Origin: Escherichia phage WG01 | Sequence record: NC_031928.1 | Length of the DNA: 64,000 nucleotides | Direction: 5' to 3' (one strand) | Part shown: piece by piece, positions 1-64,000 of the stretch | How the letters are laid out: the number at the start of each line of letters is the position of its first letter | Position numbering within the stretch: position 1 is the stretch's first letter | The notes under the pieces: generated by a model | What the model saw: only the letters and a program-made list of their open reading frames with translations | What the model was told of the DNA's origin: nothing | Databases searched by the model: none | Program-made: the position numbers and the translations under genes

Positions 1-924
1 CCAGAATTGGCTGATGCTCTTCAAGAAGGTTTAGTGTCATTAACATGTCGTCTGGTTCCTGATGCTGCCCATACCACTAAATTTGAAGCGAGTGATGTAG
101 AAATCTCTGATGCTGTATTCCAGGTTAATAAATGGAATGCTCCGGTTAAGACCCGTAAATTGAAGACGGCTTTGACTGTAGAATTAGCGCAGGATATGGA
201 ATCAAATGGCTTTGACGCGCCGGCGTTCTTAGAAGACCTCTTGGCTACAGTAATGGCAGATGAAATTAATAAAGACGTTCTGCAATCTCTAATAACCGTA
301 TCCAAACGTTATAAAGTTACTGGTGTATCTGATAACGGCATCATCGATTTGTCTTATGACAGTGCTCCTGAATCTGCACGTAAACTTTATGAACTCGTTT
401 GTGAGATGAATTCTGAAATCCAGAAAACTACTTCTTATTCTGGCACGTTTGTTGTGGCTTCAAGTCGTGTGGCTGCAATGCTTGCAGGTTCTGGCTGGTT
501 AAAACATAAACCCGAAGATAATAATTGGCTTCCGGAAACTGCATACGGATATTTGTTGAATGGTCTGCCTCTGTTTTGTGACGTTAACAGTCCATTAGAT
601 TATGTTACCGTTGGTGTTAAAGAGAATTACGGCGGTAATGAAGTTGTCGGTTCTATTTTCTACGCTCCCTATACCGAAGGCTTAGATTTAGATGACCAAG
701 AACACGTCGGTGCTTATAAGGTTATTGTTGACCCGGATTCATTACAACCTTCTATTTCTCTGATGGTTCGTTATGCACTATCAGCTAACCCGTACACCGT
801 GGCTAAAGACGATAAAGAAGCTCGTGTTATCGATGCAACCAATATGGATTTAATGGCTGGACAGAGCAATATGTCTTATCTGGTTGGCGTTAAACTTCCG
901 GCAATTATTTACGAGGCTGATTAA
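1..924 (+). CDS. gp23/gp24-family capsid protein, 5' end cut by window edge; the visible 305 aa are gp24 (vertex)-like
   Basis: Open frame from nt 1 with no start in window; about 55-60% identical by eye to the downstream 426-aa paralog; shared motifs VELAQD, NKDVLQSLITVS, YAPYTEGL, ANPYTVAKDDKEAR. Confidence 0.85.
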   Translation, partial: PELADALQEGLVSLTCRLVPDAAHTTKFEASDVEISDAVFQVNKWNAPVKTRKLKTALTVELAQDMESNGFDAPAFLEDLLATVMADEINKDVLQSLITVSKRYKVTGVSDNGIIDLSYDSAPESARKLYELVCEMNSEIQKTTSYSGTFVVASSRVAAMLAGSGWLKHKPEDNNWLPETAYGYLLNGLPLFCDVNSPLDYVTVGVKENYGGNEVVGSIFYAPYTEGLDLDDQEHVGAYKVIVDPDSLQPSISLMVRYALSANPYTVAKDDKEARVIDATNMDLMAGQSNMSYLVGVKLPAIIYEAD

Positions 925-2204
925 TGTCTAAGATTGTAGACCTAATTAAAGAATCCACATTGACGGCTGCCAGCTCGGTTGGCCGTCCTGCTCTTCTTTC
1001 ATACACCCAAGCAACTAATAAACGAATCTTTAAAGCCCTAGTTGCTGAACAAAAAACAAATCAACCGGTTGCTGCTCTGTATGGGGTACGTGTACTGAAT
1101 CCTGACGACAAAATGACTTATCTTGGTGGAGCAACATTTGCGGGCCAGATTGGTATGACGGAACGTGAAAATATTCCAGAATTTACTGATTCATCTACAG
1201 CTTATGCGGTCGGTGATATGTTCCAGTTTGAAAGCGTAGTGTTTAAAGTTCTAGAAGCATCTCCTTTCGCCGGAACCACAGAAACCAACCTCAGCGAAGT
1301 TATTTCTGAAGCAGTGGCAGCCGGCCATATCCGTATGGTGTCGGATGCTGCTATTACTTCTAAATTTGAACAAGGCCATCCTGAAATTGCTGAAACCGGA
1401 TTCCGTATCGACAAATGGCAATCTGAAGTTAAATCACGTAAACTGAAAACTTCATTGACAGTCGAATTAGCCCAAGACCTAGAATCTAACGGGTTTAATG
1501 CTCCTAATTTCGTTGAAAATCTGCTAGGCATTCAAATGGCAGAAGAAATTAATAAGGATGTATTACAGTCATTAATTACCGTGAGCTCTCGTTTTAAAGT
1601 CCAGGGTGTTTCTGAAAAGGGTGTATTAGACCTTACCAACCCTCGCTACGATAATGCCCAGGACCGTGCTCGCACATTATATTATTATATGTGTGAGATG
1701 AACTCTGCCGTCCAACGACAGACTTCTTTTGCCGGGACTTATGCAGTAGCTAGTTCTCGTTGTGCTGCTATTCTCGCCGCCTCTGGTTGGGTTGAGAAAA
1801 AGGAAGACCAGGACGAATTGGCTTATGGTATATTAAAGAATGGCCTACCACTTTATGCCGATATGAATAGTCCATGTGATTATGTTATTGTTGGTGTAAA
1901 TGCCCAGATGGGTGAAGGACAGACGGTCGCATCTTTATATTATGCGCCTTATACGGAAGGTTTGAATGTGGTTGACGAAGAAGGTGATACTTCAGTTGGT
2001 GAATTTAAGGTTATTGTTGACCCGGAAAGCTTACAACCTACAGTAGCATTGCTTGCCCGTTATGCATTGACTGCAAACCCTTATACCGTCGCTAAGGACG
2101 ATAAAGAAGCCCGCATTATTGATGGTTCTGATATGGACAAAATGGCTAATCAAAGTCAATTGAGTTCTTATCTCGGCGTAAAATTACCGCCTTTAGAAAA
2201 ATAA
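924..2204 (+). CDS. 24: gp24-like capsid vertex protein, 426 aa
   Basis: ATG overlaps upstream stop (TAATG); length matches T4 gp24 (~427 aa); lies immediately upstream of rnlB as in T4. Confidence 0.85.
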   Translation: MSKIVDLIKESTLTAASSVGRPALLSYTQATNKRIFKALVAEQKTNQPVAALYGVRVLNPDDKMTYLGGATFAGQIGMTERENIPEFTDSSTAYAVGDMFQFESVVFKVLEASPFAGTTETNLSEVISEAVAAGHIRMVSDAAITSKFEQGHPEIAETGFRIDKWQSEVKSRKLKTSLTVELAQDLESNGFNAPNFVENLLGIQMAEEINKDVLQSLITVSSRFKVQGVSEKGVLDLTNPRYDNAQDRARTLYYYMCEMNSAVQRQTSFAGTYAVASSRCAAILAASGWVEKKEDQDELAYGILKNGLPLYADMNSPCDYVIVGVNAQMGEGQTVASLYYAPYTEGLNVVDEEGDTSVGEFKVIVDPESLQPTVALLARYALTANPYTVAKDDKEARIIDGSDMDKMANQSQLSSYLGVKLPPLEK

Positions 2205-2226
2205 AAGGGACCTTACGGTCCCTTTA
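2205..2226. terminator. Bidirectional hairpin terminator between convergent gp24-like gene and rnlB
   Basis: AAAGGGACC-TTAC-GGTCCCTTT hairpin flanked by A/T runs on both sides. Confidence 0.6.
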
Positions 2227-2230
2227 TCGT

Positions 2231-3238
2231 TTATTTGGATACTAGTTCAATCCATACATGTCTTAATGTTTCTTTTACACACTCAACGAGCTGCTTTTTA
2301 ACTTCAACGGGATTTTCCGCATCAGTTAATTCCAATTCTTCACGGGCGGCTTCTTCAAGGATATCCTGGACTGTCAAGCCCATCACCTTTCCGAAATCCT
2401 TCGGCGATACTTCGCCAATCTTACTGATGACATTGTTAATGCGGTTAACAGTCACATAATCGGTGAATTGCCACATCAAATCCATATCGTCTTGGGACAA
2501 TACCACTGCAACTTTAATAGGCTTATCAGACTTTTTCTTCTCGCTGAATTTAGAGTTCTTACATTTAATCGCCACACGATTTCCGTTTGGAAGCCAGGTA
2601 GGAACATCAGGTTTCAATACAAAGCCTTCAGCCGTGAATACCTTACCTTCTACCTTAGGAATAAAATCGGTTGAGTTTGCAATAGTTAAGCCTGCGTTAT
2701 CCACTGCAAAATTATAATCAGGAACAACTGAATCAAAATCATTAGGAAGTTTAATAAGGTCTTCAAAGCTACCAGTGGCCAGACATGGAGCTACCTTAAA
2801 CTTATGGATAATACAGAAGGCTTCCATCAATGTATCGGTTAGAACAGATTCTGAGCCATCTTCTTTAGTAACTCGGATATCGAACACATAAAAGTCTTTA
2901 TCGCCGTAGTCCACATTCTTCTGGATACCTGTCCCAGCGAATTCGCCATAAATCTGGTATGACTGATAATTAATCGATTCAATTAGATGTTGAACTGATT
3001 TAATAGAATCAGCGTAGTTCTTAAGTACAATTTCATAACCATAGAAATCTTCAGCAGGGAGGATAGGGCCAGTGCGCTTGGCGCATGTGACTGCGTCACG
3101 TTCTATGATTAAACTAAAGTTGGTTCCATGAATCTTCTCACGTGCTACCCATTCACCACCAGTCAAACCGTTAGTACGGAGTTTTTCGATAAACTTACTG
3201 TTGTAGTGGTTTTCGAGACTGCTATATTTCTTGAACAT
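2231..3238 (-). CDS. rnlB: RNA ligase 2 (Rnl2)
   Basis: 335 aa; N-terminus [20 protein letters not shown] and KIHGTNF adenylation motif closely match remembered T4 Rnl2. Confidence 0.93.
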
Positions 3239-3352
3239 AAATCACCATAATAAATATAATTAAATAGAAGAGCTAGTAGTCTTCTGTCACCAAGCCAAAT
3301 GGTTTAACGGAAGGACCTAGACCCATTATATCACACCTAAATTTAAAGCATA

Positions 3353-3562
3353 TTACTTTGAACTAGAACGCGCTTTGCGCCGAACCTTGTTGTTCAATCT
3401 TTTACGATAAACAACCTTTTCTTTCGCTTTAAATTTGGCCTTGGCTTGTTCTACATCAACCCATGCTTTGGCCATGTCCTTAGCGGTCCCGCCCATTTTT
3501 TTAGCAATTTCTATAAAATTCAACCCAGATTCGTGTAAAAAATGTACTTTAACCTTATCCAT
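3353..3562 (-). CDS. Small basic protein with helix-turn-helix-like segment (69 aa from ATG)
   Basis: Track ORF 3353..3601 starts at GTG; first ATG at 3562 gives MDKVKVHFL...; segment SGLNFIEIAKKMGGTAKDMAKAW and very basic C-terminus; early-type promoter upstream. Confidence 0.5.
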   Translation of the reverse strand: MDKVKVHFLHESGLNFIEIAKKMGGTAKDMAKAWVDVEQAKAKFKAKEKVVYRKRLNNKVRRKARSSSK

Positions 3563-3591
3563 AACAATTCTCTCGTTGAGTTGGTAAACCC

Positions 3592-3621
3592 ATCTTAACA
3601 CAGAATTTTTAACTTGTAAAC
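3592..3621 (-). promoter_or_regulatory. T4-type early promoter candidate
   Basis: Minus strand GTTTAC, 17-nt spacer, TTAAGAT, about 30 nt upstream of ATG at 3562. Confidence 0.4.
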
Positions 3622-3644
3622 AGGAATTTTGTACTTTAATGCAA

Positions 3645-3664
3645 AATGGGCCTTGCGGCCCATT
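3645..3664 (-). terminator. Hairpin terminator downstream of hoc
   Basis: AATGGGCC-GCAA-GGCCCATT followed by U-rich tract on minus strand. Confidence 0.5.
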
Positions 3665-3665
3665 A

Positions 3666-4514
3666 TTAATAAATGTAATCGTATATAATACCAGCTTCTA
3701 AAGCGGTGCGATGAATAATTCGACCATTACGAGATTCTTGTACATCAACCTCTGAATAGTCGGTAATCATTTTTTGAAGTGTATATCGGTGCAAATAATA
3801 CGGGCTATCCGGGTCATCTGTTTTCCAGTCTTTGCCTTCAAGAGTCATTTTCTGGATTTCATCCATAACCCACCAACCAACCCAAATATATGCTGAATTA
3901 CGAACAGGGAGTGGATGAACGTAAGGTAATTCGCCATCCGGAACCGGTGCGACTTTAGCCGTGACTGTTACATTACCGGTTTTTGTGACAGTCGCCGGGT
4001 TATAATCAGTCGCCGAAACCACAACAGAAACTTCAATAACCTGTGAACCTTCAGTGCTTGTATCGATTGCTAGAGTATCCGTGGTGCCAACTACAGGAGA
4101 ACCGTCTTTCTTCCAAGAATAGGCAAAAGTAGCACCAGCAGGAGCGCCGACCACATCCGCTTTAAAAGAAGCTGGAGTGCCTTCCGGAACATTAATCGAA
4201 GCTGGGGTTAATGTCACAGAAACACCGGAAATGGTTTTATTCTGGATAGTTAAAGTTGTTTCGGCTTCAGCTGTTTCTGGTTCGCCGTCAGCCGGTGTAG
4301 TTGTTGCAACAACTTTAATAGTCTTGCTGCCTGCCGGGCCAACAGCAACATAATCCATTGCAGCAGTCACAGAAGATTGAGGAACGCCATCAACGGTCCA
4401 GACAAATGATTCGGTACCTTCAGCTGCAGCACCGGAACCGGTCGCAGTGAAATTGGTTGTTGCTCCAATAACGGCCGTAGCCGCCAAAGGAGCCATATCT
4501 ACGGTATAAGCCAT
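3666..4514 (-). CDS. hoc: Hoc-like outer capsid decoration protein with Ig-like repeats
   Basis: 282 aa; Thr/Val/Ala-rich beta-rich repeats and W-rich C-terminal segment (YIWVGWWVMDEIQKM); position between rnlB and inh as in T4. Confidence 0.7.
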   Translation of the reverse strand: MAYTVDMAPLAATAVIGATTNFTATGSGAAAEGTESFVWTVDGVPQSSVTAAMDYVAVGPAGSKTIKVVATTTPADGEPETAEAETTLTIQNKTISGVSVTLTPASINVPEGTPASFKADVVGAPAGATFAYSWKKDGSPVVGTTDTLAIDTSTEGSQVIEVSVVVSATDYNPATVTKTGNVTVTAKVAPVPDGELPYVHPLPVRNSAYIWVGWWVMDEIQKMTLEGKDWKTDDPDSPYYLHRYTLQKMITDYSEVDVQESRNGRIIHRTALEAGIIYDYIY

Positions 4515-4523
4515 AATAAACCC

Positions 4524-5195
4524 TTATTTTAAAGTGACAAAAGATGAGTTACGAGTTTCACGTACTAATACTGAACCATTACGATTAATGTAATAAATCA
4601 GACTAAATAATGTTTGGTGGGCAGAAGGATGTTGGAAAGCAGTTGGACGTTCTTTCCAATCCGGAGTCTCAGAAATCCATTGGTAAATCCACCAAGGAAC
4701 GGTGCAATAACCTGGGTTCTTACCGATAAGCAAAAGATTAGGACTGAAGTTTTCAGGTAAAGAGAATACAGGTTTTTCAGATTCAACAACCTTGGCTATA
4801 GCCCCTTTGAATTTCTCTTCGTCAAATGGAACATCCTCTTCGATAATCTCTACCTTAGGAAGTTCGGCTACCTCAACGACTTCTACTGCAGCCTCAGGGG
4901 CATCGAACAACAGGGTGGCTTCTTCTTTAGCTGGTTCAGCACCATCAACAAATTCGTTAGCACCTGTAAGTTCGTCGGCAGCATCAATCAAATCAGAAAT
5001 GGACAACCCTTCGGTTTCTGGGAGTGGTTCGTCAGCCAAGGCTTTAAGGCCTTCAGAGATATCGATAATCAAATTATCAAACGAACGGGTTTTCTTAAGT
5101 TTTAAACCGAACTGTTCGCCGTATTCGATTAACTTAGCTTTAGCTTCTTTTTTATCTTCGAGTGCACGAAGCTCTTCAATATATTGAGTATCCAT
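4524..5195 (-). CDS. inh: Inh-like head protein (inhibitor of prohead protease)
   Basis: 223 aa, acidic; position between hoc and uvsW; size matches T4 Inh (~226 aa). Confidence 0.6.
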   Translation of the reverse strand: MDTQYIEELRALEDKKEAKAKLIEYGEQFGLKLKKTRSFDNLIIDISEGLKALADEPLPETEGLSISDLIDAADELTGANEFVDGAEPAKEEATLLFDAPEAAVEVVEVAELPKVEIIEEDVPFDEEKFKGAIAKVVESEKPVFSLPENFSPNLLLIGKNPGYCTVPWWIYQWISETPDWKERPTAFQHPSAHQTLFSLIYYINRNGSVLVRETRNSSFVTLK

Positions 5196-5214
5196 AATTA
5201 GTCTCTTGTTGGTG

Positions 5215-5222
5215 TATAAATA
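5215..5222 (+). promoter_or_regulatory. T4 late promoter TATAAATA for uvsW
   Basis: Exact TATAAATA 29 nt upstream of uvsW ATG. Confidence 0.6.
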
Positions 5223-5228
5223 TAACTA

Positions 5229-5236
5229 TATTTATA
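5229..5236 (-). promoter_or_regulatory. T4 late promoter TATAAATA (minus strand) for inh-hoc
   Basis: Plus-strand tatttata is TATAAATA on minus strand, about 34 nt upstream of inh ATG; divergent with the uvsW late promoter. Confidence 0.55.
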
Positions 5237-5250
5237 ACTGAGAATTACTT

Positions 5251-6747
5251 ATGCAAATTCAAGTACATTTTGATAATTTTAGTCATGTCCGTATTGAATG
5301 CGATGAATCTACATTCTACGAACTCAGAGACTATTTTAGCTTTGAAGCTGATGGATATAAATTCAACCCTAAATTTCGTTATGGTCAATGGGACGGACGT
5401 ATTCGCCTTCTGGATTACAACCGTAAACTTCCTTATGGATTGGTCCCTCAAATTAAAAAGTTCGCTGAACAATTTGAATACTCTCTGTGGATTGACCCAC
5501 GTATTCTTGAACAGGAAGATATTTCTCGTGAAGATTTTGATTCATGGGTGGCTTCTCAAGAAATTTATTCAGGGTCTACCAAGATTGAGCCTCATTGGTA
5601 TCAGAATGAAGCCGTATACAACGGCCTGACAAAACGTCGCGCAATTCTGAATTTACCTACATCTGCAGGTAAATCATTAATCCAGGCACTCCTGAGTCGA
5701 TATTACGTTGAGAACTATGAAGGTAAAATCCTCATCTTAGTTCCTACTACTGCACTTGTCGACCAGATGATTAACGACTTCATCGATTATCGTCTGTTCC
5801 CTAAAGCCGCAATGCTTGGTATTCGTTCAGGTACTGCTCGTGATTCCGATGCAATGATTTATGTTTCAACTTATCAAACCGCTATCAAGCAACCTAAAGA
5901 ATGGTTTGCTCAGTTCGGTATGTTTATGAACGACGAATGCCATTTGGCTACAGGTAAATCTATTTCTACTATCATCGAAGGCCTAACCAACTGTATGTTT
6001 AAATTCGGTTTGTCGGGTTCTTTAAAAGATGGTAAAGCTAATTTAATGCAATATATGGGTTTGTTTGGTGATGTGTTTAAGCCAGTATCCACCTCCCAGT
6101 TAATGGAAGAAGGACAGGTTACTGACCTTAAAATCAACAGTATTTTCCTTCGATACCCAGACGAATTCACGGTTAAAATGAAAGGTAAAGATTACCAATC
6201 AGAAATCAAGGTCATTACTAAGGCTACTCGTCGTAATAAATGGGTTGCTAATTTAGCTGTTAAACTCGCTAAGAAAGAAGAGAACGTATTCCTGATGTTT
6301 AAAAACATCGAACACGGTAAAACTCTTTTTGAAATGGTTAAAGAGCAACATAAAGAAGTTTATTACGTATCAGGTGAAGTTAATACCGAAACGCGTAATG
6401 CTCTGAAAGTAATGGCGGAAAATGGTAAGGGTATTATTGTTGTGGCAAGTTATGGTGTGTTCTCTACTGGTATTTCCGTTAAGAACCTTCACCACGTTGT
6501 ATTTGCCCATCCAGTAAAATCTAAAATCATTGTACTCCAGACAATTGGTCGTGTACTCCGTAAACATGCCTCTAAATCAACAGCACAGGTGTGGGATATC
6601 ATCGACGACATGGGTGTTAAGCCTAAATCAGCTACGGCTAAAAAGAAATATGTTCATTTGAACTACGCCCTCAAACACGCTTTAGAACGTATTCAACGTT
6701 ATGCTGATGAGAAATTTAATTACGTAATGAAACAGGTGGATTTATGA
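5251..6747 (+). CDS. uvsW: UvsW SF2 DNA/RNA helicase
   Basis: 498 aa; N-terminus MQIQVHFDNFSHVRIECDESTFYELRDYFSFEADGYKFNP closely matches remembered T4 UvsW; Walker A PTSAGKS and DECH box. Confidence 0.95.
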   Translation: MQIQVHFDNFSHVRIECDESTFYELRDYFSFEADGYKFNPKFRYGQWDGRIRLLDYNRKLPYGLVPQIKKFAEQFEYSLWIDPRILEQEDISREDFDSWVASQEIYSGSTKIEPHWYQNEAVYNGLTKRRAILNLPTSAGKSLIQALLSRYYVENYEGKILILVPTTALVDQMINDFIDYRLFPKAAMLGIRSGTARDSDAMIYVSTYQTAIKQPKEWFAQFGMFMNDECHLATGKSISTIIEGLTNCMFKFGLSGSLKDGKANLMQYMGLFGDVFKPVSTSQLMEEGQVTDLKINSIFLRYPDEFTVKMKGKDYQSEIKVITKATRRNKWVANLAVKLAKKEENVFLMFKNIEHGKTLFEMVKEQHKEVYYVSGEVNTETRNALKVMAENGKGIIVVASYGVFSTGISVKNLHHVVFAHPVKSKIIVLQTIGRVLRKHASKSTAQVWDIIDDMGVKPKSATAKKKYVHLNYALKHALERIQRYADEKFNYVMKQVDL

Positions 6748-6971
6748 AAACCTTTAAAGAAGTTATTCAAGAAGCATCTATTGAAAGCTTCATGGCTAAA
6801 ATTGGTTCTTGTCAGACTATGGACGGTCTGAAGGAACTAGAGAAGTATTACAAAACTCGTAGTAAGGAAGCTGAACTTCGTGATTCGGACGATATTAGCG
6901 TGCGTGATGCATTGGCTGGTAAGAGAGCTGAATTGGAGTCGATGGACGACGAGGAAGAGGAAGATTTCTAA
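6744..6971 (+). CDS. uvsW.1: UvsW.1 small acidic helicase accessory protein
   Basis: 75 aa, overlaps uvsW stop; acidic C-terminus DDEEEEDF. Confidence 0.8.
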   Translation: MKTFKEVIQEASIESFMAKIGSCQTMDGLKELEKYYKTRSKEAELRDSDDISVRDALAGKRAELESMDDEEEEDF

Positions 6972-6979
6972 ACAAAAAA

Positions 6980-7001
6980 GGCCCAACCTTTCGGAAGGGC
7001 C
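6980..7001. terminator. Hairpin terminator between uvsW.1 and the uvsY operon
   Basis: GGCCC..CC-TTTC-GG..GGGCC hairpin preceded by A7 on plus (U7 on minus). Confidence 0.5.
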
Positions 7002-7030
7002 AATAACCATAAATGGCTATACACACTAGA

Positions 7031-7198
7031 CTAAAGTAGTAATTGGGTTTCGTTCAGCTGTTCTTCAGTGTTTTCCGTAACCGGCAAGCTTTGAACGTAA
7101 TTATAGCATGAGCCCGGATGAACCGGACCTTTTTCTGTTTCAACAACCAATGCAGCATCGATTGGAGTTTTACAGACAACGCAAATCTTATCTGACAT
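7031..7198 (-). CDS. uvsY.-2-like small Cys-containing protein (55 aa)
   Basis: Translated by hand: MSDKICVVCKTPIDAALVVETEKGPVHPGSCYNYVQSLPVTENTEEQLNETQLLL; not in ORF track (under 60 aa); position downstream of uvsY as in T4. Confidence 0.6.
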   Translation of the reverse strand: MSDKICVVCKTPIDAALVVETEKGPVHPGSCYNYVQSLPVTENTEEQLNETQLLL

Positions 7199-7226
7199 GA
7201 TTGTCTCCTTAGTTTAACTTACATAC

Positions 7227-7325
7227 CTATTTATTACTTGCTAAAGCAGCATTAATGAATTCTTGGAGAAGTTTCATCTTATCGGCATCTACTTTAATGG
7301 GTTTGGTATTTTTAGTACGTCTCAT
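7227..7325 (-). CDS. Small ORF (32 aa), possible uvsY.-1 equivalent
   Basis: ATG overlaps uvsY stop (TAATG); MRRTKNTKPIKVDADKMKLLQEFINAALASNK. Confidence 0.35.
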   Translation of the reverse strand: MRRTKNTKPIKVDADKMKLLQEFINAALASNK

Positions 7326-7759
7326 TATTTACCCGCCTCAAATTGTCTCATCTCATGCATGGTCTTAAGGTTAAAACCACGCGCCTTAATAGCATCAAGT
7401 GCTGAACTACAAAAGTCTTGTAATAAAGCCCAATACTGAATTGATGTGTCGATTTTAATTACACTAGAATCCGCAGCCATAACGGTCTTTAATTCAGATT
7501 TCTCATATTGGTCCATACAAACCTCATCACCAGGCTCTCCACGTCCCGTGTAGAAATCTAATCGCTTCTTAAGTGAGGTCTTTTTCTGGATTTCTAATCT
7601 CATTATTTCTTTCTTACAATTCGTATACAGCCTTAGCCATTTGCTGTGCAGCAAAACGTTGTTCTGTACTTCATATTGTAAACGAGTTCCATCAATCTTT
7701 AAATCCTCGTCTAATGCGTCCTGGAATGATTCTAACTTATATTCAATCTCTTTACTCAT
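7325..7759 (-). CDS. uvsY: UvsY recombination mediator
   Basis: Start placed at MSKEIEYK (track ORF extends to 7792); KIDGTRLQYEVQNNVLLHSKWL and C-terminal GFNLKTMHEMRQFEAGK match remembered T4 UvsY. Confidence 0.9.
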   Translation of the reverse strand: MSKEIEYKLESFQDALDEDLKIDGTRLQYEVQNNVLLHSKWLRLYTNCKKEIMRLEIQKKTSLKKRLDFYTGRGEPGDEVCMDQYEKSELKTVMAADSSVIKIDTSIQYWALLQDFCSSALDAIKARGFNLKTMHEMRQFEAGK

Positions 7760-7791
7760 CGCATGTTTCCTGTGTAATAACCATAGGACCA

Positions 7792-7817
7792 TTATACACT
7801 ATTCATTTGAACAGCAA
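7792..7817 (-). promoter_or_regulatory. Possible MotA-dependent middle promoter for uvsY
   Basis: Minus strand TTGCTGTTCA (imperfect MotA box), 13 nt, TATAAT. Confidence 0.3.
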
Positions 7818-8207
7818 TTAACCACTCTGTGAGAGCTGGATTCTAATTTGCTCTAATGTATCTGGGTCATCAACGATACTAAACTGAACGGTCACGATAA
7901 TCGAGTTATCATCGTACACAGGTGTCACACCTACAGCTAGAGCAGAAATTCTGGGTTCGAAGTTCCGCACTGCGGAAACTATATTACGCTTAATGGTATC
8001 CGTGATTAATGGAGTAATATTCTCAAACAATTGGTTGCTGATGTCACAACCGAATTCAGGCATAAAAGGGCGCGAACCCTTGCGAGTAGTAATAATGCCT
8101 AACAAACTATTTTTTACTGCGCGAGCACCTGTAGCTTTAGCGACGTCTCTATTCCAAGACGTCCTCATTTCAGGGTCTAAATCTGAATACATTTTATTGA
8201 TATTCAT
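7818..8207 (-). CDS. 25: Baseplate wedge protein gp25
   Basis: 129 aa; MNINKMYSDLDPEM...LLGIITTRKGSRPFMPEFGCD matches remembered T4 gp25. Confidence 0.92.
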   Translation of the reverse strand: MNINKMYSDLDPEMRTSWNRDVAKATGARAVKNSLLGIITTRKGSRPFMPEFGCDISNQLFENITPLITDTIKRNIVSAVRNFEPRISALAVGVTPVYDDNSIIVTVQFSIVDDPDTLEQIRIQLSQSG

Positions 8208-8830
8208 TACATCACCTTAAAGAACTCTTTAAGTCCCTCAATAACGTGGACGGTGTGTTCACCACATTCACAAGAAATAGGTATAGCCAAAATAGGCTTA
8301 GGGGCGACTAGTGCATCATAAACTTCTTTTATATCTTTTTCTGTTATCACAGAATAAAGGTCATCAAGTTCCGCATCGCTTAAATCGGAAAGAAGAAGCT
8401 TTTCGCCTGCAGAAGTTAAAATATAATCGATACACCCTGCGACCATCATAGCTCTATTTTTATCTTCAAAGAGTTTAGGATATCTGAAAACAATTTTAAA
8501 GTTGCCAAAGTCTTTAATAACATCCGGCTCTTTACCCAATGTTGCTCGAGTTAGTGTCATAGGGACAACCTGTGAGCGGCCACAACTACAACTCCACTCA
8601 CGTTCTATATTCACTTCAGCTAATGAATGGGCCCATAGGTTTATCACCAGGAGCTCAGATTCTTGCTTGTTTAAATCACGGGCATCTGTGCAATTCGAAA
8701 TGAGTTCATTGATAAAGGACTCTATTCTGCCTTCTAATTTAGCTTGGAGCAAGTCCTTATACTCTCTGAGGGTAAATGCTCTGCATTTTATGGTTTTGTT
8801 TTTAATTTTTACGTCAAAAGTATAATTCAT
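8207..8830 (-). CDS. 26: Baseplate hub protein gp26
   Basis: 207 aa; position and size as T4 gp26; overlaps gp25 start. Confidence 0.8.
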   Translation of the reverse strand: MNYTFDVKIKNKTIKCRAFTLREYKDLLQAKLEGRIESFINELISNCTDARDLNKQESELLVINLWAHSLAEVNIEREWSCSCGRSQVVPMTLTRATLGKEPDVIKDFGNFKIVFRYPKLFEDKNRAMMVAGCIDYILTSAGEKLLLSDLSDAELDDLYSVITEKDIKEVYDALVAPKPILAIPISCECGEHTVHVIEGLKEFFKVM

Positions 8831-8848
8831 TGTCTTCTCCTTTAAGCT

Positions 8849-8856
8849 TATTTATA
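8849..8856 (-). promoter_or_regulatory. T4 late promoter TATAAATA (minus strand) for genes 26-25
   Basis: Plus-strand tatttata 19 nt upstream of gp26 ATG; overlaps the divergent gp51 late promoter. Confidence 0.55.
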
Positions 8857-8860
8857 AATA
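8853..8860 (+). promoter_or_regulatory. T4 late promoter TATAAATA for gene 51
   Basis: Exact TATAAATA 21 nt upstream of gp51 ATG (8881). Confidence 0.55.
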
Positions 8861-8880
8861 CATCAATAAGAGGACACCCT

Positions 8881-9633
8881 ATGGCTAATATAGTACGTTG
8901 TGAAATGCCTGATGGAGTCCACCGATTTAAACCTTTTACAGTAGCTGATTATCGTGATTTTATTTTGATTCGAAATGACATGAATAATAAATCACCTGAA
9001 GAGCAAAAACAAATTTTAGATGAGTTACTGGAAGAATACTTCGGTGAATATCCTATGTCATGGCGCCCGTATATGTTCATTGAACTTTACACGTCATCAC
9101 TCGGCAAGACCAAAATTCCTATCCGATACACTTGTAGTAAGTGTGAAAAGGATAGACAAGTTTTATTCAATTTGAAACAGACCAAGTTAGATAATCCCAC
9201 AATTGAAGTGGCCGGCTTGAAGCTAACATTCAAATTTCCGGAAATAGAATATCAAGACAAATCCGAATTGATTCTGAACACCCTCCAAACCGTGGAAGAT
9301 GAAAACGGGAAATATAATTGGACTGACCTTTCTGAAGAAGACCAATTAGCCGTAATAGATGCTATAGACTTATCCACTTTAGAGGATATAGTCAAACAAA
9401 CTAGCCCTATTAATTTTGAACTAAAATATGGATGCTGTAATCGTAGAACAATTACGTATACCGATATTTTAGAGGTGTTTAAGCTTATAGTCAACCCGGA
9501 TGAGATATTTTTATTTTACCAAATAAACCATTTATTGGTAAAGAACAATTATTCATTAGAAAGCATTATGCAGATGATTCCAATCGAACGCGGTATTGCT
9601 TTGTCTTTGGTTGAAAAGGACCTTAAGAAATGA
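8881..9633 (+). CDS. 51: Baseplate hub assembly catalyst gp51
   Basis: Start at [10 protein letters not shown] with SD AGAGGA; 250 aa close to T4 gp51 (249 aa). Confidence 0.8.
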
Positions 9634-10799
9634 GTTCAAAAACTATGCAACGTGAAGGCTTTCCTAATATTAGTATACGCCTTTACGAAGATTATGACGC
9701 CTGGTTAGAGCATCGTTTTGTTGAACTAGGCGCGACATTTACTACTCTAACAATGCGAGATGGGCTTTACGGTAGTAATGAAGGGTTGCTTCAGTTTTAT
9801 GATGCAAAGAACCTTCATACTAAAATGGATGGTGAGCAGATTATTCAAATTTCTGTTAAGAATGCTAACTCTGAACGTACCCAATCAAGAATTTATGGAA
9901 GTAAACACTTTGCTGTAGGAGTGGATTCGAAGGGCGACAATATCATAACAATACAACTCGCCCCAATCCACTTTTTAGAGAATCTTAAATTTAGTCGTAT
10001 GTTCTTCCCGAGTGTTCAAGAAACATTAACTGAAATGATTGGTGTTATTTATCAAGACCGTCCGCTTCTTGCTCCTCCTTTGAACGGGATAAACGTTTAC
10101 GTTCCTAATGTTCCTTGGTGTGATTCAATGGACCGTTATATGGAATTTGTACGAGAAGTAGGTATGGCCGTTGAATCTGATAAATTTGTATTTGTCTGGG
10201 AAGATATAGATGGTATTTCTATCATGGACTACGAATTTATGGTTAACCAAGAGCCTATTAATTTTGTAGTGGGTGAGCCGCGATTAATAGGTCAATACGT
10301 TCAAGATATGGATACACCTATCGCATTTGATTTTGAATGGTTAACTAAAGCCAACCAACATTCCAGAAAACCATATGAAAACGCTACTGTATACGCCCAC
10401 TCTTTCTTAGACAAAAACGCCACACGAATTACTTTTGGTGACGGGCAAAACAGTATATTGGTTTCTCGCTCCGGTGGATATTCTGATTATACCTACCGAA
10501 ACGGTTTTGAAGAAGCCGATAGATTAGTTACTATGGCCCAATACGATGGATACGCTCATTGTAAGGTATATGGTAACTTTGAACTAACTCCAGGCGATAA
10601 GATTAATTTCTATGACCCTAAAAACCAATTCCAGTACGATTTTTATGTAGACGAAGTTATTCATGAAGTGAGTAACAATACATCAATTACAAACCTTTAT
10701 ATGTTTACTAATGGTAAGCCTATTAAGATTGAAGAACCGCCGAAGGTTAAAAATGAACTTAAAACTGATACTCCCGATCAAGAAAATAACGCTGGGTGA
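9630..10799 (+). CDS. 27: Baseplate hub protein gp27
   Basis: 389 aa (T4 gp27 391 aa); overlaps gp51 stop. Confidence 0.85.
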
Positions 10800-11280
10800 C
10801 AAAGAGATTTCCATTCCTAAATTGGGTCTTAAACACCAGAAATTGGTTAAAGATGAAAAGGACCCTTACAAGGCCCTCTATATGACAATGGAATCCATTT
10901 GTAAAGGACTGTCTGCAGCAGAAACAGATTTTGCTGCTTTACACCTTTTAGAATTCAACGGACGATTAAAAGAAAAAGTAACTAAAGATGGATTCACATA
11001 TAATTTAAATGACCTTTATATTTGCCAACGACTTGAATTCCAGTTCCAAGGTAAAACGTTTAAATTTAAATCACATGAACCATTTCAAACATTTGGTCCT
11101 GTTGATAGTGTACTACAATCTCTTTATCTTGGTGATGATGTACCAGATTTTCTGGATATGCCTGCCTTTGTTGCTACATGGGCCGACGATATAACTTCTA
11201 CTGTAGCTATCCCTGGTCCTAATGGTCCTATCAAAGGATTGCTTAAAATCATGGATATCTTAAATGAAGAACGAATCTAA
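10753..11280 (+). CDS. 28: Baseplate hub distal protein gp28
   Basis: ATG at 10753 ([11 protein letters not shown]) gives 175 aa (T4 gp28 177 aa); overlaps gp27 end. Confidence 0.75.
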
Positions 11281-13000
11281 TCAGAATAGTTTTCGTCGCA
11301 ATAAACTGATTGAAGAAATGGCTCCTCAGCGTCGTGCTGAGGCGCTAGCCCAAACTCAGAACGACGAATTAGGAAATATATCAGATGTTTTATCCGATTC
11401 CCAGGCGGCGTCTGAATTGCTCTCTGAAGTTGTTGAGACAAAGTCTAACCAGATTATTAATTCTGTAGACCGAGTAGACAAAAGCGTCCAAGATGTTGTC
11501 GCTGGAACAGAATTAACGGCCGAAGCCATATCAGAACAAACCCAACAGTCTAAAGCTCTTTCGGATGCATTAAACGAAAAGATTAATAAGCTTTCTAATA
11601 TGTTGGAGGCTAAATTTTCTGGTATTTCTATTCCACCGGAAGGGAGCTCATTAAAGGTTATTGAAGACTCTATTCCAGAAGAACCTAAGGCCGAAACTCC
11701 TAAAGTTCCTGCTGTTGTTGAAGATATTCTTCCACCTGAAGATAATAAACCTGACGCCGAATTTATGCCTGAGCCTCCTAAAAATTCAGATGAAGGTAAA
11801 GAAGGTGATAAGACTTCTCTTTCTGATAAAATTGAAGCCCTTACTAAAATAACTGAAAAGGGATTTAAAGCTTCTATAGGCGTCGCTGATAGAATTTCAG
11901 GCATGCTTTTTAAGTATACCATTACCGCTGCCGCTGAAGCTGCTAAACTCGCAGCAGGTTTAGTCCTTTTAATATTTGGTATAGATGCCATTCGCGTATA
12001 CTTCCAATATTTCATGGACCAATTTGAGTCAGGGTGGAAAGAATTTAACGATAAGTTTAAAGAGTGGGGACCATTACTTGAAGGGCTAATGACATGGGCC
12101 AAGAATGCTGAAGCCATGTTTAGTGAAGGAAACTGGTTAGGTCTGGCTGAAGCTATTATTCGTGGTATGGTTAATCTTACCAAAAATATGGCACAACTTT
12201 TAATGCTTGGTATTTCTAAGTTGATTTCTGCTATTTTAAGTAAAATACCTGGTATGGGTGATTTAGCTGAAAACGTAGAGGCTTCTGCTTTAATGTCATA
12301 TCAGCAAAATACCGGAGCCACTTTGGACGATGAAGACCAAACTAAAGTGGCCAAGTACCATGATAGACGTTCAGCCGAGGCTTTAGAAACAGCCGAGAAA
12401 ATGAATAAGAAGTATAAGGATAAACCTGAGCTTATAAACCAGGCAGAGAAATACGGTAATCTTACTAAAGAACAAGCCGACCAATTACGCGCAGGTGGAA
12501 TTGACACAAGCTTCCGTGACCTCCCTGAAGAAGAACGTTTAGAGTATTTCAAGAAACGTGATAAAGCTCAGGCTGATATTATTCGTTTGACACAAACCGC
12601 TGATAATATAATGAAGCCAGATTCTAAAGATATCGAAAATGCTAAAGCATTTAAAGCTGATATCGAGAAACAATTGGCCGACCCTATTATGGCTAAAGGT
12701 GGGGCACCGAAAGACCTTAATATCCAGCAATTACTTGATAAGATGAATAAATCTTTAGAGAAATTTAATGAAGCTGAAAAGCCTAAACCTGCTTCTGTAG
12801 CGGAATCTCCTGAAAATACCCAGGTTAAAAAGGTTGATGAGCAAATGAGAGCAAAGGAAAATGCTAAATATAGTCAGCAAGCTCCAACTCAAATAAATCA
12901 GCAAACGAATATCAAGAAAACGAGTAAGACAAGCTATAATATGCCTCCACAGTCCTCTACTCCTGCTCCTGGTATGCGTCAAGCTACTAAAGTTAATTAG
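11264..13000 (+). CDS. 29: Baseplate hub / tail length determinator gp29
   Basis: 578 aa (T4 gp29 ~590 aa); position between 28 and 48. Confidence 0.85.
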   Translation: MKNESNQNSFRRNKLIEEMAPQRRAEALAQTQNDELGNISDVLSDSQAASELLSEVVETKSNQIINSVDRVDKSVQDVVAGTELTAEAISEQTQQSKALSDALNEKINKLSNMLEAKFSGISIPPEGSSLKVIEDSIPEEPKAETPKVPAVVEDILPPEDNKPDAEFMPEPPKNSDEGKEGDKTSLSDKIEALTKITEKGFKASIGVADRISGMLFKYTITAAAEAAKLAAGLVLLIFGIDAIRVYFQYFMDQFESGWKEFNDKFKEWGPLLEGLMTWAKNAEAMFSEGNWLGLAEAIIRGMVNLTKNMAQLLMLGISKLISAILSKIPGMGDLAENVEASALMSYQQNTGATLDDEDQTKVAKYHDRRSAEALETAEKMNKKYKDKPELINQAEKYGNLTKEQADQLRAGGIDTSFRDLPEEERLEYFKKRDKAQADIIRLTQTADNIMKPDSKDIENAKAFKADIEKQLADPIMAKGGAPKDLNIQQLLDKMNKSLEKFNEAEKPKPASVAESPENTQVKKVDEQMRAKENAKYSQQAPTQINQQTNIKKTSKTSYNMPPQSSTPAPGMRQATKVN

Positions 13001-13008
13001 GATTAATA

Positions 13009-14097
13009 ATGAAAGTAAAAGAACTTGACTTTGATGTAGCCTCCTTGTTTAAAGGAGGTTCAAAGACCTCCGCAGGTCAATCTAAAACACCACCAATAAA
13101 AACCACGGTAACCGCTCAGTATCCAGCTGAGCGGGCTTCAGGTAATGATACCTCAACCGATATGGTATTAAACGACCTCTATAAAAATGGATTGCTTTTT
13201 ACCGCATATAATTTTAGTTCTCGTGTATCTCCGGATTTGCGTAACGACCGTTCGAGTCAAATGACTAAAAAGTTCTCAAGTGCAGCCAGCAAATTAACAG
13301 GCAATAGTGGAACATATAGTGCTGTTAAAAACTTATTTGGTGGAAATACTAAGGGCGTTAAATTTGATACCCAAGCCTTAGCTAATATCCTTTTACCTCG
13401 TTCTAAATCTGATGTGGATTCCGTATCACACAAATTTAATGATGTTGGTGAGTCCTTAATTACTAAAGGCGGTGGTACTGCTACAGGTATTTTAAGTAAC
13501 GTTGCTAGTACCGCGGTATTTGGTGCATTAGAATCTGTGACTAACGGCGTAATGGCTGATTCAGGCGAACAGATATACACTACAGCTCGTAGTATGTACG
13601 CCGGTCCGGATAACCGTACTAAGGTATTCACTTGGGAAATGACTCCACGAAATGCCCAAGACCTTATCCAGATTATTAAAATATACGAAATCTTCAACTA
13701 TTATTCTTACGGCGAAACGGGTAATTCGGCTTTCGCAGGTGAATTAAAAGAGAAGATTGATACTTGGTATCGTTCTACATTTAAAAAAGAAGCTATTGAC
13801 AAGTTTGATGGTAAGCTATTAGGGGAAAGTATTACAAGCTTCCTTTCTAATGTTATTGTGGTAAGTAACCCAACCATTTGGTATATCCGAAACTTTGGTG
13901 ATAGCAGTTCATATGATGGTCGTGAAGATATTTTTGGCCCATGCCAAATCCAGAGTATCCGTTTTGATAAAACTCCGGACGGCCATTTTAACGGATTGGC
14001 TATTGCTCCTAACTTACCATCTACGTTTAGTTTAGAAGTTACTTTCCGTGAAATTATTACTCTGAACCGTGGCTCACTTTATACGGAAGGATTCTAA
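13009..14097 (+). CDS. 48: Baseplate tail-tube junction protein gp48
   Basis: 362 aa (T4 gp48 364 aa). Confidence 0.85.
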   Translation: MKVKELDFDVASLFKGGSKTSAGQSKTPPIKTTVTAQYPAERASGNDTSTDMVLNDLYKNGLLFTAYNFSSRVSPDLRNDRSSQMTKKFSSAASKLTGNSGTYSAVKNLFGGNTKGVKFDTQALANILLPRSKSDVDSVSHKFNDVGESLITKGGGTATGILSNVASTAVFGALESVTNGVMADSGEQIYTTARSMYAGPDNRTKVFTWEMTPRNAQDLIQIIKIYEIFNYYSYGETGNSAFAGELKEKIDTWYRSTFKKEAIDKFDGKLLGESITSFLSNVIVVSNPTIWYIRNFGDSSSYDGREDIFGPCQIQSIRFDKTPDGHFNGLAIAPNLPSTFSLEVTFREIITLNRGSLYTEGF

Positions 14098-15026
14098 TGT
14101 ATACTTTACAAGAATTTCAGAATCAGGCAATTAATATTGACCTACAAAGGAATAACCTGTTTAGTGTGGTATTTGCCACAGTTCCTTCTTCTAAATCTCA
14201 GACGCTCCTCGACCAGTTCGGTGGAGCTTTATTTAACAATATCCCATTGAATAGCGATTTGTTTGGTATTACACAAGGAGAGTTGACCCAAGGTGTTACG
14301 ACATTAGTGACAGCGGGCACTCAGAAGTTGATTCGTAAGTCAGGCATAAGTAAATATTTGATTGGAGCTATGTCATCCAGGGTTGTGCAGAGCTTACTAG
14401 GAGAGTTTGAAGTAGGTACATATCTGATGGATTTTTTCAATATGGCCTATCCTACGGCAGGTCTTTTAGTCCACGCCGTTAAAATCCCGGATAATACTTT
14501 GAACTATGAAATGGATTTGAACCACAACTCACCTAACATCAAAATTACCGGAAGAGAATATTCTCCATTAGTATTAAGCTTCCGTATGGATTCTGAAGCT
14601 GCTAACTACCGTGCTTTTAATGATTGGGTCAATAGTGTTCAAGACCCTATTACACAATTAAGAGCATTACCGGAGGATGTTGAAGCTGACATTCAAGTCA
14701 ACCTTCATTCCCGTAATGGATTACCCCATACAGTAGTAATGCTTAATGGTTGCGTTCCAATGAGCGTATCTTCCCCGGAATTATCTTACGACGGTGATAA
14801 CCAAATTGCTTCATTTGATGTTACATTTGCTTATAGAAGTGTACAGACTGGTGCAGTTGGCAAACAAGCTGCTTATGAATGGTTGGAAGATAAAGTCCTT
14901 AAAGGCGTGGCGGGTATAAGTGAGAGCAATTCCCTGAGTTCTTCAGTAGCTAAATTAAGCCGACTTTCAGGAGCTTCTAGTGGATTAACAGGATTGGTTA
15001 ATAGTGGAATATCGAGGTTGTTATAA
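14097..15026 (+). CDS. 54: Baseplate tail-tube initiator gp54
   Basis: 309 aa; ATG overlaps gp48 stop. Confidence 0.85.
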   Translation: MYTLQEFQNQAINIDLQRNNLFSVVFATVPSSKSQTLLDQFGGALFNNIPLNSDLFGITQGELTQGVTTLVTAGTQKLIRKSGISKYLIGAMSSRVVQSLLGEFEVGTYLMDFFNMAYPTAGLLVHAVKIPDNTLNYEMDLNHNSPNIKITGREYSPLVLSFRMDSEAANYRAFNDWVNSVQDPITQLRALPEDVEADIQVNLHSRNGLPHTVVMLNGCVPMSVSSPELSYDGDNQIASFDVTFAYRSVQTGAVGKQAAYEWLEDKVLKGVAGISESNSLSSSVAKLSRLSGASSGLTGLVNSGISRLL

Positions 15027-15027
15027 C

Positions 15028-15053
15028 AAAAAAGGAGAGCATATGCTCTCCTT
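15028..15053. terminator. Bidirectional palindromic terminator between gp54 and the alt region
   Basis: Perfect palindrome GGAGAGCATATGCTCTCC flanked by A5 and TTT. Confidence 0.65.
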
Positions 15054-15060
15054 TAGGGGT

Positions 15061-15351
15061 TTATTTACGGAACGAAATGAAACCTGCTGTGGTCATTAGT
15101 GGTTGCTTTTTAACAAACACCGTAACCGAAATAGGAGCTTCGGATTCGAGTTGTCCTGTCACTACACCGTTAAAAATGTTTTCGGTTTGTTCTGGATAAG
15201 AAAAATTCTCAACAGGTCGGATATCAAACTGTTTGTCTTCACCGAAAACTCGACGTAATTCATTACCCACTGCACTGTCAAACTCTTCAGAAGCAGGGAT
15301 AACGTTTTCAACTACCAGTTCTTGACCATTAAAACGGAATGCAGATTTCAT
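15061..15351 (-). CDS. Hypothetical protein (96 aa), alt.-x position
   Basis: ORF downstream of the Alt-like cluster; no recognisable motif. Confidence 0.5.
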   Translation of the reverse strand: MKSAFRFNGQELVVENVIPASEEFDSAVGNELRRVFGEDKQFDIRPVENFSYPEQTENIFNGVVTGQLESEAPISVTVFVKKQPLMTTAGFISFRK

Positions 15352-15408
15352 AATGTTCTCCTCATGTTTGTGTAAGGTAATAGTACCACATCCTTGTGGT
15401 GTTGTAAA

Positions 15409-17532
15409 CTACATTTTGAATTTATTTGATAAAGAAGAGATATCCAAAGACGCTGCAAGGATTTCCATAGCCTCGTTGCTTTCAGAAACAGATTCATTAA
15501 CCAAGAATTGACTGAACCCATCCATCAGGCGAACTTCACCAGTTTCCATCAAATGGTCACCATCGTAAACAGATTCGCTGAGCTCTGAAGGAGGTGTTAC
15601 GGTAGCTTCCATAAGGTATTTGTGAGATACTCTATCATTCATGGCAAAAGCCGCTACTTTATCAACCTTCAACAATAATCCACGCGGAAGGATAATTTCT
15701 GCTTCTTCGGCATATTCTGTAAGGTCACCAGGAGCGATAACTTTAACTGCTTCAGCACCTCGAATAACCATACCAATTTCAGCAATTCTATCTGCAGGAC
15801 CTTCAGGTGCAATTGGATTACCAAACTCGTCTTCTTCCCATTCTACCTCTTCGTCATCGACTTCACCTACATCAGATGAACTACCACTAGCCAATTTAAA
15901 CAACTCATCAGCGGAGGATAAAGAACCTTCACCGCCAACAAAAACGGCTTGGTTGTCGAGGGCCATATAATTTTTACCAAATTCACCAAAGATGTTAGGT
16001 TTTAGTGAGGCTGACACAAAGTTCTTAAAGTAAAATGTTTTGTTATCGATATTATGGCGCAGAATTTTGTATGGCAAATCCTGACCACGATACAAAATAG
16101 TACCCTTAGGAAGTTTAATACCCTTAGTAAATGCCGAGTCTAAATCCTTAATCAATTTAATAGCCGTTGTATTGTTTTCGGATTCAGGTTTACCTAAAAG
16201 GAATAAGTTCATAGGAGCATATTCAGCCGCGCAATATTCAATAATAGCATTGCTTTCGTCTTTGGTTAGGTCCTTAGGTTTAATGAGCTCGCCTGAATAA
16301 GCATATGCATCACTAATAGAATCGTTAACCAGTTTATAAACGGCTTCCATAGCGAAAGCAATTCTAGATGCTTTCTCTGAAGGGGAACCCTTAAAACGGG
16401 TACTCAGGTTATTAACAATTTTCTTAATAATATCCAGACTATTGGTTGTATTGATTTGCGAAAGGCCACTTAAAAGTCTATCGACTTCTGTATTAAAAAA
16501 TGCCATATTATTAGAGTAAATTTCAAACCCTTGTTTATCTCTATTAGCATAATTTAGTTTAAATTTACTATCAGTCATTAAAGCGTGTGTGAGAGCAATA
16601 GTGTATCTAAAGTTGGCAAGGTCCTCGCTCTTAGATTTAAACTGAGAAGCCTGACGCATTTTAGTAATGGCACCTTTTTTAAAGTTCTGACTAATCTGTT
16701 CAATACCTTCGTTCTCAGGGCCTTCAGCCGTGTGAACCGGTACAGAAGCTTCAAACTCGTTATAAACCTGCAATTCTTTAGGGGACAAAGTTTCAGGCTC
16801 AGCAGTAGAATACTGCGCCGCCGCTGCCATACGACGCGAAATCTTAGTACGAGTAATGACAGCCTTATCAGTACGTTTCTCTTCAACTTGTGCAATAGAT
16901 GCCGCTACGGCTTCGACCTTACTTACAGCCTGGCCGGTTTTCTTAGAAACATACACTTCGCCAACTTTAGACTCAACTTTAGTATAAAGATCGGCATTAA
17001 TTTCAGGCATACCCTTGATATCTTCAATATTAGCACCACGACGTACTAAAAGAACGTAGGTATGTTTTCCGCTGAATTGGAACATGTCGTCAACAACTTT
17101 AAACTTACCACCGGTACGAGCCATAGCCAAGCGAGCTAATACGCGCTGAACGGTAGGACCTTTACCTTTCATTTTCTTGGTAGGGAACCGGAAAAGAACT
17201 GCATCCATTTTAAGTTTGTTTACTTGTTCGTATACAGTATCAAAAATGGTATTCAGCGTACCAAGTGGGTCAGAACCTAACCCACCTTTCAACTCGGCTG
17301 GGCTACCCTTAGCAGACAAACTCATCAAAATAACATGAACATATTTGTCGCCCGGCTTAACCATTTTAATAGCGTCTCCTTGAGACGCATAAGATACCAT
17401 ACGAGCAACCAGATTATCATTACCTGGTGCTTGGATAGAGAAAATCTGTGGAATACCGGAACCCGGTTTAAGATTTGTTACTGGATAGTTTTTAGCGGAA
17501 TCACTATCAAAAACCTCATTTAAATTTTCCAT
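15409..17532 (-). CDS. alt: Alt-like ADP-ribosyltransferase paralog 1 (707 aa)
   Basis: N-terminal LNEVF (gp21-type L-x-E cleavage context) and conserved packaging region; C-terminal R-S-E motifs YRGQ, FVSASL, EEAEIILPRG. Confidence 0.85.
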   Translation of the reverse strand: MENLNEVFDSDSAKNYPVTNLKPGSGIPQIFSIQAPGNDNLVARMVSYASQGDAIKMVKPGDKYVHVILMSLSAKGSPAELKGGLGSDPLGTLNTIFDTVYEQVNKLKMDAVLFRFPTKKMKGKGPTVQRVLARLAMARTGGKFKVVDDMFQFSGKHTYVLLVRRGANIEDIKGMPEINADLYTKVESKVGEVYVSKKTGQAVSKVEAVAASIAQVEEKRTDKAVITRTKISRRMAAAAQYSTAEPETLSPKELQVYNEFEASVPVHTAEGPENEGIEQISQNFKKGAITKMRQASQFKSKSEDLANFRYTIALTHALMTDSKFKLNYANRDKQGFEIYSNNMAFFNTEVDRLLSGLSQINTTNSLDIIKKIVNNLSTRFKGSPSEKASRIAFAMEAVYKLVNDSISDAYAYSGELIKPKDLTKDESNAIIEYCAAEYAPMNLFLLGKPESENNTTAIKLIKDLDSAFTKGIKLPKGTILYRGQDLPYKILRHNIDNKTFYFKNFVSASLKPNIFGEFGKNYMALDNQAVFVGGEGSLSSADELFKLASGSSSDVGEVDDEEVEWEEDEFGNPIAPEGPADRIAEIGMVIRGAEAVKVIAPGDLTEYAEEAEIILPRGLLLKVDKVAAFAMNDRVSHKYLMEATVTPPSELSESVYDGDHLMETGEVRLMDGFSQFLVNESVSESNEAMEILAASLDISSLSNKFKM

Positions 17533-17535
17533 TAT

Positions 17536-19617
17536 TTACCCTTGGATGAATTTTTCTGGGATGTCATAGAGGTCTATGCATGAAGCCAAAAGAGGCAGTA
17601 CATCAAACCGTGTAGATTTAACAAATGAATCAAAAGATAAGGGGCTTTCGGAAGTATCGAAGTCATCTTGATATACGACCAACTCGCCGGTTTCCATTAG
17701 TACATCACCATCATATACCACAGATTCTTGAAGCTCATCTGTTGTCATAACTTCAGCTTGAATGAGTTTTGTATTACTAGATGTTGTTCCATCATTATTA
17801 GAAGCATCTGTTATTTTATTAACTTTGACCATTAATCCACGCGGTAGAATAACTTCAGCTTCAGTTGCTATTCCGAGATTTCCTGGATATACGACATTAA
17901 CTTTATGGGCCCCATCAATAGCCCATCCTATTTGAACTTTAACATAATCAGGATTTTCTTTATATGCTCTTATTTCATTAGGATTAATAGTTATTCCTTC
18001 TTCATTTTTATCAACTGTCAATTCGTTGCGAACTTCCGGTTCTAAAAGACCAATACCAGCGTGCGTAACACCAAAACGTCCGAAAATTATAGGAGTTAAA
18101 GAAGTAGATACAAAATTTCTAAAATAAAACACTTTATTTTTAACTAGTGCTTCGTATATAGGAGCAGTCATACTCTGGGCACGATAAACTGTAATGCCTT
18201 CCGGTATACGGTCACCATTTTCAAAAGCTGAATCTAAATTATTTACAGCGGATTCGATATCTTTTTCGCTCATAACCTCATAGTTCTGAGGATTATAACG
18301 TCCTAAAAGAAGATTATTTATGTCTGTATATCCTGAACCACAATATTCTCTGATACCACGCTTTTGTGATGGAGTATATTTAGAACCTTCACGAGCAATA
18401 GTAATATCAACCATAATACCACCACCCACACCAGCAAAACTATACACGCGTTTTTTAATGAACTTAGTCTTGGCTGCTTTCCACTTGGCCTCTGTCAATT
18501 CGTTCCAAAGGTCATCAGGTTGGCCTTTACGAGTTCTGTTATGGATAGCCAGCCACTCGCCTTTATATTCTTCGAAAATGGTATTAATAGCAGAGGCATA
18601 TTTTTCTAGAGCTTTAACAGATGTCAAAGGTTCGTTTTTTATTGCTGTAAGAATTTTCTCTTTAATTTTCTCTTGGATTTCACCAATACCGTGAAGTGGG
18701 AACAATTTATAGTCGTAATGCAATTCTTCAGCAGTGCCTTCAGCTACTATATTAGCAACCTTATTTTTAGCCGCAGGAGAATTGTTATTAGTAACCATTT
18801 CCTGAGCCTCAGGGATTAATGGAACTGTTGCCGGTTTATTAAAATCCGCTGCAGTAGCTTCATATTTCTTAAACAATTCACTTTCATTACGATAAGATTC
18901 CAATGATTGGCTTGCTGCAATGGCGCGCCTAGAAATCTTAGTCTTGGTTATAACCATTTTATCAGTGCGACGTTCTTCAACCTTAGCAATACTACCGGCG
19001 ATAGCAGTTTCTTTAGTAACCTGCACGCCTTCTTTTTTAGAAATATAAACTTCACCGACATCAGAATCTACCTTAGTATACAATTCAGCATTAATTCCAG
19101 GCATACCTTTGATATCTTCTATATCAGCTTGTTTACGAACTACCAGGATGTAAGTATGTTTACCGGTAAATTGGTACATAGCCGGAACTACTTTAAAACG
19201 TCCACCTGTTTTCTGTGCTACCAAACGTTGGATAATCCGTTGAACGATAGGGCCTTGACCTTTCATTTTCTTAGTAGGGAAACGGAACATCACGGCATCC
19301 ATACGAAGCTTTTTAACCTGTTCGAATACTACGTCGAAAATGGTATTAATAGCATCAATAGGAGTAGGGCCTAAGCCACCTTTAAGTTCTGCTGGAGTAC
19401 CTTTAGCTGAAAGGCTCATAAGGATAACGTGGGCATATTTATCACCCATCTTAACCTGTTTAATAGCATCGCCTTCAGAAGCATAGGATACCATACGTGC
19501 TACTAACTGAGACTCCGCGTCTCCAATCTTCCAAATCTGAGGTACTTTAAGTTTTGGGTTCAAGTTCACAACAGGCAGTGTACCTTCGGACTCGAACACT
19601 TCATTTAATTGGGTCAT
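17536..19617 (-). CDS. Alt-like ADP-ribosyltransferase paralog 2 (693 aa)
   Basis: Same N-terminal module (MTQLNEVF...MDAVMFRFPTKKMKGQ...ISRRAIAASQSLESY as remembered for T4 Alt); C-terminal YRAQ, FVSTSL, EAEVILPRG. Confidence 0.85.
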   Translation of the reverse strand: MTQLNEVFESEGTLPVVNLNPKLKVPQIWKIGDAESQLVARMVSYASEGDAIKQVKMGDKYAHVILMSLSAKGTPAELKGGLGPTPIDAINTIFDVVFEQVKKLRMDAVMFRFPTKKMKGQGPIVQRIIQRLVAQKTGGRFKVVPAMYQFTGKHTYILVVRKQADIEDIKGMPGINAELYTKVDSDVGEVYISKKEGVQVTKETAIAGSIAKVEERRTDKMVITKTKISRRAIAASQSLESYRNESELFKKYEATAADFNKPATVPLIPEAQEMVTNNNSPAAKNKVANIVAEGTAEELHYDYKLFPLHGIGEIQEKIKEKILTAIKNEPLTSVKALEKYASAINTIFEEYKGEWLAIHNRTRKGQPDDLWNELTEAKWKAAKTKFIKKRVYSFAGVGGGIMVDITIAREGSKYTPSQKRGIREYCGSGYTDINNLLLGRYNPQNYEVMSEKDIESAVNNLDSAFENGDRIPEGITVYRAQSMTAPIYEALVKNKVFYFRNFVSTSLTPIIFGRFGVTHAGIGLLEPEVRNELTVDKNEEGITINPNEIRAYKENPDYVKVQIGWAIDGAHKVNVVYPGNLGIATEAEVILPRGLMVKVNKITDASNNDGTTSSNTKLIQAEVMTTDELQESVVYDGDVLMETGELVVYQDDFDTSESPLSFDSFVKSTRFDVLPLLASCIDLYDIPEKFIQG

Positions 19618-19625
19618 AATCTATC

Positions 19626-21521
19626 CTATTTAAATAAATTTGCTAATTTTTCCATAGAATCTTCATACATAATTCTATCATAATTTCCAAACGAGAATCC
19701 GGTGCTATATGAATTTTCCTCTGTGATTTGCTCGGTAGCTACAACTTCACATTCCACTAAAACATATTTACCAATTGAACCCATAGGTCCCTTGGAAGCA
19801 CCGTATACTTTATTAATCTTAAGCATAACCCCACGAGGAAGAATTACTTCGGTTTCTGTAGACCAATTAGCCAAGTCACCGGGCACAATAACCTTAATTT
19901 TATCAGCACCTTTAATAATTAACCCTAGCTTAATGGTATCTCTAGCACTTCCGGTCGCACTTTTAATGGTGTCTTCAAGATTACTATCTATATCGCTAGA
20001 AAGAGCTTCAGGGTCTAAGTTGGATTGAGCATGACCCATTTCACCGAAAATATTAGGAGCCAATGAAGTTGATGCAAAAATAGGAAGATACATCACCTTA
20101 TGTTTTATAGAATTCAAAGCCATTTCGGTAGGCATTATCTGAGAACGATACACTATGGTTCCTTTAGGAAGTTTTGTACCATTTTCAAATGTAGAATCCA
20201 ACTCACCAATCATTTTTATCATTTCATCGGTGGTATCTGTTTTACCTAGCAAAAAGTTGTTTATATGGTTGTAGCCGCCACGAGTATACTTTTTGACTGC
20301 CTCTTCTTGAGGTTTGGATAAATTAGGATTATCAGATATCTTAAACAACGGTTGGATAGATTTTGTATAAACTGCTACTAAGGATTTTATTACTTCCTTG
20401 ATTTTAGATTCTCTAGCCCAAGTACCTTTAACTGAATCATCTAAAAGGGCCGCAGCGACTAGTCTAAGAATGTCTACATGAGATTTACCTGATTTTAAAG
20501 CCTCTATGACACTATTAGATTTATCTAAAGAATCTGATGCCTCTAAAGCAAACTTTATATCAGCAATTAGTTTAAGTTTGCGCTCGTCTACTTCAAATGA
20601 TGGATTAACACCGTTAAAAATATAATCCAAATATTCTGCCATTTCTTTAGAGGCGTCTTTTAATATTTTATTACTGGCTAAAGCTATTTGGCTTTCTTTA
20701 GAATCTTCAGAAGAATGAACGGAACTAGTAGCAGAATAATCTGCATAAGCTTTTTTGTGCTCTGCCGAAAATTTACTCAATCCTGTAGGCTCGGCGGTAG
20801 AATATAACGCATTTATAGCGGCCCGTTTAGAAACCTTAGTCTTGGTTATAACCATTTTATCAGAACGTGATTTTTCTATTTCGTCTATAGACTTAGCTAT
20901 AGCTTCTAATTTGGTAACATCTTCGCCTGTTTTCTTTGAAACATACACATCACCGACTTCAGATTCGACTTTAGTATACAATTCCGGATTAATATTAGGA
21001 ATACCGTTTATTGATTCTATATTTTTATTTTTACGATAGATAAAAACATATGAATGTTTGCCTGTATATTGATACAAGGCATCAAGGACCTTGAATTGCC
21101 CACCTGCTCTAGTAGCTATTAATTTGGCTAGAACTCGTTGTACAGCTTTTTCCTGACCTTTCATTTTCTTAGTAGGAAAACGGAACATAACGGCATCCAT
21201 ACGGAGCTTTTTAACTTGTTCATAAACCGTATCAAATATAGAACGAATAGCGGAAATGGGGTTACTACCTAAACCACCTTTGAGTTCTGCCGGGGCCCCT
21301 TTAGATGATAGGCTCATTAAAATAATATGAACGTATTTGTCACCCGGTTTAACTTGGCGGATTGTATCACCTTCAGAAGTATATGAAACCATGCGTGCAA
21401 CAAGGTTCTCATTACCTTCAGCCTTTATATTCCAAATCTGTGGTACTTTAAGTTTAGGGTTTAAATTGACAGCTGATAAATCTATAGCGCCGTCAAATAC
21501 CTCATTCAATTGTTCGGACAT
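19626..21521 (-). CDS. Alt-like ADP-ribosyltransferase paralog 3 (631 aa)
   Basis: Same N-terminal module; C-terminal YRSQ, FASTSL, ETEVILPRG; divergent central region. Confidence 0.85.
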   Translation of the reverse strand: MSEQLNEVFDGAIDLSAVNLNPKLKVPQIWNIKAEGNENLVARMVSYTSEGDTIRQVKPGDKYVHIILMSLSSKGAPAELKGGLGSNPISAIRSIFDTVYEQVKKLRMDAVMFRFPTKKMKGQEKAVQRVLAKLIATRAGGQFKVLDALYQYTGKHSYVFIYRKNKNIESINGIPNINPELYTKVESEVGDVYVSKKTGEDVTKLEAIAKSIDEIEKSRSDKMVITKTKVSKRAAINALYSTAEPTGLSKFSAEHKKAYADYSATSSVHSSEDSKESQIALASNKILKDASKEMAEYLDYIFNGVNPSFEVDERKLKLIADIKFALEASDSLDKSNSVIEALKSGKSHVDILRLVAAALLDDSVKGTWARESKIKEVIKSLVAVYTKSIQPLFKISDNPNLSKPQEEAVKKYTRGGYNHINNFLLGKTDTTDEMIKMIGELDSTFENGTKLPKGTIVYRSQIMPTEMALNSIKHKVMYLPIFASTSLAPNIFGEMGHAQSNLDPEALSSDIDSNLEDTIKSATGSARDTIKLGLIIKGADKIKVIVPGDLANWSTETEVILPRGVMLKINKVYGASKGPMGSIGKYVLVECEVVATEQITEENSYSTGFSFGNYDRIMYEDSMEKLANLFK

Positions 21522-21543
21522 AATAATTCCTCTTTAATAACCT

Positions 21544-21551
21544 TATTTATG
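21544..21551 (-). promoter_or_regulatory. Late-promoter-like CATAAATA upstream of Alt paralog 3
   Basis: 7/8 match to TATAAATA on minus strand, 22 nt upstream of ATG at 21521. Confidence 0.3.
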
Positions 21552-21555
21552 CCAG

Positions 21556-21573
21556 AAAAGGCCCGAAGGCCTT
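21556..21573 (-). terminator. Hairpin terminator upstream of the alt cluster
   Basis: AAAGGCC-UUCG-GGCCUUUU on minus strand. Confidence 0.55.
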
Positions 21574-21754
21574 AAAGTGGTAGCAACGTACGGTATACTT
21601 CAAATTTAGGACCCTTTTCATAGCGGTCGAAATTATCTTTAAAATCAGCGAATGCGATTTCATTTTCAAATTCAAGGACAATTTGGGACACTGCAGTGGA
21701 GACATCCCCACCTTCTTTATATCCAATAACCACGGTTTCTAAATAAGCTTTCAT
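21572..21754 (-). CDS. Hypothetical small protein (60 aa from ATG)
   Basis: ATG at 21754 sits 2 nt after the ligase stop; track ORF extends to 21796. Confidence 0.45.
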   Translation of the reverse strand: MKAYLETVVIGYKEGGDVSTAVSQIVLEFENEIAFADFKDNFDRYEKGPKFEVYRTLLPL

Positions 21755-21755
21755 A

Positions 21756-23279
21756 TTATAGTCCAGTTTGAGACCAATCACCAAATACATCTTCAAATGT
21801 ATCAGCTTCTGTTTTATCGAAACGCCAACCTTTAATGATTGGAAGGAAAATACCTACAGTATCGGTACGTCCTTTAGAATGAACCCAACCATTACATTCA
21901 CAGTCAGCAATACGTCCAATCAACTTACCTTCACGAGCTTGTTTCATAAGAAGTTCACGGTCTAAATCAGGACGGTCTTCCAATGGAATCAATACTTTTT
22001 TACCTGATTTATCTTTCTTATGGGTGGTATCTTTAAAGCCTGAACCACAGTCGCTTGTAATTCGACGACAACGTGATACCAACTCGACACCACCTAGCTT
22101 GTTAGGGTCCTTCGAGTGTTCATAATAACCCACCACTTCTAAAGCAATATCGATTACTTCTTTGAACTTGATAAGATTCTTAGAACGACGGTTTTCCCAG
22201 TAGGAGTCCATGTTCTTAAGGATAATGCCTTCCAGACCTTGGTCGACATATTTCTTATAAACGACTTTAGCTTCTTCAAGATTATTAACCCACTGGTTTT
22301 CGATAGCTTCAACACGCGTTGTACCATGCGATACGACATTATGAGCAACCATAAGTTCTAAGGCTGTAAAGCGTACATCATACTTATCGCCTTTAATTTT
22401 ACCTTCGGAATATACGACATCCAATGGGACATAATCCCATGCCTGTAATACCATACCAGCGGCTTCAGTAGCCGAAATAGTTCCTTGAAGAGCTTTGTTA
22501 GCCAAGCCATTTGACGTAGAACGATCGGCGACAGTTTGGAATTCCTTAGCCTTACTTAATTCAGGAAGTTCCTCGTCAAACATACTAAACAAATCATTAG
22601 ATGCTTTAGGTTCTACCTTAGGAGTATGGTAAACTAATTCGCCATCAATCATAACGCCATTAGGATGGCGTTGTCGAGCTTCTTCGGTCATGGCCATTAA
22701 TTCAGCCGCCAAAAGATTAAGCCCTTGATATTCGTTACCACCACGAGTAAGGAATGTCACACCATCGTTACGAACTTCGGCAAAACAACGAGCACCATCA
22801 GCTTTTAATTGAGCAAACGCTGGCCATTTAATATTTTTCTTAATCAAAGCTTCATCATAAGAACTCGCCAACATCTGCGGTTGTTCAGGGATTAAACCTT
22901 TCCAAACCTTGTTAGCAATAGAAATCGATGCACCACATTCAAGGTCGCGCATCATTACACGACGTAATACCTCGGCATCCGGGGCCTTAGCATCAGCAAT
23001 GATTTGAGCCAGTTCTTCAATAGCCGCATTACCCGTAATCTTACGTGTGGCTAATGTGAATTCAGCGAAATCAAGAAGGTCTTCAAGAGTAATCATACCA
23101 AAGGATTGAGATGTAAATCCAGGTTCTGGCCACTTTTTAATACCGTAGTTCAGACGACGGGTATAAGCCATACGATAAACACGTTTCAGAAGCTCATTGT
23201 TCTTTTCACGAGCAATAATGGCTTCTTTAGCTTTAGTAGAATCAATAGCAGCAATTTCGTTTAAAATATCTAAAATCAT
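21756..23279 (-). CDS. 30: ATP-dependent DNA ligase
   Basis: Start at MILDILNEIAAIDSTKAKEAIIAREKNNELLKRVYRMAYTR, close to remembered T4 ligase N-terminus; SD GAGGTGAT; adenylation Lys in IKKW context. Confidence 0.93.
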   Translation of the reverse strand: MILDILNEIAAIDSTKAKEAIIAREKNNELLKRVYRMAYTRRLNYGIKKWPEPGFTSQSFGMITLEDLLDFAEFTLATRKITGNAAIEELAQIIADAKAPDAEVLRRVMMRDLECGASISIANKVWKGLIPEQPQMLASSYDEALIKKNIKWPAFAQLKADGARCFAEVRNDGVTFLTRGGNEYQGLNLLAAELMAMTEEARQRHPNGVMIDGELVYHTPKVEPKASNDLFSMFDEELPELSKAKEFQTVADRSTSNGLANKALQGTISATEAAGMVLQAWDYVPLDVVYSEGKIKGDKYDVRFTALELMVAHNVVSHGTTRVEAIENQWVNNLEEAKVVYKKYVDQGLEGIILKNMDSYWENRRSKNLIKFKEVIDIALEVVGYYEHSKDPNKLGGVELVSRCRRITSDCGSGFKDTTHKKDKSGKKVLIPLEDRPDLDRELLMKQAREGKLIGRIADCECNGWVHSKGRTDTVGIFLPIIKGWRFDKTEADTFEDVFGDWSQTGL

Positions 23280-23289
23280 AATCACCTCA

Positions 23290-23601
23290 TTAGTCATGGA
23301 TTCTATTATAAGCCACATCAGCCAAAAGCAAGTCTAATCGCTTATGATAAGAGAACACAAATCTCATTCGCCCATCAGATTTGAACTTGGACATAAAGTG
23401 GACATAAATGAATCCCTGTTCGACGCATTCGCGCCAAACAGGATGGTCTTTAGCCGGATTTACATCAAATGAGTAATCATGATTCACATGACGAATAAAC
23501 TGGTTTACATGACCATAATCCATTGTAGTGGTAGGACCATAGTCTGAAATTGTATGAACTACAAACATATTAACCTCGAGCAATCCATTCAACTGCGGCA
23601 T
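23290..23601 (-). CDS. Hypothetical protein (30.1 position, 103 aa)
   Basis: ORF in conserved 30.x cluster position. Confidence 0.5.
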   Translation of the reverse strand: MPQLNGLLEVNMFVVHTISDYGPTTTMDYGHVNQFIRHVNHDYSFDVNPAKDHPVWRECVEQGFIYVHFMSKFKSDGRMRFVFSYHKRLDLLLADVAYNRIHD

Positions 23602-24208
23602 TATTACGAAGGGATTCGATTGCTGCGATATCGTCCCATGAATTAACCTTTACGGCTAAATTAGGTTTAAAGTCACGTTCACCACGAGCTAACCAATAAA
23701 CTTGGATATCCATGAGAACATTAGATGCAGCATCACAGTGGTGAGCCAAATCATCAACATAAAACTTAATACGTTTACCGTAAGTATTTTTAGCTCTTAT
23801 GAAGAGGTCTTCTTTTGATTCTGAATGACCACACATCAGAATCTCCTTGAATGCGCCAGGGAACAAAGCATTCAAATTGAATTGTCTATTCAGCAGGGCA
23901 TCAATTGAGTCGCCTAGCGCAGTCACGGCTACAAAATCGAAGTCTTTTTTGAGCCTGTTGATATGTTTTAATGCGTCCATGTAAGGAGACAGATAACGAA
24001 TAAAATCTGACTGATTATATTTCTCGATTAAACGAGCGCCTAATTCATTATCACAATTAAACAGCTCGCCTGGAGATAAGAAACGTTCGTCCTGAATCAT
24101 ATTCAAAATATGTTCTAAAGGCAAATTATATTTCTGTGCGAAATAAGGCAAGCCGGACTGCCAACTTAAACATACTCCATCGATATCTGTTAAGATAACT
24201 GGTTTCAT
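23570..24208 (-). CDS. HAD-superfamily hydrolase-like protein (possible 5'-nucleotidase), 30.2 position
   Basis: N-terminal ILTDIDGV (HAD motif I) and later YVDDL (motif IV-like). Confidence 0.55.
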   Translation of the reverse strand: MKPVILTDIDGVCLSWQSGLPYFAQKYNLPLEHILNMIQDERFLSPGELFNCDNELGARLIEKYNQSDFIRYLSPYMDALKHINRLKKDFDFVAVTALGDSIDALLNRQFNLNALFPGAFKEILMCGHSESKEDLFIRAKNTYGKRIKFYVDDLAHHCDAASNVLMDIQVYWLARGERDFKPNLAVKVNSWDDIAAIESLRNNAAVEWIARG

Positions 24209-24663
24209 AATAAATCTCTCAATTTGTTTAGGATGTCGATAAACTCTTTTTCAGTTAGTATTGTATCACATTCTGTAAGGTGGCTCGCCATCGAATGCTT
24301 TAAAACTTTGCCCTTTGTAGCTTGTAATGCGTCGCGGAATCCTTTGTTTTGGAGCGCTGCTTCAAAATAAGCATTTGTATACAACTCTTTCCATGATGCA
24401 GAGTATCTTGAAAAGGGAATTCCAAGCCAGAAAAGCGTCCCACGGTCCGCAGCTCTTGCATAAGCTCTTCCAGTTTGTTGTGCGGCCAGACCGGACATCC
24501 CAAATATACGTTTTTGTTGTTCATGATTTCTCACCTTACACCCTTGGAGGAATCCTTCGAGCCCTCCAAATTGGATACCATCCATAACGAAAGGCCATTT
24601 AGCAAAGTTACTTAATGCACACGATGGCCACGGAAAATTACTTCTGATTTCTAACTCAGACAT
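24205..24663 (-). CDS. NADAR (YbiA/DUF1768)-like protein, 30.3 position (152 aa from ATG)
   Basis: SNFAKWPFVMDGIQFGGLEGFLQGCK resembles the NADAR signature FSNF..WP...DG....E.....K; start ATG overlaps upstream stop (ATGTCTGA). Confidence 0.55.
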   Translation of the reverse strand: MSELEIRSNFPWPSCALSNFAKWPFVMDGIQFGGLEGFLQGCKVRNHEQQKRIFGMSGLAAQQTGRAYARAADRGTLFWLGIPFSRYSASWKELYTNAYFEAALQNKGFRDALQATKGKVLKHSMASHLTECDTILTEKEFIDILNKLRDLL

Positions 24664-24868
24664 CTTTGACACTGATAATCTTGGTTGCATACCACATGCC
24701 ATGGTCTGGCAATCTTTCTTTAATTGACTGCCCGCGATATGTTTTTCGCATAACAACAGTTTTAATAGCATCTTCATCGCAAGCATATGGCGGTGATAAA
24801 TCAATAACACGATAAGTCACTTCAACCAGTTCCAAGCCAAACAGCTTTTTAAATAATTTCTTAATCAT
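24656..24868 (-). CDS. Small protein (70 aa), tandem paralog A
   Basis: Paralog of 24878..25090; shared EVTYRV.DLSP and C-terminal IISVKD(V/I). Confidence 0.6.
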   Translation of the reverse strand: MIKKLFKKLFGLELVEVTYRVIDLSPPYACDEDAIKTVVMRKTYRGQSIKERLPDHGMWYATKIISVKDV

Positions 24869-24877
24869 GAAGACTCC

Positions 24878-25090
24878 TTAAATATCTTTGACACTGATAA
24901 TCTCTACATCAGCCCAATGACCATAACCAGGTAGACGGTCTTTAATAGATAATCCGCCGTCAGATTTCAGCATTTTAATTGTTTTAGTATATGGTTCATC
25001 TTGTGGATGCACAGGAGATAAATCAGTTACACGATAAGTCACTTCGACCATTTCCGTACCTAATAATTTCTGAATCAATTTCTTAAACAT
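24878..25090 (-). CDS. Small protein (70 aa), tandem paralog B
   Basis: Paralog of 24656..24868; the 3' ends share an identical 23-nt stretch. Confidence 0.6.
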   Translation of the reverse strand: MFKKLIQKLLGTEMVEVTYRVTDLSPVHPQDEPYTKTIKMLKSDGGLSIKDRLPGYGHWADVEIISVKDI

Positions 25091-25091
25091 A

Positions 25092-25286
25092 TTATCCTCG
25101 CTTTAAACATTTGATTACAGACAGTTCACCGCCCATGCGAACGTCTTCAGTTCCATCGACCCATAAGACGGTGTAGGCTTCTTTAATAGTAACATTACCT
25201 AATTTAAAAGCAGGTAGAACCTTTGAAATCATTCCAGGAATACCTACGCCTTTTAACTGGACTGTTTGCGATAAAAATAGTTGCAT
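25092..25286 (-). CDS. Hypothetical protein (64 aa)
   Basis: Tightly packed ORF in 30.x cluster. Confidence 0.45.
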   Translation of the reverse strand: MQLFLSQTVQLKGVGIPGMISKVLPAFKLGNVTIKEAYTVLWVDGTEDVRMGGELSVIKCLKRG

Positions 25287-25573
25287 TAGAACCTCATCTG
25301 AAAGCCGTGTGATTTAACATTACCACCATAGATGTCAGAGGTATTGACTTCACGGGCGACACTTGGGTCGATATTGATATCATGGTTTAGCTTAGTGATT
25401 GCTAAGGTATCACGACCATTAACAGTACGGAATTCTACTGGACATACAACATCAGCATAGGCCTTAATAGATTCACGAGTAGGTTGTTTGTCGGCAGGAA
25501 CGTCTTTACCTGCTTTAGAGAAAACAACTTCACAGAAATTTTTACGAGTATCGAAATAAGTGGTCATAAACAT
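25286..25573 (-). CDS. Hypothetical protein (about 95 aa from ATG at 25573)
   Basis: Track ORF start at 25606 lies inside an intergenic hairpin; ATG at 25573 follows SD GAGGAAAAT. Confidence 0.5.
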   Translation of the reverse strand: MFMTTYFDTRKNFCEVVFSKAGKDVPADKQPTRESIKAYADVVCPVEFRTVNGRDTLAITKLNHDINIDPSVAREVNTSDIYGGNVKSHGFQMRF

Positions 25574-25589
25574 AATATTTTCCTCAAAG

Positions 25590-25605
25590 GAGGCCGAAGC
25601 CTCCA
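25590..25605 (-). terminator. Intergenic UUCG-tetraloop hairpin
   Basis: GGAGGC-UUCG-GCCUCC; identical copy at 62970..62985. Confidence 0.45.
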
Positions 25606-25614
25606 TTTTTAAGA

Positions 25615-25980
25615 TTAGATGTCGAATTCGTTCAGAACTACATCAAAGATTGCTTCCAGGTGTTCAGGTTTAGCTCGGTTGCTCAGGATGTGACGAATCC
25701 AAGTTTTAACCAGAAGCTTACGATTAACACCGTTCCAGCAAGGATGGGTACCTAAATCACGTTGACGGAAATCATCATCTAAAGCGATTTTAAAAGTAGA
25801 ACCTTCCATTGTGATTGAAACCGTAATACCATTTTCAAAGCGCATATAAACGTAGTTAGGAGTCATGCACTGTTCGATTTCGCACACTGTACCGTTTTCG
25901 TGTTTCCACAGGCAAATAACTTCGGAAGAACCAGCGATACCGTTAGAAACATATTTACGTTCGAAGTTGATGTAGTTCAT
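25615..25980 (-). CDS. Hypothetical protein (121 aa from MNYINFERK)
   Basis: ATG at 25980 follows conserved leader GGAGAATAAAA; track ORF extends further upstream. Confidence 0.5.
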   Translation of the reverse strand: MNYINFERKYVSNGIAGSSEVICLWKHENGTVCEIEQCMTPNYVYMRFENGITVSITMEGSTFKIALDDDFRQRDLGTHPCWNGVNRKLLVKTWIRHILSNRAKPEHLEAIFDVVLNEFDI

Positions 25981-26022
25981 TTTTATTCTCCAGTTTGTTT
26001 TCGTATTATTTGGTACAGGTCT

Positions 26023-26052
26023 ATAATAACACAACCTGTACCAAAGTAAAAC
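26023..26052 (-). promoter_or_regulatory. Early-type promoter with 12-bp inverted repeat flanking the -10
   Basis: Minus TTTTAC, 17 nt, TATTAT; TTTGGTACAGGT / ACCTGTACCAAA inverted repeat at 26009..26020 and 26034..26045. Confidence 0.45.
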
Positions 26053-26054
26053 AT

Positions 26055-26387
26055 TTATTTCACGACATTCCAATTTTTCATATCAAGTTTACCAACTTTT
26101 TTCATCTGAGCAATCAGACGTTCAGCGCGTGTACGGGCATTAACATAATAGAATTCACCATTTTTGTTTTCTTCAATACGACCAGTAATTACAGTTTTCA
26201 GTTCATAAATCCAACCTGTAAAGAAGTTGTGAAGCTCGATGGTGAATGTAAAATCAGTACCCATACCTTCAGTTGTTTCAACTTCGATGATATCACCTTC
26301 AACTGCAGTCAGGACCCACATGGTTTCTTGATATTCACCGTTGAAACATTTAGCTTTAACAGATGCATTCAGATTTACAGTTTTCAT
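26055..26387 (-). CDS. Hypothetical protein (110 aa)
   Basis: ORF preceded by a leader nearly identical to that of 25615..25980. Confidence 0.55.
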   Translation of the reverse strand: MKTVNLNASVKAKCFNGEYQETMWVLTAVEGDIIEVETTEGMGTDFTFTIELHNFFTGWIYELKTVITGRIEENKNGEFYYVNARTRAERLIAQMKKVGKLDMKNWNVVK

Positions 26388-26428
26388 TTTATTCTCCAGT
26401 TTGTTTTAGTATTATTTGGTACATGTCT

Positions 26429-26457
26429 ATAGTATCACGCCTACCGGAGATGTATAC
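26429..26457 (-). promoter_or_regulatory. T4-type early promoter
   Basis: Minus GTATAC, 17 nt, TACTAT, conserved leader, SD GGAG. Confidence 0.5.
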
Positions 26458-26486
26458 CCTTTTTTTTAAAGATTTAGAAACAAAAA

Positions 26487-26508
26487 TGGGACTCCGAAGA
26501 GTCCCATA
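26487..26508 (-). terminator. Rho-independent terminator
   Basis: AUGGGACUC-UUCG-GAGUCCCAU followed by UUUUUGUUU on minus strand. Confidence 0.6.
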
Positions 26509-26510
26509 AC

Positions 26511-26672
26511 TTATGCCTGAGGCTTACCAAAGCAAGCAGCATCTGCACGCAATACTGCACGAGCACGAGCTTGAAGCTTATCAACTACCTGATTGATACG
26601 CTTGTTGGACGCACGCTTGTAACCAGCGCGTTTAGAGGTACCGTCAACTACTTTAACTTCTTTCTTAGCCAT
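26511..26672 (-). CDS. Small basic protein (53 aa), 30.9 position
   Basis: Translated by hand: MAKKEVKVVDGTSKRAGYKRASNKRINQVVDKLQARARAVLRADAACFGKPQA; not in ORF track. Confidence 0.4.
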   Translation of the reverse strand: MAKKEVKVVDGTSKRAGYKRASNKRINQVVDKLQARARAVLRADAACFGKPQA

Positions 26673-26884
26673 TTTAAATCTCTTAAATTAGGATGCAGGA
26701 CTTATTGGCGTTGCCTGCGCAAGCCCTCAAGGGGAACATAGGTTTCGGATATTTAACGACAGGATAACCATAAACCTCGTCATCATACCAACCACGACTT
26801 AGACAGATAACCTTTTTCTGACGCGTGATAGTACAAAATACATTCAAGAGGTACACCGTAAAACTGTTGGGGTCTTAAAACTAT

Positions 26885-26904
26885 AATGATTCGCAAATCA
26901 TTAA
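26885..26904 (-). terminator. AT-rich hairpin downstream of rIII
   Basis: TAATGATT-TGCG-AATCATTA followed by TAGTTTT on minus strand; weak stem. Confidence 0.3.
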
Positions 26905-26934
26905 TCAAACAGTTCGACGGCTCCTCGATTTAAC

Positions 26935-27183
26935 TTACTTCAGGGTAATAATAAAATGACGTACTGCTTTACGAGCTGCTGAAGCCAAAGGCTTAGCAAA
27001 TTTCAGTTCATCTTTATCTTCCAGTTCAGCAGCCAGAGTAGCCTGAGCAGGATTCAGATGTTTGAAATAACGCAGGATTTCCAGTGCTTCGGCTTCAACA
27101 TCAATAGATGCGCCGTAGTTTTCGTGACCGTTGTTCCAAGCGTTGCGTTGCAGTTCAAGAGCGTGATTCAATTGTTTGTTCAT
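26935..27183 (-). CDS. rIII: rIII lysis-inhibition accessory protein
   Basis: 82 aa; MNKQLNHALELQRNAWNNGHENYGASIDVEAEALEILRYFKHLNPAQ closely matches remembered T4 rIII. Confidence 0.92.
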   Translation of the reverse strand: MNKQLNHALELQRNAWNNGHENYGASIDVEAEALEILRYFKHLNPAQATLAAELEDKDELKFAKPLASAARKAVRHFIITLK

Positions 27184-27321
27184 TTTAGTTTCTCAATTCG
27201 AGATAAAGATTGGTGGACACGTTCTTCTGAATTTCACTTCCTTTCGGCAAGTCTCTCAGTTGTAGTCCACCGCTTAGGATTCTCCGGTTAACTAACTAGT
27301 CCGGCAGCCAATCCATATTAT

Positions 27322-27329
27322 TATTTATA
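27322..27329 (-). promoter_or_regulatory. Late promoter TATAAATA (minus strand) upstream of rIII
   Basis: Plus tatttata just downstream of gene 31 stop, about 140 nt upstream of rIII. Confidence 0.35.
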
Positions 27330-27653
27330 TCACTTATAAAGGCAAGGAATAGCTTTATAGTGACAGGTAACGAATTTTTGTTTAATTTCTTTAGGTTGTT
27401 TAATACCCAATGCAACCAAAGGATGAGGCACGTTAGCAATCTTACCAACAGGAAGTGGAGTCAAATCACCTACTTCACAAAAATCTTCAGGGACATCAGG
27501 TCCTACAGAATAAATTTCACAAAGTTCAGGGATTTCACCTTGATGAAGTTTGCCAATAACGATACCAGATGCAGTAGTTTCTTCATCACCAGCTTGTTTT
27601 GGTTCGGAAACGAGAATAACATATTCTCCGACCGCTTTAATAGGAAGTTCCAT
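27330..27653 (-). CDS. 31: gp31 co-chaperonin (GroES analogue)
   Basis: 107 aa; C-terminus [25 protein letters not shown] matches remembered T4 gp31. Confidence 0.93.
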
Positions 27654-27684
27654 ATTTAATCCATATTGTTTTGTTGATAGATTA

Positions 27685-27711
27685 ATAATAACACGCTATT
27701 CTTAAAGCATA
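27685..27711 (-). promoter_or_regulatory. MotA-dependent middle promoter for gene 31
   Basis: Minus TATGCTTTA (MotA box), 12 nt, TATTAT. Confidence 0.55.
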
Positions 27712-28011
27712 TTACAGGACAAGCAGAGTTTCAGTCTGAAGGCCGTTAATAGAAATCAGCTTATCGAAACGGAATGAGCGCCAATCATTAACCTTGGTAT
27801 CAAATACTCTGATATAATTAACAGGTTCTTTATTGGCTTCTGGCCCAGGGGCCTGGACTTCTTTATACGGCAGCAGGTCTAAGTCGCGAGTACAAGTCAT
27901 ACGACGGGCACTACCATCAGCTTTTTCAAACAGGACTTCGTGAAAACCAACAGACAAAATAGTCTTGACTTTTTCACGGAGACGAATAGTTTCTTGTTCG
28001 GTTAAAATCAT
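27712..28011 (-). CDS. Hypothetical protein (31.1 position, 99 aa)
   Basis: ORF in conserved position upstream of gene 31. Confidence 0.55.
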   Translation of the reverse strand: MILTEQETIRLREKVKTILSVGFHEVLFEKADGSARRMTCTRDLDLLPYKEVQAPGPEANKEPVNYIRVFDTKVNDWRSFRFDKLISINGLQTETLLVL

Positions 28012-28013
28012 AA

Positions 28014-28247
28014 TTATTCCAGAATAGTTTTGATAGTGGTTGCATTACGCTCTTTTAGAGCTCTTAATAGGCTATGGCAATTATCAAGAATAGGCACCGT
28101 TTTATATTTCATTTCAGCGCGAACCCACTCGGATTTATAGTACGATTTCCAACGAGAGAAAAAGTACTTTTTATATTCTACTGAATAGGCTATCAGGTTT
28201 TCACCTTTTGAGTTCAGACCTGAAAATTTAACTAGACGAAATTTCAT
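28014..28247 (-). CDS. Hypothetical protein (77 aa)
   Basis: ORF between cd and the 31.1-position gene. Confidence 0.5.
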   Translation of the reverse strand: MKFRLVKFSGLNSKGENLIAYSVEYKKYFFSRWKSYYKSEWVRAEMKYKTVPILDNCHSLLRALKERNATTIKTILE

Positions 28248-28792
28248 TATTCACCACAATAGTTTTGAATTGATTCCCAGTTCAAAGAACGGAGACCTGT
28301 ACGATTATACTGGATAACTTCGATGCCTGATTCACGGAGGATATCGTCCCACCCTTCAGGATTTCGGTCATAGAGCTCAGCATAAACCAATGTTTTAATT
28401 CCAGACTGTGCAATAGACTTAGCACAATCAGCGCACGGAGATAACGTCACGTACATCGTAGCGCCATCAATAGAACTTCCGGTACGAGCTGCAAACAAAA
28501 TAGCATTCAGTTCGGCATGGATTTCATTTTTAGATGACCATGCAGCGTGAGCCATACGGTGTTCTTTAAGAAGAACGGATTTGTGCGACATCCGAGTTGG
28601 GTCATACACAACACGAGTCCAGTCTTGTTCTACAGCATGGTCGCAACAGTTAACACCACCGGAAGGTGAACCATTATAACCTGTAGAGATAATGCGGCCA
28701 TTCTTTTCGATAACCGCACCCACTTTCCATGAACAACATTTTGATTCTTGAGAAATCAGATATGCAATCTGAAGGTATGTGCTTGCTTTCAT
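28247..28792 (-). CDS. cd: dCMP deaminase
   Basis: 181 aa; zinc motifs HAE and PCADC (IHAELNAILFAAR...LSPCADCAKSI). Confidence 0.9.
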   Translation of the reverse strand: MKASTYLQIAYLISQESKCCSWKVGAVIEKNGRIISTGYNGSPSGGVNCCDHAVEQDWTRVVYDPTRMSHKSVLLKEHRMAHAAWSSKNEIHAELNAILFAARTGSSIDGATMYVTLSPCADCAKSIAQSGIKTLVYAELYDRNPEGWDDILRESGIEVIQYNRTGLRSLNWESIQNYCGE

Positions 28793-29022
28793 TCTATGAA
28801 CACTCGCTGCGCTTCGACCAGACCATCAGAACCAAGTTTCAACTGGGTAATCTGGCCGCCATTTTTAGGATTAACGATAACCAATACCGCACGTGGTGAT
28901 TCCTGAATTACTCGCAGAGTTGCATCAGGAAAATGTACAGAAACCTTATTAATCAGGGCCTGAGCAAATTCTTTAACTTTAACTTGGAACTGCTCTACAG
29001 TAATAGGTTGTTCGCTCAGCAT
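28789..29022 (-). CDS. Hypothetical protein (cd.1 position, 77 aa)
   Basis: ORF overlapping cd start by 4 nt. Confidence 0.5.
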   Translation of the reverse strand: MLSEQPITVEQFQVKVKEFAQALINKVSVHFPDATLRVIQESPRAVLVIVNPKNGGQITQLKLGSDGLVEAQRVFIE

Positions 29023-29576
29023 TAGATGGTCTCCAACTTAAGTTGTTTGGTAGTGGTAGCTTGGGTAACGTCGCCTTTAACAATATAACACACTTGTTGG
29101 AACGAACTGGTCAAAAGCTCTTCAGCCTGACGATCGGCTTGTTCCTTTGTGTTATGGCGAGAATGAACTTCAATCTTACCATTTTTAACAATAAGCACTT
29201 TCCAATCGGCCGGAGTTTTAATAGGTTTGATTTCAGGGTTCTGGAAAACTAACTGCAGTTCTTTAGGGTCTACCACTTCGATAAAGTATTCGAATTCATG
29301 GCTAAAAAAGCCTGATGAATTAAAAAGAACACTATTTGCATCATTAGGATTACCTGTCATTTTGCTCGGGTCGACAAACATCATCTCGTCATATACACGA
29401 ATTCGGCTTACACGTGGCTTCCCGTTATGGTAATCAATTTCAACTTCAAACGGATTCATACCCACATACTTAGCAAAAGCTGTATTGAGGCCATAAGCAC
29501 CGTTATTAGTGAATTTGTTTTTAGTGTATTCACCAACGAACTTATAAAACTTACGCTCTTCAAAGAACTGGCTCAT
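29022..29576 (-). CDS. Hypothetical protein (184 aa from MSQFFEERKF)
   Basis: ATG at 29576 preceded by SD GAGGAAAT and an early promoter; track ORF extends to 29687. Confidence 0.55.
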   Translation of the reverse strand: MSQFFEERKFYKFVGEYTKNKFTNNGAYGLNTAFAKYVGMNPFEVEIDYHNGKPRVSRIRVYDEMMFVDPSKMTGNPNDANSVLFNSSGFFSHEFEYFIEVVDPKELQLVFQNPEIKPIKTPADWKVLIVKNGKIEVHSRHNTKEQADRQAEELLTSSFQQVCYIVKGDVTQATTTKQLKLETI

Positions 29577-29606
29577 TTCGATTTCCTCATTTGTTTCGGT
29601 AGGACT

Positions 29607-29636
29607 ACTATACCACAGTCCTACCATAGTGTAAAC
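29607..29636 (-). promoter_or_regulatory. T4-type early promoter
   Basis: Minus GTTTAC, 18 nt, TATAGT. Confidence 0.45.
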
Positions 29637-29638
29637 AC

Positions 29639-29917
29639 TTAAATTGCTTCGACAACTACCGTTTGTTTCTGGAAGTCCATTTTGCATGAAATAGCCAAAA
29701 TGTGGTTATCAATTTTAAATGGGACAATTGCAATTGCTGCACCAGGCGTGAGTTGAACAGTGATTGCATCAACTGCATCCGGGAACATGATTTCCAGAAT
29801 AGCAGACAAACGACCATGCACCTTTAGTTCAGTCGACGTGTCGACGGGTTCGTATAGGTAATCAGATACAATCTGACTAAAAACTACTTTAACAATTTCA
29901 GAATAAGTAGGGAACAT
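29639..29917 (-). CDS. Hypothetical protein (92 aa)
   Basis: ORF in cd-pseT intergenic cluster. Confidence 0.5.
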   Translation of the reverse strand: MFPTYSEIVKVVFSQIVSDYLYEPVDTSTELKVHGRLSAILEIMFPDAVDAITVQLTPGAAIAIVPFKIDNHILAISCKMDFQKQTVVVEAI

Positions 29918-29924
29918 AATTACC

Positions 29925-30140
29925 TCAGTGTACTGTATGGACCTTCACGTTAACAATAAACCGGTCAACGACTTCAGTCAGAGGAACGAACTCAACATAG
30001 TACTCGCCTTTGTAACGTTCATTGAGGTCATTACGAAGGGCCGCTAGTGAGTTAATGAGGGTAGGAGACATATTCTGACCTACCAGTTTCTGAAGCTCTT
30101 TATAAGCTTCTTCTTCAACTTCGTGGTGTTTGTTATACAT
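29925..30140 (-). CDS. Hypothetical protein (71 aa from ATG at 30140)
   Basis: Track ORF 29925..30245 overlaps the upstream gene; internal ATG avoids overlap. Confidence 0.45.
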   Translation of the reverse strand: MYNKHHEVEEEAYKELQKLVGQNMSPTLINSLAALRNDLNERYKGEYYVEFVPLTEVVDRFIVNVKVHTVH

Positions 30141-30329
30141 AATGTTCTTCCAAGAAGGCAAGGAGTTCAGGAGCGGATTTAAAAATACCACCATCGACCT
30201 TGTCTTCATCTTTATAGTCCATAACATCCAGGCCAATACGTCCATCAGTTAAAGGCCATACGCCGAAGAAAAAGCATTTACGTTTTTCAATTTCTTCGAT
30301 TGTACGAAAAATCTTTTCGATATTATTCA

Positions 30330-30330
<1 letters not shown>
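30133..30330 (-). CDS. Hypothetical protein (65 aa)
   Basis: ORF immediately downstream of pseT. Confidence 0.45.
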
Positions 30331-31530
<1,200 letters not shown>

Positions 31531-31534
<4 letters not shown>

Positions 31535-32013
31535 ACACCAAGTTCCTTATAAAGTTCTTCACGGCAAGTTTTAAGGGTTTTACCTGATTCGTAAGCAACA
31601 CTTTCAGGAACATCACCGAGGGTTACTGCGGATTGCATTTGTCCATGGCGTTTAGCCGCATATTCAAAACTTTTTACTAGCTCGCGAATACGTTCTTTTT
31701 CATTGTACTCTTCAATGAATTCAGGGTATTCCCAAACCGGGCGCATCATACGATACCACTGTTGGATGGTGATATAATTACTTCCATTCAAATTAATAAT
31801 CTGCGAAGGCTCAATAGACCCTGGAGCATAAAAAGTTACCTGTCTTACTACATCAATACCGTCCACAATAGCCCAAGCAAAATTGAAAGTTGCCTTCTTT
31901 TCAAGCGGTGTACTTGCACAGGACCCTAATTTTAAGAGCTTTTGTAATACAGGAGATTTAACGCCTGAAATGTATTCAGGCTTAGCCACAAAACTGTTAT
32001 CACGTAAAGTCAT
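31531..32013 (-). CDS. Hypothetical protein (160 aa from MTLRDNSF)
   Basis: ATG at 32013 with SD GAGGAAAT; track ORF extends to 32049. Confidence 0.5.
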
Positions 32014-32076
32014 AATAATTTCCTCAAATTTTATAATCCGTAGGAGCATTATACTCTGCTCCCAAGAGTTTGTAAA

Positions 32077-32184
32077 CTACTTTCCGAAAAGACCGCCAAT
32101 ACATATACTAATCAGAATTCCAAAACAAAAGCAGACAAAACCAAATCTAACAATATCCCATCCATCAGTACACGCTTCAATCAT
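32077..32184 (-). CDS. Possible small membrane protein (35 aa) overlapping the o-spanin 3' end
   Basis: Internal ATG of track ORF 32077..32271; C-terminal hydrophobic stretch FGFVCFCFGILISICIGGLF. Confidence 0.25.
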   Translation of the reverse strand: MIEACTDGWDIVRFGFVCFCFGILISICIGGLFGK

Positions 32185-32471
32185 TTGCACTTCTCCTCTT
32201 TTAGACCGGAACGATAATAACATAACATGGATTTCTGGTCTTGTACATATCTTTTTACGTCGTTCAACCAAATACGATGTTCTTGGGAATCTTCAAATGG
32301 CATTCCAACCCAGGCCTTACCGTCGATTACCTTAACCTGCCATTTAACATTATGTTCGGCGATAGGTTGTGGCCACGAAGGATGTAGTTGTTGCTTAGGC
32401 ACTACAGGGATGTCCTGGGCACATCCAACTAACAAGCCAATAGATAATACTACTACAGATAATTTAATCAT
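32181..32471 (-). CDS. o-spanin (outer-membrane lipoprotein), pseT.2 equivalent
   Basis: Signal peptide with lipobox LVGC; paired with upstream i-spanin. Confidence 0.8.
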   Translation of the reverse strand: MIKLSVVVLSIGLLVGCAQDIPVVPKQQLHPSWPQPIAEHNVKWQVKVIDGKAWVGMPFEDSQEHRIWLNDVKRYVQDQKSMLCYYRSGLKEEKCK

Positions 32472-32821
32472 TCTGTAATGCTCCTGAAGTCTTCTGTAAA
32501 GGAATCGAAGGACTTGTTGATTTGTTTTTCGACCAATCCTGGCTTACTTGCCACCACGTGCGCCTTCTTCGAATCTTTACGGAGCTTTTCATTTTCTACC
32601 TTAATTTTATCCATTCGGGCATTCATTTCAGTAGTACGGAATTCAATATCAGAGTATTGGCCACGTAGGTCATCTACGGCTTCGGCATTCTGTTTGGCCG
32701 TTTGCTGGGTTGTTTTCAGTTCTTCAGTAAGGGTATCAATACGACTTGATTGATACGAAATAAAACCATAAGCACCTACTGCAATGGCTCCAGCTAAAAG
32801 GTAAATACTTAATTTAGACAT
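32468..32821 (-). CDS. i-spanin (inner-membrane spanin), pseT.3 equivalent
   Basis: N-terminal TMD LLAGAIAVGAYGFI followed by coiled-coil region; stop overlaps o-spanin start. Confidence 0.8.
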   Translation of the reverse strand: MSKLSIYLLAGAIAVGAYGFISYQSSRIDTLTEELKTTQQTAKQNAEAVDDLRGQYSDIEFRTTEMNARMDKIKVENEKLRKDSKKAHVVASKPGLVEKQINKSFDSFTEDFRSITE

Positions 32822-33309
32822 TTGGTAATAATCTCGATGATGTCATCACGTGACAGGGAATTAATAAGAACCGTTTTAGGATTTTCACACTGAATTTTAT
32901 ACGTTTCAAACATAAAACATAATTCTTCAGCAGTATGGTAAGGACTTGAAATGCCAAGGCGATTAAACTTGTCGCTTAATGGGTCGCAAATCAAATAGAA
33001 CGTGATGCCTGAGATTTTAACATTAGGTTGGCTAATATTAATAAACACCTCGGCATCGTATTTGGAAAGGTTGTTTTGGAGAAACTCGACCATAGAGTTA
33101 ACAGCTTGAGGCATTGCTTCACGCTTTTCTTCAGCGTAACGGGTAGAGTATTCTTTTTGCTTGATTTTCTTTTTAGCATTTTTAGCTAAAGTAACACGAA
33201 GATCGGTCAGGTAACCTACTGCACGAGAACCTTTAAAAACTTGGATGCCGTCAGTAGAGTCACCAAAAGCCTTAACAACCATTTCGTTAGTAATCATTTG
33301 CATATTCAT
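32809..33309 (-). CDS. alc: Alc-like protein (host transcription shutoff)
   Basis: 166 aa (T4 Alc 167 aa); position between spanins and rnlA as in T4. Confidence 0.55.
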   Translation of the reverse strand: MNMQMITNEMVVKAFGDSTDGIQVFKGSRAVGYLTDLRVTLAKNAKKKIKQKEYSTRYAEEKREAMPQAVNSMVEFLQNNLSKYDAEVFINISQPNVKISGITFYLICDPLSDKFNRLGISSPYHTAEELCFMFETYKIQCENPKTVLINSLSRDDIIEIITKCLN

Positions 33310-33339
33310 TTTGTTTTCTCCTCATTAGTTGGTAAGTCT

Positions 33340-33368
33340 ATACTAACACGTCATGAGGAGATGTAAAC
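33340..33368 (-). promoter_or_regulatory. T4-type early promoter for alc
   Basis: Minus GTTTAC, 17 nt, TAGTAT, conserved leader CTAATGAGGAGAAAA. Confidence 0.5.
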
Positions 33369-34516
33369 TACTCTACCACAATTTCTTTCAAATATTTTTC
33401 AGGGATTTGGGCCTTATGATTTTTCAAGAACACAGAGTTAATCTGGTCCATGACCGTATCATAATTAATACCGCCTACGTACGCCTGCATAAGAATAGAG
33501 AACAACCCTGGGAAGTCCTTAAGGATTAGCTGTCCAGTAACGGCATAGTCTTTACGGTCGCGACCTTTGAGTTGAGAGTAAGCTGCTTCTAACAAGGCTA
33601 ATGATTGTTCTAGGTAATCTAAATGGATGCGTTCAAAGGCATCGATTTTCTCGATAGCAAAGGAATCTGTACTGAACAGACCACGAAGGTCATCAGTTCC
33701 ACCAGCCACTACAACTTCAAACAAACGTTCGTTGTTGTTAATGGAATCTTTGGTATGATGCAGTGCACTGTACCAGGCGGTTTTGAGTTTAAAGAACGTA
33801 CCATCTTTCAGTACAAAGATGAAACCTTCAATACCTTCTTGTTTACGGATGTTTTCTACGAAATCACCTTCAGCGAGGTCATAGCTTTCAACCAAATGCT
33901 TACGCAGGGCCCCATCTTTAAACAATTCAGCATACGGAATATATTCACCTGTTTCATTATTACGAACGTTTAACAGGATGAGGTTTGTTTCTTGGTAAGC
34001 CAGCACGATACGGTTGGTAGGTGCTACATATTCAAGGTTGCAGGTATACCCAGCTTTGGTGATTTCTTCTAGACGTGCGGCAAAAGCCTCGTTCTCAGGG
34101 AGACGAAGGAACCGTAAAGAATCATGCACCATTGATGAATGGATAGAGCCTTTAGATTTAACAGAAAGATACTGTCGGTCCATGAATGTAGAAATCAGAG
34201 AACCATCTTCCTTAGCCATTACGAGGTCGATATTTTCTGGCGACAAATCTAGACCGATAGTCATAGGGTTTTCGTCGAGGTTAAAGAACTTTTGCATAGG
34301 ACGAGCGGCAATACGTACAGGACCTTTCTCGTCCATTTCAAACATAATGCCTCGGCACTCTAGTGCGCCGTCTTCCAACCAATCACTGTATGATGCGTAG
34401 TTATAACTAAAGATGCGATAGTTGACTCCTAGAGCACTCTGAAAGTCTTTAAAGAAGAACTTAGATTTAGTCGAGTTTTTAACCAGGGCCATCAAGTTAT
34501 CATATAATTCAATCAT
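33368..34516 (-). CDS. rnlA: RNA ligase 1 (Rnl1)
   Basis: 382 aa; YRIFSYNYASYSDWLEDGALECRGIMFEMD matches remembered T4 Rnl1. Confidence 0.93.
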   Translation of the reverse strand: MIELYDNLMALVKNSTKSKFFFKDFQSALGVNYRIFSYNYASYSDWLEDGALECRGIMFEMDEKGPVRIAARPMQKFFNLDENPMTIGLDLSPENIDLVMAKEDGSLISTFMDRQYLSVKSKGSIHSSMVHDSLRFLRLPENEAFAARLEEITKAGYTCNLEYVAPTNRIVLAYQETNLILLNVRNNETGEYIPYAELFKDGALRKHLVESYDLAEGDFVENIRKQEGIEGFIFVLKDGTFFKLKTAWYSALHHTKDSINNNERLFEVVVAGGTDDLRGLFSTDSFAIEKIDAFERIHLDYLEQSLALLEAAYSQLKGRDRKDYAVTGQLILKDFPGLFSILMQAYVGGINYDTVMDQINSVFLKNHKAQIPEKYLKEIVVE

Positions 34517-34926
34517 TGCTTTATCCTATGTTGGGTATTCCAAGGTGGATTAAATTTCTTTATGAACATTGGCTCTTCAAGAGACATGGTCTCAACTGAC
34601 ATAGTTCCAAGTTCGTTAGTCATCGACAGATTAAAGCACTGCCGTGCATAGAACTCTACCTTTTTACCTGCCATTAATGCTTCATGAATCAGAATGGACT
34701 TGGTCGAATCTGACGTTTGGTCCTTACGATTAATAGCGGTTCGGTAGTAGTTGATGCGCTTACGAAGATTTTTAGTCTTCCCGATGTAGACTAGTATATC
34801 ATCAACCGCTATAGCATATATGACATTTTGTTTATTTGGTACTGTGAGTGGAGCAATGCTGGCGTCATCTTGGAGTTCTAGGGTGACGTACTTGATAAAG
34901 CTAAATTCGTCTGCGATTTCTTTCAT
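34513..34926 (-). CDS. denA: Endonuclease II (GIY-YIG family)
   Basis: VIYAIAVDDILVYIGKT GIY-YIG-like motif; start placed at MKEIADEF (track ORF to 34950 includes a hairpin). Confidence 0.75.
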   Translation of the reverse strand: MKEIADEFSFIKYVTLELQDDASIAPLTVPNKQNVIYAIAVDDILVYIGKTKNLRKRINYYRTAINRKDQTSDSTKSILIHEALMAGKKVEFYARQCFNLSMTNELGTMSVETMSLEEPMFIKKFNPPWNTQHRIKQ

Positions 34927-34930
34927 AGCA

Positions 34931-34947
34931 ATAAGGGGCCGAAGCCC
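34931..34947 (-). terminator. UUCG hairpin between nrdB and denA
   Basis: GGGGC-UUCG-GCCCC immediately downstream of nrdB stop. Confidence 0.45.
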
Positions 34948-34953
34948 CATTCC

Positions 34954-36162
34954 TTAAAAATATTTCTTGTACGATGCCATTACTTTTTCATCGACATCGT
35001 TATCAATTTGTGCTACAAGGTAAGAACTGATTTCCACTTCCTGAGGAGCAGCCTGTACAGCATCAGAGTTCAGGTATTCGCGAATCCAAGGATAAGGATG
35101 GCGGGCAGGAGCATCGGTAATAGGACACGGTAAGCCACATTGCTTCATACGAGAAACTGTCAGGTAATCGACAAAAGCACCCATGTTCTGAGTATTTAAT
35201 CCAGGGCAAGTACCATCTTTGAACAGGTGAGCAGCCCATTCTTTTTCTTGACGGTTAACTTCCATGAAAATATCAACTGCTTCTTGTTCACACTCTTGAG
35301 CAATTTTAACCCATTCGTCACCGTCAGTACCAAGTTGGAGTTGACGAATAATGTACTGAGTACCTTTAAGGTGAAGCTGTTCATCACGTGCAATGAACTT
35401 CATAATCTTAGCATTACCTTCCATGATTTCCATGTTTTTATGGAAGTTAAAGGTGCATGCGAAAGATACATAAAAACGAATAGCTTCCAATGCGTTGATT
35501 ACATGAAGGCAAAGGTAAAGGGATTTCATTAGCTCACGCTTCCAATACATCTCATGCTCAATAGCATCTTCAATATCGTCTTCGTCTGCATTAATTTCTT
35601 TTTGGTATTCGATATCAGCTTTAGCATTCTGCCAATAGCGAGTTTTCTCAATAACGTCGTCGTAATAACGACCAATAGATTCAGCACGTTTCATAATAGC
35701 GTCATCTAACAGAATTTCATCAAATACCTTTGACGGGTCTGTATAGAGGTTACGCATGATATGGGTATATGAACGAGAGTGAATAGTCTCACTAAAGGTC
35801 CATGTAGCCACCCATGTATCAAGGCTAGGGTCTGAAATCAAGGCTTGAAGTGCAGCAGAAGGAGCACGTCCTTGGATACTATCCAGAAGTGATTGATACT
35901 TCAGGTTATTGGTAAAAATATTTTGTTGGAATTGTGGAAGCTTATTAAATTGAGCAGCATCCATCATCAAGTTGACTTCTTCTGGACGCCAGAAAAAACT
36001 CAACTGCTTTTCACAAAGCTCTTCGAATACTTTATGACGTTGGATATCATAACGAGCAATACCCAATCCTGAACCAAAGAACATCGGTTCGGCTAAAACA
36101 TCAACTGGGGTGGTATTAAAAACTGTAGACATGTTATTCTCATTTGTTAGTGACTCATCCAT
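34954..36162 (-). CDS. nrdB: Ribonucleotide reductase small subunit, uninterrupted
   Basis: 402 aa continuous ORF; ferritin-like diiron subunit; no intron-sized gap. Confidence 0.9.
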   Translation of the reverse strand: MDESLTNENNMSTVFNTTPVDVLAEPMFFGSGLGIARYDIQRHKVFEELCEKQLSFFWRPEEVNLMMDAAQFNKLPQFQQNIFTNNLKYQSLLDSIQGRAPSAALQALISDPSLDTWVATWTFSETIHSRSYTHIMRNLYTDPSKVFDEILLDDAIMKRAESIGRYYDDVIEKTRYWQNAKADIEYQKEINADEDDIEDAIEHEMYWKRELMKSLYLCLHVINALEAIRFYVSFACTFNFHKNMEIMEGNAKIMKFIARDEQLHLKGTQYIIRQLQLGTDGDEWVKIAQECEQEAVDIFMEVNRQEKEWAAHLFKDGTCPGLNTQNMGAFVDYLTVSRMKQCGLPCPITDAPARHPYPWIREYLNSDAVQAAPQEVEISSYLVAQIDNDVDEKVMASYKKYF

Positions 36163-36185
36163 GAGCCAATTATAATCAGATTTTA

Positions 36186-38441
36186 TTAAAGCTTACAAGC
36201 TGCACAATCGTCGGCTTTAGGAGTTTCGATTTCATAGTCATCAGTACCAGAGCCATCACGGGTATTATGATAGTAAAGGTTCTTACCACCGTAGTACCAG
36301 AAATACAGCAGGTCATCAAGCATTACCGACATCGGAACTTTTCCTTTTGGAAAAATCTGTGGGTCATAATATGTATTAGCTGATGCCGATTGACACACCC
36401 ATTTCAACGCTATTGCCACTTGGGTAAGATAAGGTTTATTACCTTTCTTAGCGAGGCTCCAAGCGTAATCGTAGAGTCCTTGGTTATGTTCTACATTAGG
36501 AACTACCTGACGGAAGTTACCTTCTTTAGATTCTTTAATACTTACCGGACCACGTGGAGGTTCGATACCGTTTGTAGAGTTGGAAACCTGGCTGCTTGAT
36601 TCACACGGCATAAGTGCTGATAATGTGCTATTACGGATGCCATGTTTAGCCAAGTCTTCCCGCAACGACGTCCAGTCACAAACATAGTTAGGGGCTGCGA
36701 TTTGGTCAATCTTTTTATTGTACCAGTCGATAGGTAATTCGCCTCGAGACCATTTAGTGTCTGAATAATACTCGCAATGTCCTTTTTCTTCGGCCAGCTT
36801 GATGGATGCTCGGATAAGTCCATATTGTAATCTCTCAAACAATTCATGAGTTAAATCGTTAGCGTCTTCATAAGAAGCAAAGTTGCTTGCTAACCAAGCG
36901 GCGTAGTTCGTAACACCAATACCCAGGTTACGACGTTTCTTAGCCTTCAGAGCTTCAGGAACAGGATAATCTTGGTAGTCCAACAGGTTATCAAGTGCAC
37001 GTACCTGGACTTCAGCAAGTTCGTTGATTTTGTCTTGGTCCTGCCAATCGAAGTTATCCAGCACAAATGCAGACAACGTACACAATCCGATTTCAGCGTC
37101 CGGACTATTCACATCAGTAGTTGGGATAGCAATTTCACAACACAAGTTGCTCTGGCGAATAGGAGCTTTCTCACGAATAAATGGTGTGAAGTTGTTAGTG
37201 TTATCAACGAATTGAGGATAAATTCGTGCAGTGCCTGAACGTTCAGTCATGAACAATTCAAAGAGGTCACGTGCCTTAATACGTTTCTTACGAATACTAG
37301 GGTCTTTTTCTGCGGCTTCATACAATTCACGGAAACGGTCTTGGTCTTCGAAATAAGAATAGTAAAGCTCACCACCCATTTCATGAGGACTAAACAGAGT
37401 AATGTAATCATTCTTACCGAAACGTTCCATCATCAGGTCGTTCAACTGGATTCCATAGTCCATATGACGAATACGGTTCTCATCGACACCCTTGTTGTTT
37501 TTCAGAACGAGCAGATTTTCAACTTCCAAATGCCAAATAGGATAATAAGCAGTAGCAGCGCCGCCACGGATTCCACCTTGTGAACATGATTTAACAGCAG
37601 TCTGGAAATGTTTCCAGAATGGAATAACACCGGTATGCTTGACTTCGCCCATGCCAATACGAGAACCTTCAGCACGAATCATACCAACGTTGATACCAAT
37701 ACCGGCACGTTTAGAAATGTATTCAATTATTGAGTTAGCAGTTTTGTTAATAGATTTCAGTGAGTCGCCTGCTTCAATAACCACACAAGAACTAAATTGA
37801 CGGGTTGGTGTACGTGCTCCAGCCATAATAGGAGTTGGTAATGAAACCTGACGGGTACTTACAGCATCATAAAAACGAATAATATGTGCTAAACGATTAC
37901 CCGGCTCGTCTTGGTGTAAGGCCATACCAATACACATGATAGCGAACTGAGGGGTTTCGTAGATTTTACCGGTTGTTTTATCTTTAACCAGATATTTCTC
38001 TTTAAGCTGCATCGCACCAGCATAAGTCAATTCGAAATCGCGTTCATGCTTTATATGAGATTCTAAGAAAGTAATTTCTTCTGCAGAATATCGAGACAAC
38101 AATTCAGGGTCATATTTACCTTCGTTAACACAATAGGAAATATGGTCGATAAAGCTACGTGGTTCGAACTGCCCATAAACTTCTTTACGCAGTGCAAACA
38201 TCAATTCTTTTGCAGCAACATATTGGTAATCAGGCTCTTCAACCGAGATAAGGTTGGCTGCTACCTTAACAGTCAGATTTTGGATATCTTTGGTAGTCAT
38301 ACCGTCACGAAGATGGGATTTGATTTCTTCGTATAATTCATAGGGGTCGATTTGGGTTCCTTCACAGCCCCAAGTCAGAACTTTAATAATTTTTTGTGCG
38401 TCAAAATCTTGGGATACACCACTACTTTTTTGTACTTGCAT
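36186..38441 (-). CDS. nrdA: Ribonucleotide reductase large subunit
   Basis: 751 aa (T4 NrdA 754 aa); C-terminal CxxC-type tail. Confidence 0.93.
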   Translation of the reverse strand: MQVQKSSGVSQDFDAQKIIKVLTWGCEGTQIDPYELYEEIKSHLRDGMTTKDIQNLTVKVAANLISVEEPDYQYVAAKELMFALRKEVYGQFEPRSFIDHISYCVNEGKYDPELLSRYSAEEITFLESHIKHERDFELTYAGAMQLKEKYLVKDKTTGKIYETPQFAIMCIGMALHQDEPGNRLAHIIRFYDAVSTRQVSLPTPIMAGARTPTRQFSSCVVIEAGDSLKSINKTANSIIEYISKRAGIGINVGMIRAEGSRIGMGEVKHTGVIPFWKHFQTAVKSCSQGGIRGGAATAYYPIWHLEVENLLVLKNNKGVDENRIRHMDYGIQLNDLMMERFGKNDYITLFSPHEMGGELYYSYFEDQDRFRELYEAAEKDPSIRKKRIKARDLFELFMTERSGTARIYPQFVDNTNNFTPFIREKAPIRQSNLCCEIAIPTTDVNSPDAEIGLCTLSAFVLDNFDWQDQDKINELAEVQVRALDNLLDYQDYPVPEALKAKKRRNLGIGVTNYAAWLASNFASYEDANDLTHELFERLQYGLIRASIKLAEEKGHCEYYSDTKWSRGELPIDWYNKKIDQIAAPNYVCDWTSLREDLAKHGIRNSTLSALMPCESSSQVSNSTNGIEPPRGPVSIKESKEGNFRQVVPNVEHNQGLYDYAWSLAKKGNKPYLTQVAIALKWVCQSASANTYYDPQIFPKGKVPMSVMLDDLLYFWYYGGKNLYYHNTRDGSGTDDYEIETPKADDCAACKL

Positions 38442-38471
38442 AATTTCCTCAATATGTTAGGTTCTATAATT

Positions 38472-38498
38472 ATTCTATCATAGAACCTGTTAAGCATG
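38472..38498 (-). promoter_or_regulatory. MotA-dependent middle promoter for nrdA
   Basis: Minus ATGCTTAA (MotA box, 1 mismatch), 12 nt, TAGAAT, SD GAGGAAAT. Confidence 0.5.
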
Positions 38499-38862
38499 GA
38501 CTGATATTTATAGGTCTTCTAATGAGAACGTGTCTTTGAAAAGTTTGTTAACAACCAGGGCTATCATATCCCCATGACAGTCCTTAGGTTTACAGGTACA
38601 CGCTATACGCATACCTCTAAGGGTTTCAAGATGTTCTCTTTTAATTTCGCCCGATTTTATTTTAGCAATAAAGTATTCTTTAAAGTTCTTGATGTTTTCC
38701 TCGCGGGTTCCATCTTTAAATGGATTACCCCACATAGTTCCACGTTGGATATTGACATCAAAGTCTTCTTTATACTTGTTAACAACTCTGCAAACTCTCA
38801 TTATAGCACCAAATTCAGCCCAACCATAATAACCAAAAACAGAGTACAGATTATTTGAATTT

Positions 38863-40548
<1,686 letters not shown>

Positions 40549-40573
40549 TTTATTCTCCTTAGTTGATAAGGCT

Positions 40574-40603
40574 ATAGTATCACTACCATAGCCTGGTGTA
40601 AAC
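40574..40603 (-). promoter_or_regulatory. T4-type early promoter cassette
   Basis: Minus GTTTAC, 18 nt, TACTAT, leader CTTATCAACTAAGGAGAA. Confidence 0.5.
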
Positions 40604-40831
40604 TTATTTTTGAATTAGGCCCATATAAAATTTAGCGTCTTCCGGGTGCATACCGTCACAATACTCGTCAGCCATAAAGCGGGTAAGGTCTTCAAGAGGA
40701 CCTTGGACTTCAATTTGCATACTACAGAATTGAGTATCTTTAATATGGGTCATAACTAAAGAAGGATAACGATTACGGATAACTTCGTAAGTGTATTCAA
40801 AATCAACGATATCAATATTAACCTTAGCCAT
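40604..40831 (-). CDS. Hypothetical protein (75 aa from MAKVNIDIV)
   Basis: Second ATG chosen because the first lies inside the conserved promoter leader. Confidence 0.5.
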
Positions 40832-40863
40832 TTTATTTTCCTCACTCATTAGTTGATAGGTCT

Positions 40864-40892
40864 ATAGTATCATGTTTAAAGGCGTTGTAAAC
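40864..40892 (-). promoter_or_regulatory. T4-type early promoter cassette
   Basis: Minus GTTTAC, 17 nt, TACTAT, leader AGACCTATCAACTAATGAGTGAGGAAAA. Confidence 0.55.
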
Positions 40893-40894
40893 AT

Positions 40895-41155
40895 TTATTT
40901 TTGAATTTTATCAAGCCATTTACCAAGTTTAATCATTTCTTTGGTAGCTTTTTCCATACTTCTAAATTTAACCAGTAAAGGTTGGGCATCAACACCCATA
41001 ACTAAGGTGGTTACAAGACTATGTTCACCTACAAGCCATAATGAATAAGTTTGGATATCGAGCCCGTAATTTCGGTCTTTATGAACTCGTACACCCATCA
41101 CTTCAAATTTCTCACTGGCTTTTTCTACTGCATCCAGGAAATCATCTTTAGTCAT
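40895..41155 (-). CDS. Hypothetical protein (86 aa from MTKDDFLDAV)
   Basis: Internal ATG avoids 62-nt overlap with upstream gene. Confidence 0.45.
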   Translation of the reverse strand: MTKDDFLDAVEKASEKFEVMGVRVHKDRNYGLDIQTYSLWLVGEHSLVTTLVMGVDAQPLLVKFRSMEKATKEMIKLGKWLDKIQK

Positions 41156-41156
41156 A

Positions 41157-41546
41157 TTAGGCCTTAAAAGTTTTTTGCAAAAGTTCAATGATTTGGTCAA
41201 CGTTCTGTTCGGTGACAATGCAATGGATTTGAGTCACACCGGCCTTAGCAATAGGCTCATCGATTTCTTTATCTTCCACAACATATTCACAGAAGCAATA
41301 GAACTCATCTTCATGCAACTCAAAATAATTTGGCACCAACCCAAATGCATTATAAATCTCGCCATTTGCACATTCGATTTCAGTCACAAATTTGTCGCCA
41401 TCCATAGTCAACATATCCTTTACTTCAAACCAACCTCCGTTGTCTTGGATAAGGTCGACCATGCTTTTATTATTTTCATATTCGTCCATTTCAATAAAGT
41501 CTTTAATGCATTCAGGACGAAGTTCATAAGTTTTACCGATTTCCAT
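41157..41546 (-). CDS. Hypothetical acidic protein (129 aa)
   Basis: ATG at 41546 with SD GAGGAAAT; early promoter upstream. Confidence 0.55.
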   Translation of the reverse strand: MEIGKTYELRPECIKDFIEMDEYENNKSMVDLIQDNGGWFEVKDMLTMDGDKFVTEIECANGEIYNAFGLVPNYFELHEDEFYCFCEYVVEDKEIDEPIAKAGVTQIHCIVTEQNVDQIIELLQKTFKA

Positions 41547-41577
41547 TTTATTTCCTCATCTATTAGTTGATAGGTCT

Positions 41578-41606
41578 ATAGTATCACGTTTAAAGGCGTT
41601 GTAAAC
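41578..41606 (-). promoter_or_regulatory. T4-type early promoter cassette
   Basis: Minus GTTTAC, 17 nt, TACTAT; near-identical to the copy at 40864..40892. Confidence 0.55.
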
Positions 41607-41622
41607 CATTAAATGCCAAAAA

Positions 41623-41642
41623 GGGAAGACCGAAGTCTTCCC
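41623..41642 (-). terminator. Rho-independent terminator downstream of gene 32
   Basis: GGGAAGAC-UUCG-GUCUUCCC followed by UUUUU on minus strand. Confidence 0.65.
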
Positions 41643-41658
41643 ATTATAAATCAATAAC

Positions 41659-42564
41659 TTATAGACCAGCTAACAGGTCGTCCAGACCATCGTCATCAGA
41701 AGGACTTACTGACGGCTCAGGAGTAGTGGAACGAGTCGGTGTAGATGGTTTAGAATCATATGCATCAAGGTCTGCACTGAATGCGTCCAGGTCATCACCA
41801 ATCTTATCAGCGGCTGCAGAAGCTTTAGCGGCAGCACCACCAAGAGCAGCTGTACCAACAACTTTCTTAAACTTGGCTTCGTTAGTTTCGAATGATTTGA
41901 AATCGAGCAGTTTAGAAAGGTCGTGCATTTCTTCCATCAATTTAGCTTGGTAAGCTTCATCATTGATGTTAGGAATTTCAGACTGACCCATGAATTTGGA
42001 ATCGTCATAGTTCTTGAAGTCGCCAACTTTCTTAGATTTCAGTACGAAGTTCGCACCATCAAACGGACATGTTACGTCAACCGGCACTTCACCAATATCG
42101 GTATCAACTTCAACCATCTGGTTGATTTTATCCATAATTTTCTGACCGAAACGGAATTTAAACACTTTACCTTCGTTAGCAGGCACTGCACTATCCTTAA
42201 TAACAAGGATGTTAGCCCAGAAGGAAGTTTTACGTTTCATCAGTTTGTATTCGGCATTATTAGTATTAAAGGTATCATTCTGGTTCATGTATTTACATAC
42301 AGGACATGAATCGAAATCACCGTGTGTAGACGTACAGTTTTCAATGTACCATTGACCATTTTTCTTAAAGCCGTGGTTAACGAGCTTAATGAATGGAGAT
42401 GGATTTTCTTCGTTTTTCGAAGGTAGGAAACGAATTACCGCAGTACCAACGCCATTGTCATCTTTCAATTTCCATTCAGCTTTATCATCGGAAGAGAAAG
42501 AAGAACCACCTTTCATTGCAGACAGTTGAGCAGCCAGTTGGGAAGGGTCTTTACGTTTAAACAT
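41659..42564 (-). CDS. 32: gp32 single-stranded DNA-binding protein
   Basis: 301 aa; [14 protein letters not shown]...[34 protein letters not shown] matches remembered T4 gp32; acidic C-terminus. Confidence 0.95.
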
Positions 42565-42628
42565 ATTATTTACCTTAGCAGATTTAGCAGTTATATTTTA
42601 TTAACAGTTTTTAACAGATTGAGTTAGT

Positions 42629-42655
42629 ATATTAACACAGTTGGTTTGAAGCATT
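42629..42655 (-). promoter_or_regulatory. MotA-dependent middle promoter for gene 32, with AU-rich leader
   Basis: Minus AATGCTTCA (MotA box), 12 nt, TAATAT; about 55-nt AU-rich leader. Confidence 0.5.
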
Positions 42656-43307
42656 AAAACTTACAAGATTTGATAGTTTCAATGAACAATTTACGAGCTT
42701 CTAAATTATCGATTATAAGAATTTTCTTATAAGCATTTAATTTAGTCGAATACTTAGACCACACTAAATCGTTGGTCTGTTCATCATGTTTATCAATTAT
42801 ATCCATAAATGAATCAAGCAAAATAAACGTTTCGAATGAAATAACATTCGATTGAAGGAGCTTAAAAATATAGCTCGAGTTAACTTTTTTATTATAATCA
42901 AAAATTTCAGAAAGCGCTTTAACTTCCACTTTCTTACTGAAATAATAGATGTTTTTGATATCGTCCTCAAAAACTTGTTTTATTCTTTTAAGTCTACCGA
43001 TATATTCTCGGTAAAAGACTAAGGCGTCGGCATCACTGATGTCGCCAATCCATGCGTCTTGGTTAGCCACCAAGTTACTCATGAAAATAAGAGCAAGCTC
43101 TTTCAAAGTGTATTTATCACTCAATTTCTCAAAGAAATATTTGTCACGACGTTTTTGATAAGCCGTATCAGAGATTCGCATGACCCAGTTATATTTTATA
43201 ACGTCGTATTTGGCATTGAAGTGATGTTTGAGCATTAAGTATAGTGAATATACGCTCTTACCATTCACCATACGGTTATTGTTTGGTGGCATGCGAATCT
43301 TAATCAT
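42654..43307 (-). CDS. 59: gp59 helicase loader
   Basis: 217 aa; KYDVIKYNWVMRISDTAYQKRRDKYFFEKL closely matches remembered T4 gp59. Confidence 0.95.
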   Translation of the reverse strand: MIKIRMPPNNNRMVNGKSVYSLYLMLKHHFNAKYDVIKYNWVMRISDTAYQKRRDKYFFEKLSDKYTLKELALIFMSNLVANQDAWIGDISDADALVFYREYIGRLKRIKQVFEDDIKNIYYFSKKVEVKALSEIFDYNKKVNSSYIFKLLQSNVISFETFILLDSFMDIIDKHDEQTNDLVWSKYSTKLNAYKKILIIDNLEARKLFIETIKSCKF

Positions 43308-43606
43308 AACAAGAAATCCAGAGTATTAGTTTTTTGCGTTCGAGCCATTGAAGGTCGAAGCAAGTTATCATCAATGGCTTCGTTCATAATTTTATCAATA
43401 ATTCCTGCAGGCAAATAACGAGCAAAGTTACCTTCAGGGATGCTATTCTCTTCCAACCATGCGGTAGCCGCTTCGAGGTAACTACAACCTTCAGCTTCAA
43501 CAAAGGCCTCAATATCAAGGCCATTCTGTTGTTTGTTTACTAATACATGGACAGGTTCGGAAGCGGTATTAACCGCTCCATCAAAATCATTCAAAGATTG
43601 TGTCAT
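43304..43606 (-). CDS. 33: gp33 late transcription co-activator
   Basis: 100 aa; position between dsbA and 59; C-terminal LDFLL. Confidence 0.8.
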   Translation of the reverse strand: MTQSLNDFDGAVNTASEPVHVLVNKQQNGLDIEAFVEAEGCSYLEAATAWLEENSIPEGNFARYLPAGIIDKIMNEAIDDNLLRPSMARTQKTNTLDFLL

Positions 43607-43856
43607 ACAGTTCTACCACTTCAGTTTTTTCGTCTTCGAAACGTTCACGAGTGCCTTTATGGTACAGGGAGAACAGTTGGTTAAACATTTTACCGTCTAC
43701 ACCAAGTTCAGTCTTAGCACGGTCTTTGATATCTTTAATTTCGTCACCGTAAGCTTCCATTTTTAATTTAGTATCAGAAGCCGACTTAATCAGTTGTGCC
43801 AATGTGTTACCATGTTCTTCTTGATTGAATTCAACTTTCACTTTTTCTTTAGCCAT
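43587..43856 (-). CDS. dsbA: DsbA double-stranded DNA-binding protein
   Basis: 89 aa from MAKEKVKV (track start is GTG); SD AAGGTGAA. Confidence 0.8.
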   Translation of the reverse strand: MAKEKVKVEFNQEEHGNTLAQLIKSASDTKLKMEAYGDEIKDIKDRAKTELGVDGKMFNQLFSLYHKGTRERFEDEKTEVVELYDTIFE

Positions 43857-43866
43857 TATATTCACC

Positions 43867-44814
43867 TTAATAAAAATCAGCTACTGTAGCAGTTAGTTTA
43901 GACAAACCAGATTTAACGAAATAAGGATAAACTTTAGATTTCGAAGGTTTGTTATACGTATTATATCTTTCAGTAATTAAAGCAACAATATCATCTGGAA
44001 TAAAGTCCATATCAATTAAGATTTGGTTTTCACAGAAACGTTCATATTGTTCTTCAGTAAGAAGTGTTTTAATTATATCATGGTCGTAATAATTCAGAGC
44101 AATTGCTTCAAGTTCCTTGGCACGAGTGCTAGGAGTACGTTCGCCTTCAACCATCGTCAACCAGTAATCACCACGAACTTTAATACTCGCGACGTTATCT
44201 TTACGGTCACCTTTAACAACCTTAGTCACGCAATCAAGCAATGAATCGCCAGATTTTGTTTTGACGAATTTTTTCTGCATTGGAGACCATTGTTTTACCC
44301 CAGGGAATTTATGGAGCTGGGTAAAGTCACCATCCGAAGAACCGATCATAACAGGATGGCCTAAAGCCGTGAGGATTCGGGTTAAAACAGCAATATGGTC
44401 ATCAGCTTCGATTGTATCGATATTCATAACAATATAAGGCATGTTTTGTTCCAGTTCATCAACAATAATATGCATTGCTGTGAATAAACCTTCCCAATCA
44501 AATGGTGATTCGTCACGTGCCTTAGCACGGTTTTTCTTATAATAAGGTGAATAGCGACGACGCCAATAACCTGATTTAGAGTTATCAACACAAATAACCA
44601 GTTGGTTGTACCCCTGTTTTTTAAAGTCTTTAATATTTTTCTTAATTGAATTCAACACGAGGTGTCGAAGCATTGCTGTAGTTACTTTAGGAAATCCAGC
44701 ATTCTCACCAAACTCTTGGAAAGCTGCAGCCATAATGATTTGGCTGAAATCTAGGAGTAAAAATCCATCTTTTTGTTGGTCTTCTTCAGGAAGTAAAAAA
44801 TCTAAATCGTTCAT
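43867..44814 (-). CDS. rnh: RNase H (5'-3' exonuclease / flap endonuclease)
   Basis: Start at MNDLDFLL; motifs ICVDNSKSGYWRR, EADDHIAVL, SSDGDFTQL match remembered T4 RNase H. Confidence 0.92.
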   Translation of the reverse strand: MNDLDFLLPEEDQQKDGFLLLDFSQIIMAAAFQEFGENAGFPKVTTAMLRHLVLNSIKKNIKDFKKQGYNQLVICVDNSKSGYWRRRYSPYYKKNRAKARDESPFDWEGLFTAMHIIVDELEQNMPYIVMNIDTIEADDHIAVLTRILTALGHPVMIGSSDGDFTQLHKFPGVKQWSPMQKKFVKTKSGDSLLDCVTKVVKGDRKDNVASIKVRGDYWLTMVEGERTPSTRAKELEAIALNYYDHDIIKTLLTEEQYERFCENQILIDMDFIPDDIVALITERYNTYNKPSKSKVYPYFVKSGLSKLTATVADFY

Positions 44815-44881
44815 ATGAACCTCTGTCCAATTAGTGTAGAGGTTCATTATATCACGACCCTAGAAGAAGTAAACACTTTGC

Positions 44882-44889
44882 TATAAATA
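44882..44889 (+). promoter_or_regulatory. T4 late promoter TATAAATA for gene 34
   Basis: Exact TATAAATA 33 nt upstream of gp34 ATG. Confidence 0.6.
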
Positions 44890-44921
44890 GTTCTATACCC
44901 TGAAAACGAAAAGGAAATAAA

Positions 44922-47900
44922 ATGGCCGATATTTTAAAACCTGCCTTCCGTGCTACATCCGGACTCGATGCTGCAGGCGAGAAAGTTATCAATGTTGCCA
45001 AAGCCGATTACAATGTATTAGACGACGGCGTCAACGTTGAATTCTTTATAGATGAGAACACCATCCAGGCGTACGACGAGACGCGCGGATATAAGAAAGG
45101 GTTTGCCGTAATCCATGACCAACGTATCTGGGTTGCTCAACGTGATATCGATGCTCCAGCAGGAACCTTTGTACCGGGTTATTGGACTGCAACTCGTACT
45201 GACCCTAAATGGATTACCGTAGCATCTCCTACACGCCAGCTGGCTTCCGGTGAATATATTGCTGTGGATTCTGCTGCTAGCTTTACTACATTTACCCTGC
45301 CTCCGAACCCTACTGATGGTGATACCATCGTAATCAAGGATATTGGTGGCCGTGTAGGTTATAATGAAATTAAGCTCCAGTCTAGTTCTGCTCCAGGTGG
45401 TGGTAATCAGAAAATTGTCCGTTTCGGTAACCAGTTCACTGAGACCTTAATTACGAAGCCTTTTTCCTATAATATGATTATCTTTGCCAACCGTTTATGG
45501 CATTTCTGGGAAGCAGCTAATGAAGAACGTGGTATTCGTGTAGAACCGAACACCGCCCAGTTCCAATCACAAGCGGGTGATAACGTTTTACGTCGTTATA
45601 CTTCAGGTGCAGTAATTAAGTTTACTCTTCCTAAGTATGCGAACCAAGGTGATATTATTAAAACCGTTGATATCGATGGTTTAGGAAGTAAATTCCACTT
45701 AATCGTTGAAACATTTGATGCGTCATCTTCATTAGGTAAGCCCGGCCAGCATAGCATGGAATTCCGTACTTCAGGTGATGGATTCTTTGTTTATAACTCT
45801 ACCGAAAAATTATGGTATGTTTGGGACGGCGACCGACAAACTCGTTTACGTGTAATTCGTGACGATGTTGAACTCTTGGCTAACGAAAGTGTTATTGTTT
45901 TTGGTCCTAATAACACGACACCCCAGACAATTAATATCACATTACCTACCGGTGTGGCCCAGGGTGATGTCGTTAAGATTGCTCTGAACTATCTCCGTAA
46001 AGCTCAGACGGTAAATATTAAGGCTGCCGTAGGAGATAAGATTGCTTCATCCGTCCAGTTGCTTCAATTCCCTAAACGTTCAGAATATCCGCCAGAAACC
46101 GAATGGGTATTGAATGACGTACTGACCTTTAATGGCAATATAAGTTATACTCCGGTTATTGAACTGAGTTATATCGAAGACACCACTACAGGTGGCAAAT
46201 ATTGGGTTGTTGCCCAGAACGTTCCTACTATAGAACGTGTGGATTCTAAAGATGATTTAACTCGTGCTCGTTTAGGTGTTATTGCCCTTGCGTCCCAGAC
46301 TCAAGCAAACGTCGACCATGAAAATAATCCTGAAAAAGAACTGGCAATTACTCCGCAGACTTTAGCTAATCGTGTAGCGACTGAATCTCGTCGTGGTATT
46401 GCTCGTATTGCTACTACTGCTCAAGTGAACCAGGACACAACCTTCGCATTCCAGGACGATTTGATTATTTCTCCTAAGAAATTAAACGAACGTACTGCAA
46501 CCGAAACACGTCGTGGTGTTGCTGAAATTGCTACGCAAGTTGAAACCAATGCTGGTACAGATGATACTACAATCATCACTCCTAAGAAGCTACAAGCACG
46601 CCAGGGTTCGGAAAGTCTTTCAGGTATTGTAACATATACCTCTACTGTAGGAACCACTCCTGCGACTGCTAGGGACACCGTAGGTACTAACGTTTATAAT
46701 AAGAACGTAGGCAATTTGGTTATTTCTCCTAAAGCTCTTGACCAGTATAAAGCTACCCAAGTTCAACAGGGTACGGTATATCTTTCTAACCAATCTGAAG
46801 TTAACGCAGGTCAAACTGCAAGTGGATTTGCCAACAGTGCTGTTTCTCCTGAAACATTACATGCTCGTGTGGCTCTTGATACTCGTACAGGGTTAATTGA
46901 AATTGCTACGCAACAGGAAACTGATACTGGAACAGATTATACTCGTGCAGTAACGCCTAAAACGTTAAATGATAGGAAAGCTACGGAAGGATTGACTGGT
47001 ATTGCTAGAATTGCAACACAGGTAGAATTTGATGCTGGTACGTTAGATAATGTTATTTCAACTCCGTTGAAAGTTAAAACAAGATTTAATGATACTGCTA
47101 GAACTTCTGTCTCAGCAGCCAGTGGTTTGGTTGAATCAGGAACCTTATGGAACCATTATACACTAGATATTAGAGAAGCAAATGAGACTCAACGTGGTAC
47201 TGCTCGCCTGGCAACCCAGACCGAAGTCAACGTTGGTACCGATGATAAAACTATCATCACTCCTTTGAAATTGCATTCTAAAAAATCTACTGAAAGTTCT
47301 GAAGGTATTATTCGTGTTGCAACGAATACCGAAACAACTGCAGGAACTTCTAAAGTTCTGGCTGTAAGCCCTTCTGGTTTAAAATATGTAGTACAAACCG
47401 AAACCACTTGGGAAGCTACTGCACTTCGTCGTGGATTTGTTAAACTAACCGAAGGTGCTTTAACCCATTCAGGAAATAAAGTTACTGGTTCTGGTGTTAA
47501 ATTTAACTCAGGTACAGGCCTTTACGAGAACGATGATACTGTTCTGAATGCAGCGAACTATCCTAAAACAGGTTATGCTGTTTCATCTTACGAGATGAAT
47601 AAAACTTTACAGAACTTTTTACCTATAAATGCTACGGCTGTGAACTCCGAGAAATTGGATGGCCTAGATTCACTTCAGTTCATTCGTAGAGACGTTGACC
47701 AAACGGTTAATGGTTCTTTAACGTTGACAAAACAATTGAACCTGGCAGCTCCTCTAGTGTCTTCTAGTACTGCTAATATTACCGGCAATACTATTTTAGG
47801 TTCTCTGGAAGTAACCGGAAATTCTACTTTTAAAAATGATGTATCTGTTAGCTCAGGTAAATCTATTAAATTTGTAGGCCCTCAGTCAGGCGCTGGTACT

Positions 47901-48971
47901 TGGAACTCTCAAGGTGATACTTTAGCTCCGATTTTTGCCGAGATAAATTCGACCCCAGATGCCAAGTTCCATCCTATTGTTAAACAACGTTTAGGGCAAG
48001 GTACGTTCTCTTTAGGCACTGTAAATGATGGAACTCGTGATTTTAAAATACATTATCTTCCATCGCCGGGTTCTTTAGAATCTTTCTACTGGACCTTTAA
48101 TACGACTGGTGACTTTGCTGTTAATAGTGGTTCCATTAGTATTTCTAAGAATGCTAATATCACAGGTATAACCACTTCTAACGGTGTTTCTACAACTACA
48201 TTAAATGCTTCTGCTCTGTCTTCATTACAAAACGTAACTACTTCAGGTACTATCGTTTCCACCGGACAGGTATCGGCAAATAATGGTTTGGTTGCTCAAA
48301 AATACGTCCGCTCTGTTGGTGTTAAACCTACATTAGCATCGCAGGCCCCTACTGCAGAAACAGTTGGCTTCTGGTCTGTCGATATCAATGATTCGGCTAC
48401 ATTTAACCTATTCCCAGGTTATTGGACGATGAAAACTAAACGTCAGGTTAATATTGATACGGTCCAAACTAAACCTGCCGGTGTTTCTGATGAGATATGG
48501 AATGCTTCTGGTTGGTTGACAGAAACGGGTGCATTTAGTTCTCCGGCTATTCGTTATCGTAACGAAGACGGTAGTTTTGGTGACGAAGTTCTCAGTACGA
48601 CGGGTCAGAAATTACGTGGTACTTGGTTTGATTATTCTGTTCGTGATAAGGAAGTTAAATATCCTGGTACGTTAACTCAGTTTGGTAATACATTGGATTC
48701 ATGTTATCAGGATTGGGTGTGCTATCCTACAGGACCGAATGGTGGTACTATTCGTTATACACGTACCTGGCAGAAAAATAAAAACGCATGGACTACGTTC
48801 TCTATGGTCTATACGGCAGATAACCCTCCTTCTGCGGAAGAGGTTGGTGCATTGCCTGCTGATAACGCTACAATGGGTAACATTACAATCCTTGATTGGT
48901 TACGTATTGGTAACGTTCGTATTATTCCTGACCCGGTCACTAAATCCGTTAAGTTTGAGTGGATTGAATAA
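44922..48971 (+). CDS. 34: Long tail fibre proximal subunit gp34
   Basis: 1349 aa; N-terminus and internal repeats (ETRRG(I/V)A.IAT...PK.L) typical of gp34. Confidence 0.92.
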   Translation: MADILKPAFRATSGLDAAGEKVINVAKADYNVLDDGVNVEFFIDENTIQAYDETRGYKKGFAVIHDQRIWVAQRDIDAPAGTFVPGYWTATRTDPKWITVASPTRQLASGEYIAVDSAASFTTFTLPPNPTDGDTIVIKDIGGRVGYNEIKLQSSSAPGGGNQKIVRFGNQFTETLITKPFSYNMIIFANRLWHFWEAANEERGIRVEPNTAQFQSQAGDNVLRRYTSGAVIKFTLPKYANQGDIIKTVDIDGLGSKFHLIVETFDASSSLGKPGQHSMEFRTSGDGFFVYNSTEKLWYVWDGDRQTRLRVIRDDVELLANESVIVFGPNNTTPQTINITLPTGVAQGDVVKIALNYLRKAQTVNIKAAVGDKIASSVQLLQFPKRSEYPPETEWVLNDVLTFNGNISYTPVIELSYIEDTTTGGKYWVVAQNVPTIERVDSKDDLTRARLGVIALASQTQANVDHENNPEKELAITPQTLANRVATESRRGIARIATTAQVNQDTTFAFQDDLIISPKKLNERTATETRRGVAEIATQVETNAGTDDTTIITPKKLQARQGSESLSGIVTYTSTVGTTPATARDTVGTNVYNKNVGNLVISPKALDQYKATQVQQGTVYLSNQSEVNAGQTASGFANSAVSPETLHARVALDTRTGLIEIATQQETDTGTDYTRAVTPKTLNDRKATEGLTGIARIATQVEFDAGTLDNVISTPLKVKTRFNDTARTSVSAASGLVESGTLWNHYTLDIREANETQRGTARLATQTEVNVGTDDKTIITPLKLHSKKSTESSEGIIRVATNTETTAGTSKVLAVSPSGLKYVVQTETTWEATALRRGFVKLTEGALTHSGNKVTGSGVKFNSGTGLYENDDTVLNAANYPKTGYAVSSYEMNKTLQNFLPINATAVNSEKLDGLDSLQFIRRDVDQTVNGSLTLTKQLNLAAPLVSSSTANITGNTILGSLEVTGNSTFKNDVSVSSGKSIKFVGPQSGAGTWNSQGDTLAPIFAEINSTPDAKFHPIVKQRLGQGTFSLGTVNDGTRDFKIHYLPSPGSLESFYWTFNTTGDFAVNSGSISISKNANITGITTSNGVSTTTLNASALSSLQNVTTSGTIVSTGQVSANNGLVAQKYVRSVGVKPTLASQAPTAETVGFWSVDINDSATFNLFPGYWTMKTKRQVNIDTVQTKPAGVSDEIWNASGWLTETGAFSSPAIRYRNEDGSFGDEVLSTTGQKLRGTWFDYSVRDKEVKYPGTLTQFGNTLDSCYQDWVCYPTGPNGGTIRYTRTWQKNKNAWTTFSMVYTADNPPSAEEVGALPADNATMGNITILDWLRIGNVRIIPDPVTKSVKFEWIE

Positions 48972-48979
48972 GAGGTATT

Positions 48980-50101
48980 ATGGAAAGATTTATGGCAGAA
49001 TTTGGACAAGGATATGTCCAGGTTCCTACATTATCTGAAAACAATGCTGTAAGGTATAAACTTAGTATAGCGGGTAGTTGTACTAAGTCTACCACAAAAG
49101 CATATGTTAAATTTCAAGATGGGAACTTCGGTTCCCAGAATTTTCAAAATGGATTAAACCTTATAGAAATTGATGTTAGTGCTGAACCTAAAATAGTGGC
49201 TAACAAAACTTATAGTTTTACAAAAGATTTTGATGTTATTTCTGAAGCTTTTATAACGTATATAAATTCTATACCGGCCAATAGAATAGTTTGTTTAGTA
49301 TCTTCTGGTAGATTAAATGCTTCACAAAAACTTATCGATTGGTTCCGTGCAGCAGGAAGTACCGCATTCCCGTCTAAATGGTTGATAGACCGGTTTGAGC
49401 CGTCTTATTCTGCATTTTATGTTTCAGGAAGGAATGCTATAGTAATGGAACATGTGCTTTATAATGATGGGGTATTGGTCGAAGATGTTTCTACTCCATT
49501 AGAAGTGGTATTTGATGATATCAGTGATGTCGGTGGTACAGGATATCCTGTCAGAATTGTTGAAGACGAAAGCACTTATCTAAGCAATGATGGAGATGAA
49601 ATTAAGCGATTTCCTACCGAATCTCCTACCACCCCATTAACAGATTATAACATGAAGCCAGGTGAATTCTTTTACCTTAAGTTTCAATTAATGCGCGACC
49701 AAGCTTTAAAAGACGTAGGGACTTCTCAGATGTCTGTTAGATTTTTTAATGCCTCAGGTGCTTTAACTGGGACAGTTAATATGGACGTTCCTTCCAACGT
49801 TCCTGCTGGCGCATGGATGACATTTGAACGGGTAGTAATGGTTCCTGAAGGTACTACAGACTTTACTCTTTATGCCAGAAAAACAGCTTCGGCTGGCCAA
49901 GGCGGAGTTCGAAATGTTATGTTCGGTGAGATATCTGAATCAGAACCTCAGCCAAAACCTGCTGAATTTGGTGTTAACGGTATTCGTATGAACTTTGGTA
50001 CGGAAACTAAAAATATGGGTACTACCATAGCCCAGCTATATGATAAAACAGGCACTAAACCTGGTCAGGTTTGGGTCGCTGAATTTAGAGAAAAATATTA
50101 A
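48980..50101 (+). CDS. 35: Long tail fibre hinge protein gp35
   Basis: 373 aa (T4 gp35 372 aa); position. Confidence 0.85.
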   Translation: MERFMAEFGQGYVQVPTLSENNAVRYKLSIAGSCTKSTTKAYVKFQDGNFGSQNFQNGLNLIEIDVSAEPKIVANKTYSFTKDFDVISEAFITYINSIPANRIVCLVSSGRLNASQKLIDWFRAAGSTAFPSKWLIDRFEPSYSAFYVSGRNAIVMEHVLYNDGVLVEDVSTPLEVVFDDISDVGGTGYPVRIVEDESTYLSNDGDEIKRFPTESPTTPLTDYNMKPGEFFYLKFQLMRDQALKDVGTSQMSVRFFNASGALTGTVNMDVPSNVPAGAWMTFERVVMVPEGTTDFTLYARKTASAGQGGVRNVMFGEISESEPQPKPAEFGVNGIRMNFGTETKNMGTTIAQLYDKTGTKPGQVWVAEFREKY

Positions 50102-50127
50102 GGAACCTTCGGGTTCCTTTTTCGTTT
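50102..50127 (+). terminator. Rho-independent terminator after gene 35
   Basis: GGAACC-UUCG-GGUUCC followed by UUUUUCGUUUU. Confidence 0.65.
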
Positions 50128-50135
50128 TCTACGGC

Positions 50136-50143
50136 CATAAATA
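50136..50143 (+). promoter_or_regulatory. Late-promoter-like CATAAATA upstream of gene 36
   Basis: 7/8 match to TATAAATA, 34 nt upstream of gp36 ATG. Confidence 0.35.
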
Positions 50144-50176
50144 TATAAAAGGCTATAACTCCCAAAGGAAACTCAA

Positions 50177-50824
50177 ATGGCAGATTTAAAATTAGGTTCT
50201 ACAGCAGGAGGTTCAGTATTATGGCACCAAGGTAATTTTCCCTTAACGCCTGTATCAAATGACCTTCTTTACAAAACATATAAAGTTTATACCGAATATA
50301 ATAAACCGCAAGCCACTGATAACGACTTTGTTTCAAAAGCAAATGGTGGTAATTATAAGAATAACGTGTATTTTGAAAAAGGGCTGACCTTTAATGATAC
50401 TAATGGATACGGTATTAAATTAGGAACAAGAACTGGTGGAGCACCGTTCACGGCTTCTTTCCGTATTAAAGGCGCTTTTGGATATGAAACGGAAGATGGT
50501 ACTCCGTTCATGATATTCAACCCAAGTACAGTAGTAGGTGCTAAACGCCTCACAGTAATGGGTGATTCATTATTCAGACAAGTATATGACGAATCAGGTC
50601 GTGTATTCAGTCCAGGCAACACCCCTACTAAAGCTCAAGTAGGATTATCGTTAGTAGATAACGCAAAACAGGTCCAAATAAATAATACTAACATGCAAAC
50701 AATGACCGGGGTACTTGCTGCTCCTAACTTTATTTCGCTGAATCCGGCCTCTGACGCAGGACACGTTCCTCGTTTTGACCAGATTGTTATTAAAGATTCT
50801 ATTCAAGATTTTGGTTATTATTAA
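50177..50824 (+). CDS. 36: Long tail fibre proximal connector gp36
   Basis: 215 aa (T4 gp36 221 aa); position. Confidence 0.85.
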   Translation: MADLKLGSTAGGSVLWHQGNFPLTPVSNDLLYKTYKVYTEYNKPQATDNDFVSKANGGNYKNNVYFEKGLTFNDTNGYGIKLGTRTGGAPFTASFRIKGAFGYETEDGTPFMIFNPSTVVGAKRLTVMGDSLFRQVYDESGRVFSPGNTPTKAQVGLSLVDNAKQVQINNTNMQTMTGVLAAPNFISLNPASDAGHVPRFDQIVIKDSIQDFGYY

Positions 50825-50832
50825 GAGGCATT

Positions 50833-53800
50833 ATGGCTACTTTAAAGCAAATCCAATTTAAAAGAAGTAAAGTAGCCGGTGTACGTCCGGCACCGGCCCA
50901 GTTGGCTGAAGGCGAACTGGCTATTAACTTAAAGGACCGTTTACTTTTTACTAAAGACGATACTGGAGCGATTATCGACCTTGGCTTTGCTAAGGGTGGA
51001 AATATCGATGGTAATGTTATTCATAAAGGCAATTACAACCAAACCGGCGATTATACACTTAATGGTGTATTTACTCAAATTGGTGATTTCAATCTCAATG
51101 GTATTGCTCGTGTAACTCGTGACATTATTGCCGCTGGCCAGATAATGACCGAAGGCGGCGAGCTTATTTCTAAGAGCGCCTCAACTTCTCACCTTCGTTT
51201 CTTTGATGGTGATGATCGTGAACGTGGTATTATCTTTTCTCCAAATAATGCGGGTCTTACCAATCAAGTAGTTAATATTCGCGTCCAAGATTACGCTGCA
51301 GGAAGTGAAAGCACCTACGCGTTTTCAGGCAATGGTGTATTTTCTTCACCAGAAGTTTTTGGGTGGAAATCTGTATCAACTCCGGTAATTTATACCAATA
51401 AAGTTATTACTAATAAAAAGGTTAAAGGTGATTATGACATCTATTCGTTGGCTGACAACACTCCATTTGAAGAAGGCGAAACGGCTATTAACCACCTCCG
51501 TGTTATGCGAAATGCTGTAGGAGCAGGTATTTTCCACGAAGTTAATGTTAATGACGGAATAACCTGGTATTCCGGAGATGGCTTAGACACTTATCTTTGG
51601 TCGTTTAACTGGGCCGGTGGATTGAAAGCCGGTCATTCTATTTCTGTAGGTCTTCCAGGTGGTTCTAAAGGATATTCTGAATTAGGAACTGCATCAATTG
51701 CTCTTGGTGATAATGACACCGGGTTAAAATGGCACCAAGATGGTTATTTCTTTAGTGTAAACAACGGCACAAGAACTTTCCTGAGCGGCCCTGCAGAAAC
51801 CACCAGTCTTAGAAAAATGGTTATGGGTTATTCTGTAAACGGTACCGATTTAACCACTCCTCCGTCGGAAAACTATGCTTTGGCGACGGTTGTCACTTAT
51901 CATGATAATAACGCGTATGGCGACGGTCAAACTCTTTTAGGTTATTATCAAGGTGGCAATTATCACCACTATTTCCGTGGTAAAGGTACTACAAACGTTA
52001 ACACCGCTGGTGGTTTGTTAGTTACTCCGGGTAATATTGATGTTGTTGGCGGTTCGGTTAATATTGATGGCCGCAACAATGCTTCTACACTAATGTTCAG
52101 AGGAAATACTACAGGAAGTAGTTCAGTTGATAATATGACTATCGCCGTTTGGGGTAATACCTTTACTAATGTTGATGGTGACCGTAAAAACGTAATGGAA
52201 ATATCTGATGCCACTAGTTGGATGTGGTATATTCAGCGCAAAACCGATGACAAAGTTGAAGCCCATTTAAACGGTGCCTTACGTGTAAATGGAAGCATCG
52301 ACGTCGGCAGAGAAGTTAACGTCTCCGGCACTATTGCTGGTAATGCGGTCAATGCTCTTAGAATTTGGAACGACGACTACGGTGCCATTTTCCGCCGTTC
52401 GGAAGGAAGTCTTCATATTATTCCTACCGCCTTTGGCGAAGGTAAAACTGGTGATATCGGACCACTTCGTCCATTTAGTTTGGCATTAGATACTGGTAAG
52501 GTTGTTATTCCTGACCTGGATTTGAGTCATACAACTTTTGCTGAAAATGGTTTTATTAAATTTGGCGGTCATGGTGCAGGTGCAGGTGGTTATGATATTC
52601 AATATGCACAAGCAGCTCCTATTTTCCAAGAAATTGATGATGACGCAGTAAGTAAATATTATCCTATTGTTAAGCAGAAATTCTTACAAGGAAAAGCTGT
52701 TTGGTCTTTAGGTACTGAAATTAATTCCGGGACTTTTGTTTTGCATCATTACAAAGAAGACGGGACCCAAGGTCATACATCAAGATTTAATGCTGATGGT
52801 ACAGTTAATTTCCCGGATAACGTACAGGTCGGTGGTGGTGAAGCTACTATTGCTAGAAATGGTAATATTTTCTCTGATATTTGGAACGGATTTAATGGTG
52901 CAGGTAATATAACTAACATTCGCGATGCCATTGCTACTCGTGTTTCTAAAGAAGGTGACACGATGACAGGCCGCTTAACTCTTAAAACCAACTCAGATGC
53001 CGTGGTTATTGATTATCCAGCAGATGAAGCAGGTTATGTTAAGGGTAAAAAAGGTGGTGTTGATAACTGGTATGTAGGTAATGGTGGTGCTGATAATGGT
53101 TTAGCCTTCTGGAGCTTCCAATCCCAAGGCGGTATTAATATTAACCCGAATGGTGAGGTTATTCTATCTCCACAGGGCACTAGTATATTCAGTATAAACC
53201 GCGACCGCATCTATATGAACGGTGCCCACTGGGTTGCGCGTAAATCTGGTGCGTGGGGCGACCAATGGGGTTTAGAAGCACCTTATTTCCTTGAGTTTGG
53301 TAGCGTGGGTGAAGACAGTTATTATCCCATTATTAAAGGCCGATCTGTAATTAGTGGTCAGGGTTATACTACTTCTGTTGAATTAGGCATGCGTCGTACT
53401 CCACAACAATGGGGACAAGCTATAATTCGTGTTGGCAACGCTGAACGTGGCGACGGTCCCGTAGGTATTTTCGAATTCCACTCTAGTGGTAGATTTTACT
53501 CCCCGTCTTCAGTCCAGACCCCTTCAATTTCTGTCAATACTGATAATGGATTGGGCGCTTCTAGTATTGCTATTGGTGATAACGACACAGGTTTAGTCCA
53601 TGGTGGTGACGGCCGAATTAATATGTATGCCAATAGTATGCATATTGCAAGCTGGGGAGCCGGTTACCATATCCATGAAGGTCTTTGGGATACCACTGGT
53701 GCCTTGTGGACTGAAACAGGAAGAGCTATTATTTCTTTTGGTCATTTAGTCCAACAAAACGATAGCTATTCAACATTTGTTCGTGACGTTTATGTTCGTT

Positions 53801-54135
53801 CTGATATTCGTGTTAAAAAAGACCTTGTTAAATTTGAAAATGCTTCACAGACACTTTCAAAAATTAACGGTTACACTTATATGCAGAAACGTGGCCTGGA
53901 TGAAGAAGGTAATCAGAAATGGGAACCTAATGCCGGTTTAATTGCTCAAGAAGTTCAAGCTATTTTACCTGAATTGGTTGAAGGCGACCCTGACGGTGAA
54001 GCTTTACTTCGTTTAAACTATAACGGTGTAATTGGTTTAAATACAGCTGCAATCAATGAGCACACTGCAGAAATAGCAGAATTGAAATCAGAGATTGAAG
54101 AACTTAAAGCACTAATTAAATCATTGTTAAAATAA
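50833..54135 (+). CDS. 37: Long tail fibre distal subunit gp37 with C-terminal intramolecular chaperone-like domain
   Basis: 1100 aa; C-terminal ~110 aa (SDIRVKKDL...[15 protein letters not shown]...coiled coil) resembles the S74/endosialidase-chaperone fold. Confidence 0.88.
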
Positions 54136-54139
54136 TAAG

Positions 54140-54155
54140 AGGGGCTTAGGCCCCT
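54140..54155 (+). terminator. Hairpin between genes 37 and 38
   Basis: GGGGC-UUAG-GCCCC immediately followed by SD GGAGG for gp38. Confidence 0.4.
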
Positions 54156-54166
54156 TGGAGGTTTAT

Positions 54167-54964
54167 ATGGCAGTTGGAGGACCGTGGGTAGGATCGTCTG
54201 CAGTAGCTAATACAGGACAAAATTGGATGGGCGGCGCCGCTCAACGATTGAGAATGGGTATTCCGTTTTGGATGAGTAATATGAACGGTCGGTCTGTTGA
54301 AGTAATTCACACCATAACAGCAAACCATAATTTTAATGGCCAGTGGTTCCGCGACCGCTGTTTTGAAGCAGGCAGCGCACCTATTGTGTTTAATATCACA
54401 GGCGATATAGTATCTTACGACCGTAATGTTCCATTGTTCTTTATGAATGCCGACACACCTAATGAATATGTCAATTTGACTATTCATGGAGGCGTGCATA
54501 TGTGGGGCCGAGGCGGCCACGGTGGGTGGACCCATTCAGGTGGCGACGGTAACGGTCAATGGGGCGGTGATTGTATAGTCAACCATATAGGTCATAGACT
54601 ACGTATTTGGAACTATGGGGTTATCTGTGGCGGTGGCGGTGGTGGTGGTGGCATTGCGTATCGTCCTCACTCAGGTGCTAACTGGCAAGATATCGGTGGT
54701 GGTGGTGGACGTCCATTTGGTCCTGGTGGCGGTGGTGGATACTCCGGTGGTGGTGCTTCTTATGAAAGCCCTGGCGGTGGATACGATTATGGTAATGCCC
54801 ACTCAGGTCGTGGCGGTGATGCTGGCGGCGCTGGCGGCAACGCATGGAATGATGGTGGTAAAGTTCTTAAAGTTGGGGCTGGGGGCGGTTCTGGGGCTGC
54901 TGTTGCCGTTTCTGCTCCTGCATGGGGCGCGACAGGTACGATTTACGGTCCTTGGCTTAGTTAA
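54167..54964 (+). CDS. 38: gp38 tail-fibre tip adhesin, T2-type with glycine-rich motifs
   Basis: Start [13 protein letters not shown]; [25 protein letters not shown]; several poly-Gly tracts (GGGGGGGG, GGGGG) separated by variable segments. Confidence 0.85.
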
Positions 54965-54969
54965 GAATT

Positions 54970-54977
54970 TATAAATA
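54970..54977 (+). promoter_or_regulatory. T4 late promoter TATAAATA for holin gene t
   Basis: Exact TATAAATA 19 nt upstream of t ATG. Confidence 0.6.
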
Positions 54978-54995
54978 TCTTTAAAGGAGAAAAGT

Positions 54996-55649
54996 ATGGA
55001 ACCAAAAGTAGGAATATCATTATCAGACCTACTTTTTGGACTTCTTGATAGAATTTTTAAAGATACTTCTTCCGGGAAAGTAGTTTTTTCCCGGGTCCTA
55101 GTCGTGATATTATTGTTCTTTATGGCATTGGTTTGGTATAAAGGCGAGTATATTCTAAACTTTTATAAAGAGACTACTTATGCCTCTTATACTGAAATGA
55201 TTAGACAAGACCAGGACAATAGATTTAAAATTGCGGCTATCGAGCAGCTCCGAATAGTGCATTCTTCTTCAGGCGCAGACTTCACAGCAATATATTCTTT
55301 TAGACCAACCAACATGAATTATTTTGTGGATATGGTGGCTTACGAGGGTAAATTACCGGAAACGGTAGACGCAAAAAATACGGGAGGGTTTCCAATTGAC
55401 AAAACGTCAGTAGAATATATGGCGGGAGTTAACGGGAACTATTTTGAATCAAGTACCGAAACTGTATTCCTTCCTACAAAGAAGAAAACACAATTCACGT
55501 ATATGTTTTCATGCCCGTTTTTTAATTTGGATAACGTCTACGCCGGCTCGATATCGTTGTACTGGTATGATATCAAACCGGATTTAGGATTTCCTAGACT
55601 TTCGTCTATGTGCGGTCAGGCTGGGAGGACATTAGGTCGAACACGTTAG
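54996..55649 (+). CDS. t: Holin T
   Basis: 217 aa; DLLFGLLDRIFKDTSSGKVVFSRVLVVILLFFMALVWYKG and YSFRPTNMNYFVDMVAYEGKLP match remembered T4 holin; single N-terminal TMD. Confidence 0.93.
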   Translation: MEPKVGISLSDLLFGLLDRIFKDTSSGKVVFSRVLVVILLFFMALVWYKGEYILNFYKETTYASYTEMIRQDQDNRFKIAAIEQLRIVHSSSGADFTAIYSFRPTNMNYFVDMVAYEGKLPETVDAKNTGGFPIDKTSVEYMAGVNGNYFESSTETVFLPTKKKTQFTYMFSCPFFNLDNVYAGSISLYWYDIKPDLGFPRLSSMCGQAGRTLGRTR

Positions 55650-55921
55650 AAATTGGAGGTATACATCATTAAGTAACGGTGTATATCTTCATACCCTTCA
55701 TTAAATTGCTCAATAAGAGTGTCACGTTCATCTTCAGTTAATGACTTAAATAATTTGTTATAAGACAAACCATTAAGTTCCTTTCCATGTTCATTACGAA
55801 TACCCAACTCATTCAAAAAGGCAATAAACTCATCACGACGTTGCATGATGTCTTCACAATCCGTTTTAATCAAAATGGAAACAATAGTAGCAATTTCGGA
55901 AACAATTTCAATTTTAGTCAT
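55646..55921 (-). CDS. asiA: AsiA anti-sigma-70 factor
   Basis: 91 aa; IATIVSILIK...FIAFLNELGI...LIEQFNEGYEDIHRYLMMYT matches remembered T4 AsiA. Confidence 0.9.
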   Translation of the reverse strand: MTKIEIVSEIATIVSILIKTDCEDIMQRRDEFIAFLNELGIRNEHGKELNGLSYNKLFKSLTEDERDTLIEQFNEGYEDIHRYLMMYTSNF

Positions 55922-55962
55922 AATATTCTCTTCAATTCAGTACGCCATTATCTGATAGGGCT

Positions 55963-55991
55963 ATACTAACATATCCTTAGGGATTGTAAAC
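55963..55991 (-). promoter_or_regulatory. T4-type early promoter for asiA
   Basis: Minus GTTTAC, 17 nt, TAGTAT, leader AGCCCTATCAGATAATGG. Confidence 0.5.
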
Positions 55992-56224
55992 ATGTTCTTC
56001 GTTCTTTTTAACATATTCCTGATACATCTCTTCTATTGGTTCCTGGAACTTAAAATCAGCTCCCAGGAATTCCTCAAAGCCCTCCTGCTCACGTGTACGC
56101 ATGCCTGTTACTGTATTCTCTAAGTTATGACTCATAGCCTTTACCCTTATGTTTCTGCTTACGTTTAGACTCTTTAAGATTTTTCTTCTTGTCCTTATGG
56201 ACAGAAGCCTTATTGAAATCGTGC

Positions 56225-56506
56225 TTAGCTACCAGATTGTTCACGTAATTTCCTTAATTGATATTCAAGAGAGCTGATAATTTCTTTATTAGTTGCAATA
56301 TACATATCACGTAGGAACGGCTTCAACCCTTCCATATTACCATGGATTGTCTTAGAACTAATATTCTTTATATATTCGTGGTCTAAAGCATCCCAAGCCG
56401 GTTGGTTGACATAAGTTCCCCAGTTGTCTTCCAGCATGACATTAAGACGTTTAACATGATTAATATGGGTTTCGATTGCATCGATTTGAAGTTGTTTAAG
56501 ATTCAT
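56225..56506 (-). CDS. Hypothetical protein (93 aa); Arn-sized, function unverified
   Basis: ORF in asiA-motA interval where T4 carries arn (92 aa); sequence not recognised. Confidence 0.45.
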   Translation of the reverse strand: MNLKQLQIDAIETHINHVKRLNVMLEDNWGTYVNQPAWDALDHEYIKNISSKTIHGNMEGLKPFLRDMYIATNKEIISSLEYQLRKLREQSGS

Positions 56507-56994
56507 TAGTAAAGGTCCTCAGAGTAAAGTTCTTTTTCACTACCACCACGTTCAATACGAACTTGATTAGCATAAGTCGCAATAATCATTGCTTCTTCGC
56601 GAGTCCAATAATTACCATATTGGTCGACAAAGCCTTGGTCATCATCACAGACAAATCGTGTTACCAATTTATCTTCAACCGCCTTGATAACCGCACCCAT
56701 ATCTTTAGAGTAATGACGTGTCGCAGGAATAACCAGAGTTCCACCATCTTTTAACTTAAAACGGTTTGCAGCACACACAATTCGACGCTGGAATTTTTGG
56801 TCTTCGCACCAATGAGCGATTTGCCAACAGATTTCAGGAACCTCTTCCAAAACATCCTCTTCTGTATATTCGGTGTAATCGCCATAAGCCCGTAATTTAG
56901 CTGCTAGACTTTCAGGCGTCTCACGAGAAAGAGCTTTATCTAATAAAGCCATACGGTCTTTAAAGGATAATGCTTTACCTTTTAATAGATTCAT
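56506..56994 (-). CDS. Hypothetical protein (162 aa)
   Basis: ORF with overlapping start/stop with neighbours. Confidence 0.5.
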
Positions 56995-57338
56995 TTGAAA
57001 ATCACCTTATGACCATTATCTTTAGCAAATTCTTGAATTTTGGTGGCAGTTTCAATTAAATCACCTTTATAATAGGATGATAATTTAATATTAACTGTTT
57101 GGCCCTCGCCATACGAAGTTATATTTACCTTTTCAATAAAAATAATCTCAAGAAATCGTAATAACTGCATACCAAATTCAAGATAAACGTTATCAATCTG
57201 GAGATCGAGTTGGTAAATTTTCTTAATACCGCTTACCAAAGCTACACGCTCGTCCCAATCATTACGTTGTTCTTCAATCAATTTAAGGGAATGACCTTCA
57301 CCGTCCCAGTTAAGTTCCATCGGAATCATTTGAACCAT
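56991..57338 (-). CDS. Hypothetical protein (115 aa)
   Basis: ORF, translationally coupled to neighbours. Confidence 0.5.
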
Positions 57339-57655
57339 CCTTTAACACGTTGCCATAAAGTTTTCTGTTGAGCTTTATTTACACCAATTGAACGAATAAC
57401 AGGTTGTGATTCCTGGTATTCTTTGTAGTCTGCTTGGTACACCTCACCAGCAGCATCAACGAAAGAACCTAATGCCGCCATAAAAGTATCACGAGAACCG
57501 TATGGAGCGCCTGAATCATTACGGACGATTAAGTATTTACCGACTTTAACCTTTATGATACTTCCAAGATAAGCACCGTGATACCAGATATCCCAACCTT
57601 CTTGGGTGTTTTCTTTACAACGCTGTAATTCACACAGAATATTAAACTTGTTCAT
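57326..57655 (-). CDS. Hypothetical protein (109 aa), motA.1 position
   Basis: ORF immediately downstream of motA. Confidence 0.5.
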   Translation of the reverse strand: MNKFNILCELQRCKENTQEGWDIWYHGAYLGSIIKVKVGKYLIVRNDSGAPYGSRDTFMAALGSFVDAAGEVYQADYKEYQESQPVIRSIGVNKAQQKTLWQRVKGWFK

Positions 57656-57669
57656 AATAATTTCCTCAG

Positions 57670-58305
57670 TCAGATAATTGCGTTGGTTACGGTTTTGATA
57701 ACTTCAGATGATACATTTTGGAAGTCGATATAAGTATTCTTACCACCGGTCTTAATCTTAACATCAAGATTCAAGGAAGTAAACACTTGTTTTTCTTTAT
57801 CGGTCATATTATAACCGAAGATGCGCATCATTCCGTCACGACGGACTTCAATTTGACGAATACCATTGGTACGTTTGGCGAATCGAACTTCAAGGTTGCT
57901 ACGGTTTTCAGCAATTTCACGAATCTCGATACGGTCTTCTAATAAAGCTTTAACTTCATCAGCCAGTGTTACCATTTCAGGAGTAACACCACGTGAACTA
58001 CGCGTTTTACGTTTTTCCAACATCTCTGGAGCATTTTCAGAAGCGAACAAGTCAGCAGCTTTTTGAACTAGGTCCATTGCTTCACCTGTAGCCACTAGTC
58101 CGTCACCAGATTTTTCGATGAATCCTTTCTTAATTAATACACCGATATTAGAGTTAACTACCGCAGCACTAAATTGCTCACTCAGGGCTTCACGGACTTC
58201 GCCTGAAGTGATGAAGTTATGCTTGATGATATGTACTAAGATCGAAGCCGTTTTTTCATTCAGGGCGTCTTCAGAAGCTTTGATGATATAAGTAATTTTA
58301 GACAT
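57670..58305 (-). CDS. motA: MotA middle-transcription activator
   Basis: 211 aa; MSKITYIIKASEDALNEKTASILV...VVNSNIGVLIKKGFIEKSGDGL closely matches remembered T4 MotA. Confidence 0.95.
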   Translation of the reverse strand: MSKITYIIKASEDALNEKTASILVHIIKHNFITSGEVREALSEQFSAAVVNSNIGVLIKKGFIEKSGDGLVATGEAMDLVQKAADLFASENAPEMLEKRKTRSSRGVTPEMVTLADEVKALLEDRIEIREIAENRSNLEVRFAKRTNGIRQIEVRRDGMMRIFGYNMTDKEKQVFTSLNLDVKIKTGGKNTYIDFQNVSSEVIKTVTNAII

Positions 58306-58340
58306 TTTGTATCTCCGATAACCATTTATTTGATAGGTCT

Positions 58341-58369
58341 ATAGTATCATGTTTAAAGCAGATGTAAAC
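58341..58369 (-). promoter_or_regulatory. T4-type early promoter for motA
   Basis: Minus GTTTAC, 17 nt, TACTAT, leader AGACCTATCAAATAAATGG. Confidence 0.55.
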
Positions 58370-58392
58370 TCTTTTTGCACTAAACCTAAAAA

Positions 58393-58412
58393 AAGGAACC
58401 CGAAGGTTCCTT
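58393..58412 (-). terminator. Rho-independent terminator
   Basis: AAGGAACC-UUCG-GGUUCCUU followed by U7 on minus strand. Confidence 0.65.
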
Positions 58413-58515
58413 ACTTTTTAAAGTTGGCTGCTATTAAACCTATAGCTAAGCCTGTCGCCAGGCCTAGGATAACAGCAAAGATACAGAGTAACAAGAACTC
58501 GACTCCAAGGCTCAT
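58411..58515 (-). CDS. Small hydrophobic membrane peptide (34 aa)
   Basis: Translated by hand: MSLGVEFLLLCIFAVILGLATGLAIGLIAANFKK; ATG overlaps gene 52 stop (ATGA); not in ORF track. Confidence 0.45.
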   Translation of the reverse strand: MSLGVEFLLLCIFAVILGLATGLAIGLIAANFKK

Positions 58516-59891
58516 AGAGCCTCCAAATCTTTAACATACTCAGTTACAACATCAGTGGTTTTCCAATATTGATGCTCTTCTTTCTTAGCCTTGGCTTCCA
58601 AAGCCAGTTTCTTGGCTTCATCAGAAGTGATATGGAAAATGTTCATGGCCACTAGTTTATCAGCGTATTCGCCATAGACTTTATTACTAGCCAATTCTTC
58701 GGTTAAAACCTTGCGAGTCTTACCTTGGATAACCACTACACCATCAATAACATCTTTGATGAATGTGGCTTTAGCCAATGCCAGTTTGAAAGCTTCTTCA
58801 GTTTCGATGATTTTACCATCAATACGTTTCTGTACAAAGGTCTTACGGACCTCAACGAAATCACGAATCAGTTCAACTGCATCTTCGTAAACCTTAAGTT
58901 TACCTTTCTCATTAATGACAGTCAGGTTTTGTGAACGGCGTTCAATTAACCCGAAGTCCTTCATGATTTTTTCATGCTTCTTGTTTTCATCAGTAGGCAA
59001 TTCGTATTCTTTACGAATCTTAACCTTGAAGCCAAAACCGTTCTCGTCACAGTCATCATCATATGTGATATACCCTTTGTCTTCCAGAGGGTCTAATACC
59101 TTAGCCACATATGTTTCACGGTCGTATTTGTATGGGATTTCCGTGATATGCATTTGGGTTCGAGATGTGAACTTATACGTTCCACGAATCTCATAACTAC
59201 CAGGTTCAATCTCAACAACTTCACCACGGAATTCAGGATAAGCCACTTTAGGTTTGGTTACTCGTTTTTCCTGAAGAACTTGCAATACAGCTTTCTTAAC
59301 AGAATCAAAACTATGAGGAAGAATATTAGTTGCATAACCAGTTGCAATACCGGAAATACCATTAAGAAGAACAGTAGGAATAATAGGCAGATAAAAAGCC
59401 GGTGGCTTATGTTCGACATCCGCATGAACCGGAGCATATTCTATGTCCTTATAAACTTTTGCAAAGTTACTTCCGATACGAGCAAAAATATAACGAGAGG
59501 CTGCAGCCTTTTGAACCAATCGAGAACCGAAGTTACCTTGACCGTCTAACAATGGATAGTTGTTGTTCCATGTGTTAGCCATCAAAGCCCCTGCTTCCTG
59601 AGCAGAACCTTCACCATGGTGATATCCAAGGTCGGCTACGCCACCAGCAATAGAAGCTAGTTTGTGGAATTTTTCTTTATTACCACGAGCCATATCAAGA
59701 CAACGAGCAACTACAAAACGTTGTACAGGTTTAAAGCCGTCAATCATATTTGGAATGGCTCGGTTTTCGACAGTATACATTGCATAAGCCAATGCTTCGT
59801 TGTCGATAATACTTTTTAAGTCACGACGAGTGAAAGAATCATCGTAAACATCTAAAGCCTGTTTAAAAAGGGTATCAATTACATCAGCCAT
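58512..59891 (-). CDS. 52: DNA topoisomerase II medium subunit gp52
   Basis: 459 aa; AIPNMIDGFKPVQRFVV and catalytic-Tyr region AASRYIFARI typical of gp52/GyrA-like. Confidence 0.93.
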   Translation of the reverse strand: MADVIDTLFKQALDVYDDSFTRRDLKSIIDNEALAYAMYTVENRAIPNMIDGFKPVQRFVVARCLDMARGNKEKFHKLASIAGGVADLGYHHGEGSAQEAGALMANTWNNNYPLLDGQGNFGSRLVQKAAASRYIFARIGSNFAKVYKDIEYAPVHADVEHKPPAFYLPIIPTVLLNGISGIATGYATNILPHSFDSVKKAVLQVLQEKRVTKPKVAYPEFRGEVVEIEPGSYEIRGTYKFTSRTQMHITEIPYKYDRETYVAKVLDPLEDKGYITYDDDCDENGFGFKVKIRKEYELPTDENKKHEKIMKDFGLIERRSQNLTVINEKGKLKVYEDAVELIRDFVEVRKTFVQKRIDGKIIETEEAFKLALAKATFIKDVIDGVVVIQGKTRKVLTEELASNKVYGEYADKLVAMNIFHITSDEAKKLALEAKAKKEEHQYWKTTDVVTEYVKDLEAL

Positions 59892-59895
59892 AATT

Positions 59896-60036
59896 TTACC
59901 ATACTAGTGAATGAATAGCCATAATAACATCGGAAATAAAAAGCACAACTTGGATAAGTCCGAACATTACTCCGTAATACAGCGCTACTAATAAAGCAGC
60001 AAGGGCTAACGAGTAGCCCAGGATTTTATTAATCAT
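59896..60036 (-). CDS. Small hydrophobic membrane peptide (46 aa from MINKILGYSL)
   Basis: Internal ATG of track ORF 59896..60084; start overlaps the stop of the upstream 54-aa peptide gene. Confidence 0.4.
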   Translation of the reverse strand: MINKILGYSLALAALLVALYYGVMFGLIQVVLFISDVIMAIHSLVW

Positions 60037-60190
60037 TTTTAATCGTCTTAAGTAAACCGACAAAAGTAGAAAGAACCCAACCAATAAGCAGAAAACTTAA
60101 GAATATCGGACCAGGGGTCCACACACCTAAAAAGAAGCAAACTGAACAGACTATAGCCATAATAAGTTCAATAAAAACTAGGATAACCAT
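60026..60190 (-). CDS. Small hydrophobic membrane peptide (54 aa)
   Basis: Translated by hand: MVILVFIELIMAIVCSVCFFLGVWTPGPIFLSFLLIGWVLSTFVGLLKTIKND; SD GAGGAAAAT; not in ORF track. Confidence 0.4.
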
Positions 60191-60202
60191 ATTTTCCTCA
60201 TT

Positions 60203-60217
60203 AGCGTCCGAAGACGC
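60203..60217 (-). terminator. UUCG hairpin downstream of ndd
   Basis: GGCGUC-UUCG-GACGC between ndd stop and the small peptide gene. Confidence 0.4.
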
Positions 60218-60277
60218 CTTTAGTTTTAAGATTGTTACGATAGAACTGCATCACATGCTCGTTATGGAAATTACTCA

Positions 60278-60727
60278 TTAGTAAGCCTGCAGGATGAATT
60301 TAAAGTTATCAGCCAACATACGGTTCATTTCTTCCAGTGTCTGGAGGTCGGAACTATGATTACGAGTGAAAGCCATTGCAATTTGACCCTTACCAAAACC
60401 TGTAGTCAGGGGTTTCATCTTAGAAGCCGGTACATAAAGAACTTCATACACAACACCGTTCACTGCCATAGTGCGAGCTGATTGAGAACGTTTCTTACGA
60501 ATGTTAGCCACGATACCGTCGAGCCCTTGGGCCGAACGTTGATTACCGACATAAAAACGAGCCGCTACGACACGAGAATCAGCACCACCTTTAACAAAGA
60601 AGTAGAAGCCTGGTTGAGCAGAGATTTCTTTAGAAGGTTTACCATTTTGGTATTCACCGTTCTTAACATAAGCAACAGTAGTAGCACCAGCAGACAGAAC
60701 GTTACGGCGAGTCATATAAGTATTCAT
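60278..60727 (-). CDS. ndd: Ndd nucleoid disruption protein
   Basis: 149 aa; C-terminal half [47 protein letters not shown] matches remembered T4 Ndd. Confidence 0.93.
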
Positions 60728-60776
60728 ATCAATTTCCTCAGTAGATTAATGTTTTGTTATCCGGTCAACGAGAACC

Positions 60777-60805
60777 ATTATAACATGATTCTCGAGGTTG
60801 TAAAC
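60777..60805 (-). promoter_or_regulatory. T4-type early promoter for ndd
   Basis: Minus GTTTAC, 17 nt, TATAAT, SD GAGGAAAT. Confidence 0.5.
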
Positions 60806-61173
60806 TATTTTTGTAGCTGTTCTAAAATAAATCCGCTGGTGTAAAGGCTTGCATTATACAGGCGGTCAAGAGACAACGAATCCAATCCATAAGCTTCGCG
60901 AATTGCATTGATAGCACTCTCATAACTTGTATAATAAACATCGCGATAATCGCGGTCCATAGTCATGCGGAACTTAATAAATTTGTAGAAACCAGTTTCA
61001 GGGTCCTGATAGAATGCAAATTCTGCAGACGCTAAATTTTTAAGGTTAACAGCTTTTGTGTCGCCTGAATAACTTAAATCAAATGTTTCTGACATGCTAA
61101 TCTGTTTAAAGAACATAATGTTGCGATTACCAAAAAATAATTTAGACATAATATTTTCCTTATTCAGCGTCAA
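60805..61173 (-). CDS. Hypothetical protein (122 aa), ndd.x position
   Basis: ORF upstream of ndd. Confidence 0.5.
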   Translation of the reverse strand: MTLNKENIMSKLFFGNRNIMFFKQISMSETFDLSYSGDTKAVNLKNLASAEFAFYQDPETGFYKFIKFRMTMDRDYRDVYYTSYESAINAIREAYGLDSLSLDRLYNASLYTSGFILEQLQK

Positions 61174-61414
61174 CAGAAATAGCCATCAGTTCATCAACAG
61201 TAAGGCATTGCACACTAGGGCCTACACAAAAACGCTTAGTTGAATCATAAAGGTCTGTAGCATTAACAGGTTGTAATTCAGTCCCAACTTGCAAAGGAGA
61301 AATGCGAATCAGTTGTTGGCCATTATGCAATACAAAGCTCTCGCCGACTACCACATCTTTAAAAAGTTTCATAATATTTTCCTCAGAAGTTAAAGAATAC
61401 ACGTACATGGTCAA
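61160..61414 (-). CDS. Hypothetical protein (84 aa)
   Basis: ORF overlapping downstream gene start by 14 nt. Confidence 0.5.
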   Translation of the reverse strand: MTMYVYSLTSEENIMKLFKDVVVGESFVLHNGQQLIRISPLQVGTELQPVNATDLYDSTKRFCVGPSVQCLTVDELMAISVDAE

Positions 61415-61498
61415 TCATAAAAACGATTGGGAAAATGCTCAATACCATTAACAACACAAACATGTTCCAAATTGCTTTAAGTAAGTTTTTCATAATCA
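61390..61498 (-). CDS. Possible small membrane peptide (35 aa)
   Basis: Translated by hand: MKNLLKAIWNMFVLLMVLSIFPIVFMIDHVRVFFNF; SD GGAGATGA downstream of early promoter; not in ORF track. Confidence 0.3.
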
Positions 61499-61519
61499 TC
61501 TCCATTAGTTGATAGGTCT

Positions 61520-61548
61520 ATAATATCATGATTAATGGAGATGTATAC
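61520..61548 (-). promoter_or_regulatory. T4-type early promoter cassette (variant -35 GTATAC)
   Basis: Minus GTATAC, 17 nt, TATTAT, leader AGACCTATCAACTAATGGAGATG. Confidence 0.45.
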
Positions 61549-61638
61549 TGATTTATGCCAATTTCCACAACAATAAACTAAAACACACGCAAATCACTGG
61601 GATACAGGCCATCCAAATAAGGCACCACGTTTTGCTAC

Positions 61639-61905
61639 TCAAAACACCACCTCTTTTATCTCAATCAATCCCCTGTACAATGCCGTGCGGAGGTCATAAA
61701 GAATATCTATGCCGTCAACATTATCCAGTTTTCCATCAATAAGCTTTTCTAAATCTTCCTTTGATGCGATTAAGGGACGGAGAAATTTACATTCAGAAAG
61801 AGATAACTCTGTAGTAACATCACCACCTTCACCTGATGCATCGTACATAGCGGCAACAACCGTACCTGTAACTTTGTGTTTAGCGTAATATAATTTAATA
61901 TCCAT
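61639..61905 (-). CDS. Hypothetical protein (88 aa from MDIKLYYAKHK)
   Basis: Internal ATG with SD GAGGAGAA; track ORF start lies inside the promoter cassette. Confidence 0.5.
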   Translation of the reverse strand: MDIKLYYAKHKVTGTVVAAMYDASGEGGDVTTELSLSECKFLRPLIASKEDLEKLIDGKLDNVDGIDILYDLRTALYRGLIEIKEVVF

Positions 61906-61933
61906 TTTGTTCTCCTCATTAGTTGATAGGAAG

Positions 61934-61963
61934 ATAGTAACACCATCCATGGTGTATGTAAAC
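61934..61963 (-). promoter_or_regulatory. T4-type early promoter cassette
   Basis: Minus GTTTAC, 18 nt, TACTAT, leader CTTCCTATCAACTAATGAGGAGAA. Confidence 0.5.
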
Positions 61964-61975
61964 ACTTATTTTAAA

Positions 61976-62533
61976 TTATAAGGCGAGATACCAGCCGTTG
62001 TAATTGCTCTTACGGACTAGCTTTGTGATGGCTTCTCTGTCACCAGAGAACTTAGGAGTGAACAGGACATCGCCTGCCTCATTTACTGAAGTGTCGAATA
62101 TGATTATACAGTCTGCAACTTTATGATTCAAGAGCGGACCCAGGTTAATCCCTGTTCCATAAGGGAAGTCACCAGAGTATCCTGTAGTACAGGAAATCCA
62201 CTTAGAATCTGATTGATGGGTCTTAACCTCTACACGGAGTCCACAATACATAGGATGAGCTAAAACATCCCATGCATAGGTATAAGGGTCGTCATGGTCT
62301 TCCAGACCACTGTTAACATATCCTTTCAACCAATCAGCAACCATGTACTCGGCATACGTTGCAATGACACACCGAGTCAATACTTCTTTCTTATCTTGGG
62401 ACGGGTCTTGGCTTAAGGAATACAATACGGTATCCTTAATCTTAACCTTCATTTCACCTGTTAAATCAGATGTCTTCAGGGTAAATGTCGGCATCGCTGC
62501 CAATCGGAGTAGTCCCGGGTTCGTCTTCACCAT
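61976..62533 (-). CDS. denB: Endonuclease IV
   Basis: 185 aa from MVKTNPGLL (T4 EndoIV 185 aa); position between ndd cluster and rIIB. Confidence 0.65.
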   Translation of the reverse strand: MVKTNPGLLRLAAMPTFTLKTSDLTGEMKVKIKDTVLYSLSQDPSQDKKEVLTRCVIATYAEYMVADWLKGYVNSGLEDHDDPYTYAWDVLAHPMYCGLRVEVKTHQSDSKWISCTTGYSGDFPYGTGINLGPLLNHKVADCIIIFDTSVNEAGDVLFTPKFSGDREAITKLVRKSNYNGWYLAL

Positions 62534-62774
62534 AAATGCCTCGAATATGAAGTTCACCGTAATAAATTCGGTCGTCGGGTTCTAAAGTATCAGAATCTGC
62601 TAAAGGAAATTCGCCTTCGACCACCTCATCGCATTCTAGAAAAGCGTAATGAACATCACCCGGGTGTTTAACGAGCTTAGCACAATAAACAGTACCTGCT
62701 TTATGGAATCCACGCAAATTAGAAATCTTGATACCACGTTCACCGACATTCAGGTAATTAATCATTTTACTCAC
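62466..62774 (-). CDS. Hypothetical acidic protein (102 aa)
   Basis: ORF whose 3' end overlaps denB start region by about 67 nt; boundaries uncertain. Confidence 0.4.
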   Translation of the reverse strand: MSKMINYLNVGERGIKISNLRGFHKAGTVYCAKLVKHPGDVHYAFLECDEVVEGEFPLADSDTLEPDDRIYYGELHIRGIYGEDEPGTTPIGSDADIYPEDI

Positions 62775-62964
62775 CGAAATAAGAAATACGAACCTCTAAA
62801 CAATGAGCATAAGCGCCCATCGCATCCAGTTGTGCAATCAGTAACCCTTGTTGACGGATATCAAGAGTTTCAAAAACACCACCTTCAATAAAGGTTTCTA
62901 GTGCGTTAATTTTAAGAACCAACTGGTCGTATTCTTCAACTACACGTGCTTGGTAACCTAACAT
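62767..62964 (-). CDS. Hypothetical protein (65 aa)
   Basis: ORF immediately downstream of rIIB, preceded by the GGAGGC-UUCG-GCCUCC hairpin. Confidence 0.45.
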   Translation of the reverse strand: MLGYQARVVEEYDQLVLKINALETFIEGGVFETLDIRQQGLLIAQLDAMGAYAHCLEVRISYFGE

Positions 62965-62969
62965 AATTC

Positions 62970-62985
62970 CTCATTAGGAGGCCGA
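62970..62985 (-). terminator. UUCG-tetraloop hairpin downstream of rIIB
   Basis: GGAGGC-UUCG-GCCUCC, identical to the copy at 25590..25605. Confidence 0.45.
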
Positions 62986-63001
62986 AGCCTCCATTATTGA
63001 T

Positions 63002-63970
63002 TTAGTATTTGTATTCGTTTGCGAACTGTTCGGTGACGTCTTCTAGAACTTCATAATAACATACACGCATTTTAGCATCACCGTAATCGACCGGAATACT
63101 AACAACATCACGTGGGTTAACTTTACATGAAACCACTTTACAGCTTGAGTTACCAAAATGACCGATATAACTACGAGAGCAAACGTGCAGACCACTTGAA
63201 CAGGTTACTTCATCATCGTCATTTACACGAGAACGAGGCATTTTAACCGGTTTGCCTGGTGAGTTATCAAACGTACCGGTACGGCAGTCGGTGTAATCGG
63301 AGTTAACCACCTTCCACGTAATAAAGTGACCATCTTCAGTAATTTTGATGTCGTTTGCCACCAAGAAGTCGAACAAACGTTGTACAGCTTTTTCGCTTGG
63401 GTTTTCTAACAGGTTCTCAAGGAACGGCAGGTAGAATTCGAAGTCTTCACCGTTTTCCATTGAAGTGATAATACGGTCAATCAACCCTGAACGCAATTCA
63501 ATGCCTTGGTAAACCAGACGTCCACCTTCAATACGAACGTTGCCTTTAACAAAGGCCTTAACGGCTTCTTTAATGGAAATCAGTTTAATCGCGTCATCGA
63601 AACGAGATTCTTTAAGAGCCTGTACGATGGCATCAAAATGTTTGTTCTTATTAGTGGTGTTCCATACTGTACGACCTTCAGTGATGGATACGAATTTAGA
63701 ACTCGCGTTCCAGATAATTTCAGGGCGAGAGCCGCCAATAGTAACTTCAACGGGAACTTCACGAGGCTCGTTAGGAACTGTTACTTTGATATTTCCGGTA
63801 ATAACTACCTGGGCCTGTCCAGCTCCTTTAGCATTTTTCAGGACTTTACGGATTGTATCAACTGATACACTGTACCAGTCAGCCAACTCATTCTGAGTAT
63901 AATTACCAGAAATATATAACTTAACGATTTCAACTTGCTCAGAGGAGGTCAAACACTTAATATTGTACAT
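63002..63970 (-). CDS. rIIB: rIIB membrane-associated protein
   Basis: 322 aa; MYNIKCLTSSEQVEIVKLYISGNYTQNELADW and C-terminal VSIPVDYGDAKMRVCYYEVLEDVTEQF match remembered T4 rIIB. Confidence 0.93.
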   Translation of the reverse strand: MYNIKCLTSSEQVEIVKLYISGNYTQNELADWYSVSVDTIRKVLKNAKGAGQAQVVITGNIKVTVPNEPREVPVEVTIGGSRPEIIWNASSKFVSITEGRTVWNTTNKNKHFDAIVQALKESRFDDAIKLISIKEAVKAFVKGNVRIEGGRLVYQGIELRSGLIDRIITSMENGEDFEFYLPFLENLLENPSEKAVQRLFDFLVANDIKITEDGHFITWKVVNSDYTDCRTGTFDNSPGKPVKMPRSRVNDDDEVTCSSGLHVCSRSYIGHFGNSSCKVVSCKVNPRDVVSIPVDYGDAKMRVCYYEVLEDVTEQFANEYKY

Positions 63971-64000
63971 AATATTTCCTTAGATTAAGCCGCTTCCACG

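Follow-up and report, generated by a model that had tools for sequence, protein, structure and literature searches.

Anciently diverged tandem gp24-type capsid vertex protein genes in a Dhakavirus-like phage and their relatives

The window analysed here, 64,000 nucleotides of Escherichia phage WG01 (NC_031928.1), opens inside the first of two tandem genes, 24a and 24b, whose products are both paralogs of the T4 capsid vertex protein gp24. The pair is old; it occurs across several genera and metagenomic lineages and several lineages of the Tevenvirinae have preserved it intact. Strong purifying selection acts on each copy, with dN/dS values of 0.04–0.07, similar to or below that of gp23, and both keep the motif predicted for cleavage by the prohead protease. 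From these features, we put at roughly 0.55 the probability that each of the two proteins, after processing, takes its place in the prohead shell at the pentameric vertices, in separate or mixed pentamers.

The tandem pair itself is already annotated and published, and its existence is not new. The names 24a and 24b are used in the GenBank entries for JS10 and IME08, the JS98 record carries the name 24a on the matched gene, and in most of the remaining records two genes are given as "head/capsid vertex protein". The Melville genome paper noted a capsid vertex "tandem gene duplication" in S16 and Melville, and noted the duplication only (PMC6486254). Apart from that remark, a search of the full-text literature returned no virion proteomics, genetics or structure of any two-copy phage. 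What is added here is the age and spread of the pair, the purifying selection, the late operon, the kept cleavage motif, and a fixed signature of 24b at residues 25–59.

Results

Locus and gene layout

The locus is that of a Bp7/FB-like Dhakavirus, with 24a and 24b between gene 23 and rnlB. A megablast search with positions 1–3300 of the window gave nucleotide identities of 99.8% to vB_EcoM_FB (FB), 99.7% to Bp7, 99.5–99.6% to E33, LQ5, and PSD2002, and 92% to JS10; all of these relatives are Dhakavirus or close kin. The following genes define the region:

Positions 1–924, plus strand: 3' part of 24a, comprising the last 307 codons and the TAA stop at 922–924, with frame 1 open from base 1.
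Positions 924–2204, plus strand: 24b, a complete ORF encoding a divergent 426-aa gp24 paralog, assigned by homology to T4 gp24.
Positions 2231–3238, minus strand: rnlB (RNA ligase 2), an ORF annotated at the same position in Bp7, JS10, and others, which anchors the synteny on the downstream side, as it does in T4.

The first 363 nt of 24a and its late promoter fall beyond the window edge; a TTG at position 7, considered as the start of the upstream ORF, was discarded as an artefact of that edge. The full-length gene, together with its TATAAATA promoter, is found in L001 at 4604–5923. FB and JS10 share the order 20, 67, 68, 21, 22, 23 (519 aa), a short reverse-oriented ORF, the vertex genes, and rnlB on the opposite strand. 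The vertex pair of these two phages consists of a 427-aa protein followed by one of 426/427 aa, and 24a has 427 aa in FB, Bp7, and JS10. The initial annotation was also correct in stating that gene 24 of T4 is single and lies between 23/segD and rnlB.

Both genes encode gp24 paralogs

The initial annotation, made from the letters of the window, put forward a tandem pair of gp24 paralogs and did not decide whether the truncated upstream gene was a second gp24 or gp23. Both proteins turned out to be nearer to T4 gp24 than to gp23. The upstream fragment and 24b match the Pfam family PF07068 (Gp23/Gp24, HK97-fold capsid family) with E values of 1.7e-79 and 2.5e-96, respectively, and a gp23-rooted tree places the two within the gp24 clade. 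The identity between the copies, estimated by eye at about 55–60% over some 290 aa, was reproduced by BLASTP (177/306, 58%, with 77% positives and E 1e-127), and each of the gp24-type motifs pointed out earlier (NKDVLQSLITVS, YAPYTEGL, and ANPYTVAKDDKEAR) is found in both translations. At full length, 24a shares 70% and 24b 55.7% identity with T4 gp24, and the two copies share 54.7% with each other; the identity of either to gp23 is just 26–29%.

For the upstream gene, the gp23 reading had two points in its favor, namely that the 5' end is hidden by the window edge and that PF07068 is common to gp23 and gp24. The fragment, however, is 72% identical to T4 gp24 as against 29%, over 250 aa, to T4 gp23, in line with the earlier impression that it does not resemble the gp23 C-terminus. 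It also matches residues 122–427 of FB_0178, the 427-aa vertex protein of vB_EcoM_FB, with 100% identity over 306 aa, and thus the C-terminal part of a protein of gp24 length. Extension through relatives that are 99.5–99.8% identical yielded a complete 427-aa gp24-type protein starting with MAKINELLRE↓S, where the arrow marks the cleavage position. A separate gp23 lies upstream in the relatives (517–519 aa in FB, JS10, SEA1, P896, and L016; 524 aa in L018), and the 519-aa gp23 is located about 400 bp further upstream. The upstream gene is thus not a gp23 of about 520 aa with a delta domain. The complete identity to the FB vertex protein and the far greater similarity to gp24 than to gp23 therefore make it a second gp24; we consider the chance that it is gp23 negligible, and the assignment to the gp23 C-terminus was ruled out by the gp24/gp23 identities together with the separate gp23 of the relatives.

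The divergent copy, 24b, aligns to T4 gp24 across all regions at full gp24 length, with no domain gained or lost. A length of about 427 aa, a short predicted propeptide of 10 residues, and the lack of a delta domain of about 65 residues hold for 24b (426 aa) and for the 24a of the relatives. Among PDB sequences, the best match of 24b is T4 gp24 (1yue, E 1.4e-150), with gp23 at about 1e-11. An AlphaFold2 model of 24b was of too low confidence (pLDDT 60, pTM 0.62) for mapping its class-specific residues, and the best Foldseek matches of this low-confidence model were T4 gp24 chains (E 1.5e-38, TM about 0.46). Because of the 56% full-length identity to 1YUE, 24b very likely adopts the HK97 fold with an insertion domain as seen in that structure.

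Distribution and history of the pair

A tblastn search with 24a at E <= 1e-100 returned 1231 places in 1115 phage records, and therefore about 116 records have two copies. With 24b as the query, tblastn found 86 phage records at an identity of at least 80%. The pair is present in Dhakavirus, in Gaprivervirus (P896), in Gelderlandvirus (SEA1), in Erwinia phage FBB1, and on several metagenomic contigs; an Enterobacter phage with two matching places apparently has it too. In FBB1 and on the metagenomic contigs, a 24b-type copy 66–76% identical to that of the window lies directly behind a 24a-type gene. T4, Mosigvirus, Karamvirus, Jiaodavirus, and phage 04086 have a single copy.

A neighbor-joining tree of gp24 sequences was built with 200 bootstraps and rooted with gp23. 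The 24b sequences formed a monophyletic clade with 100% bootstrap support, in which the copy of the window groups with those of JS10, P896, and SEA1. The stem of this clade is long (0.18 substitutions per site), and 24b is the most divergent Tevenvirinae gp24. The clade splits off close to the root of the Tevenvirinae gp24s rather than as the sister of 24a. The 24a-type genes are interleaved with single-copy gp24s such as those of T4, Karamvirus, and Kanagawavirus. A simple in-situ duplication in the Dhakavirus ancestor is unsupported, since the tree does not join 24b to 24a as sisters and places single-copy lineages within the 24a-type genes. The candidate of an independent duplication (P0070 and P0090), which lie on contigs of equal length, was dropped as a coincidence; P0070 is single-copy.

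The branching within 24a largely agrees with that within 24b. The exceptions are L018 and L019, in which the 24b of one subclade is paired with the 24a of another, and the two genes are therefore exchangeable independently. An old duplication with several losses and some exchange, a post-duplication acceleration of 24b, and the acquisition of a foreign copy all fit the neighbor-joining tree, which does not separate these three histories.

Selection on both copies

Nei–Gojobori dN/dS values were calculated for ortholog pairs of FB with JS10 and of FB with P896, in that order below:

24a: 0.044 and 0.070.
24b: 0.055 and 0.052.
gp23: 0.129 and 0.049.

Branch lengths inside the 24a and 24b crown groups are also alike. 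Together with the similar dN/dS values, this indicates that 24b, after an early burst, has been as constrained as 24a. Synonymous sites between the two copies are saturated (pS 0.65–0.75). The two copies have no nucleotide tract of more than 63 nt in common, the one of that length being 73% identical, and the paralog identity is steady at 55–57% across four lineages. Ongoing gene conversion or concerted evolution was rejected on these two grounds.

The same data bear on the reading of 24b as a recent, redundant or decaying duplicate without a selected function. Nothing except its status as a duplicate speaks for this. The saturation between the copies, the 24b ortholog dN/dS of about 0.05, and the ORF that is intact in all lineages examined, some of them 66–70% identical to the window's copy, all stand against it. 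We judge it very improbable, and decay was rejected on the basis of dN/dS and of intact orthologs down to 66% identity.

Expression signals

Two features of the window concern the expression of the pair:

Positions 913–926, plus strand: the 24a/24b junction, with a Shine–Dalgarno-like GAGG at 913–916 and the sequence TAATG, in which the stop occupies 922–924 and the start 924–926.
Positions 2204–2225, no strand assigned: a G+C-rich hairpin with a 9-bp stem between the convergent 24b and rnlB, matching a terminator-like consensus on both strands.

At the junction, the 24a stop and the 24b ATG share one base, and GAGG lies 7 nt upstream. The stop of 24a and the start of 24b abut or overlap in 10 out of 10 loci, ranging from an overlap of a few bases to a 1-nt gap, and this arrangement is kept across lineages in which synonymous sites are saturated. 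The T4 late-promoter consensus TATAAATA was found 25–30 nt upstream of 24a in FB, JS10, SEA1, P896, L016, L018, and L019, that is, in each lineage for which that upstream sequence was at hand; it likewise precedes the single gene 24 of T4 and TU02. A scan of six 24a sequences showed no TATAAATA inside the gene, and 24b, which directly follows 24a, has no late promoter of its own. The sole promoter upstream of 24a and the abutting stop and start lead us to infer that 24a and 24b constitute one late bicistronic operon with translational coupling. The hairpin is a predicted bidirectional terminator that likely closes this operon.

Cleavage motif and class-specific residues

Within 24b, two N-terminal elements could be located:

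Positions 942–956, plus strand: codons 7–11, L-I-K-E↓S, a putative gp21 prohead-protease site, identified by alignment with LLRE↓S of T4 gp24.
Positions 996–1094, plus strand: the N-terminal signature of 24b, residues 25–57, reading LLSYTQATNKRIF...GVRVLNP instead of LVALTRATTKLIY...GIKYLNP.

In T4, the 10 N-terminal residues of gp24 are removed by gp21 inside the prohead (PMC9546572). The corresponding L/I-x-E↓S motif is found at residues 8–11, as LIKE↓S in 24b and as LLRE↓S in the 24a of the relatives, and none of 47 gp24-type sequences departs from E10 and S11.

At ten positions, every 24b departs from a residue that all other gp24s share, and eight of these ten lie within the signature region. 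We compared identities by region, using approximate domain boundaries taken from PMC9546572. The values below are given in the order: within 24a plus single-copy gp24s, within 24b, and between the two classes.

Residues 25–59: 0.82, 0.85, 0.53.
Insertion domain, 82–142: 0.46, 0.59, 0.38.
Spine-helix region, 177–226: 0.83, 0.84, 0.73.
Loop, 348–359: 0.78, 0.57, 0.37.
C-terminal P/A region, 360–405: 0.79, 0.83, 0.75.
C-terminal tail, 406–427: 0.73, 0.90, 0.56.

The class-specific conserved differences concentrate at residues 25–59. The insertion domain is variable in all classes.

Discussion

Proposed role and alternatives

In the role that we favor, 24a and 24b would be co-transcribed late and translationally coupled, so that the two proteins would be made together and in similar amounts. 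Both would enter the prohead, where the gp21 protease would remove the first 10 residues of each, and both would then serve as pentameric vertex subunits in the same virions. Each may build homopentamers of its own at separate vertices, or the two may mix within a pentamer. The residues that set 24b apart (25–59, the C-terminal tail, and the A-domain loops) might alter its contacts with neighboring subunits or with the scaffold. A stricter version, which we put forward only tentatively and with some doubt, holds that both proteins are obligatory and stoichiometric in one capsid and form two kinds of five-fold vertex. In the prolate head, for example, the apical vertex might differ from the ten at the shoulders, or there might be defined heteropentamers, and the 25–59 signature of 24b would then encode distinct contacts. 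We know of no tailed phage with two specialized penton proteins.

The main rival to the joint presence of both proteins at the vertices treats them as alternatives: either one alone would build all 11 vertices, and having two versions would give robustness, for instance against a vertex-sensing host defense or across hosts or temperatures. We regard both the interchangeable use and this benefit as rather unlikely. One gp24 suffices for the capsid type in the single-copy relatives, and the mixed-subclade pairs of L018 and L019 show that the genes are exchangeable independently. Triggering of type IV Thoeris needs the vertex protein, and T6 escapes through the gp24 substitution A380V (PMC13243611). 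The residue equivalent to A380 of T6 is, however, unchanged in 24a and 24b, and 24b was rejected as a built-in escape variant at this site for that reason. Obligatory co-expression from a single promoter, with the stop and start abutting, is easier to reconcile with a fixed partnership than with a switch. Purely redundant copies are usually lost, but here both are kept, at a dN/dS of about 0.05, in all two-copy lineages examined.

It is also conceivable that 24b has left the vertex and acts as a minor shell or core component, as an assembly factor, or as a regulator of gp21 activation. The long stem branch of 0.18 leading to the most divergent gp24 of the Tevenvirinae would suit such a departure, as would the fixed changes that 24b carries in an N-terminal segment that never varies among the other gp24s. 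The protein nevertheless has full gp24 length and can be aligned to T4 gp24 in every region, its spine-helix and C-terminal P/A regions are 73–75% identical to those of ordinary gp24s, the cleavage motif is kept, and no domain was gained or lost. We find a non-vertex role quite improbable, and vertex placement of both proteins remains our preferred reading.

About one-tenth of the sequenced T4-like phages that encode gp24 keep an anciently diverged second vertex protein, while T4 needs one. If both proteins are in the head, these phages would offer a natural system for pentamer identity and placement in a large prolate capsid, and the second copy would become relevant to the engineering of T4-type capsids and to display. 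Should they instead be alternatives, the pair would bear on how phages evade vertex-sensing defense systems.

Comparison with known systems

In the Dhakavirus phages JS98, JS10, IME08, and Bp7, 24a and 24b occupy the same locus; structurally nothing is different, and the window represents another isolate. Their records annotate the pair without functional information. Gelderlandvirus S16 and Melville show the same tandem vertex-gene duplication in a different genus and host, and the copies of the Gelderlandvirus SEA1 are 87% (24a) and 83% (24b) identical to those of the window.

The older duplication that gave gp23 and gp24 is a precedent for the duplication of a capsid protein followed by specialization, in that case for the hexamer versus the pentamer (PMC10580926; PMC9546572). 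gp23 and gp24 share about 21–29% identity and have clearly separate roles, whereas 24a and 24b share 55–58%. The gp24-bypass mutations in gp23 are a related known system to be named beside this duplication.

T4 gp24 (PDB 1YUE; capsids 5VF3 and 7VRT/7VS5) belongs to the same family, PF07068, has the same length of 426–427 aa, and is encoded at the same position between gene 23 and rnlB. It has the same late-promoter consensus upstream, as seen for 24a in the relatives, and the same motif, with the cut after residue 10. Proteins of the T4 gp24 family form pentamers at 11 of the 12 vertices of the virion. The 55 gp24* subunits of T4 all have a similar conformation (PMC9546572), and a prolate head of the T4 type therefore needs no second kind of vertex protein. 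Likewise, many close relatives have a single copy, which shows that a capsid of this type can generally do without 24b. The difference is that T4 has one gp24 copy, whereas the phages described here have two, with 24b carrying fixed substitutions at residues 25–59 that are absent from all single-copy gp24s.

Mosaic and Single-Copy Arrangements of the Vertex Genes

The pairing of 24a (the upstream gp24-type capsid vertex gene) with 24b (its complete paralog) was inspected in two metagenomic contigs.

L018 2224–4778, mismatched 24a–24b pair
L019 58–2603, mismatched 24a–24b pair

In both contigs, the subclade of 24b in the gp24 tree differed from that of the adjacent 24a-type gene, which was T4/Karamvirus-like in L018 and PEi20/PM2-like in L019. 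Therefore, the histories of these adjacent genes are partly independent, and the pairings point to mosaic exchange within the head-gene cluster.

A single-copy arrangement was found in Escherichia phage 04086.

OR842557.1 105861–107717, single gp24, directly followed by rnlB

This gp24 showed just 68% identity to 24a. The record carries the genus label Dhakavirus, yet the phage has one gp24; either the label is loose or this is a lineage without 24b.

Flanking and Downstream Regions

Window 2204–2225, perfect 9-bp-stem hairpin (arms AAAGGGACC/GGTCCCTTT) between convergent 24b and rnlB
Window 3250–4514 and L002 8243–12340, variable stretch between rnlB and inh
L001 (phage vB_EcoM_FB) 4272–4538, reverse strand, outside the window, small ORF between 23 and 24a
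Window 5251–6747, uvsW, 498-aa ORF
Window about 6744–6971, small ORF after uvsW, overlapping it

The hairpin starts at the final base of the 24b stop codon (2202–2204) and gave a terminator-type score on both strands, matching the consensus of a putative terminator. Beyond rnlB, the content of the interval up to inh differs among close relatives: the window holds one short hoc (282 aa, 3666–4514), JS10 and IME08 carry additional ORFs, among them a second hoc-like gene and one for a "tail fiber-like protein", and in some relatives approximately 370 bp are inserted adjoining rnlB. ARAGORN found no tRNA genes in the whole window (1–64000).

The site between 23 and 24a, occupied in T4 by segD (a homing endonuclease gene), holds a small reverse-strand ORF of 88–93 aa in the relatives from Dhakavirus and Gaprivervirus; SEA1 and TU02 have no annotated feature between 23 and the gene 24-type gene. 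The FB counterpart of the small ORF after uvsW (L001 11743–11970) is also annotated as "DNA helicase". In contrast to the 498-aa uvsW and small overlapping ORF of the window, the T4 RefSeq record gives a single longer uvsW CDS, with a note on sequence discrepancies.

Follow-up and report, generated by a model that had tools for sequence, protein, structure and literature searches.

We propose that three tandem genes of Escherichia phage WG01 form a late operon of Alt mono-ADP-ribosyltransferases, and consider it probable that their products are packaged in the head, trimmed, injected and directed against distinct targets, with cassette exchange as the source of their diversity. The genes lie consecutively on the minus strand of the analyzed window (the whole stretch of 64,000 nucleotides) at 15409-17532, 17536-19617 and 19626-21521, with intergenic gaps of 3 nt and 8 nt, and their open reading frames of 707, 693 and 631 aa (alt707, alt693 and alt631, respectively) are those named in a preliminary description of this DNA, which was partly confirmed overall. 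The genome background is that of a Dhakavirus (JS98-like), a T4-type phage, and the order gp29-48-54, alt.-3, alts, alt.1 and ligase is the same in T4, matching its gp54/alt.-3/alt/alt.1/gp30 synteny. Because all three genes are annotated as Alt-like in near-identical public genomes and duplicated tandem alt genes have been on record since 2006 (PMC1524935), the finding of three Alts is correct but already known; the new point indicated by the sequences concerns the make-up of the copies from modules that are swapped between phages.

The interpretation of these proteins as Alt-like ADP-ribosyltransferases is supported by the agreement of Pfam PF03496, PHROG 802, the catalytic residues and the T4 synteny. 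The PF03496 profile (cut-off 23.4 bits) detected the ART domain in alt707 with 63.2 bits (E 2.6e-17), in alt693 with 124.5 bits (E 4.5e-36) and in alt631 with 51.9 bits, and PHROG 802 ('Alt-like') covers the full length of each copy with E-values of 2e-207 to 3e-263, far beyond chance. The R-S-E core described earlier was recovered as YRGQ/YRAQ/YRSQ, SASL/STSL/STSL and EAE/EAE/ETE followed by [IV]ILPRG, and its R, S-x-S and E-x-E residues do not vary among 56/56 family representatives, inclusive of all three copies (R482, S507/S509 and E610/E612 in alt707; R479, S504/S506 and E586/E588 in alt693; E558 as the second Glu in alt631). Likewise, the shared N-terminal module was borne out as a region of ~235 aa with 64-68% identity from copy to copy, and its quoted motifs were found in slightly varied form (MDAVLFRFPTKKMKGK and KISRRM in alt707; KVSKRA in alt631). 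Its predicted fold (structures were predicted for alt631 and for the alt693 N-module) appears weakly GNAT-like, and no MuF or any other Pfam domain besides the ART was found. In principle, the N-module could be a GNAT-type acyltransferase or a CoA/nucleotide-binding domain instead of a packaging or ejection adaptor, making Alt a two-enzyme effector, a reading that we regard as improbable.

The central regions had been described as unrelated to each other, and this largely stands: they are 10-24% identical, and BLASTP comparisons between the copies gave no significant match other than a similarity of ~58 residues between alt707 and alt631 (E 2.6e-5) at the start of the region, adjoining the N-module. 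The parallel statement on the extreme C-termini fits the short and divergent alt631 tail but fails for alt707 and alt693, whose tails are homologous (35-36% identity between the two, 37-59% identity with the tail of T4 Alt) and have the motifs SV.YDGD.LMETGE and LA(A/S).(L/I)D...KF in common with T4 Alt. We view the tails as probable cleaved propeptides and not as unrelated specificity regions. Between copies, the ART domains are 36-44% identical and differ in the loops ahead of the E-x-E motif.

Each copy can be assigned to a type with relatives in other phages. The type A gene, alt693 (altA), comprises an N-module (aa 1-233; 18919-19617), a central region (aa 234-411; 18385-18918), an ART (aa 412-631; 17725-18384) and a predicted C-propeptide (aa 632-693; 17539-17724), all on the minus strand. 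Comparison of its sequence identifies it as the T4 Alt ortholog, with end-to-end similarity (N-module 45%, central 34%, ART 62% and tail 57-59% identical), and per domain it is 95-98% identical to IME08 altA and QL01 gp200. The type B gene, alt707 (altB), likewise consists of an N-module (aa 1-236; 16825-17532), a central region (aa 237-418; 16279-16824), an ART with an acidic insertion (aa 419-653; 15574-16278) and a predicted C-propeptide (aa 654-707; 15412-15573). Domain by domain, its identity to IME08 altB and QL01 gp198 is 91-100%, and by sequence its orthologs are the second alt genes of Tequatroviruses with two copies, as typified by teqhad gp206 (central 47%, ART 60% and tail 59% identical). 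In T4, which has one intact alt and a decayed second N-module as against the three intact copies of WG01, only this alt.-1/alt.-2 remnant is retained where alt707 sits. The type C gene, alt631, combines an N-module (aa 1-235; 20817-21521), a helical central region (aa 236-398; 20328-20816), an ART (aa 399-601; 19719-20327) and a predicted C-propeptide (aa 602-631; 19629-19718). Its sequence makes it a rarer third Alt type in common with Shigella phage SP18 (Gaprivervirus), the altA of which is its ortholog (N-module 70%, central 50%, ART 70% and tail 53% identical); in the phage collection, its cargo is present at an identity of at least 99% in only 6 records.

T4 Alt (gpAlt, NP_049811), an NAD+:arginine ADP-ribosyltransferase, is a head-core protein present in ~40 copies that leaves the head together with the DNA; gp21 cuts it at ITE-6 and LTE-619 (PMC5694885, PMC9026906), positions that we confirmed in its sequence. 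The WG01 proteins have the same four-part architecture, locus, catalytic residues and motifs at both cleavage sites as T4 Alt, with which alt707 and alt631 have only the N-module and ART core in common (central regions 13-14% identical). The earlier suggestion that the LNE N-terminus provides a prohead protease context is consistent with its alignment to ITE-6 in all three copies, and [LIVMF]-x-E occupies this column in 53/56 family representatives. Cleavage is thus predicted after E7 of MSEQLNE in alt631 (21501..21521), E6 of MTQLNE in alt693 (19600..19617) and E6 of MENLNE in alt707 (17515..17532). The column aligned with LTE-619 reads LSE in alt707, LQE in alt693 and ITE in alt631, with an invariant Glu and a hydrophobic P3 residue in 55/55 sequences. 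The corresponding candidate sites are Q-I-T-E in alt631 (E601; 19719..19730), followed by a 30-aa acidic tail of pI 4.5, E-L-Q-E in alt693 (E631; 17725..17736), followed by a 62-aa acidic tail, and E-L-S-E in alt707 (E653; 15574..15585), followed by a 54-aa acidic tail; the T4 Alt tail has 63 aa. AF2 confidence for alt631 drops directly after E601, from where the model is disordered. As [LI]-x-E is a weak motif that occurs 6-14 times in each protein, these assignments depend on alignment and conservation and not on the motif itself; in light of the conservation of both T4 Alt gp21 sites in the three copies and across the family, the C-tail is probably a propeptide. The near-identical genome OR756449 encodes a head maturation protease, scaffold and core proteins, and the gp24 homolog in the window retains I-K-E at residue 10. 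Based on this homology, which is what supports packaging and processing of all three copies, we propose that the precursors, each comprising an L-N-E propeptide, the N-module of ~230 aa, a type-specific helical region and R-S-E ART (E-x-E, arginine-type) and a tail of 30-62 aa after the conserved [LI]-x-E, would be incorporated into the prohead core and trimmed at both ends by a gp21-type head protease to mature enzymes of ~71, 69.5 and 65 kDa. These would stay in the DNA-filled head, enter the host together with the ejected DNA, and there use NAD+ to ADP-ribosylate arginines of host proteins before any phage gene expression.

Upstream of the array, a GC-rich terminator-like hairpin (aaggccttcgggcctt; 21558..21573, minus strand) overlaps the alt.1 stop codon and is identical over its 16 nt to the one upstream of T4 alt. 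It went unflagged in a simple terminator scan, and a terminator upstream of alt is reported to be kept in 5/6 T4-like genomes (PMC1524935). It is followed by a late-promoter-like box, CATAAATA (21544..21551, minus strand), which lies 22 nt before the ATG of alt631 and differs from the T4 late consensus TATAAATA by one mismatch, at position 1; upstream of T4 alt, the same hairpin is followed by an exact TATAAATA at the homologous site. Allowing one mismatch, the motif shows no enrichment in the 64-kb window (117 found against 147 expected), so that the support for CATAAATA is that of positional homology only, from which we infer that the array is transcribed late.

This arrangement bears on the possibility that only alt693 is packaged and injected, with alt707 and/or alt631 acting late in the infected cell or being excluded from heads. 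Packaging has been shown only for T4 Alt and for one Alt homolog of a T4-like Klebsiella phage, which mass spectrometry recovered from the virion at 189/191 PSMs (PMC13119998), and the room for internal proteins in the head is limited. However, the three genes appear to be co-transcribed behind one late-type promoter with gaps of 3-8 nt, all three proteins retain the N-propeptide, N-module and C-site that are conserved family-wide, and the N-module is found in Alt-like proteins only, at their extreme N-terminus; hence we consider packaging of alt693 alone unlikely. Late action of such copies inside the cell would resemble the early action of ModA and ModB. These are proteins of ~200 aa that are not known to carry the Alt N-module, a further point against this reading.

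Evidence for modular exchange came from trees and nucleotide breakpoints. In neighbor-joining trees the N-modules group by phage lineage and the ARTs by type across genera, each with 100% bootstrap. Furthermore, Tequatrovirus teqhad gp207 is 93-99% identical in nucleotides to T4 alt over the N-module and 87-96% over the tail, but its ART region is instead 86-95% identical to that of alt693 (95% in amino acids); similarly, the first ~100 codons of QL01 gp199 are 100% identical in nucleotides to alt707, after which its central region (~aa 250-375) is 81-95% identical to SP18 altB. Lineage-wise N-modules, type-wise ART cargo and sharp nucleotide breakpoints together point to cassette exchange, in which the helical-plus-ART cargo would move between genera through recombination at module borders and the N-module would stay with its phage lineage, consistent with a fit to that phage's own head or ejection machinery. 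Gene conversion between tandem copies could equally account for the lineage-bound N-module in place of co-adaptation with the head, although the N-modules are only 68-75% identical in nucleotides within the window.

Being orthologous to T4 Alt, alt693 probably has RNA polymerase alpha and the other T4 Alt targets as its substrates. In light of their unrelated helical regions, ARTs of only 36-44% identity and differing pre-E-x-E loops, alt707 and alt631 most likely have different target sets; three substrate specificities, as first suggested, are plausible, although many proteins are reported as targets of T4 Alt by itself and the target sets could overlap heavily. A redundant array, with copies acting on the same targets and kept for their dosage or left behind neutrally by a recombination hotspot, would accord with the arginine-type E-x-E core common to all three, the non-essential nature of T4 Alt, and alt copy numbers of between 1 and 4 in related phages, T4 having lost its second copy. 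We judge it very unlikely given this sequence divergence and the presence in other genera of orthologs of each type with domain identities of 50-95% (e.g. type B and C ARTs at 60% in teqhad gp206 and 70% in SP18 altA), which suggest old, separately maintained types and not recent dosage duplicates.

A variant compatible with our main explanation is that the extra types are mainly counter-defence effectors disabling host immunity proteins such as toxin-antitoxin or abortive-infection toxins, with cassette exchange reflecting an arms race. Pre-made injected enzymes would act ahead of any phage gene expression, cargo turnover is fast (four types and inter-genus swaps), T4 Alt reportedly modifies the MazF toxin, and mutations in the neighboring gene alt.-3 can make it block the CmdTAC defence system; moreover, viral ARTs have been described as fast-evolving conflict genes (PMC9503650). 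The sequence holds no pointer to any specific defence system, and we see this as a possibility with the odds against it.

The array extends arrangements found in related phages. The altA/altB pair of the JS98-like Dhakaviruses IME08 and JS10 corresponds to alt693/alt707 (per domain 95-97% identical to IME08 altA and 91-99% to IME08 altB, respectively) in the same gene order, which also holds for two-copy Tequatroviruses (teqhad gp206 being the type B ortholog, 47-60% identical); relative to these pairs, WG01 has the extra gene alt631 upstream of altA. Escherichia phage QL01 likewise has a three-gene array, but its third gene, gp199, carries type D (SP18 altB-like) cargo on an altB-derived N-module and lies between altA and altB, unlike the type C gene of WG01. 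Beyond phages, the C3/VIP2/iota-type R-S-E toxins (PF03496, ADPrib_exo_Tox) have the same ART fold and R/S-T-S/E-x-E site, but they are 10-21% identical to the Alts, depend for delivery on bacterial secretion or binary-toxin pores and not on a phage head, and lack the Alt N-module and gp21-type propeptides. The logic of a conserved N-terminal delivery part with a swapped C-terminal enzyme is shared with MuF-fused or polyvalent head-packaged effectors and polymorphic toxins, for which the concept of a delivery module with an exchangeable toxin has been described (PMC5512222, PMC9503650). The Alts differ in that no MuF domain was found and in their cargo, which is nearly always an ART (60/66 N-module proteins), implying diversity within one enzyme family and not across toxin families.

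At the other end of the cluster, the last gene is an alt.-3 homolog of 96 aa (15061..15351, minus strand; PHROG 1739, E 2.6e-42) in the same position as T4 alt.-3, with its own sigma-70-like promoter match (15408-15380). A terminator-like hairpin of the intrinsic type (15031..15054, minus strand), with a ten-pair stem followed by TTTTGTT, closes the alt/alt.-3 transcription unit. The small conserved ORF that precedes the array is an alt.1 homolog (21572..21754, minus strand); its PHROG 1976 match (E 4.1e-31) starts at residue 15 of the listed ORF and alt.1 is annotated with 183 nt in OR756449, and its true start is probably the ATG at 21754.

The three consecutive minus-strand Alt-like genes of the preliminary description are borne out by ORFs of 707, 693 and 631 aa (alt707, alt693 and alt631, after these lengths) at 15409-17532, 17536-19617 and 19626-21521, all on the minus strand and with gaps of 3 and 8 nt between them, and by matches to PHROG 802 'Alt-like' (E 2e-207 to 3e-263) that run the full length of the products, covering residues 1-707, 1-692 and 1-617, respectively. 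Profile-HMM comparison with Pfam, the check suggested for membership of an ADP-ribosyltransferase (ART) family, recovered PF03496 (ADPrib_exo_Tox) in all three at 63.2 (alt707), 124.5 (alt693) and 51.9 bits (alt631), above the curated cut-off of 23.4 bits. The C-terminal R-S-E catalytic core likewise proved to be present in each as R/S-x-S/E-x-E residues, namely R482, S507/S509 and E610/E612 in alt707, R479, S504/S506 and E586/E588 in alt693, and R459, S484/S486 and E556/E558 in alt631; the Arg, the first Ser and both Glu are invariant in 56/56 family representatives, with the second Ser being S in 55 and T in one. All three display the ART fold of the Alt/VIP2 clade of R-S-E ADP-ribosyltransferases and the complete architecture of the T4 Alt family, in which an N-terminal module (N-module) is followed by a helical region, the ART domain and a C-terminal tail. 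By family membership, motifs and fold, alt707, alt693 and alt631 belong to the Alt family, and we predict that they are active arginine ADP-ribosyltransferases. A PDB sequence search yielded no solved structure of an Alt homolog, its best matches being clostridial binary-toxin ART domains at E ~1e-3. A T4 Alt mutant published as 'E577A' is inactive (PMC11404850); the E-x-E glutamates of RefSeq T4 Alt (L002:1455-3503, in the T4 comparison locus), however, are E574/E576, so that the published numbering is probably offset and the residue replaced is probably the second Glu, which would match E612 of alt707, E588 of alt693 and E558 of alt631. Between its S-x-S motif and E-x-E loop alt707 additionally carries a long, highly acidic insertion (…SSSDVGEVDDEEVEWEEDEFGNPIAPEGP…; residues ~528-600, window ~15691-15950, minus strand) that is absent from alt693, alt631 and T4 Alt.

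The gene neighborhood is that of the T4 Alt family, with the array lying between gp54/alt.-3 and alt.1/gp30: gp29, gp48 and gp54 occur on one side, an alt.-3 homolog downstream, and an alt.1 homolog and the gp30 DNA ligase upstream, exactly as arranged at the T4 alt locus. The region is 96-98% identical in DNA to several genomes of Dhakavirus (JS98-like, Straboviridae), where all three genes already carry the label 'Alt-like RNA polymerase ADP-ribosyltransferase' or 'NAD(+)--arginine ADP-ribosyltransferase'. Upstream of alt631 a hairpin, aaggccttcgggcctt, is followed by a late-promoter-like box, CATAAATA, at 21544-21551 with one mismatch, whereas at the corresponding position T4 alt has the identical hairpin and then a late promoter free of mismatches, TATAAATA; a terminator upstream of alt has been described as conserved among T4-like genomes (PMC1524935). 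Since TATAAATA with up to one mismatch occurs in the window at a count not above chance, statistical support for a late promoter was dropped, and the assignment draws on positional homology with T4. With a strong terminator-like hairpin following alt.-3, we infer from these signals that one late transcript spans the three alt genes. As mechanically listed, the ORFs of alt.1 (21572-21796, minus strand; 74 aa from a TTG start) and of the ligase (21756-23318, minus strand; 520 aa) overlap. To judge by homology and by how the near-identical genome OR756449 is annotated, both genes are shorter, with alt.1 starting from an ATG at 21754 (60 aa) and the ligase measuring 1524 nt.

In T4, Alt belongs to the prohead core, numbers ~40 copies in each head and is ejected together with the DNA (PMC5694885, PMC9026906); mass spectrometry has revealed gp21 cleavage at both of its ends, after ITE-6 and LTE-619, with the loss of 63 C-terminal residues (PMC5694885), and we confirmed both positions in the T4 Alt sequence. 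A Klebsiella phage Alt homolog has also been found in the virion by mass spectrometry (PMC13119998). The N-terminal L-x-E cleavage context proposed in the preliminary description holds as a motif: L-N-E occupies the ITE-6 column in all three paralogs, ending at residue 6 in alt707 and alt693 and at residue 7 in alt631, and [LIVMF]-x-E is found there in 53/56 family representatives. The column aligned with LTE-619 is occupied by L-S-E653 (alt707), L-Q-E631 (alt693) and I-T-E601 (alt631), and the motif fits in 55/55 family sequences with the Glu invariant. As such cleavage-type motifs are weak by themselves, occurring 6-14 times per protein, our assignment of the sites rests on alignment to the mapped T4 sites together with their conservation. 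The tails beyond the C-site, 25-77 aa long across family representatives, measure 54 aa in alt707, 62 aa in alt693 and 30 aa in alt631 and are acidic (pI 4.0-4.5), and in the AlphaFold model of alt631 (pLDDT 84, pTM 0.75) confidence collapses exactly after E601, the tail falling below pLDDT 50. In light of the family-wide conservation of the C-site, its alignment with the mapped T4 site, the acidity of the tails and this loss of model confidence, the tails are best read as a predicted, family-wide cleavable C-propeptide. The predicted mature forms would comprise 647 aa (71.1 kDa) for alt707, 625 aa (69.5 kDa) for alt693 and 594 aa (65.3 kDa) for alt631. By analogy with T4 Alt, we posit that all three would be packaged and cleaved; that packaging is confined to the T4 Alt ortholog, alt693, seems to us decidedly improbable, both site columns being occupied in alt707 and alt631 as well. 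In OR756449 the genes for the head maturation protease, the scaffold and the core proteins lie just outside the stretch matching the window, beyond its start. The window itself opens with two tandem gp24-like genes, one at 7-924 (plus strand), cut by the window start, and the other at 924-2204 (plus strand), both annotated 'capsid vertex protein' in OR756449; gp23 was considered for the first of these ORFs and ruled out, the ORF being a second gp24-like vertex protein. The complete gp24 homolog (924-2204) begins MSKIVDLIKE followed by STL, keeping a gp21-type I-K-E at residue 10.

Regional identities, taken from an alignment with T4 Alt, set the three paralogs apart. The shared N-terminal module of the preliminary description is confirmed, the first ~235 aa being 64-68% identical among the three and 42-46% identical to T4 Alt; the ART domains are 36-44% identical and the central ~170 aa, all-helical in a structure model, 12-24%. 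The central regions had been described as unrelated, which agrees with these low identities except for a ~58-residue stretch adjoining the N-module, the only significant match in BLASTP between them. The extreme C-termini had also been held unrelated: this is right for the short and different tail of alt631 and wrong for those of alt707 and alt693, which share 35-36% identity and match the tail of T4 Alt at 37-59%. Apart from this sub-claim on the C-termini, the original observation and its interpretation were essentially right.

A domain-by-domain comparison with IME08, QL01, T4, teqhad, SP18 and an Aeromonas phage allowed us to establish which copy is which. On sequence grounds, alt693 is altA, the T4 Alt ortholog (identities of 34% in the central region, 62% in the ART domain and 57-59% in the tail). 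In the same manner alt707 is altB: its cargo, i.e. the helical region plus the ART domain, has full-length orthologs at ~50% identity in many two-copy Tequatroviruses, with teqhad gp206 showing 47% identity in the central region, 60% in the ART domain and 59% in the tail. At the altB position T4 retains only a decayed N-module of the T4 lineage type (alt.-1/alt.-2, L002:1066-1451), which translates to MELITELFDGASAPVV…PGFRFCTYTSGGDTN… and then runs into stop codons. The remaining copy, alt631, is a third type, with altA of Shigella phage SP18 (Gaprivervirus) as its ortholog (50% central, 70% ART, 53% tail). Its cargo occurs at 99% identity or more in only 6/50,697 phage records; an initial reading of this cargo as an orphan, with the next best sequence 32% identical, is ruled out by the 50-70% identity to SP18 altA. 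Taking orthology, locus and motifs together, we consider it likely that the three genes form a late operon for Alt-family arginine ADP-ribosyltransferases that would modify host proteins, alt693 acting like T4 Alt and alt707 and alt631 on predicted target sets different from that of alt693. That the three copies are redundant, as their common catalytic residues might suggest, strikes us as very improbable given central regions at 12-24% identity and cargo orthologs that differ from copy to copy.

Directly downstream of the array, the alt.-3 homolog (15061-15351, minus strand, 96 aa, PHROG 1739) measures 291 nt in the window and 321 nt as annotated in IME08. Spontaneous C-terminal extensions of T4 Alt.-3 abolish CmdTAC defence by blocking CmdA degradation (bioRxiv 10.1101/2024.02.24.581662). 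A role of the extra Alt types chiefly as counter-defence effectors is a tentative possibility, somewhat on the doubtful side, and would be compatible with the late operon of host-modifying enzymes that we favor.

We then built neighbour-joining trees (200 bootstraps) separately for the N-module and the ART domain, and these conflict in topology, each with 100% support. The N-module tree groups sequences by phage lineage (Dhakavirus with SP18 altA; Tequatrovirus; Aeromonas), whereas the ART tree groups them across genera by cargo type: A (as in alt693), B (alt707), C (alt631) and D (QL01 gp199 and SP18 altB). Nucleotide sliding windows show sharp breakpoints. At the nucleotide level, teqhad gp207 (L005:1205-3298) matches T4 alt at 93-99% across codons 1-225 and at 87-96% in the tail, but its ART domain is 86-95% identical to that of alt693; it is a natural chimera and indicates that Tequatrovirus and Dhakavirus have recently exchanged an ART cassette. 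Similarly, QL01 gp199 (L004:3037-5082) is 100% identical in nucleotides to alt707 over the first ~100 codons and thereafter SP18 altB-like (81-95% across the central region), a pattern that shows a recent graft of the fourth cargo type onto an altB N-module. Arrays of three alt genes are also present in QL01 and its relatives, where the third gene differs and is of this SP18 altB-like type; as it sits between altA and altB, three-gene arrays must have arisen at least twice with different content. The conflicting trees and the breakpoints together imply that cargo cassettes have passed from genus to genus, the N-module remaining bound to its resident lineage. Recent gene conversion among the three N-modules of the window is not supported, as they are 68-75% identical in nucleotides and share no long identical tracts.

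This mosaicism invites a bolder proposal, namely that the array is a phage-head counterpart of polymorphic toxin systems, in which the N-module, bound to its phage lineage, would dock whatever cargo it carries into the prohead core and the ejection pathway, and genera would trade helical-plus-ART cassettes of four or more types, each disabling a different host target, possibly including defence proteins. We regard it as rather unlikely. An exhaustive HMMER search of 1.84 billion clustered proteins returned 71 representatives of the N-module, always N-terminal, and PF03496 is carried by 60/66 members scanned, most of the others being truncated or degenerate ARTs; with the module almost always coupled to an ART, its general use as a delivery adaptor for many cargo types is rejected as a rule. 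Packaged effectors of the MuF-fused or polyvalent kind differ in that a head-protein domain, such as MuF, is joined to the effector; no MuF domain was detected in the three Alts or in the family members scanned, and PF03496 was the sole significant Pfam domain in the three and in 60/66 of these members (Pfam version without PF26846). Four rare N-module proteins have no Pfam ART match (P0069, 541 aa; P0065, 1142 aa; P0064, 485 aa; P0067, 347 aa). In P0064 and P0065 the ART-like motifs are degenerate, Y-K replacing Y-R, and P0065 has ~600 additional C-terminal residues; no ART motifs were seen in the P0069 cargo, which may be a different effector.

As for the N-module itself, a precomputed assignment to Pfam family PF26846 was found through a word-indexed protein search that returned only 3 matches. 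The module had no match at E up to 1 in the Pfam version lacking this family and none in NCBIfam, and a PDB profile search gave no GNAT among matches at E up to 10; canonical motif A (Q/R-x-x-G-x-G/A) is likewise missing, the conserved KGGLG lying in a non-canonical 16-residue loop. Kinship with GNATs at the sequence level is accordingly rejected, and the module is weakly GNAT-like at the level of its predicted fold only. Extending the toxin-like proposal, this fold and the conserved Gly-rich loop may point to a catalytic or cofactor-binding N-module that would make every Alt a bifunctional injected effector. That the N-module is a GNAT-type enzyme in its own right, which would sit alongside the favored ADP-ribosyltransferase operon, we hold to be quite unlikely.

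Alt is the textbook case of an enzyme preloaded in the phage head and fired into the cell before gene expression. The basic picture is unchanged: in JS98-like phages the locus is an ordinary feature that has long had its annotation in public genomes, and as alt duplications were described already in 2006 (PMC1524935), the array is already known. Four points are absent from the literature searched: that the C-terminal processing site is conserved across the family, that cargo sorts into four types, that the genes are mosaic by domain with N-modules tied to the lineage, and that the N-module has a GNAT-like predicted fold. We take them as experimental leads and not as evidence that the system is of a new kind. 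The practical value lies in the four sorted orthologous cargo types, the exact predicted mature termini and the named catalytic glutamates. Natural chimeras indicate where modules can be swapped, and such knowledge could guide engineering of T4-type heads for delivery of chosen enzymes. Second and third Alt types occur in many T4-like phages, several of which are phage-therapy candidates.

Multi-copy alt arrays are common among phage records; we counted 1,745 N-module loci in 1,200 of these, at 1 to 4 per genome. The Aeromonas phage avDM10-HWA (Biquartavirus) carries two full-length alt genes (L006:4128-8917) with products of 639 and 640 aa. Their N-modules share 57% identity but reach only 36-45% against N-modules from other genera, and tblastn detected four Alt-like places in the genome of this phage, all annotated 'hypothetical protein'.

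What the first reader, a model, noticed from the sequence alone, without database searches (positions are those of the whole stretch)
23570..24663. NADAR-like and HAD-like gene pair in the 30.x cluster, possible ADP-ribose / nucleotide processing module
The 152-aa protein has SNFAKWPFVMDGIQFGGLEGFLQGCK, which resembles the NADAR (YbiA/DUF1768) signature; NADAR enzymes have been reported to remove ADP-ribose from guanine bases. The adjacent 212-aa protein has HAD phosphatase motif I (ILTDIDGV) and a YVDDL motif IV. The two genes are translationally coupled and sit a few kb from the Alt ART cluster. A phage NADAR could counter host DNA ADP-ribosylating toxins (DarT-like) or process phage-made ADP-ribosylation.
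Basis: inference. Interest (0 to 1): 0.6.

Follow-up and report, generated by a model that had tools for sequence, protein, structure and literature searches.

The report
Known phage anti-DarT NADAR plus HAD phosphatase
The two genes are the T4-type genes 30.3 (AdfN, a NADAR enzyme already shown to strip ADP-ribose off phage DNA and defeat the bacterial DarTG1 defence) and 30.2 (an uncharacterised HAD-type phosphatase), and the evidence says they are neighbours, not a working pair.

Summary
On the minus strand, 24205-24663 encodes a 152-aa protein and 23570-24208 a 212-aa protein, joined by an ATGA stop/start overlap.

The 152-aa protein is gp30.3 (Pfam Phage_30_3, E 3.6e-64). It is 86% identical to T4 gp30.3, now named AdfN. 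Two papers show that AdfN removes ADP-ribose from guanine in DNA, and it is necessary and sufficient for T-even phages to overcome DarTG1. My model has the NADAR fold, and E36, K43 and H123 are invariant.

The 212-aa protein is gp30.2, a confident HAD fold with a C1 cap. All four catalytic motifs are invariant. No curated family claims it. Its distant relatives match the NT5C 5'(3')-deoxyribonucleotidase family, so a nucleotide monophosphate phosphatase is the best guess.

The "module" idea is not supported:
- In published T4 transposon sequencing, 30.3 is lost under DarTG1 (log2FC -7.25), while 30.2 is unaffected (-0.12) there and in three other conditions read.
- The adjacency is broken in many phage lineages.
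- Every gene in this cluster overlaps or abuts its neighbour.

Verdict: a correctly recognised, already known counter-defence gene next to an orphan phosphatase. Low novelty.

The parts
24205..24663 (-). Gene 30.3 / adfN: 152-aa NADAR-superfamily DNA ADP-ribosylglycohydrolase (anti-DarT factor NADAR). It is full length and keeps the C-terminal helix that the RB69 allele lacks.
   Evidence: Pfam PF08010 Phage_30_3, E 3.6e-64. 86% identical over all 152 residues to T4 gp30.3. AF2 model pLDDT 94.9. The top three Foldseek PDB hits are YbiA 2b3w, G. lovleyi NADAR 8bat and Phytophthora NADAR 8bau. Function of the T4 orthologue: PMC11825919 and PMC11125620.
24535..24558 (-). Codons of the NADAR catalytic residues E36 (24556-24558) and K43 (24535-24537), inside the EGFLQGCK motif.
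   Evidence: Both are invariant in 41 family members at 36-91% identity to the window protein. The coordinates were verified. T4 E36A and K43A variants gave only partial rescue of RB69 on DarTG1 (PMC11825919).
24295..24297 (-). Codon of H123, the last-strand histidine that marks the phage gp30.3 branch of NADARs. YbiA has Glu and DarT1-linked NADARs have Asp at this position.
   Evidence: Invariant in alignments A2 and A3. The residue was described in PMC11125620. Coordinates verified.
23570..24208 (-). Gene 30.2: 212-aa divergent HAD-superfamily phosphatase with a C1 helical cap, NT5C-like. It lacks the roughly 85-aa C-terminal tail of T4 gp30.2.
24205..24208 (-). ATGA overlap of the 30.3 stop (TGA) and the 30.2 start (ATG). 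A GAGAG Shine-Dalgarno-like element lies just upstream, inside 30.3.
   Evidence: Read directly from the sequence.
24656..24663 (-). ATGTCTGA overlap of the 30.3 start and the stop of the upstream 30.4-like gene. 30.3 has no recognisable Shine-Dalgarno sequence, so its translation probably depends on coupling to 30.4.
   Evidence: Read from the sequence; T4 has the same arrangement.
24656..25090 (-). Two tandem 30.4-like genes of 70 aa each (24656-24868 and 24878-25090), immediately upstream of adfN.
   Evidence: Both match phrog_2042, E 4.1e-26 and 8.1e-34. The two copies are 58% identical at protein level. Related loci carry a single copy. Many close relatives lack about 200 bp here.
23290..23568 (-). 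Gene 30.1 (DUF3045). The likely start is the ATG at 23568, one base after the 30.2 stop (TAATATG).
   Evidence: Pfam PF11243, E 5.9e-16, matching from residue 12 of the extended ORF. Junction sequence. T4 gene order.
21756..23318 (-). Gene 30, ATP-dependent DNA ligase. It is the conserved anchor of the 30.x cluster.
   Evidence: Pfam DNA_ligase_A_M, E 5.1e-24. Synteny with T4.
15409..21521 (-). Three tandem Alt-like ADP-ribosyltransferase genes (15409-17532, 17536-19617, 19626-21521). Context only; not part of the pair.
   Evidence: Pfam ADPrib_exo_Tox, E 2.6e-17, 4.5e-36 and 7.6e-14.

Best explanation
The window comes from a T4-like (JS98/Bp7/IME08-type) myovirus. The finding covers its genes 30.3 and 30.2, in the conserved early cluster alt - 30 (ligase) - 30.1 - 30.2 - 30.3 - 30.4.

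Gene 30.3 is adfN. It encodes a stand-alone NADAR enzyme that hydrolyses the N-glycosidic bond between ADP-ribose and guanine in DNA. This undoes the modification that the host DarT1 toxin puts on replicating phage DNA, so the phage can grow on DarTG1 hosts. The activity is shown experimentally for the 86%-identical T4 protein and is inferred here by orthology, with the fold and catalytic residues intact.

Gene 30.2 encodes an independent Mg2+-dependent HAD phosphomonoesterase with a C1 cap, which points to a small-molecule substrate. It belongs to a large, uncurated family on the edge of the NT5C 5'(3')-deoxyribonucleotidase family. Its most likely activity is dephosphorylation of a (deoxy)nucleoside monophosphate. 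This is an inference; the substrate and the biological role are untested.

The two genes are co-transcribed and translationally coupled because the whole cluster is packed that way. They are not functionally dependent on each other.
For: Identity
- The best DNA matches are Dhakavirus-type T4-like phages at 97-99.6%.
- Gene order is identical to T4.

30.3
- Pfam PF08010, E 3.6e-64, and 86% identity to T4 AdfN.
- E36, K43 and H123 are invariant.
- The AF2 model has pLDDT 94.9, and NADAR structures are its only significant fold hits.
- There are weak direct sequence matches to YbiA and to TIGR02464.
- Published work: T4 adfN is necessary and sufficient against DarTG1, and the purified protein removes ADP-ribose from DNA. 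It is guanine-specific.
- T4 transposon sequencing gives log2FC -7.25 under DarTG1.

30.2
- The AF2 model has pLDDT 94.5 and a HAD fold with a C1 cap.
- DxD, T, K and DD motif residues are invariant across 38-83% identity.
- The family has 1127 representatives at 50% clustering. Of 40 sampled distant members, 19 match NT5C.
- The local match DGVxxxWQSGL versus DGVLADFESGL of cytosolic deoxyribonucleotidase 2jao is weak (E 0.3).

Independence of the two genes
- T4 30.2 is non-essential, with insertions at 72 of 72 sites.
- It is unaffected by DarTG1 (-0.12, p 0.61), DarTG2 (0.00), M9 medium (-0.10) and the next comparison in the table, sheet Data S9, listed as K-12 versus clinical isolate CFE299 (-0.21).
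- 30.2 is absent within 4 kb of the NADAR gene in 57 of the 80 viral loci.
- In Klebsiella T4-like phages, 30.2 stays next to ligase and Alt (Roth04), while the NADAR sits among tRNA genes about 60 kb away by genome position in the closely related Roth01.
Against: No experiment exists on this particular phage's proteins.

AdfN of T4 works fully only during T-even infection, so something else in the infected cell contributes, and that factor is unknown. A contribution of 30.2 against other DarT variants, or in hosts that were not tested, cannot be excluded.

The NT5C-like assignment of 30.2 is transitive. The window protein itself scores only E 0.053 against NT5C, below threshold. The fold searches do not separate NT5C from other HAD IA enzymes.

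The 30.3-30.2 adjacency appears in a more distant lineage too (L015, 44% identity). It is therefore old, which leaves a little room for a shared role.
Confidence: 0.85

Rival explanations
1. The two proteins form a functional ADP-ribose processing module. AdfN releases ADP-ribose, or a phosphorylated derivative, from DNA, and gp30.2 dephosphorylates the product. Alternatively, gp30.2 is the unknown T-even factor that AdfN needs for full activity.
For: The two genes share an ATGA translational coupling. The adjacency is conserved in T4-, RB69- and JS98-like phages and in one distant lineage, L015. AdfN of T4 is reported to need an unidentified T-even factor.
Against: T4 insertions in 30.2 (71 sites) show no depletion on DarTG1: log2FC -0.12, p 0.61, against -7.25 for 30.3. 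The adjacency is lost in most NADAR loci, and in Klebsiella T4-like phages where both genes exist. A HAD phosphomonoesterase cannot cleave the pyrophosphate of free ADP-ribose, which has no phosphomonoester (established HAD chemistry). All genes in the cluster are coupled in the same way.
Confidence: 0.05
2. gp30.2 is a counter-defence or pool-shaping deoxynucleotidase that works like T5 Dmp. It removes a specific dNMP or non-canonical nucleotide monophosphate so that a host nucleotide-based immune pathway, such as Kongming dITP signalling, is not triggered, or so that unwanted nucleotides stay out of phage DNA.
For: The family affinity is NT5C-like and the catalytic motifs are intact. The gene lies in an early cluster rich in host-manipulation genes, namely Alt and AdfN. 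There is a published precedent: the phosphatase activity of T5 Dmp blocks Kongming by depleting dAMP (bioRxiv 10.1101/2024.12.20.629578). The gene is dispensable on laboratory hosts, as is typical of anti-defence genes.
Against: T5 Dmp is not detectably related to gp30.2 beyond motif I (hhalign probability 1.8%). No phenotype was seen in any T4 transposon-sequencing condition read. The substrate is unknown. T4 recycles host dNMPs, so a broad nucleotidase would be costly (established T4 nucleotide metabolism; my knowledge).
Confidence: 0.15
3. AdfN here acts mainly on phage-made or soluble ADP-ribose derivatives, for example products of the three neighbouring Alt-like transferases, rather than on host-inflicted DNA damage.
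For: The gene lies about 2.7 kb from three Alt-like ARTs. A comparative study proposed soluble ADP-ribose derivatives as preferred substrates of phage NADARs, and noted co-expression with ARTs in T4-like phages (PMC9503650).
Against: Direct experiments show guanine-ADP-ribose DNA hydrolysis and a DarTG1-specific requirement for the T4 orthologue. adfN mutants show no fitness defect without DarTG1. In other lineages the NADAR sits far from Alt.
Confidence: 0.05

Closest known systems
T4 gp30.3 = AdfN (anti-DarT factor NADAR), Pfam PF08010 Phage_30_3
   Same: 86% identical over the full 152 residues. It occupies the same position between 30.4 and 30.2, with the same ATGTCTGA and ATGA junctions. 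E36, K43 and H123 are the same, and the C-terminal helix is intact.
   Different: There are 22 substitutions, none at invariant positions. The upstream 30.4 gene is duplicated in the window. The protein of this phage has not been tested.
DarG1 / DarT1-associated NADAR antitoxins (BC4488 family; G. lovleyi NADAR, PDB 8bat) and E. coli YbiA (PDB 2b3w)
   Same: Same YbiA/NADAR fold, with TM 0.60-0.67. The N-terminal SNF...W/H.F...E..Q..K motif is shared. The T4 orthologue has the same guanine de-ADP-ribosylation chemistry.
   Different: Sequence similarity is only marginal (E 0.06-1.2). The last-strand catalytic residue is His rather than Asp or Glu. There is no N-terminal extension and no linked DarT toxin, so it is an orphan antitoxin. 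The T4 protein does not rescue DarT1 toxicity in uninfected cells.
NT5C family 5'(3')-deoxyribonucleotidases (Pfam PF06941; cdN/mdN, PDB 2jao and 6g2n; 3bwv)
   Different: The window protein is below the NT5C threshold (13.8 bits against a cut-off of 24.8). Other HAD IA enzymes score equally well by fold. The substrate is unknown.
T5 Dmp deoxynucleoside-5'-monophosphatase (anti-Kongming factor)
   Same: A phage-encoded early enzyme with a HAD-type DxD motif. It shows that a phage nucleotidase can act as a counter-defence.
   Different: No detectable homology beyond motif I (hhalign probability 1.8%). No Pfam family matches it. This is an analogy only.

Membership tests
NADAR superfamily (YbiA fold), phage gp30.3/AdfN branch | [quoted passage not shown] | tested here: met
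   AF2 model pLDDT 94.9, with helices H35-41, H47-54, H58-68, H89-105, H107-115 and H138-151 plus small strands. The only Foldseek PDB hits with probability of 0.98 or more are YbiA 2b3w (TM 0.67), NADAR 8bat and NADAR 8bau.
NADAR superfamily (YbiA fold), phage gp30.3/AdfN branch | Conserved catalytic Glu and Lys (E36 and K43 in T4 AdfN numbering) | tested here: met
   E36 and K43 are present and invariant in 41 sequences. The mutant data are from T4.
NADAR superfamily (YbiA fold), phage gp30.3/AdfN branch | Histidine in the last strand in place of the Glu (YbiA) or Asp (BC4488) residue | tested here: met
   H123 lies just after strand 120-122 of the model and is invariant. The criterion comes from PMC11125620.
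NADAR superfamily (YbiA fold), phage gp30.3/AdfN branch | Sequence membership in Pfam PF08010 | tested here: met
   215.2 bits against a cut-off of 36.
NADAR superfamily (YbiA fold), phage gp30.3/AdfN branch | Hydrolysis of guanine-linked ADP-ribose on DNA and rescue from DarTG1 | not testable with these tools
   Shown for the 86%-identical T4 protein only.
HAD superfamily phosphatase (subfamily I, C1 cap) | Rossmannoid core with motif I DxD at the end of strand 1 | tested here: met
   Strand 4-7 is followed by D8-I-D10. Both Asp residues are invariant.
HAD superfamily phosphatase (subfamily I, C1 cap) | Motif II Thr/Ser, motif III Lys, motif IV acidic pair | tested here: met
   T96 is at the end of strand 91-96 (conserved in at least 90% of sequences). 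K132 is invariant. D152-D153, at the end of strand 147-152, are invariant.
HAD superfamily phosphatase (subfamily I, C1 cap) | Helical cap inserted directly after motif I (C1 position) | tested here: met
   Helices 16-86 lie between strand 1 and strand 91-96. The best fold matches are C1-capped HAD IA enzymes.
HAD superfamily phosphatase (subfamily I, C1 cap) | Mg2+-dependent phosphomonoesterase activity | not testable with these tools
   No experimental report on gp30.2 was found. A search for 'gp30.2' returned no papers.
NT5C 5'(3')-deoxyribonucleotidase family (Pfam PF06941) | Score above the family's gathering threshold | tested here: not met
   13.8 bits against a cut-off of 24.8 for the window protein. 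Only 7 of 40 close relatives match weakly. Among distant relatives, 19 of 40 match, best E 6.1e-10. It is therefore a neighbour of the family, not a demonstrated member.
NT5C 5'(3')-deoxyribonucleotidase family (Pfam PF06941) | Nucleotide-binding cap residues and dNMP specificity | tested here: inconclusive
   The invariant W16 aligns with the Phe eight residues after the nucleophile in cdN 2jao. The role of that Phe in base stacking is recalled from the literature and was not tested here.
   Linkage is lost in most loci. 30.2 has no DarTG1 phenotype in T4.

The most novel reading that the evidence does not exclude
gp30.2 is a nucleotide-specific phosphatase that T4-like phages use as a counter-defence or pool-sanitising enzyme, analogous to T5 Dmp against Kongming. 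It would act on a host immune pathway that has not yet been tested with T-even phages. Its persistent place beside ligase, Alt and AdfN would then reflect membership of an early anti-defence island rather than cooperation with AdfN. A related possibility: the small upstream protein gp30.4, duplicated in this phage, rather than gp30.2, is the missing T-even factor that potentiates AdfN.
Probability: 0.12. Interest if true: 0.5.

Novelty: already known. Interest (0 to 1): 0.2.

Why it matters
That is useful as a check on the scan, but it adds nothing new. AdfN was characterised genetically and biochemically in 2024-2025, and this phage simply carries an intact orthologue. It should therefore resist DarTG1-type defence, which matters modestly for predicting host range in phage therapy.

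The remaining open item is gp30.2. It is a near-universal, catalytically intact HAD phosphatase of T4-like phages, with no known substrate and no phenotype in the screens read. It belongs to a family of more than a thousand 50%-identity clusters that no curated model covers. Finding its substrate would fill one of the roughly 100 functional gaps in the T4 gene map.

Tried and rejected
1. gp30.2 as the unknown T-even factor needed by AdfN. Rejected on the published T4 transposon-sequencing data: no depletion of 30.2 insertions under DarTG1.

2. Conserved NADAR-HAD synteny as evidence for a module. Rejected: 30.2 lies within 4 kb of the NADAR gene in only 21 of 80 viral loci, all of them T4-like lineages. 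Klebsiella T4-like phages keep both genes but about 60 kb apart.

3. A search for any recurrent neighbour of phage NADAR genes outside the T4 group. None was found.

4. Direct sequence assignment of gp30.2. Pfam, NCBIfam and PDB searches with the single sequence and with a 40-sequence profile gave only sub-threshold hits: NT5C E 0.053, 2jao E 0.3.

5. Homology between gp30.2 and T5 Dmp. Not detectable.

7. gp30.4 as an AdfN partner. Its DarTG1-specific depletion (-1.79, adjusted p 0.014) is more simply explained in cis. 30.3 has no Shine-Dalgarno sequence and its ATG overlaps the 30.4 stop. 30.4 occurs only with the closely related T4-type alleles, so co-occurrence says nothing.

8. The overlapping ORF 30.3'. 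It is open only in close relatives, and judged by eye it diverges much more than the main frame, so it is probably not a gene.

9. Promoter and terminator scan. Promoter-like sites are not above chance. The only convincing terminator (26486-26507) lies upstream of the whole cluster.
Full report
**What is there.** The window is a T4-like myovirus genome segment. The 1.9 kb around the finding is 97-99.6% identical to Salmonella phage vB_SalD_ABTNLS3 and to Escherichia phages LHE83, PSD2002, Bp7 and IME08.

On the minus strand the gene order is as follows:
- three Alt-like ADP-ribosyltransferases (15409-21521)
- DNA ligase gp30 (21756-23318)
- 30.1 / DUF3045 (to 23568)
- 30.2 (23570-24208)
- 30.3 (24205-24663)
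- two 30.4-like genes (24656-24868 and 24878-25090)

This is the T4 order alt-alt.1-30-30.1-30.2-30.3-30.4. The finding's coordinates are exactly genes 30.2 and 30.3. The quoted peptides, the ATGA stop/start overlap and the proximity to Alt genes are all confirmed.

**The 152-aa protein.**
- It matches Pfam PF08010 (Bacteriophage protein GP30.3) at E 3.6e-64.
- It is 86% identical, without gaps, to T4 gp30.3.
- Direct similarity to cellular NADARs is marginal but real. phmmer finds E. coli YbiA (2b3w) as the only PDB hit (E 1.2), aligning SNFAKWPFVMDGIQFGGLEGFLQGCK with SNFAAWPIKVDGKTWPTSEHYFQAQK. A 41-sequence profile improves this to E 0.062, and TIGR02464 gives E 0.098.
- An AlphaFold2 model built on 40 homologues is confident (pLDDT 94.9).
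- The model's only meaningful Foldseek hits in the PDB are the three NADAR structures: YbiA (TM 0.67), Geobacter lovleyi NADAR 8bat and Phytophthora NADAR with ADP-ribose 8bau.
- E36, K43 and H123 are invariant across members 36-91% identical to the window protein.

**What is already known about gp30.3.** Two papers settle the function of the T4 orthologue.

PMC11125620 (Toxins 2024) calls phage NADARs "gp30.3 proteins". It notes that they carry a histidine where YbiA has Glu and DarT1-linked NADARs have Asp. It shows that purified T4 gp30.3 removes ADP-ribose from guanosine but not from thymidine in DNA, yet fails to rescue DarT1 toxicity in uninfected cells.

PMC11825919 (Nat Commun 2025) mapped DarTG1 resistance of T-even phages to gene 30.3 and renamed it adfN. 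Its main results:
- Deleting adfN makes T4 and T2 DarTG1-sensitive.
- Expressing it rescues RB69, whose allele is truncated by 15 residues.
- E36A and K43A variants weaken rescue.
- The purified enzyme de-ADP-ribosylates DNA.

An independent T4 transposon screen (bioRxiv 10.1101/2025.11.20.689424) found 30.3 insertions lost on DarTG1 (log2FC -7.25), with no effect otherwise.

The window allele is full length, with the C-terminal helix (residues 138-151) intact.

**The 212-aa protein.**
- It is 74% identical to residues 1-191 of T4 gp30.2. The T4 protein has an extra, variable, aromatic-rich tail of about 85 aa that the window protein lacks.
- No curated family reaches threshold. Pfam NT5C scores 13.8 bits against a cut-off of 24.8. 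NCBIfam finds nothing. PHROG 420 is "unknown function".
- The AlphaFold2 model is confident (pLDDT 94.5). It is a HAD Rossmannoid core with a helical cap (residues 16-86) inserted right after strand 1, which is the C1 position.
- D8, D10, K132, D152 and D153 are invariant and T96 nearly so in 40 homologues down to 38% identity. R108, N111, W16 and several cap residues are invariant as well.
- The DxD form of motif I, with the second Asp acting as general acid/base, is the signature of phosphoryl transfer rather than dehalogenation (established HAD enzymology; my knowledge).
- An exhaustive profile search finds 1127 representatives at 50% clustering (472 at E of 1e-10 or better). Of 40 sampled distant members, 19 match Pfam NT5C, best E 6.1e-10.

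I conclude that gp30.2 is an active small-molecule phosphomonoesterase. Its nearest curated neighbours are the 5'(3')-deoxyribonucleotidases. The substrate is not established.

**Is it a module?** Four lines of evidence say no.

1. In the T4 transposon data, 30.2 tolerates insertions at 72 of 72 sites. It shows no depletion in any comparison read:

| Comparison | log2FC | p |
|---|---|---|
| DarTG1 | -0.12 | 0.61 (71 sites) |
| DarTG2 | 0.00 | 0.99 |
| LB versus M9 | -0.10 | 0.61 |
| Sheet Data S9 (listed as K-12 versus CFE299) | -0.21 | 0.32 |

2. Linkage is lineage-specific. Among 80 viral contigs holding a gp30.3-type NADAR, I counted the following:
- 30.2 directly follows the NADAR in 15, all T4-, RB69- or JS98-like except one distant lineage.
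- 30.2 lies about 0.7-1.2 kb downstream in 5.
- 30.2 is absent within 4 kb in 57.
- 1 contig ends inside the 30.3 gene.

In Klebsiella T4-like phages, 30.2 stays beside ligase and Alt (Roth04). The NADAR sits among tRNA genes at a genome position about 60 kb away in the closely related Roth01. No other gene family recurs next to the NADAR outside the T4 group.

3. Translational coupling is not specific to this pair. 30.4/30.3 overlap as ATGTCTGA, 30.3/30.2 as ATGA, and 30.2/30.1 abut as TAATATG.

4. Chemically, free ADP-ribose offers no phosphomonoester for a HAD enzyme.

**A side lead.** The second gene that is significant under DarTG1 in T4 is 30.4 (log2FC -1.79, adjusted p 0.014). It is unaffected in the other comparisons. 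PMC11825919 reports that AdfN of T4 needs an unidentified T-even factor for full activity, so gp30.4 is a conceivable candidate, and this phage carries two diverged copies. However, in both T4 and the window, 30.3 has no Shine-Dalgarno sequence and its ATG overlaps the 30.4 stop. Insertions in 30.4 should therefore lower AdfN translation in cis, and I favour that explanation.

**Role of gp30.2.** The best-supported statement is [quoted passage not shown].

By analogy, T5 Dmp is a phage dNMP phosphatase that blocks the Kongming defence by depleting dAMP. gp30.2 is not detectably related to Dmp beyond motif I, so this is a model for how it might work, not a family assignment. I give a counter-defence or pool-sanitising role about 0.12-0.15 probability.

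Novelty is "already known" for the NADAR, which is the core of the finding. gp30.2 is an uncharacterised but widely annotated HAD hydrolase; some GenBank records already call it 5' nucleotidase, putative phosphatase or HAD hydrolase.

Interest is 0.2. A specialist would not be surprised, and the only open question it sharpens is the substrate of gp30.2.

Noticed in passing
window 24656-25090 (minus strand): There are two tandem 30.4-like genes (70 aa each, 58% identical, both phrog_2042) directly upstream of adfN. T4 and all 14 related viral loci with a 30.4 have one copy, and many close relatives lack about 200 bp here. In T4, 30.4 is the only gene besides adfN that is significantly depleted under DarTG1 (log2FC -1.79). 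This is probably a cis effect, because 30.3 has no Shine-Dalgarno sequence and overlaps the 30.4 stop.
   Followed up: partly
window 15409-21521 (minus strand): There are three tandem Alt-like ADP-ribosyltransferase paralogues (707, 693 and 631 aa), whereas T4 has one alt plus the remnants alt.-1 and alt.-2. A recent screen links T4 Alt to evasion of Mokosh type I (bioRxiv 10.1101/2025.11.20.689424), so paralogue expansion may broaden the anti-defence range.
   Followed up: partly
window 24300-24524 (minus strand, alternative frame inside 30.3): A 74-codon ORF corresponds to the annotated T4 gene 30.3'. It is open in 13 of the 14 closely related loci, shortened in one (L008) and absent in divergent NADAR genes. 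By eye, its protein sequence diverges much more between T4 and the window than the main frame does, which suggests it is not a real gene.
   Followed up: partly
window 23570-23630 (C-terminus of gp30.2) versus L001:7475-7730 (T4): T4 and many other phages carry a variable 60-130-aa aromatic and proline-rich C-terminal tail on gp30.2. It often ends in a GTGIEYL..QPT-like motif. The tail is missing from the window protein and from many Acinetobacter, Aeromonas and Vibrio phage homologues. Its function is unknown.
   Followed up: no
L083:2443-3450 (Klebsiella phage Roth01) and similar loci L031, L035, L047, L073, L076: In Klebsiella T4-like phages the gp30.3-type NADAR sits inside the tRNA gene cluster. 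It is directly preceded by a conserved protein of about 170-185 aa with unknown function, and a short ORF annotated as anti-CBASS acb1 lies close by.
   Followed up: no
window 26486-26507 (minus strand): A strong intrinsic-terminator-like hairpin (ATGGGACTCTTCGGAGTCCCAT followed by TTTTTG) follows the small gene at 26511-26672. It probably marks the upstream boundary of the 30.x transcription unit.
   Followed up: no

What the first reader, a model, noticed from the sequence alone, without database searches (positions are those of the whole stretch)
25981..26457. Duplicated 5' leader on two unrelated genes, one copy with a perfect 12-bp inverted repeat around the -10
The genes starting at 25980 and 26387 are preceded by a nearly identical ~40-nt leader (AGAC[C/A]TGTACCAAATAATAC[G/T]AAAACAAACTGGAGAATAAA-ATG) although the proteins are unrelated. 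In the downstream copy the -10 element TATTAT is bracketed by TTTGGTACAGGT and ACCTGTACCAAA, a perfect 12-bp inverted repeat at 26009-26020 and 26034-26045. That is an operator-like arrangement for a dimeric DNA-binding protein, or a cruciform-prone site. The shared leader could also be a common translational-repressor target.
Basis: seen in the sequence. Interest (0 to 1): 0.5.

Follow-up and report, generated by a model that had tools for sequence, protein, structure and literature searches.

The report
Twin early-promoter hairpin cassettes flanking gene 30.8
Two neighbouring early promoters of a T4-like phage share almost the same sequence from the -10 box to the start codon, and each lies inside a hairpin that only read-through RNA can form; this is a clear example of the already described "PeSL" promoter/stem-loop cassettes that let these phages swap small genes, not a repressor operator.

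Summary
A 52-nt direct repeat (92% identical) precedes the orthologs of T4 genes 30.7 and 30.8. A perfect 12-bp inverted repeat brackets the -10 of the 30.7 promoter, the only such repeat in 64 kb (0.07 expected by chance).

The window is a Dhakavirus (JS98/QL01/Bp7 group). Both copies are sigma-70-type early promoters with their leaders. About half of the roughly 14 early promoters in the window share the post -10 consensus AGACCTATCAACTAAT, but this pair is far more alike than any other (93% against a 43% median). In relatives a divergent 30.8 allele replaces the resident one, with breakpoints exactly at the two repeat copies.

The inverted repeat persists across at least six lineages with different arm sequences. 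Seven of 14 pairs show compensatory changes, the non-Watson-Crick pairs are G.U on the sense strand, and the hairpin centre shifts relative to the -10. This indicates an RNA hairpin in read-through transcripts, not a protein operator. In other genera, and at the window's own 30.8 promoter, the 3' arm is the Shine-Dalgarno sequence. Both leaders end in the RegB cleavage consensus GGAGAATAAAA.

This matches the published PeSL cassettes, whose stem-loops commonly overlap the -10. It is a new member of a known kind, of modest interest.

The parts
25615..25980 (-). Gene 30.7 ortholog (121 aa), the downstream gene
   Evidence: ORF list; Pfam PF06919, E = 2e-51; synteny with T4 30.7
25981..26032 (-). 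Repeat copy 1: -10 region plus leader of 30.7 (TATTAT-AGACCTGTACCAAATAATACGAAAACAAACTGGAGAATAAAA)
   Evidence: Direct repeat family D1; 93% identical to copy 2 over 46 nt from the -10, against a median of 43% among early promoters
25981..25991 (-). Shine-Dalgarno GGAG inside GGAGAATAAAA, an exact match to the strong RegB/S1 cleavage consensus
   Evidence: Pattern scan; consensus taken from PMC3014915
26009..26020 (-). 3' arm of the hairpin (ACCTGTACCAAA); covers the predicted transcription start region of P30.7
   Evidence: covariation
26023..26028 (-). -10 hexamer TATTAT of P30.7, preceded by TGt (extended -10) at 26029-26031; lies in the hairpin loop
26034..26045 (-). 5' arm of the hairpin (TTTGGTACAGGT); occupies the -35/-10 spacer, so it is absent from RNA started at P30.7
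26046..26051 (-). -35 hexamer TTTTAC of P30.7 (GTTTAC in most relatives); starts 3 nt after the 30.8 stop codon (26055-26057)
26055..26387 (-). Gene 30.8 ortholog (110-aa allele); the swappable ORF bounded by the two repeat copies
   Evidence: Pfam PF06019; replaced by a 122-aa allele in L022, L066 and L018 with breakpoints at the ATG and at the P30.7 -35
26387..26438 (-). Repeat copy 2: -10 region (TACTAT, 26429-26434) plus leader of 30.8, ending in the RegB consensus GGAGAATAAAA (26387-26397)
26393..26400 (-). ACTGGAGA: the SD-containing 3' arm of the P30.8 promoter-spanning helix
   Evidence: MFE structure; SD unpaired probability 0.09 in read-through RNA versus 0.62 in promoter-initiated RNA
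26443..26450 (-). TCTCCGGT: anti-SD segment in the P30.8 spacer, the 5' arm (one G.U pair)
   Evidence: different but still complementary arms in T4 (TTCCTTTGT/ACAAAGGAG) and VR7 (TCCAGTG/CACTGGA)
26452..26457 (-). -35 hexamer GTATAC of P30.8 (17-nt spacer, TGa extended -10)
26476..26507 (-). Canonical intrinsic terminator after gene 30.9 (ATGGGACTCTTCGGAGTCCCAT plus T-run), just upstream of P30.8; with the promoter it forms a classical PeSL arrangement
   Evidence: Terminator scan; the homologous T4-type hairpin is annotated as a rho-independent terminator in phage Aplg8

Best explanation
The two copies are neighbouring early-promoter cassettes of the PeSL type (promoter-early stem-loop; Arbiol et al. 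2010, Comeau et al. 2014). They belong to a T4-like Dhakavirus and sit in front of the orthologs of T4 genes 30.8 and 30.7. Each cassette has a sigma-70-type -35/-10 promoter, a short A-rich leader, a GGAG Shine-Dalgarno sequence and the ATG.

Duplication. About half of the early promoters in this genome share a leader consensus. These two have been made almost identical by homologous recombination or gene conversion in the -10-to-ATG interval. As a result the 30.8 ORF is flanked by direct repeats and can be exchanged as a module.

Hairpin. The 12-bp inverted repeat is not a protein-binding site. It is the stem of an RNA hairpin whose arms occupy the two sequence-unconstrained parts of the promoter, the -35/-10 spacer and the +1 region. 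The -10 lies in the loop. The 5' arm lies upstream of the transcription start, so the hairpin can exist only in RNA that began further upstream (read-through RNA). At P30.8, and at P30.7 in other genera, the equivalent helix pairs the spacer with the Shine-Dalgarno sequence and would silence translation of read-through RNA. At P30.7 in this phage it does not reach the SD. There it most likely acts as an attenuator, or as a 3'-end stabiliser for the upstream 30.8 message.

RegB. Both leaders also carry the RegB cleavage consensus, so both early messages are probably inactivated together.

Shown: the repeat, the promoter-like geometry, conservation and covariation of the hairpin, the strand asymmetry, the allele swap with breakpoints at the repeats, and the predicted SD masking.
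Inferred: promoter activity, the transcription start, the hairpin's molecular role, RegB cleavage, and the recombination mechanism.
For: Identity and context:
- The window is 99% identical to Dhakavirus phages.
- The genes are the 30.7 and 30.8 orthologs.

Promoters:
- P30.7 reads TTTTAC-N17-TGtTATTAT and P30.8 reads GTATAC-N17-TGaTACTAT.
- They belong to a set of about 14 minus-strand early promoters, about half of which share the consensus TACTAT-AGACCTATCAACTAAT.
- Hinton 2010 notes extra consensus regions in T4 early promoters.

Pair-specific homogenisation:
- The pair is 93% identical, the next-best pair 74%, the median 43%.
- T4 lacks the duplication although it keeps the hairpin core.
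- The exact leader occurs only twice per genome, in six Dhakavirus contigs.

Module swap:
- Window versus L022 is 93-100% identical up to the 30.8 ATG, about 50% across the ORF, and 93-100% again from the P30.7 -35.
- Both alleles are PF06019.
- The same allele is found behind three different promoters.

Hairpin:
- z = -3.6 to -6.4 in 30 of 32 distinct variants.
- 82% of cells are paired, against 35-44% in slid controls.
- 7 of 14 pairs show double changes.
- Covariation score is 0.392 against 0.179 in shuffles, reached by 0 of 500.
- Arms are unrelated in sequence in Winklervirus, Marfa-like, EcS1-like and Roth51-like phages.
- The sense strand is more stable than the antisense strand in 22 of 24 design-a variants and in all six sequence-distinct arm types. 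The two exceptions (L028, L055, in the VR7-like group) are essentially tied.

SD masking: the SD is unpaired with probability 0.00-0.09 in read-through RNA and 0.26-0.89 in promoter-initiated RNA, at P30.8 and at design-b P30.7 promoters.

Literature:
- PeSL stem-loops are most commonly between -35 and -10 or overlapping the -10, with G-T pairs highlighted.
- Mini-circle crossovers map between the SD and -10 boxes.
- PeSL-like sequences are noted in JS98.

RegB: the consensus is matched exactly, and regB is present in the genus.
Against: - No experiment on this phage or this locus was available. Promoter activity and transcription starts are predicted only.
- The P30.7 hairpin has no U-tract (AAAUAAUAC follows it), so it is not a canonical intrinsic terminator. 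It does not change predicted SD accessibility in this phage (0.59 read-through versus 0.42 own RNA). Its molecular role here therefore remains inferred.
- A G.T-tolerant sense-strand DNA hairpin would leave the same comparative signature as an RNA hairpin.
- SD masking at the window's P30.8 is not significant on its own against shuffled upstream sequence (10 of 60 shuffles mask as well). It rests mainly on cross-lineage conservation.
- The related sequences are not fully independent. There are about six independent design-a lineages.
- The alignment used for covariation needed a placeholder N in the loop to set the register.
Confidence: 0.7

Rival explanations
1. Operator for a dimeric DNA-binding protein (phage or host). 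The protein would bind the palindrome around the -10 and repress or time the 30.7 promoter.
For: A perfect 12-bp palindrome centred on a -10 is classical operator geometry. The core GGTACAGG/CCTGTACC is conserved between Dhakavirus, Gaprivervirus and Tequatrovirus.
Against: - The arms are replaced by unrelated sequences in other genera while pairing is kept.
- The imperfections are G.T in one orientation only, which breaks dyad symmetry on duplex DNA.
- The dyad centre shifts 2-3 nt relative to the -10 in the L042 and L068 types.
- In several genera the 3' arm is about 30 nt further downstream, at the SD.
- The second leader copy (P30.8) has only one half-site.
- No sequence-specific repressor of T4 early promoters is described in the reviews read.
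Confidence: 0.05
2. DNA-level structure. Under negative supercoiling the repeat would extrude as a cruciform or a single-strand hairpin. This would modulate promoter opening or serve as a recombination hotspot, independent of RNA.
For: The + strand folds significantly as DNA (-12 kcal/mol, z = -4.76). PeSL stem-loops were shown to form in single-stranded DNA during sequencing reactions, and a crossover was mapped in a stem-loop's loop. G.T mismatches are tolerated in DNA hairpins, so the sense-strand asymmetry does not exclude a sense-strand DNA hairpin.
Against: - A cruciform needs both strands to fold, and the antisense strand is 2-6.6 kcal/mol less stable in most design-a variants.
- The 13-nt spacer disfavours extrusion.
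- Design-b helices have loops of 25-30 nt, which is implausible for cruciforms but normal for RNA.
- The 3' arm coincides with the SD in many lineages, which makes sense for RNA only.
Confidence: 0.12
3. Neutral by-product. The palindrome and the duplicated leader would be recent accidents of template switching (quasipalindrome correction) and local duplication, with no function.
For: The stem is perfect only in the Dhakavirus group and is imperfect in T4. The leader duplication is confined to one genus. T4-type phages are highly recombinogenic.
Against: The hairpin is maintained across at least six lineages in which gp30.7 is only 44-55% identical, with compensatory changes at 7 of 14 pairs. 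It has significant z-scores in nearly all of them. Neutral drift would have destroyed it. The duplication itself could still be neutral.
Confidence: 0.08
4. Intrinsic (rho-independent) terminator for 30.8 transcripts that happens to overlap the next promoter, as PeSL stem-loops were originally interpreted.
For: One PeSL stem-loop reduced downstream lacZ as strongly as rrnB T1. The hairpin starts 9 nt after the 30.8 stop codon and is stable (-20 kcal/mol).
Against: No U-tract follows the stem in any lineage (AAAUAAUAC, GCAAUUAAAC, AACAAGGAG and others). The terminator scan does not call it, whereas it does call the hairpin after 30.9. Annotators of relatives mark only that other hairpin.
Confidence: 0.15

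Closest known systems
PeSL (promoter-early stem-loop) cassettes of T4-like phages (Arbiol et al. 2010, PMC2839356; Comeau et al. 2014, PMC4122927)
   Same: - A composite of an AT-rich tract, a sigma-70-like early promoter, a stem-loop, the SD and the ATG.
- The stem-loop overlaps the -10 or lies in the spacer, and contains G-T pairs.
- There are many copies in plastic regions in front of small genes of unknown function.
- Copies flank ORFs that are replaced between close relatives.
- Crossovers fall in the -10-to-SD interval.
   Different: - PeSLs were described in RB49/phi1, PST/T4 and nt-1/KVP40, and only in passing for JS98. This locus and genus were not analysed.
- RB49 stems are polyG/polyC and were interpreted as terminators. 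Here the stem is mixed-sequence and has no U-tract.
- Comparative data here add covariation, sense-strand asymmetry and, in some copies, SD sequestration. The 2010 paper does not mention translation.
Promoter-inside-hairpin translational control of T4 genes e, soc, 49 and I-TevI (reviewed in PMC3014915)
   Same: The 5' arm of a helix lies upstream of a promoter. Long transcripts therefore form the helix and short, locally started ones cannot. In P30.8, and in P30.7 of Karamvirus- and Gelderlandvirus-type phages, the 3' arm is the SD, as in those genes.
   Different: The internal promoter is an early sigma-70 promoter, not a late one. In the window's P30.7 the helix stops about 17 nt before the SD and does not mask it.
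RegB/S1 cleavage sites in T4 early mRNAs (consensus GG*AGRAYARAA)
   Same: Both leaders end in GGAGAATAAAA at the SD of an early gene. The motif occurs only on the gene strand, four times in the window.
   Different: Cleavage was not tested. regB is not in this window and was found only in close relatives, at about 58-60% identity to T4 RegB. The motif accounts for only the last 11 nt of the shared 52 nt.
Operator palindromes overlapping the -10 (for example lac- or LexA-type repression)
   Same: A perfect dyad centred on a -10 hexamer.
   Different: Half-site sequence and position are not conserved, pairing rather than sequence is maintained, and no cognate regulator is known.

Membership tests
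PeSL cassette | Sigma-70-like early promoter (-35, spacer of about 17 nt, -10) in an intergenic region | tested here: met
   P30.7 reads TTTTAC-N17-TATTAT with TGn. P30.8 reads GTATAC-N17-TACTAT with TGn. This is a sequence match only; activity was not measured.
PeSL cassette | Stable stem-loop within or next to the promoter (five positional subclasses, including overlap with the -10) | tested here: met
   A 12-bp stem with the -10 in the loop, -20.2 kcal/mol, z = -3.96. The subclass definition is in PMC2839356.
PeSL cassette | SD and start codon of a downstream small gene at the 3' end; AT-rich tract upstream of the -35 | tested here: met
   GGAG is followed by a 7-nt (P30.7) or 6-nt (P30.8) spacer and then ATG in both copies. 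An A-run lies upstream of the P30.8 -35 (aaatctttaaaaaaaa), and the tract upstream of P30.7 is modestly AT-rich (gaaataaatg).
PeSL cassette | Repeated, sequence-related copies clustered in plastic regions of the genome | tested here: met
   About 14 related early promoters lie on the minus strand of the window, and about half share a leader consensus.
PeSL cassette | Association with insertion, deletion or replacement of the flanked ORF between close relatives | tested here: met
   The 30.8 allele is replaced, with breakpoints at the 30.8 ATG and the P30.7 -35.
PeSL cassette | Recombination between flanking copies yields mini-circles | not testable with these tools
   This needs inverse PCR on infected-cell or virion DNA. 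A 406-bp circle is predicted from the repeat spacing.
PeSL cassette | The stem-loop attenuates or terminates upstream transcription | not testable with these tools
   No U-tract is present, and one published stem-loop was active. This needs in vitro transcription or Term-seq.
Intrinsic terminator | GC-rich stem followed by a U-tract | tested here: not met
   The stem is followed by AAAUAAUAC. The scan does not call it, whereas it calls the hairpin at 26507-26486.
T4 e/soc/49/I-TevI-type RBS-sequestering hairpin with an internal promoter | SD and/or AUG paired in the long transcript and free in the transcript from the internal promoter | tested here: not met
   Not met for the inverted repeat at P30.7 in this window: SD unpaired 0.59 in read-through RNA versus 0.42 in own RNA. 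Met for the other repeat copy, P30.8 (0.09 versus 0.62). Met for P30.7 in L031, L034, L044 and L064 (0.00 versus 0.26-0.70).
T4 e/soc/49/I-TevI-type RBS-sequestering hairpin with an internal promoter | The internal promoter is a late promoter (TATAAATA) | tested here: not met
   Both promoters are -35/-10 early types.
Dimeric-protein operator | Half-site sequence and position conserved among relatives | tested here: not met
   Arms differ completely between genera while pairing is kept, and the centre shifts 2-3 nt.
RegB/S1 target | Intergenic GGAG within GGAGRAYARAA at an early-gene SD, unpaired | tested here: met
   Exact matches lie at 25981-25991 and 26387-26397. The SD is predicted to be largely open in promoter-initiated RNA. 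Cleavage itself was not tested.
RegB/S1 target | The phage encodes RegB | tested here: inconclusive
   There is no regB in this 64-kb window, as expected from the T4 map position. Homologs are present in same-genus phages CLB_P2 and VR5.
Rfam RNA family | Match to a curated covariance model | tested here: not met
   The only hit is a chance mir-12 match at 19.9 bits against a gathering score of 55.

The most novel reading that the evidence does not exclude
Promoter-spanning helices might be a general transcript-origin filter in the tandem early units of T4-like phages. The -35/-10 spacer of an early promoter would encode an anti-leader or anti-SD segment. Then only RNA started at a gene's own promoter is open for ribosomes and for RegB. 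RNA reading through from upstream would be translationally silent and nuclease-protected at that gene. The P30.7 hairpin of this phage would be a re-targeted version of the same device, pairing with the +1 region instead of the SD. This would extend the late-promoter e/soc/49/I-TevI logic to early promoters and give PeSL stem-loops a translational role that their discoverers did not propose.
Probability: 0.25. Interest if true: 0.55.

Novelty: new member of a known kind. Interest (0 to 1): 0.32.

Why it matters
The locus is a clean natural example of how T4-like phages exchange small early genes. A 333-bp ORF sits between two nearly identical promoter/leader cassettes, and relatives carry a different allele with junctions exactly at those cassettes.

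The comparative data also sharpen what the stem-loop part of such cassettes is. It is a structure under selection for pairing on the sense strand, built from the sequence-free parts of a promoter, and it exists only in read-through RNA. In some copies it hides the ribosome-binding site. That gives concrete, cheap experiments in T4 itself, which has the same hairpin. Those experiments would decide whether these stem-loops terminate transcription, stabilise RNA or gate translation.

It does not reveal a new regulator or a new class of element.

Tried and rejected
- Operator for a dimeric protein: rejected on comparative grounds.
- Canonical intrinsic terminator: rejected, because there is no U-tract and the scan does not call it. 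Annotated terminators in relatives turned out to be the other hairpin, after 30.9.
- SD sequestration by the P30.7 hairpin in this phage: tested and not found.
- Dispersed mobile leader element: rejected. The exact leader occurs only at this locus, twice per genome, in one genus, and the 15-mer core has no further copies in the window.
- "Unrelated gene" in the 30.8 slot of L022 and L018: it proved to be a divergent 30.8 allele.
- Universal SD masking by early-promoter spacers: only a subset of the 14 promoters show it.
- Known RNA family: none.
- MAFFT alignment of the promoters placed the 1-nt length difference inside the stem. It was redone with a placeholder N in the loop.
- The metagenome scan added few new lineages.
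- The Miller 2003 T4 genome review is not held.
- No T4 TSS or 3'-end map was found.
- The supplements of the PeSL 2014 paper are not held, so I could not check whether its authors listed the T4/PST 30.7 PeSL.
Full report
**What is there.** The genes in this part of the window are on the minus strand. The window is 99% identical to Dhakavirus phages such as vB_EcoM_FB, QL01, IME281 and Bp7. By synteny and Pfam, the two genes are the orthologs of T4 30.7 (25615-25980, PF06919) and 30.8 (26055-26387, PF06019). They lie downstream of 30.9, rIII, 31 and cd. The two proteins show no similarity to each other.

- The repeat finder gives a 52-nt direct repeat, 25981-26032 versus 26387-26438, at 92% identity.
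- It also gives a perfect 12-bp inverted repeat, arms 26009-26020 and 26034-26045, with 13 nt between them.
- This is the only perfect 12-bp inverted repeat with a 3-20 nt spacer in the 64 kb. Dinucleotide shuffles give 0.07 on average.
- The hairpin folds at -20.2 kcal/mol as RNA (z = -3.96) and -12.0 kcal/mol as DNA (z = -4.76).

**Anatomy of the downstream copy (P30.7), read 5' to 3' on the gene strand.**
- TAA, the 30.8 stop codon
- atg
- TTTTAC, the -35
- TTTGGTACAGGT, the 5' arm
- tgTGt
- TATTAT, the -10
- ag
- ACCTGTACCAAA, the 3' arm
- taatacgaaaacaaact
- GGAG
- aataaaa
- ATG

**Anatomy of the upstream copy (P30.8).**
- A canonical terminator hairpin with a T-run (26507-26476)
- An A-run
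- GTATAC, the -35
- aTCTCCGGTaggcgTGa
- TACTAT, the -10
- agacatgtaccaaataatactaaaacaaACTGGAGAataaa
- ATG

. So the repeat is not just a leader. It runs from the -10 hexamer to the start codon of two sigma-70-type early promoters.

**The leader is a family trait, but this pair has been homogenised.** A scan of the window for GTTTAC-N17-TAnnnT followed by an SD and an ATG finds about 14 such promoters on the minus strand. About half of them share the post -10 consensus TACTAT-AGACCTATCAACTAAT...GAGGAG. Hinton's review notes that T4 early promoters share consensus beyond the core elements.

- Over 46 nt from the -10, the 30.7/30.8 pair is 93% identical. The next-best pair is 74% and the median is 43%.
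- T4 has the P30.7 hairpin core (GGTACAGG...CCTGTACC) but a different, shorter 30.8 leader.
- The exact leader occurs only at this locus, twice per genome, in six Dhakavirus contigs of IMG/VR.

The duplication is therefore a lineage-specific sequence exchange between two adjacent cassettes.

**The repeats bound a swappable module.** In L022, L066 and L018 the 30.8 slot holds a 122-aa protein (MKINLNSY...). This is a divergent 30.8 allele, also PF06019. Window versus L022 is 93-100% identical from 30.9 to the 30.8 ATG, about 50% across the ORF, and 93-100% again starting at the P30.7 -35. The same 122-aa allele sits behind three different promoter/leader types, and the Dhakavirus-type promoter/leader sits in front of both alleles. 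In L022 the two leader copies are identical from TATAGACC to the ATG.

**The inverted repeat is a conserved structure, not a conserved sequence.** I collected P30.7 regions from 32 IMG/VR loci, 12 metagenome loci and 8 GenBank phages of other genera. Among the 32 distinct variants, nearly all fold into a helix of about -13 to -24 kcal/mol that spans the promoter. z-scores are -3.6 to -6.4, with two weaker exceptions.

The arm sequences differ by lineage:

| Lineage | 5' arm / 3' arm |
|---|---|
| Window | TTTGGTACAGGT / ACCTGTACCAAA |
| Winklervirus | GGTGAGAGTCT / AGACTCTCACC |
| Marfa-like | TTGGTGTAGGAGTA / TACTCTTACACCAA |
| L045 | TTTGTAGGAGAC / GTCTCCTACAAA |
| EcS1-like | GCTGATTGAGTGT / ACACTCAATCAGC |
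| Roth51 | TTGGGTGGT...ACCACCCAA, plus a G.U-rich inner stem |

On a gapless, -35-anchored alignment of 13 distinct sequences that share one register:
- 82.4% of cells pair, against 35-44% when the partner is slid by 1-3 columns.
- 7 of 14 pairs show changes on both sides, in 20 cells.
- The covariation score is 0.392 against 0.179 in shuffles, reached by 0 of 500.
- The eight core pairs are paired in all 13 sequences.

**Which molecule folds.** All non-Watson-Crick pairs are G.U when read on the sense strand. The sense strand is the more stable one, by 2-6.6 kcal/mol, in 22 of 24 design-a variants and in all six sequence-distinct arm types. The two exceptions (L028, L055) are essentially tied. 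The hairpin centre sits 2-3 nt further downstream in the EcS1-like and Roth51-like groups.

In Karamvirus, Gelderlandvirus and related phages the spacer arm (CTCCGTTGTATGT, or CTCCGAGGTTT in L044) pairs about 30 nt downstream with ACATACAACGGAG (or AAACCTCGGAG). That partner is the Shine-Dalgarno sequence itself.

These facts fit an RNA helix and are hard to reconcile with a dimeric DNA-binding site. They disfavour a two-strand cruciform. A sense-strand DNA hairpin cannot be excluded.

**Consequence of the geometry.** The 5' arm lies in the -35/-10 spacer, so RNA started at the gene's own promoter lacks it. Only RNA started further upstream can form the helix. This is an inference from promoter geometry; the transcription starts were not mapped. 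The arms occupy exactly the promoter positions that carry little sequence constraint, and the constrained -10 sits in the loop.

**What the helix would do.** Partition-function folding gives the probability that the SD is unpaired:

| Promoter | Read-through RNA | Promoter-initiated RNA |
|---|---|---|
| Window P30.8 (TCTCCGGT : ACTGGAGA) | 0.09 | 0.62 |
| T4 P30.8 | 0.00 | 0.89 |
| P30.7 of L031, L034, L044, L064 | 0.00 | 0.26-0.70 |
| Window P30.7 | 0.59 | 0.42 |

At P30.7 in the window, in T4 and in other -10-in-loop lineages there is no consistent difference. The P30.8 spacer-SD helix is kept with different arms in T4 (TTCCTTTGT/ACAAAGGAG) and in VR7-type phages (TCCAGTG/CACTGGA).

Across the 14 early promoters of the window, real upstream sequence masks the SD far more than shuffled upstream sequence at three (61548, 33368, 44874; 0 of 60 shuffles). 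It does so more weakly at two (15409, and P30.8 at 10 of 60), and not at the rest. SD gating is therefore one use of these helices, not a universal one.

For the specific inverted repeat in the finding, the role is probably attenuation, or 3'-end protection of the 30.8 message. No U-tract follows it, so it is not a canonical terminator. The canonical terminator in this stretch is the hairpin after 30.9, which is what annotators of relatives mark.

**Shared 3' end of the leaders.** Both leaders end in GGAGAATAAAA. This is an exact match to the strong RegB/S1 cleavage consensus GG*AGRAYARAA (PMC3014915). The motif occurs four times in the window, all at SDs on the gene strand. regB is not in this window, but homologs are present in same-genus phages (CLB_P2, VR5) and in 1,136 T4-like records. 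Co-inactivation of both early messages by RegB is plausible but untested.

**Comparison with what is known.** Arbiol et al. 2010 defined PeSLs as composite cassettes with an AT-rich tract, a strong sigma-70-like promoter, a stem-loop, an SD and an ATG.
- The cassettes flank ORFans that are inserted, deleted or replaced between close relatives.
- Mini-circle crossovers mapped between the SD and the -10 boxes.
- PeSL-like sequences were noted in JS98, a Dhakavirus.
- Comeau et al. 2014 extended this to T4/PST and to KVP40/nt-1.

The locus meets every PeSL feature that can be tested in silico. The interval duplicated here (-10 to ATG) is the published crossover interval. The SD-masking copies work like the e/soc/49/I-TevI hairpins, but with an early promoter inside. 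No Rfam family matches.

**Verdict.** The operator interpretation is not supported, and the shared post-transcriptional target is partly supported, through RegB. The best explanation is a pair of PeSL-type early-promoter/stem-loop cassettes, homogenised by recombination, flanking an exchangeable 30.8 allele. The palindrome is an RNA hairpin formed only in read-through transcripts. This is a new member of a known kind.

The added value is strong covariation evidence for the stem, and the link between promoter-spacer arms and SD masking, which the PeSL papers do not discuss.

Noticed in passing
window 61548-61493, 33368-33309 and 44874-44814 (minus strand): Three other early promoters whose upstream or promoter sequence pairs with their own SD (ATCTCCATTA/TAATGGAGAT, CTCCTCAT/ATGAGGAG, GAACCTCT/AGAGGTTC). 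The predicted SD-unpaired probability drops to 0.00 in read-through RNA, and 0 of 60 shuffled-upstream controls do as well. At 44874 the 5' arm starts right after the -10, so it may also be present in the gene's own transcript.
   Followed up: partly
window 29636-29576, 32077-32013, 60805-60727 and 40603-40548 (minus strand): Further early promoters with the -10 in the loop of a hairpin, for example GGTAGGACT-gtggTATAGT-AGTCCTACC at 29636. This is the same design as P30.7 with unrelated arm sequences. Conservation in relatives was not examined.
   Followed up: no
window 58369, 41606 and 40892 (-35 positions, minus strand): Three near-identical early promoters (GTTTACa.c.gc.tttaaaca/gtgaTACTATagacctatcaa). 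The -35 GTTTA pairs with TAAAC in the spacer, so the stem-loop overlaps the -35. 41606 and 40892 are 74% identical over 46 nt from the -10.
   Followed up: no
window 24656-24868 and 24878-25090 (minus strand): Two adjacent 70-aa ORFs are paralogs, 57% identical over their full length (BLASTP E = 3e-26). This is a tandem duplication in the 30.4/30.5 region. The closest annotated relative, QL01, lists a different gene complement here.
   Followed up: partly
window 26673-26934: A 262-nt stretch without a convincing ORF lies between rIII and 30.9, with a promoter-like site at 26908-26880 (minus strand). T4 has a similar gap of about 245 nt. GC content is the same as the window average and there is no Rfam match. 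It could be a long 5' UTR of 30.9.
   Followed up: partly
L035 (VR5) and L066 (PSD9), about 25 nt upstream of the 30.7 start: In these Dhakavirus relatives the end of the 30.7 leader is changed, and GGAGAATAAA is replaced by (CT)AAACCAAAGGATAATAAA. The RegB-consensus SD is lost while the hairpin and the rest of the leader are kept.
   Followed up: no
L065 (Klebsiella phage vB_Kpn_AM_K6, 261 kb), 399-1079: The gp30.7-like domain is the C-terminal part of a longer 226-aa ORF. No promoter or hairpin lies in front of it.
   Followed up: no
L042/L043/L047/L048 and L068: The promoter-spanning hairpin is centred 2 nt (EcS1-like) or 3 nt (Roth51) further downstream relative to the -10 than in the other lineages. 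Roth51 keeps the 3' sequence AGACCTGTACC of the window but pairs it with a different 5' arm through three G.U pairs.
   Followed up: partly
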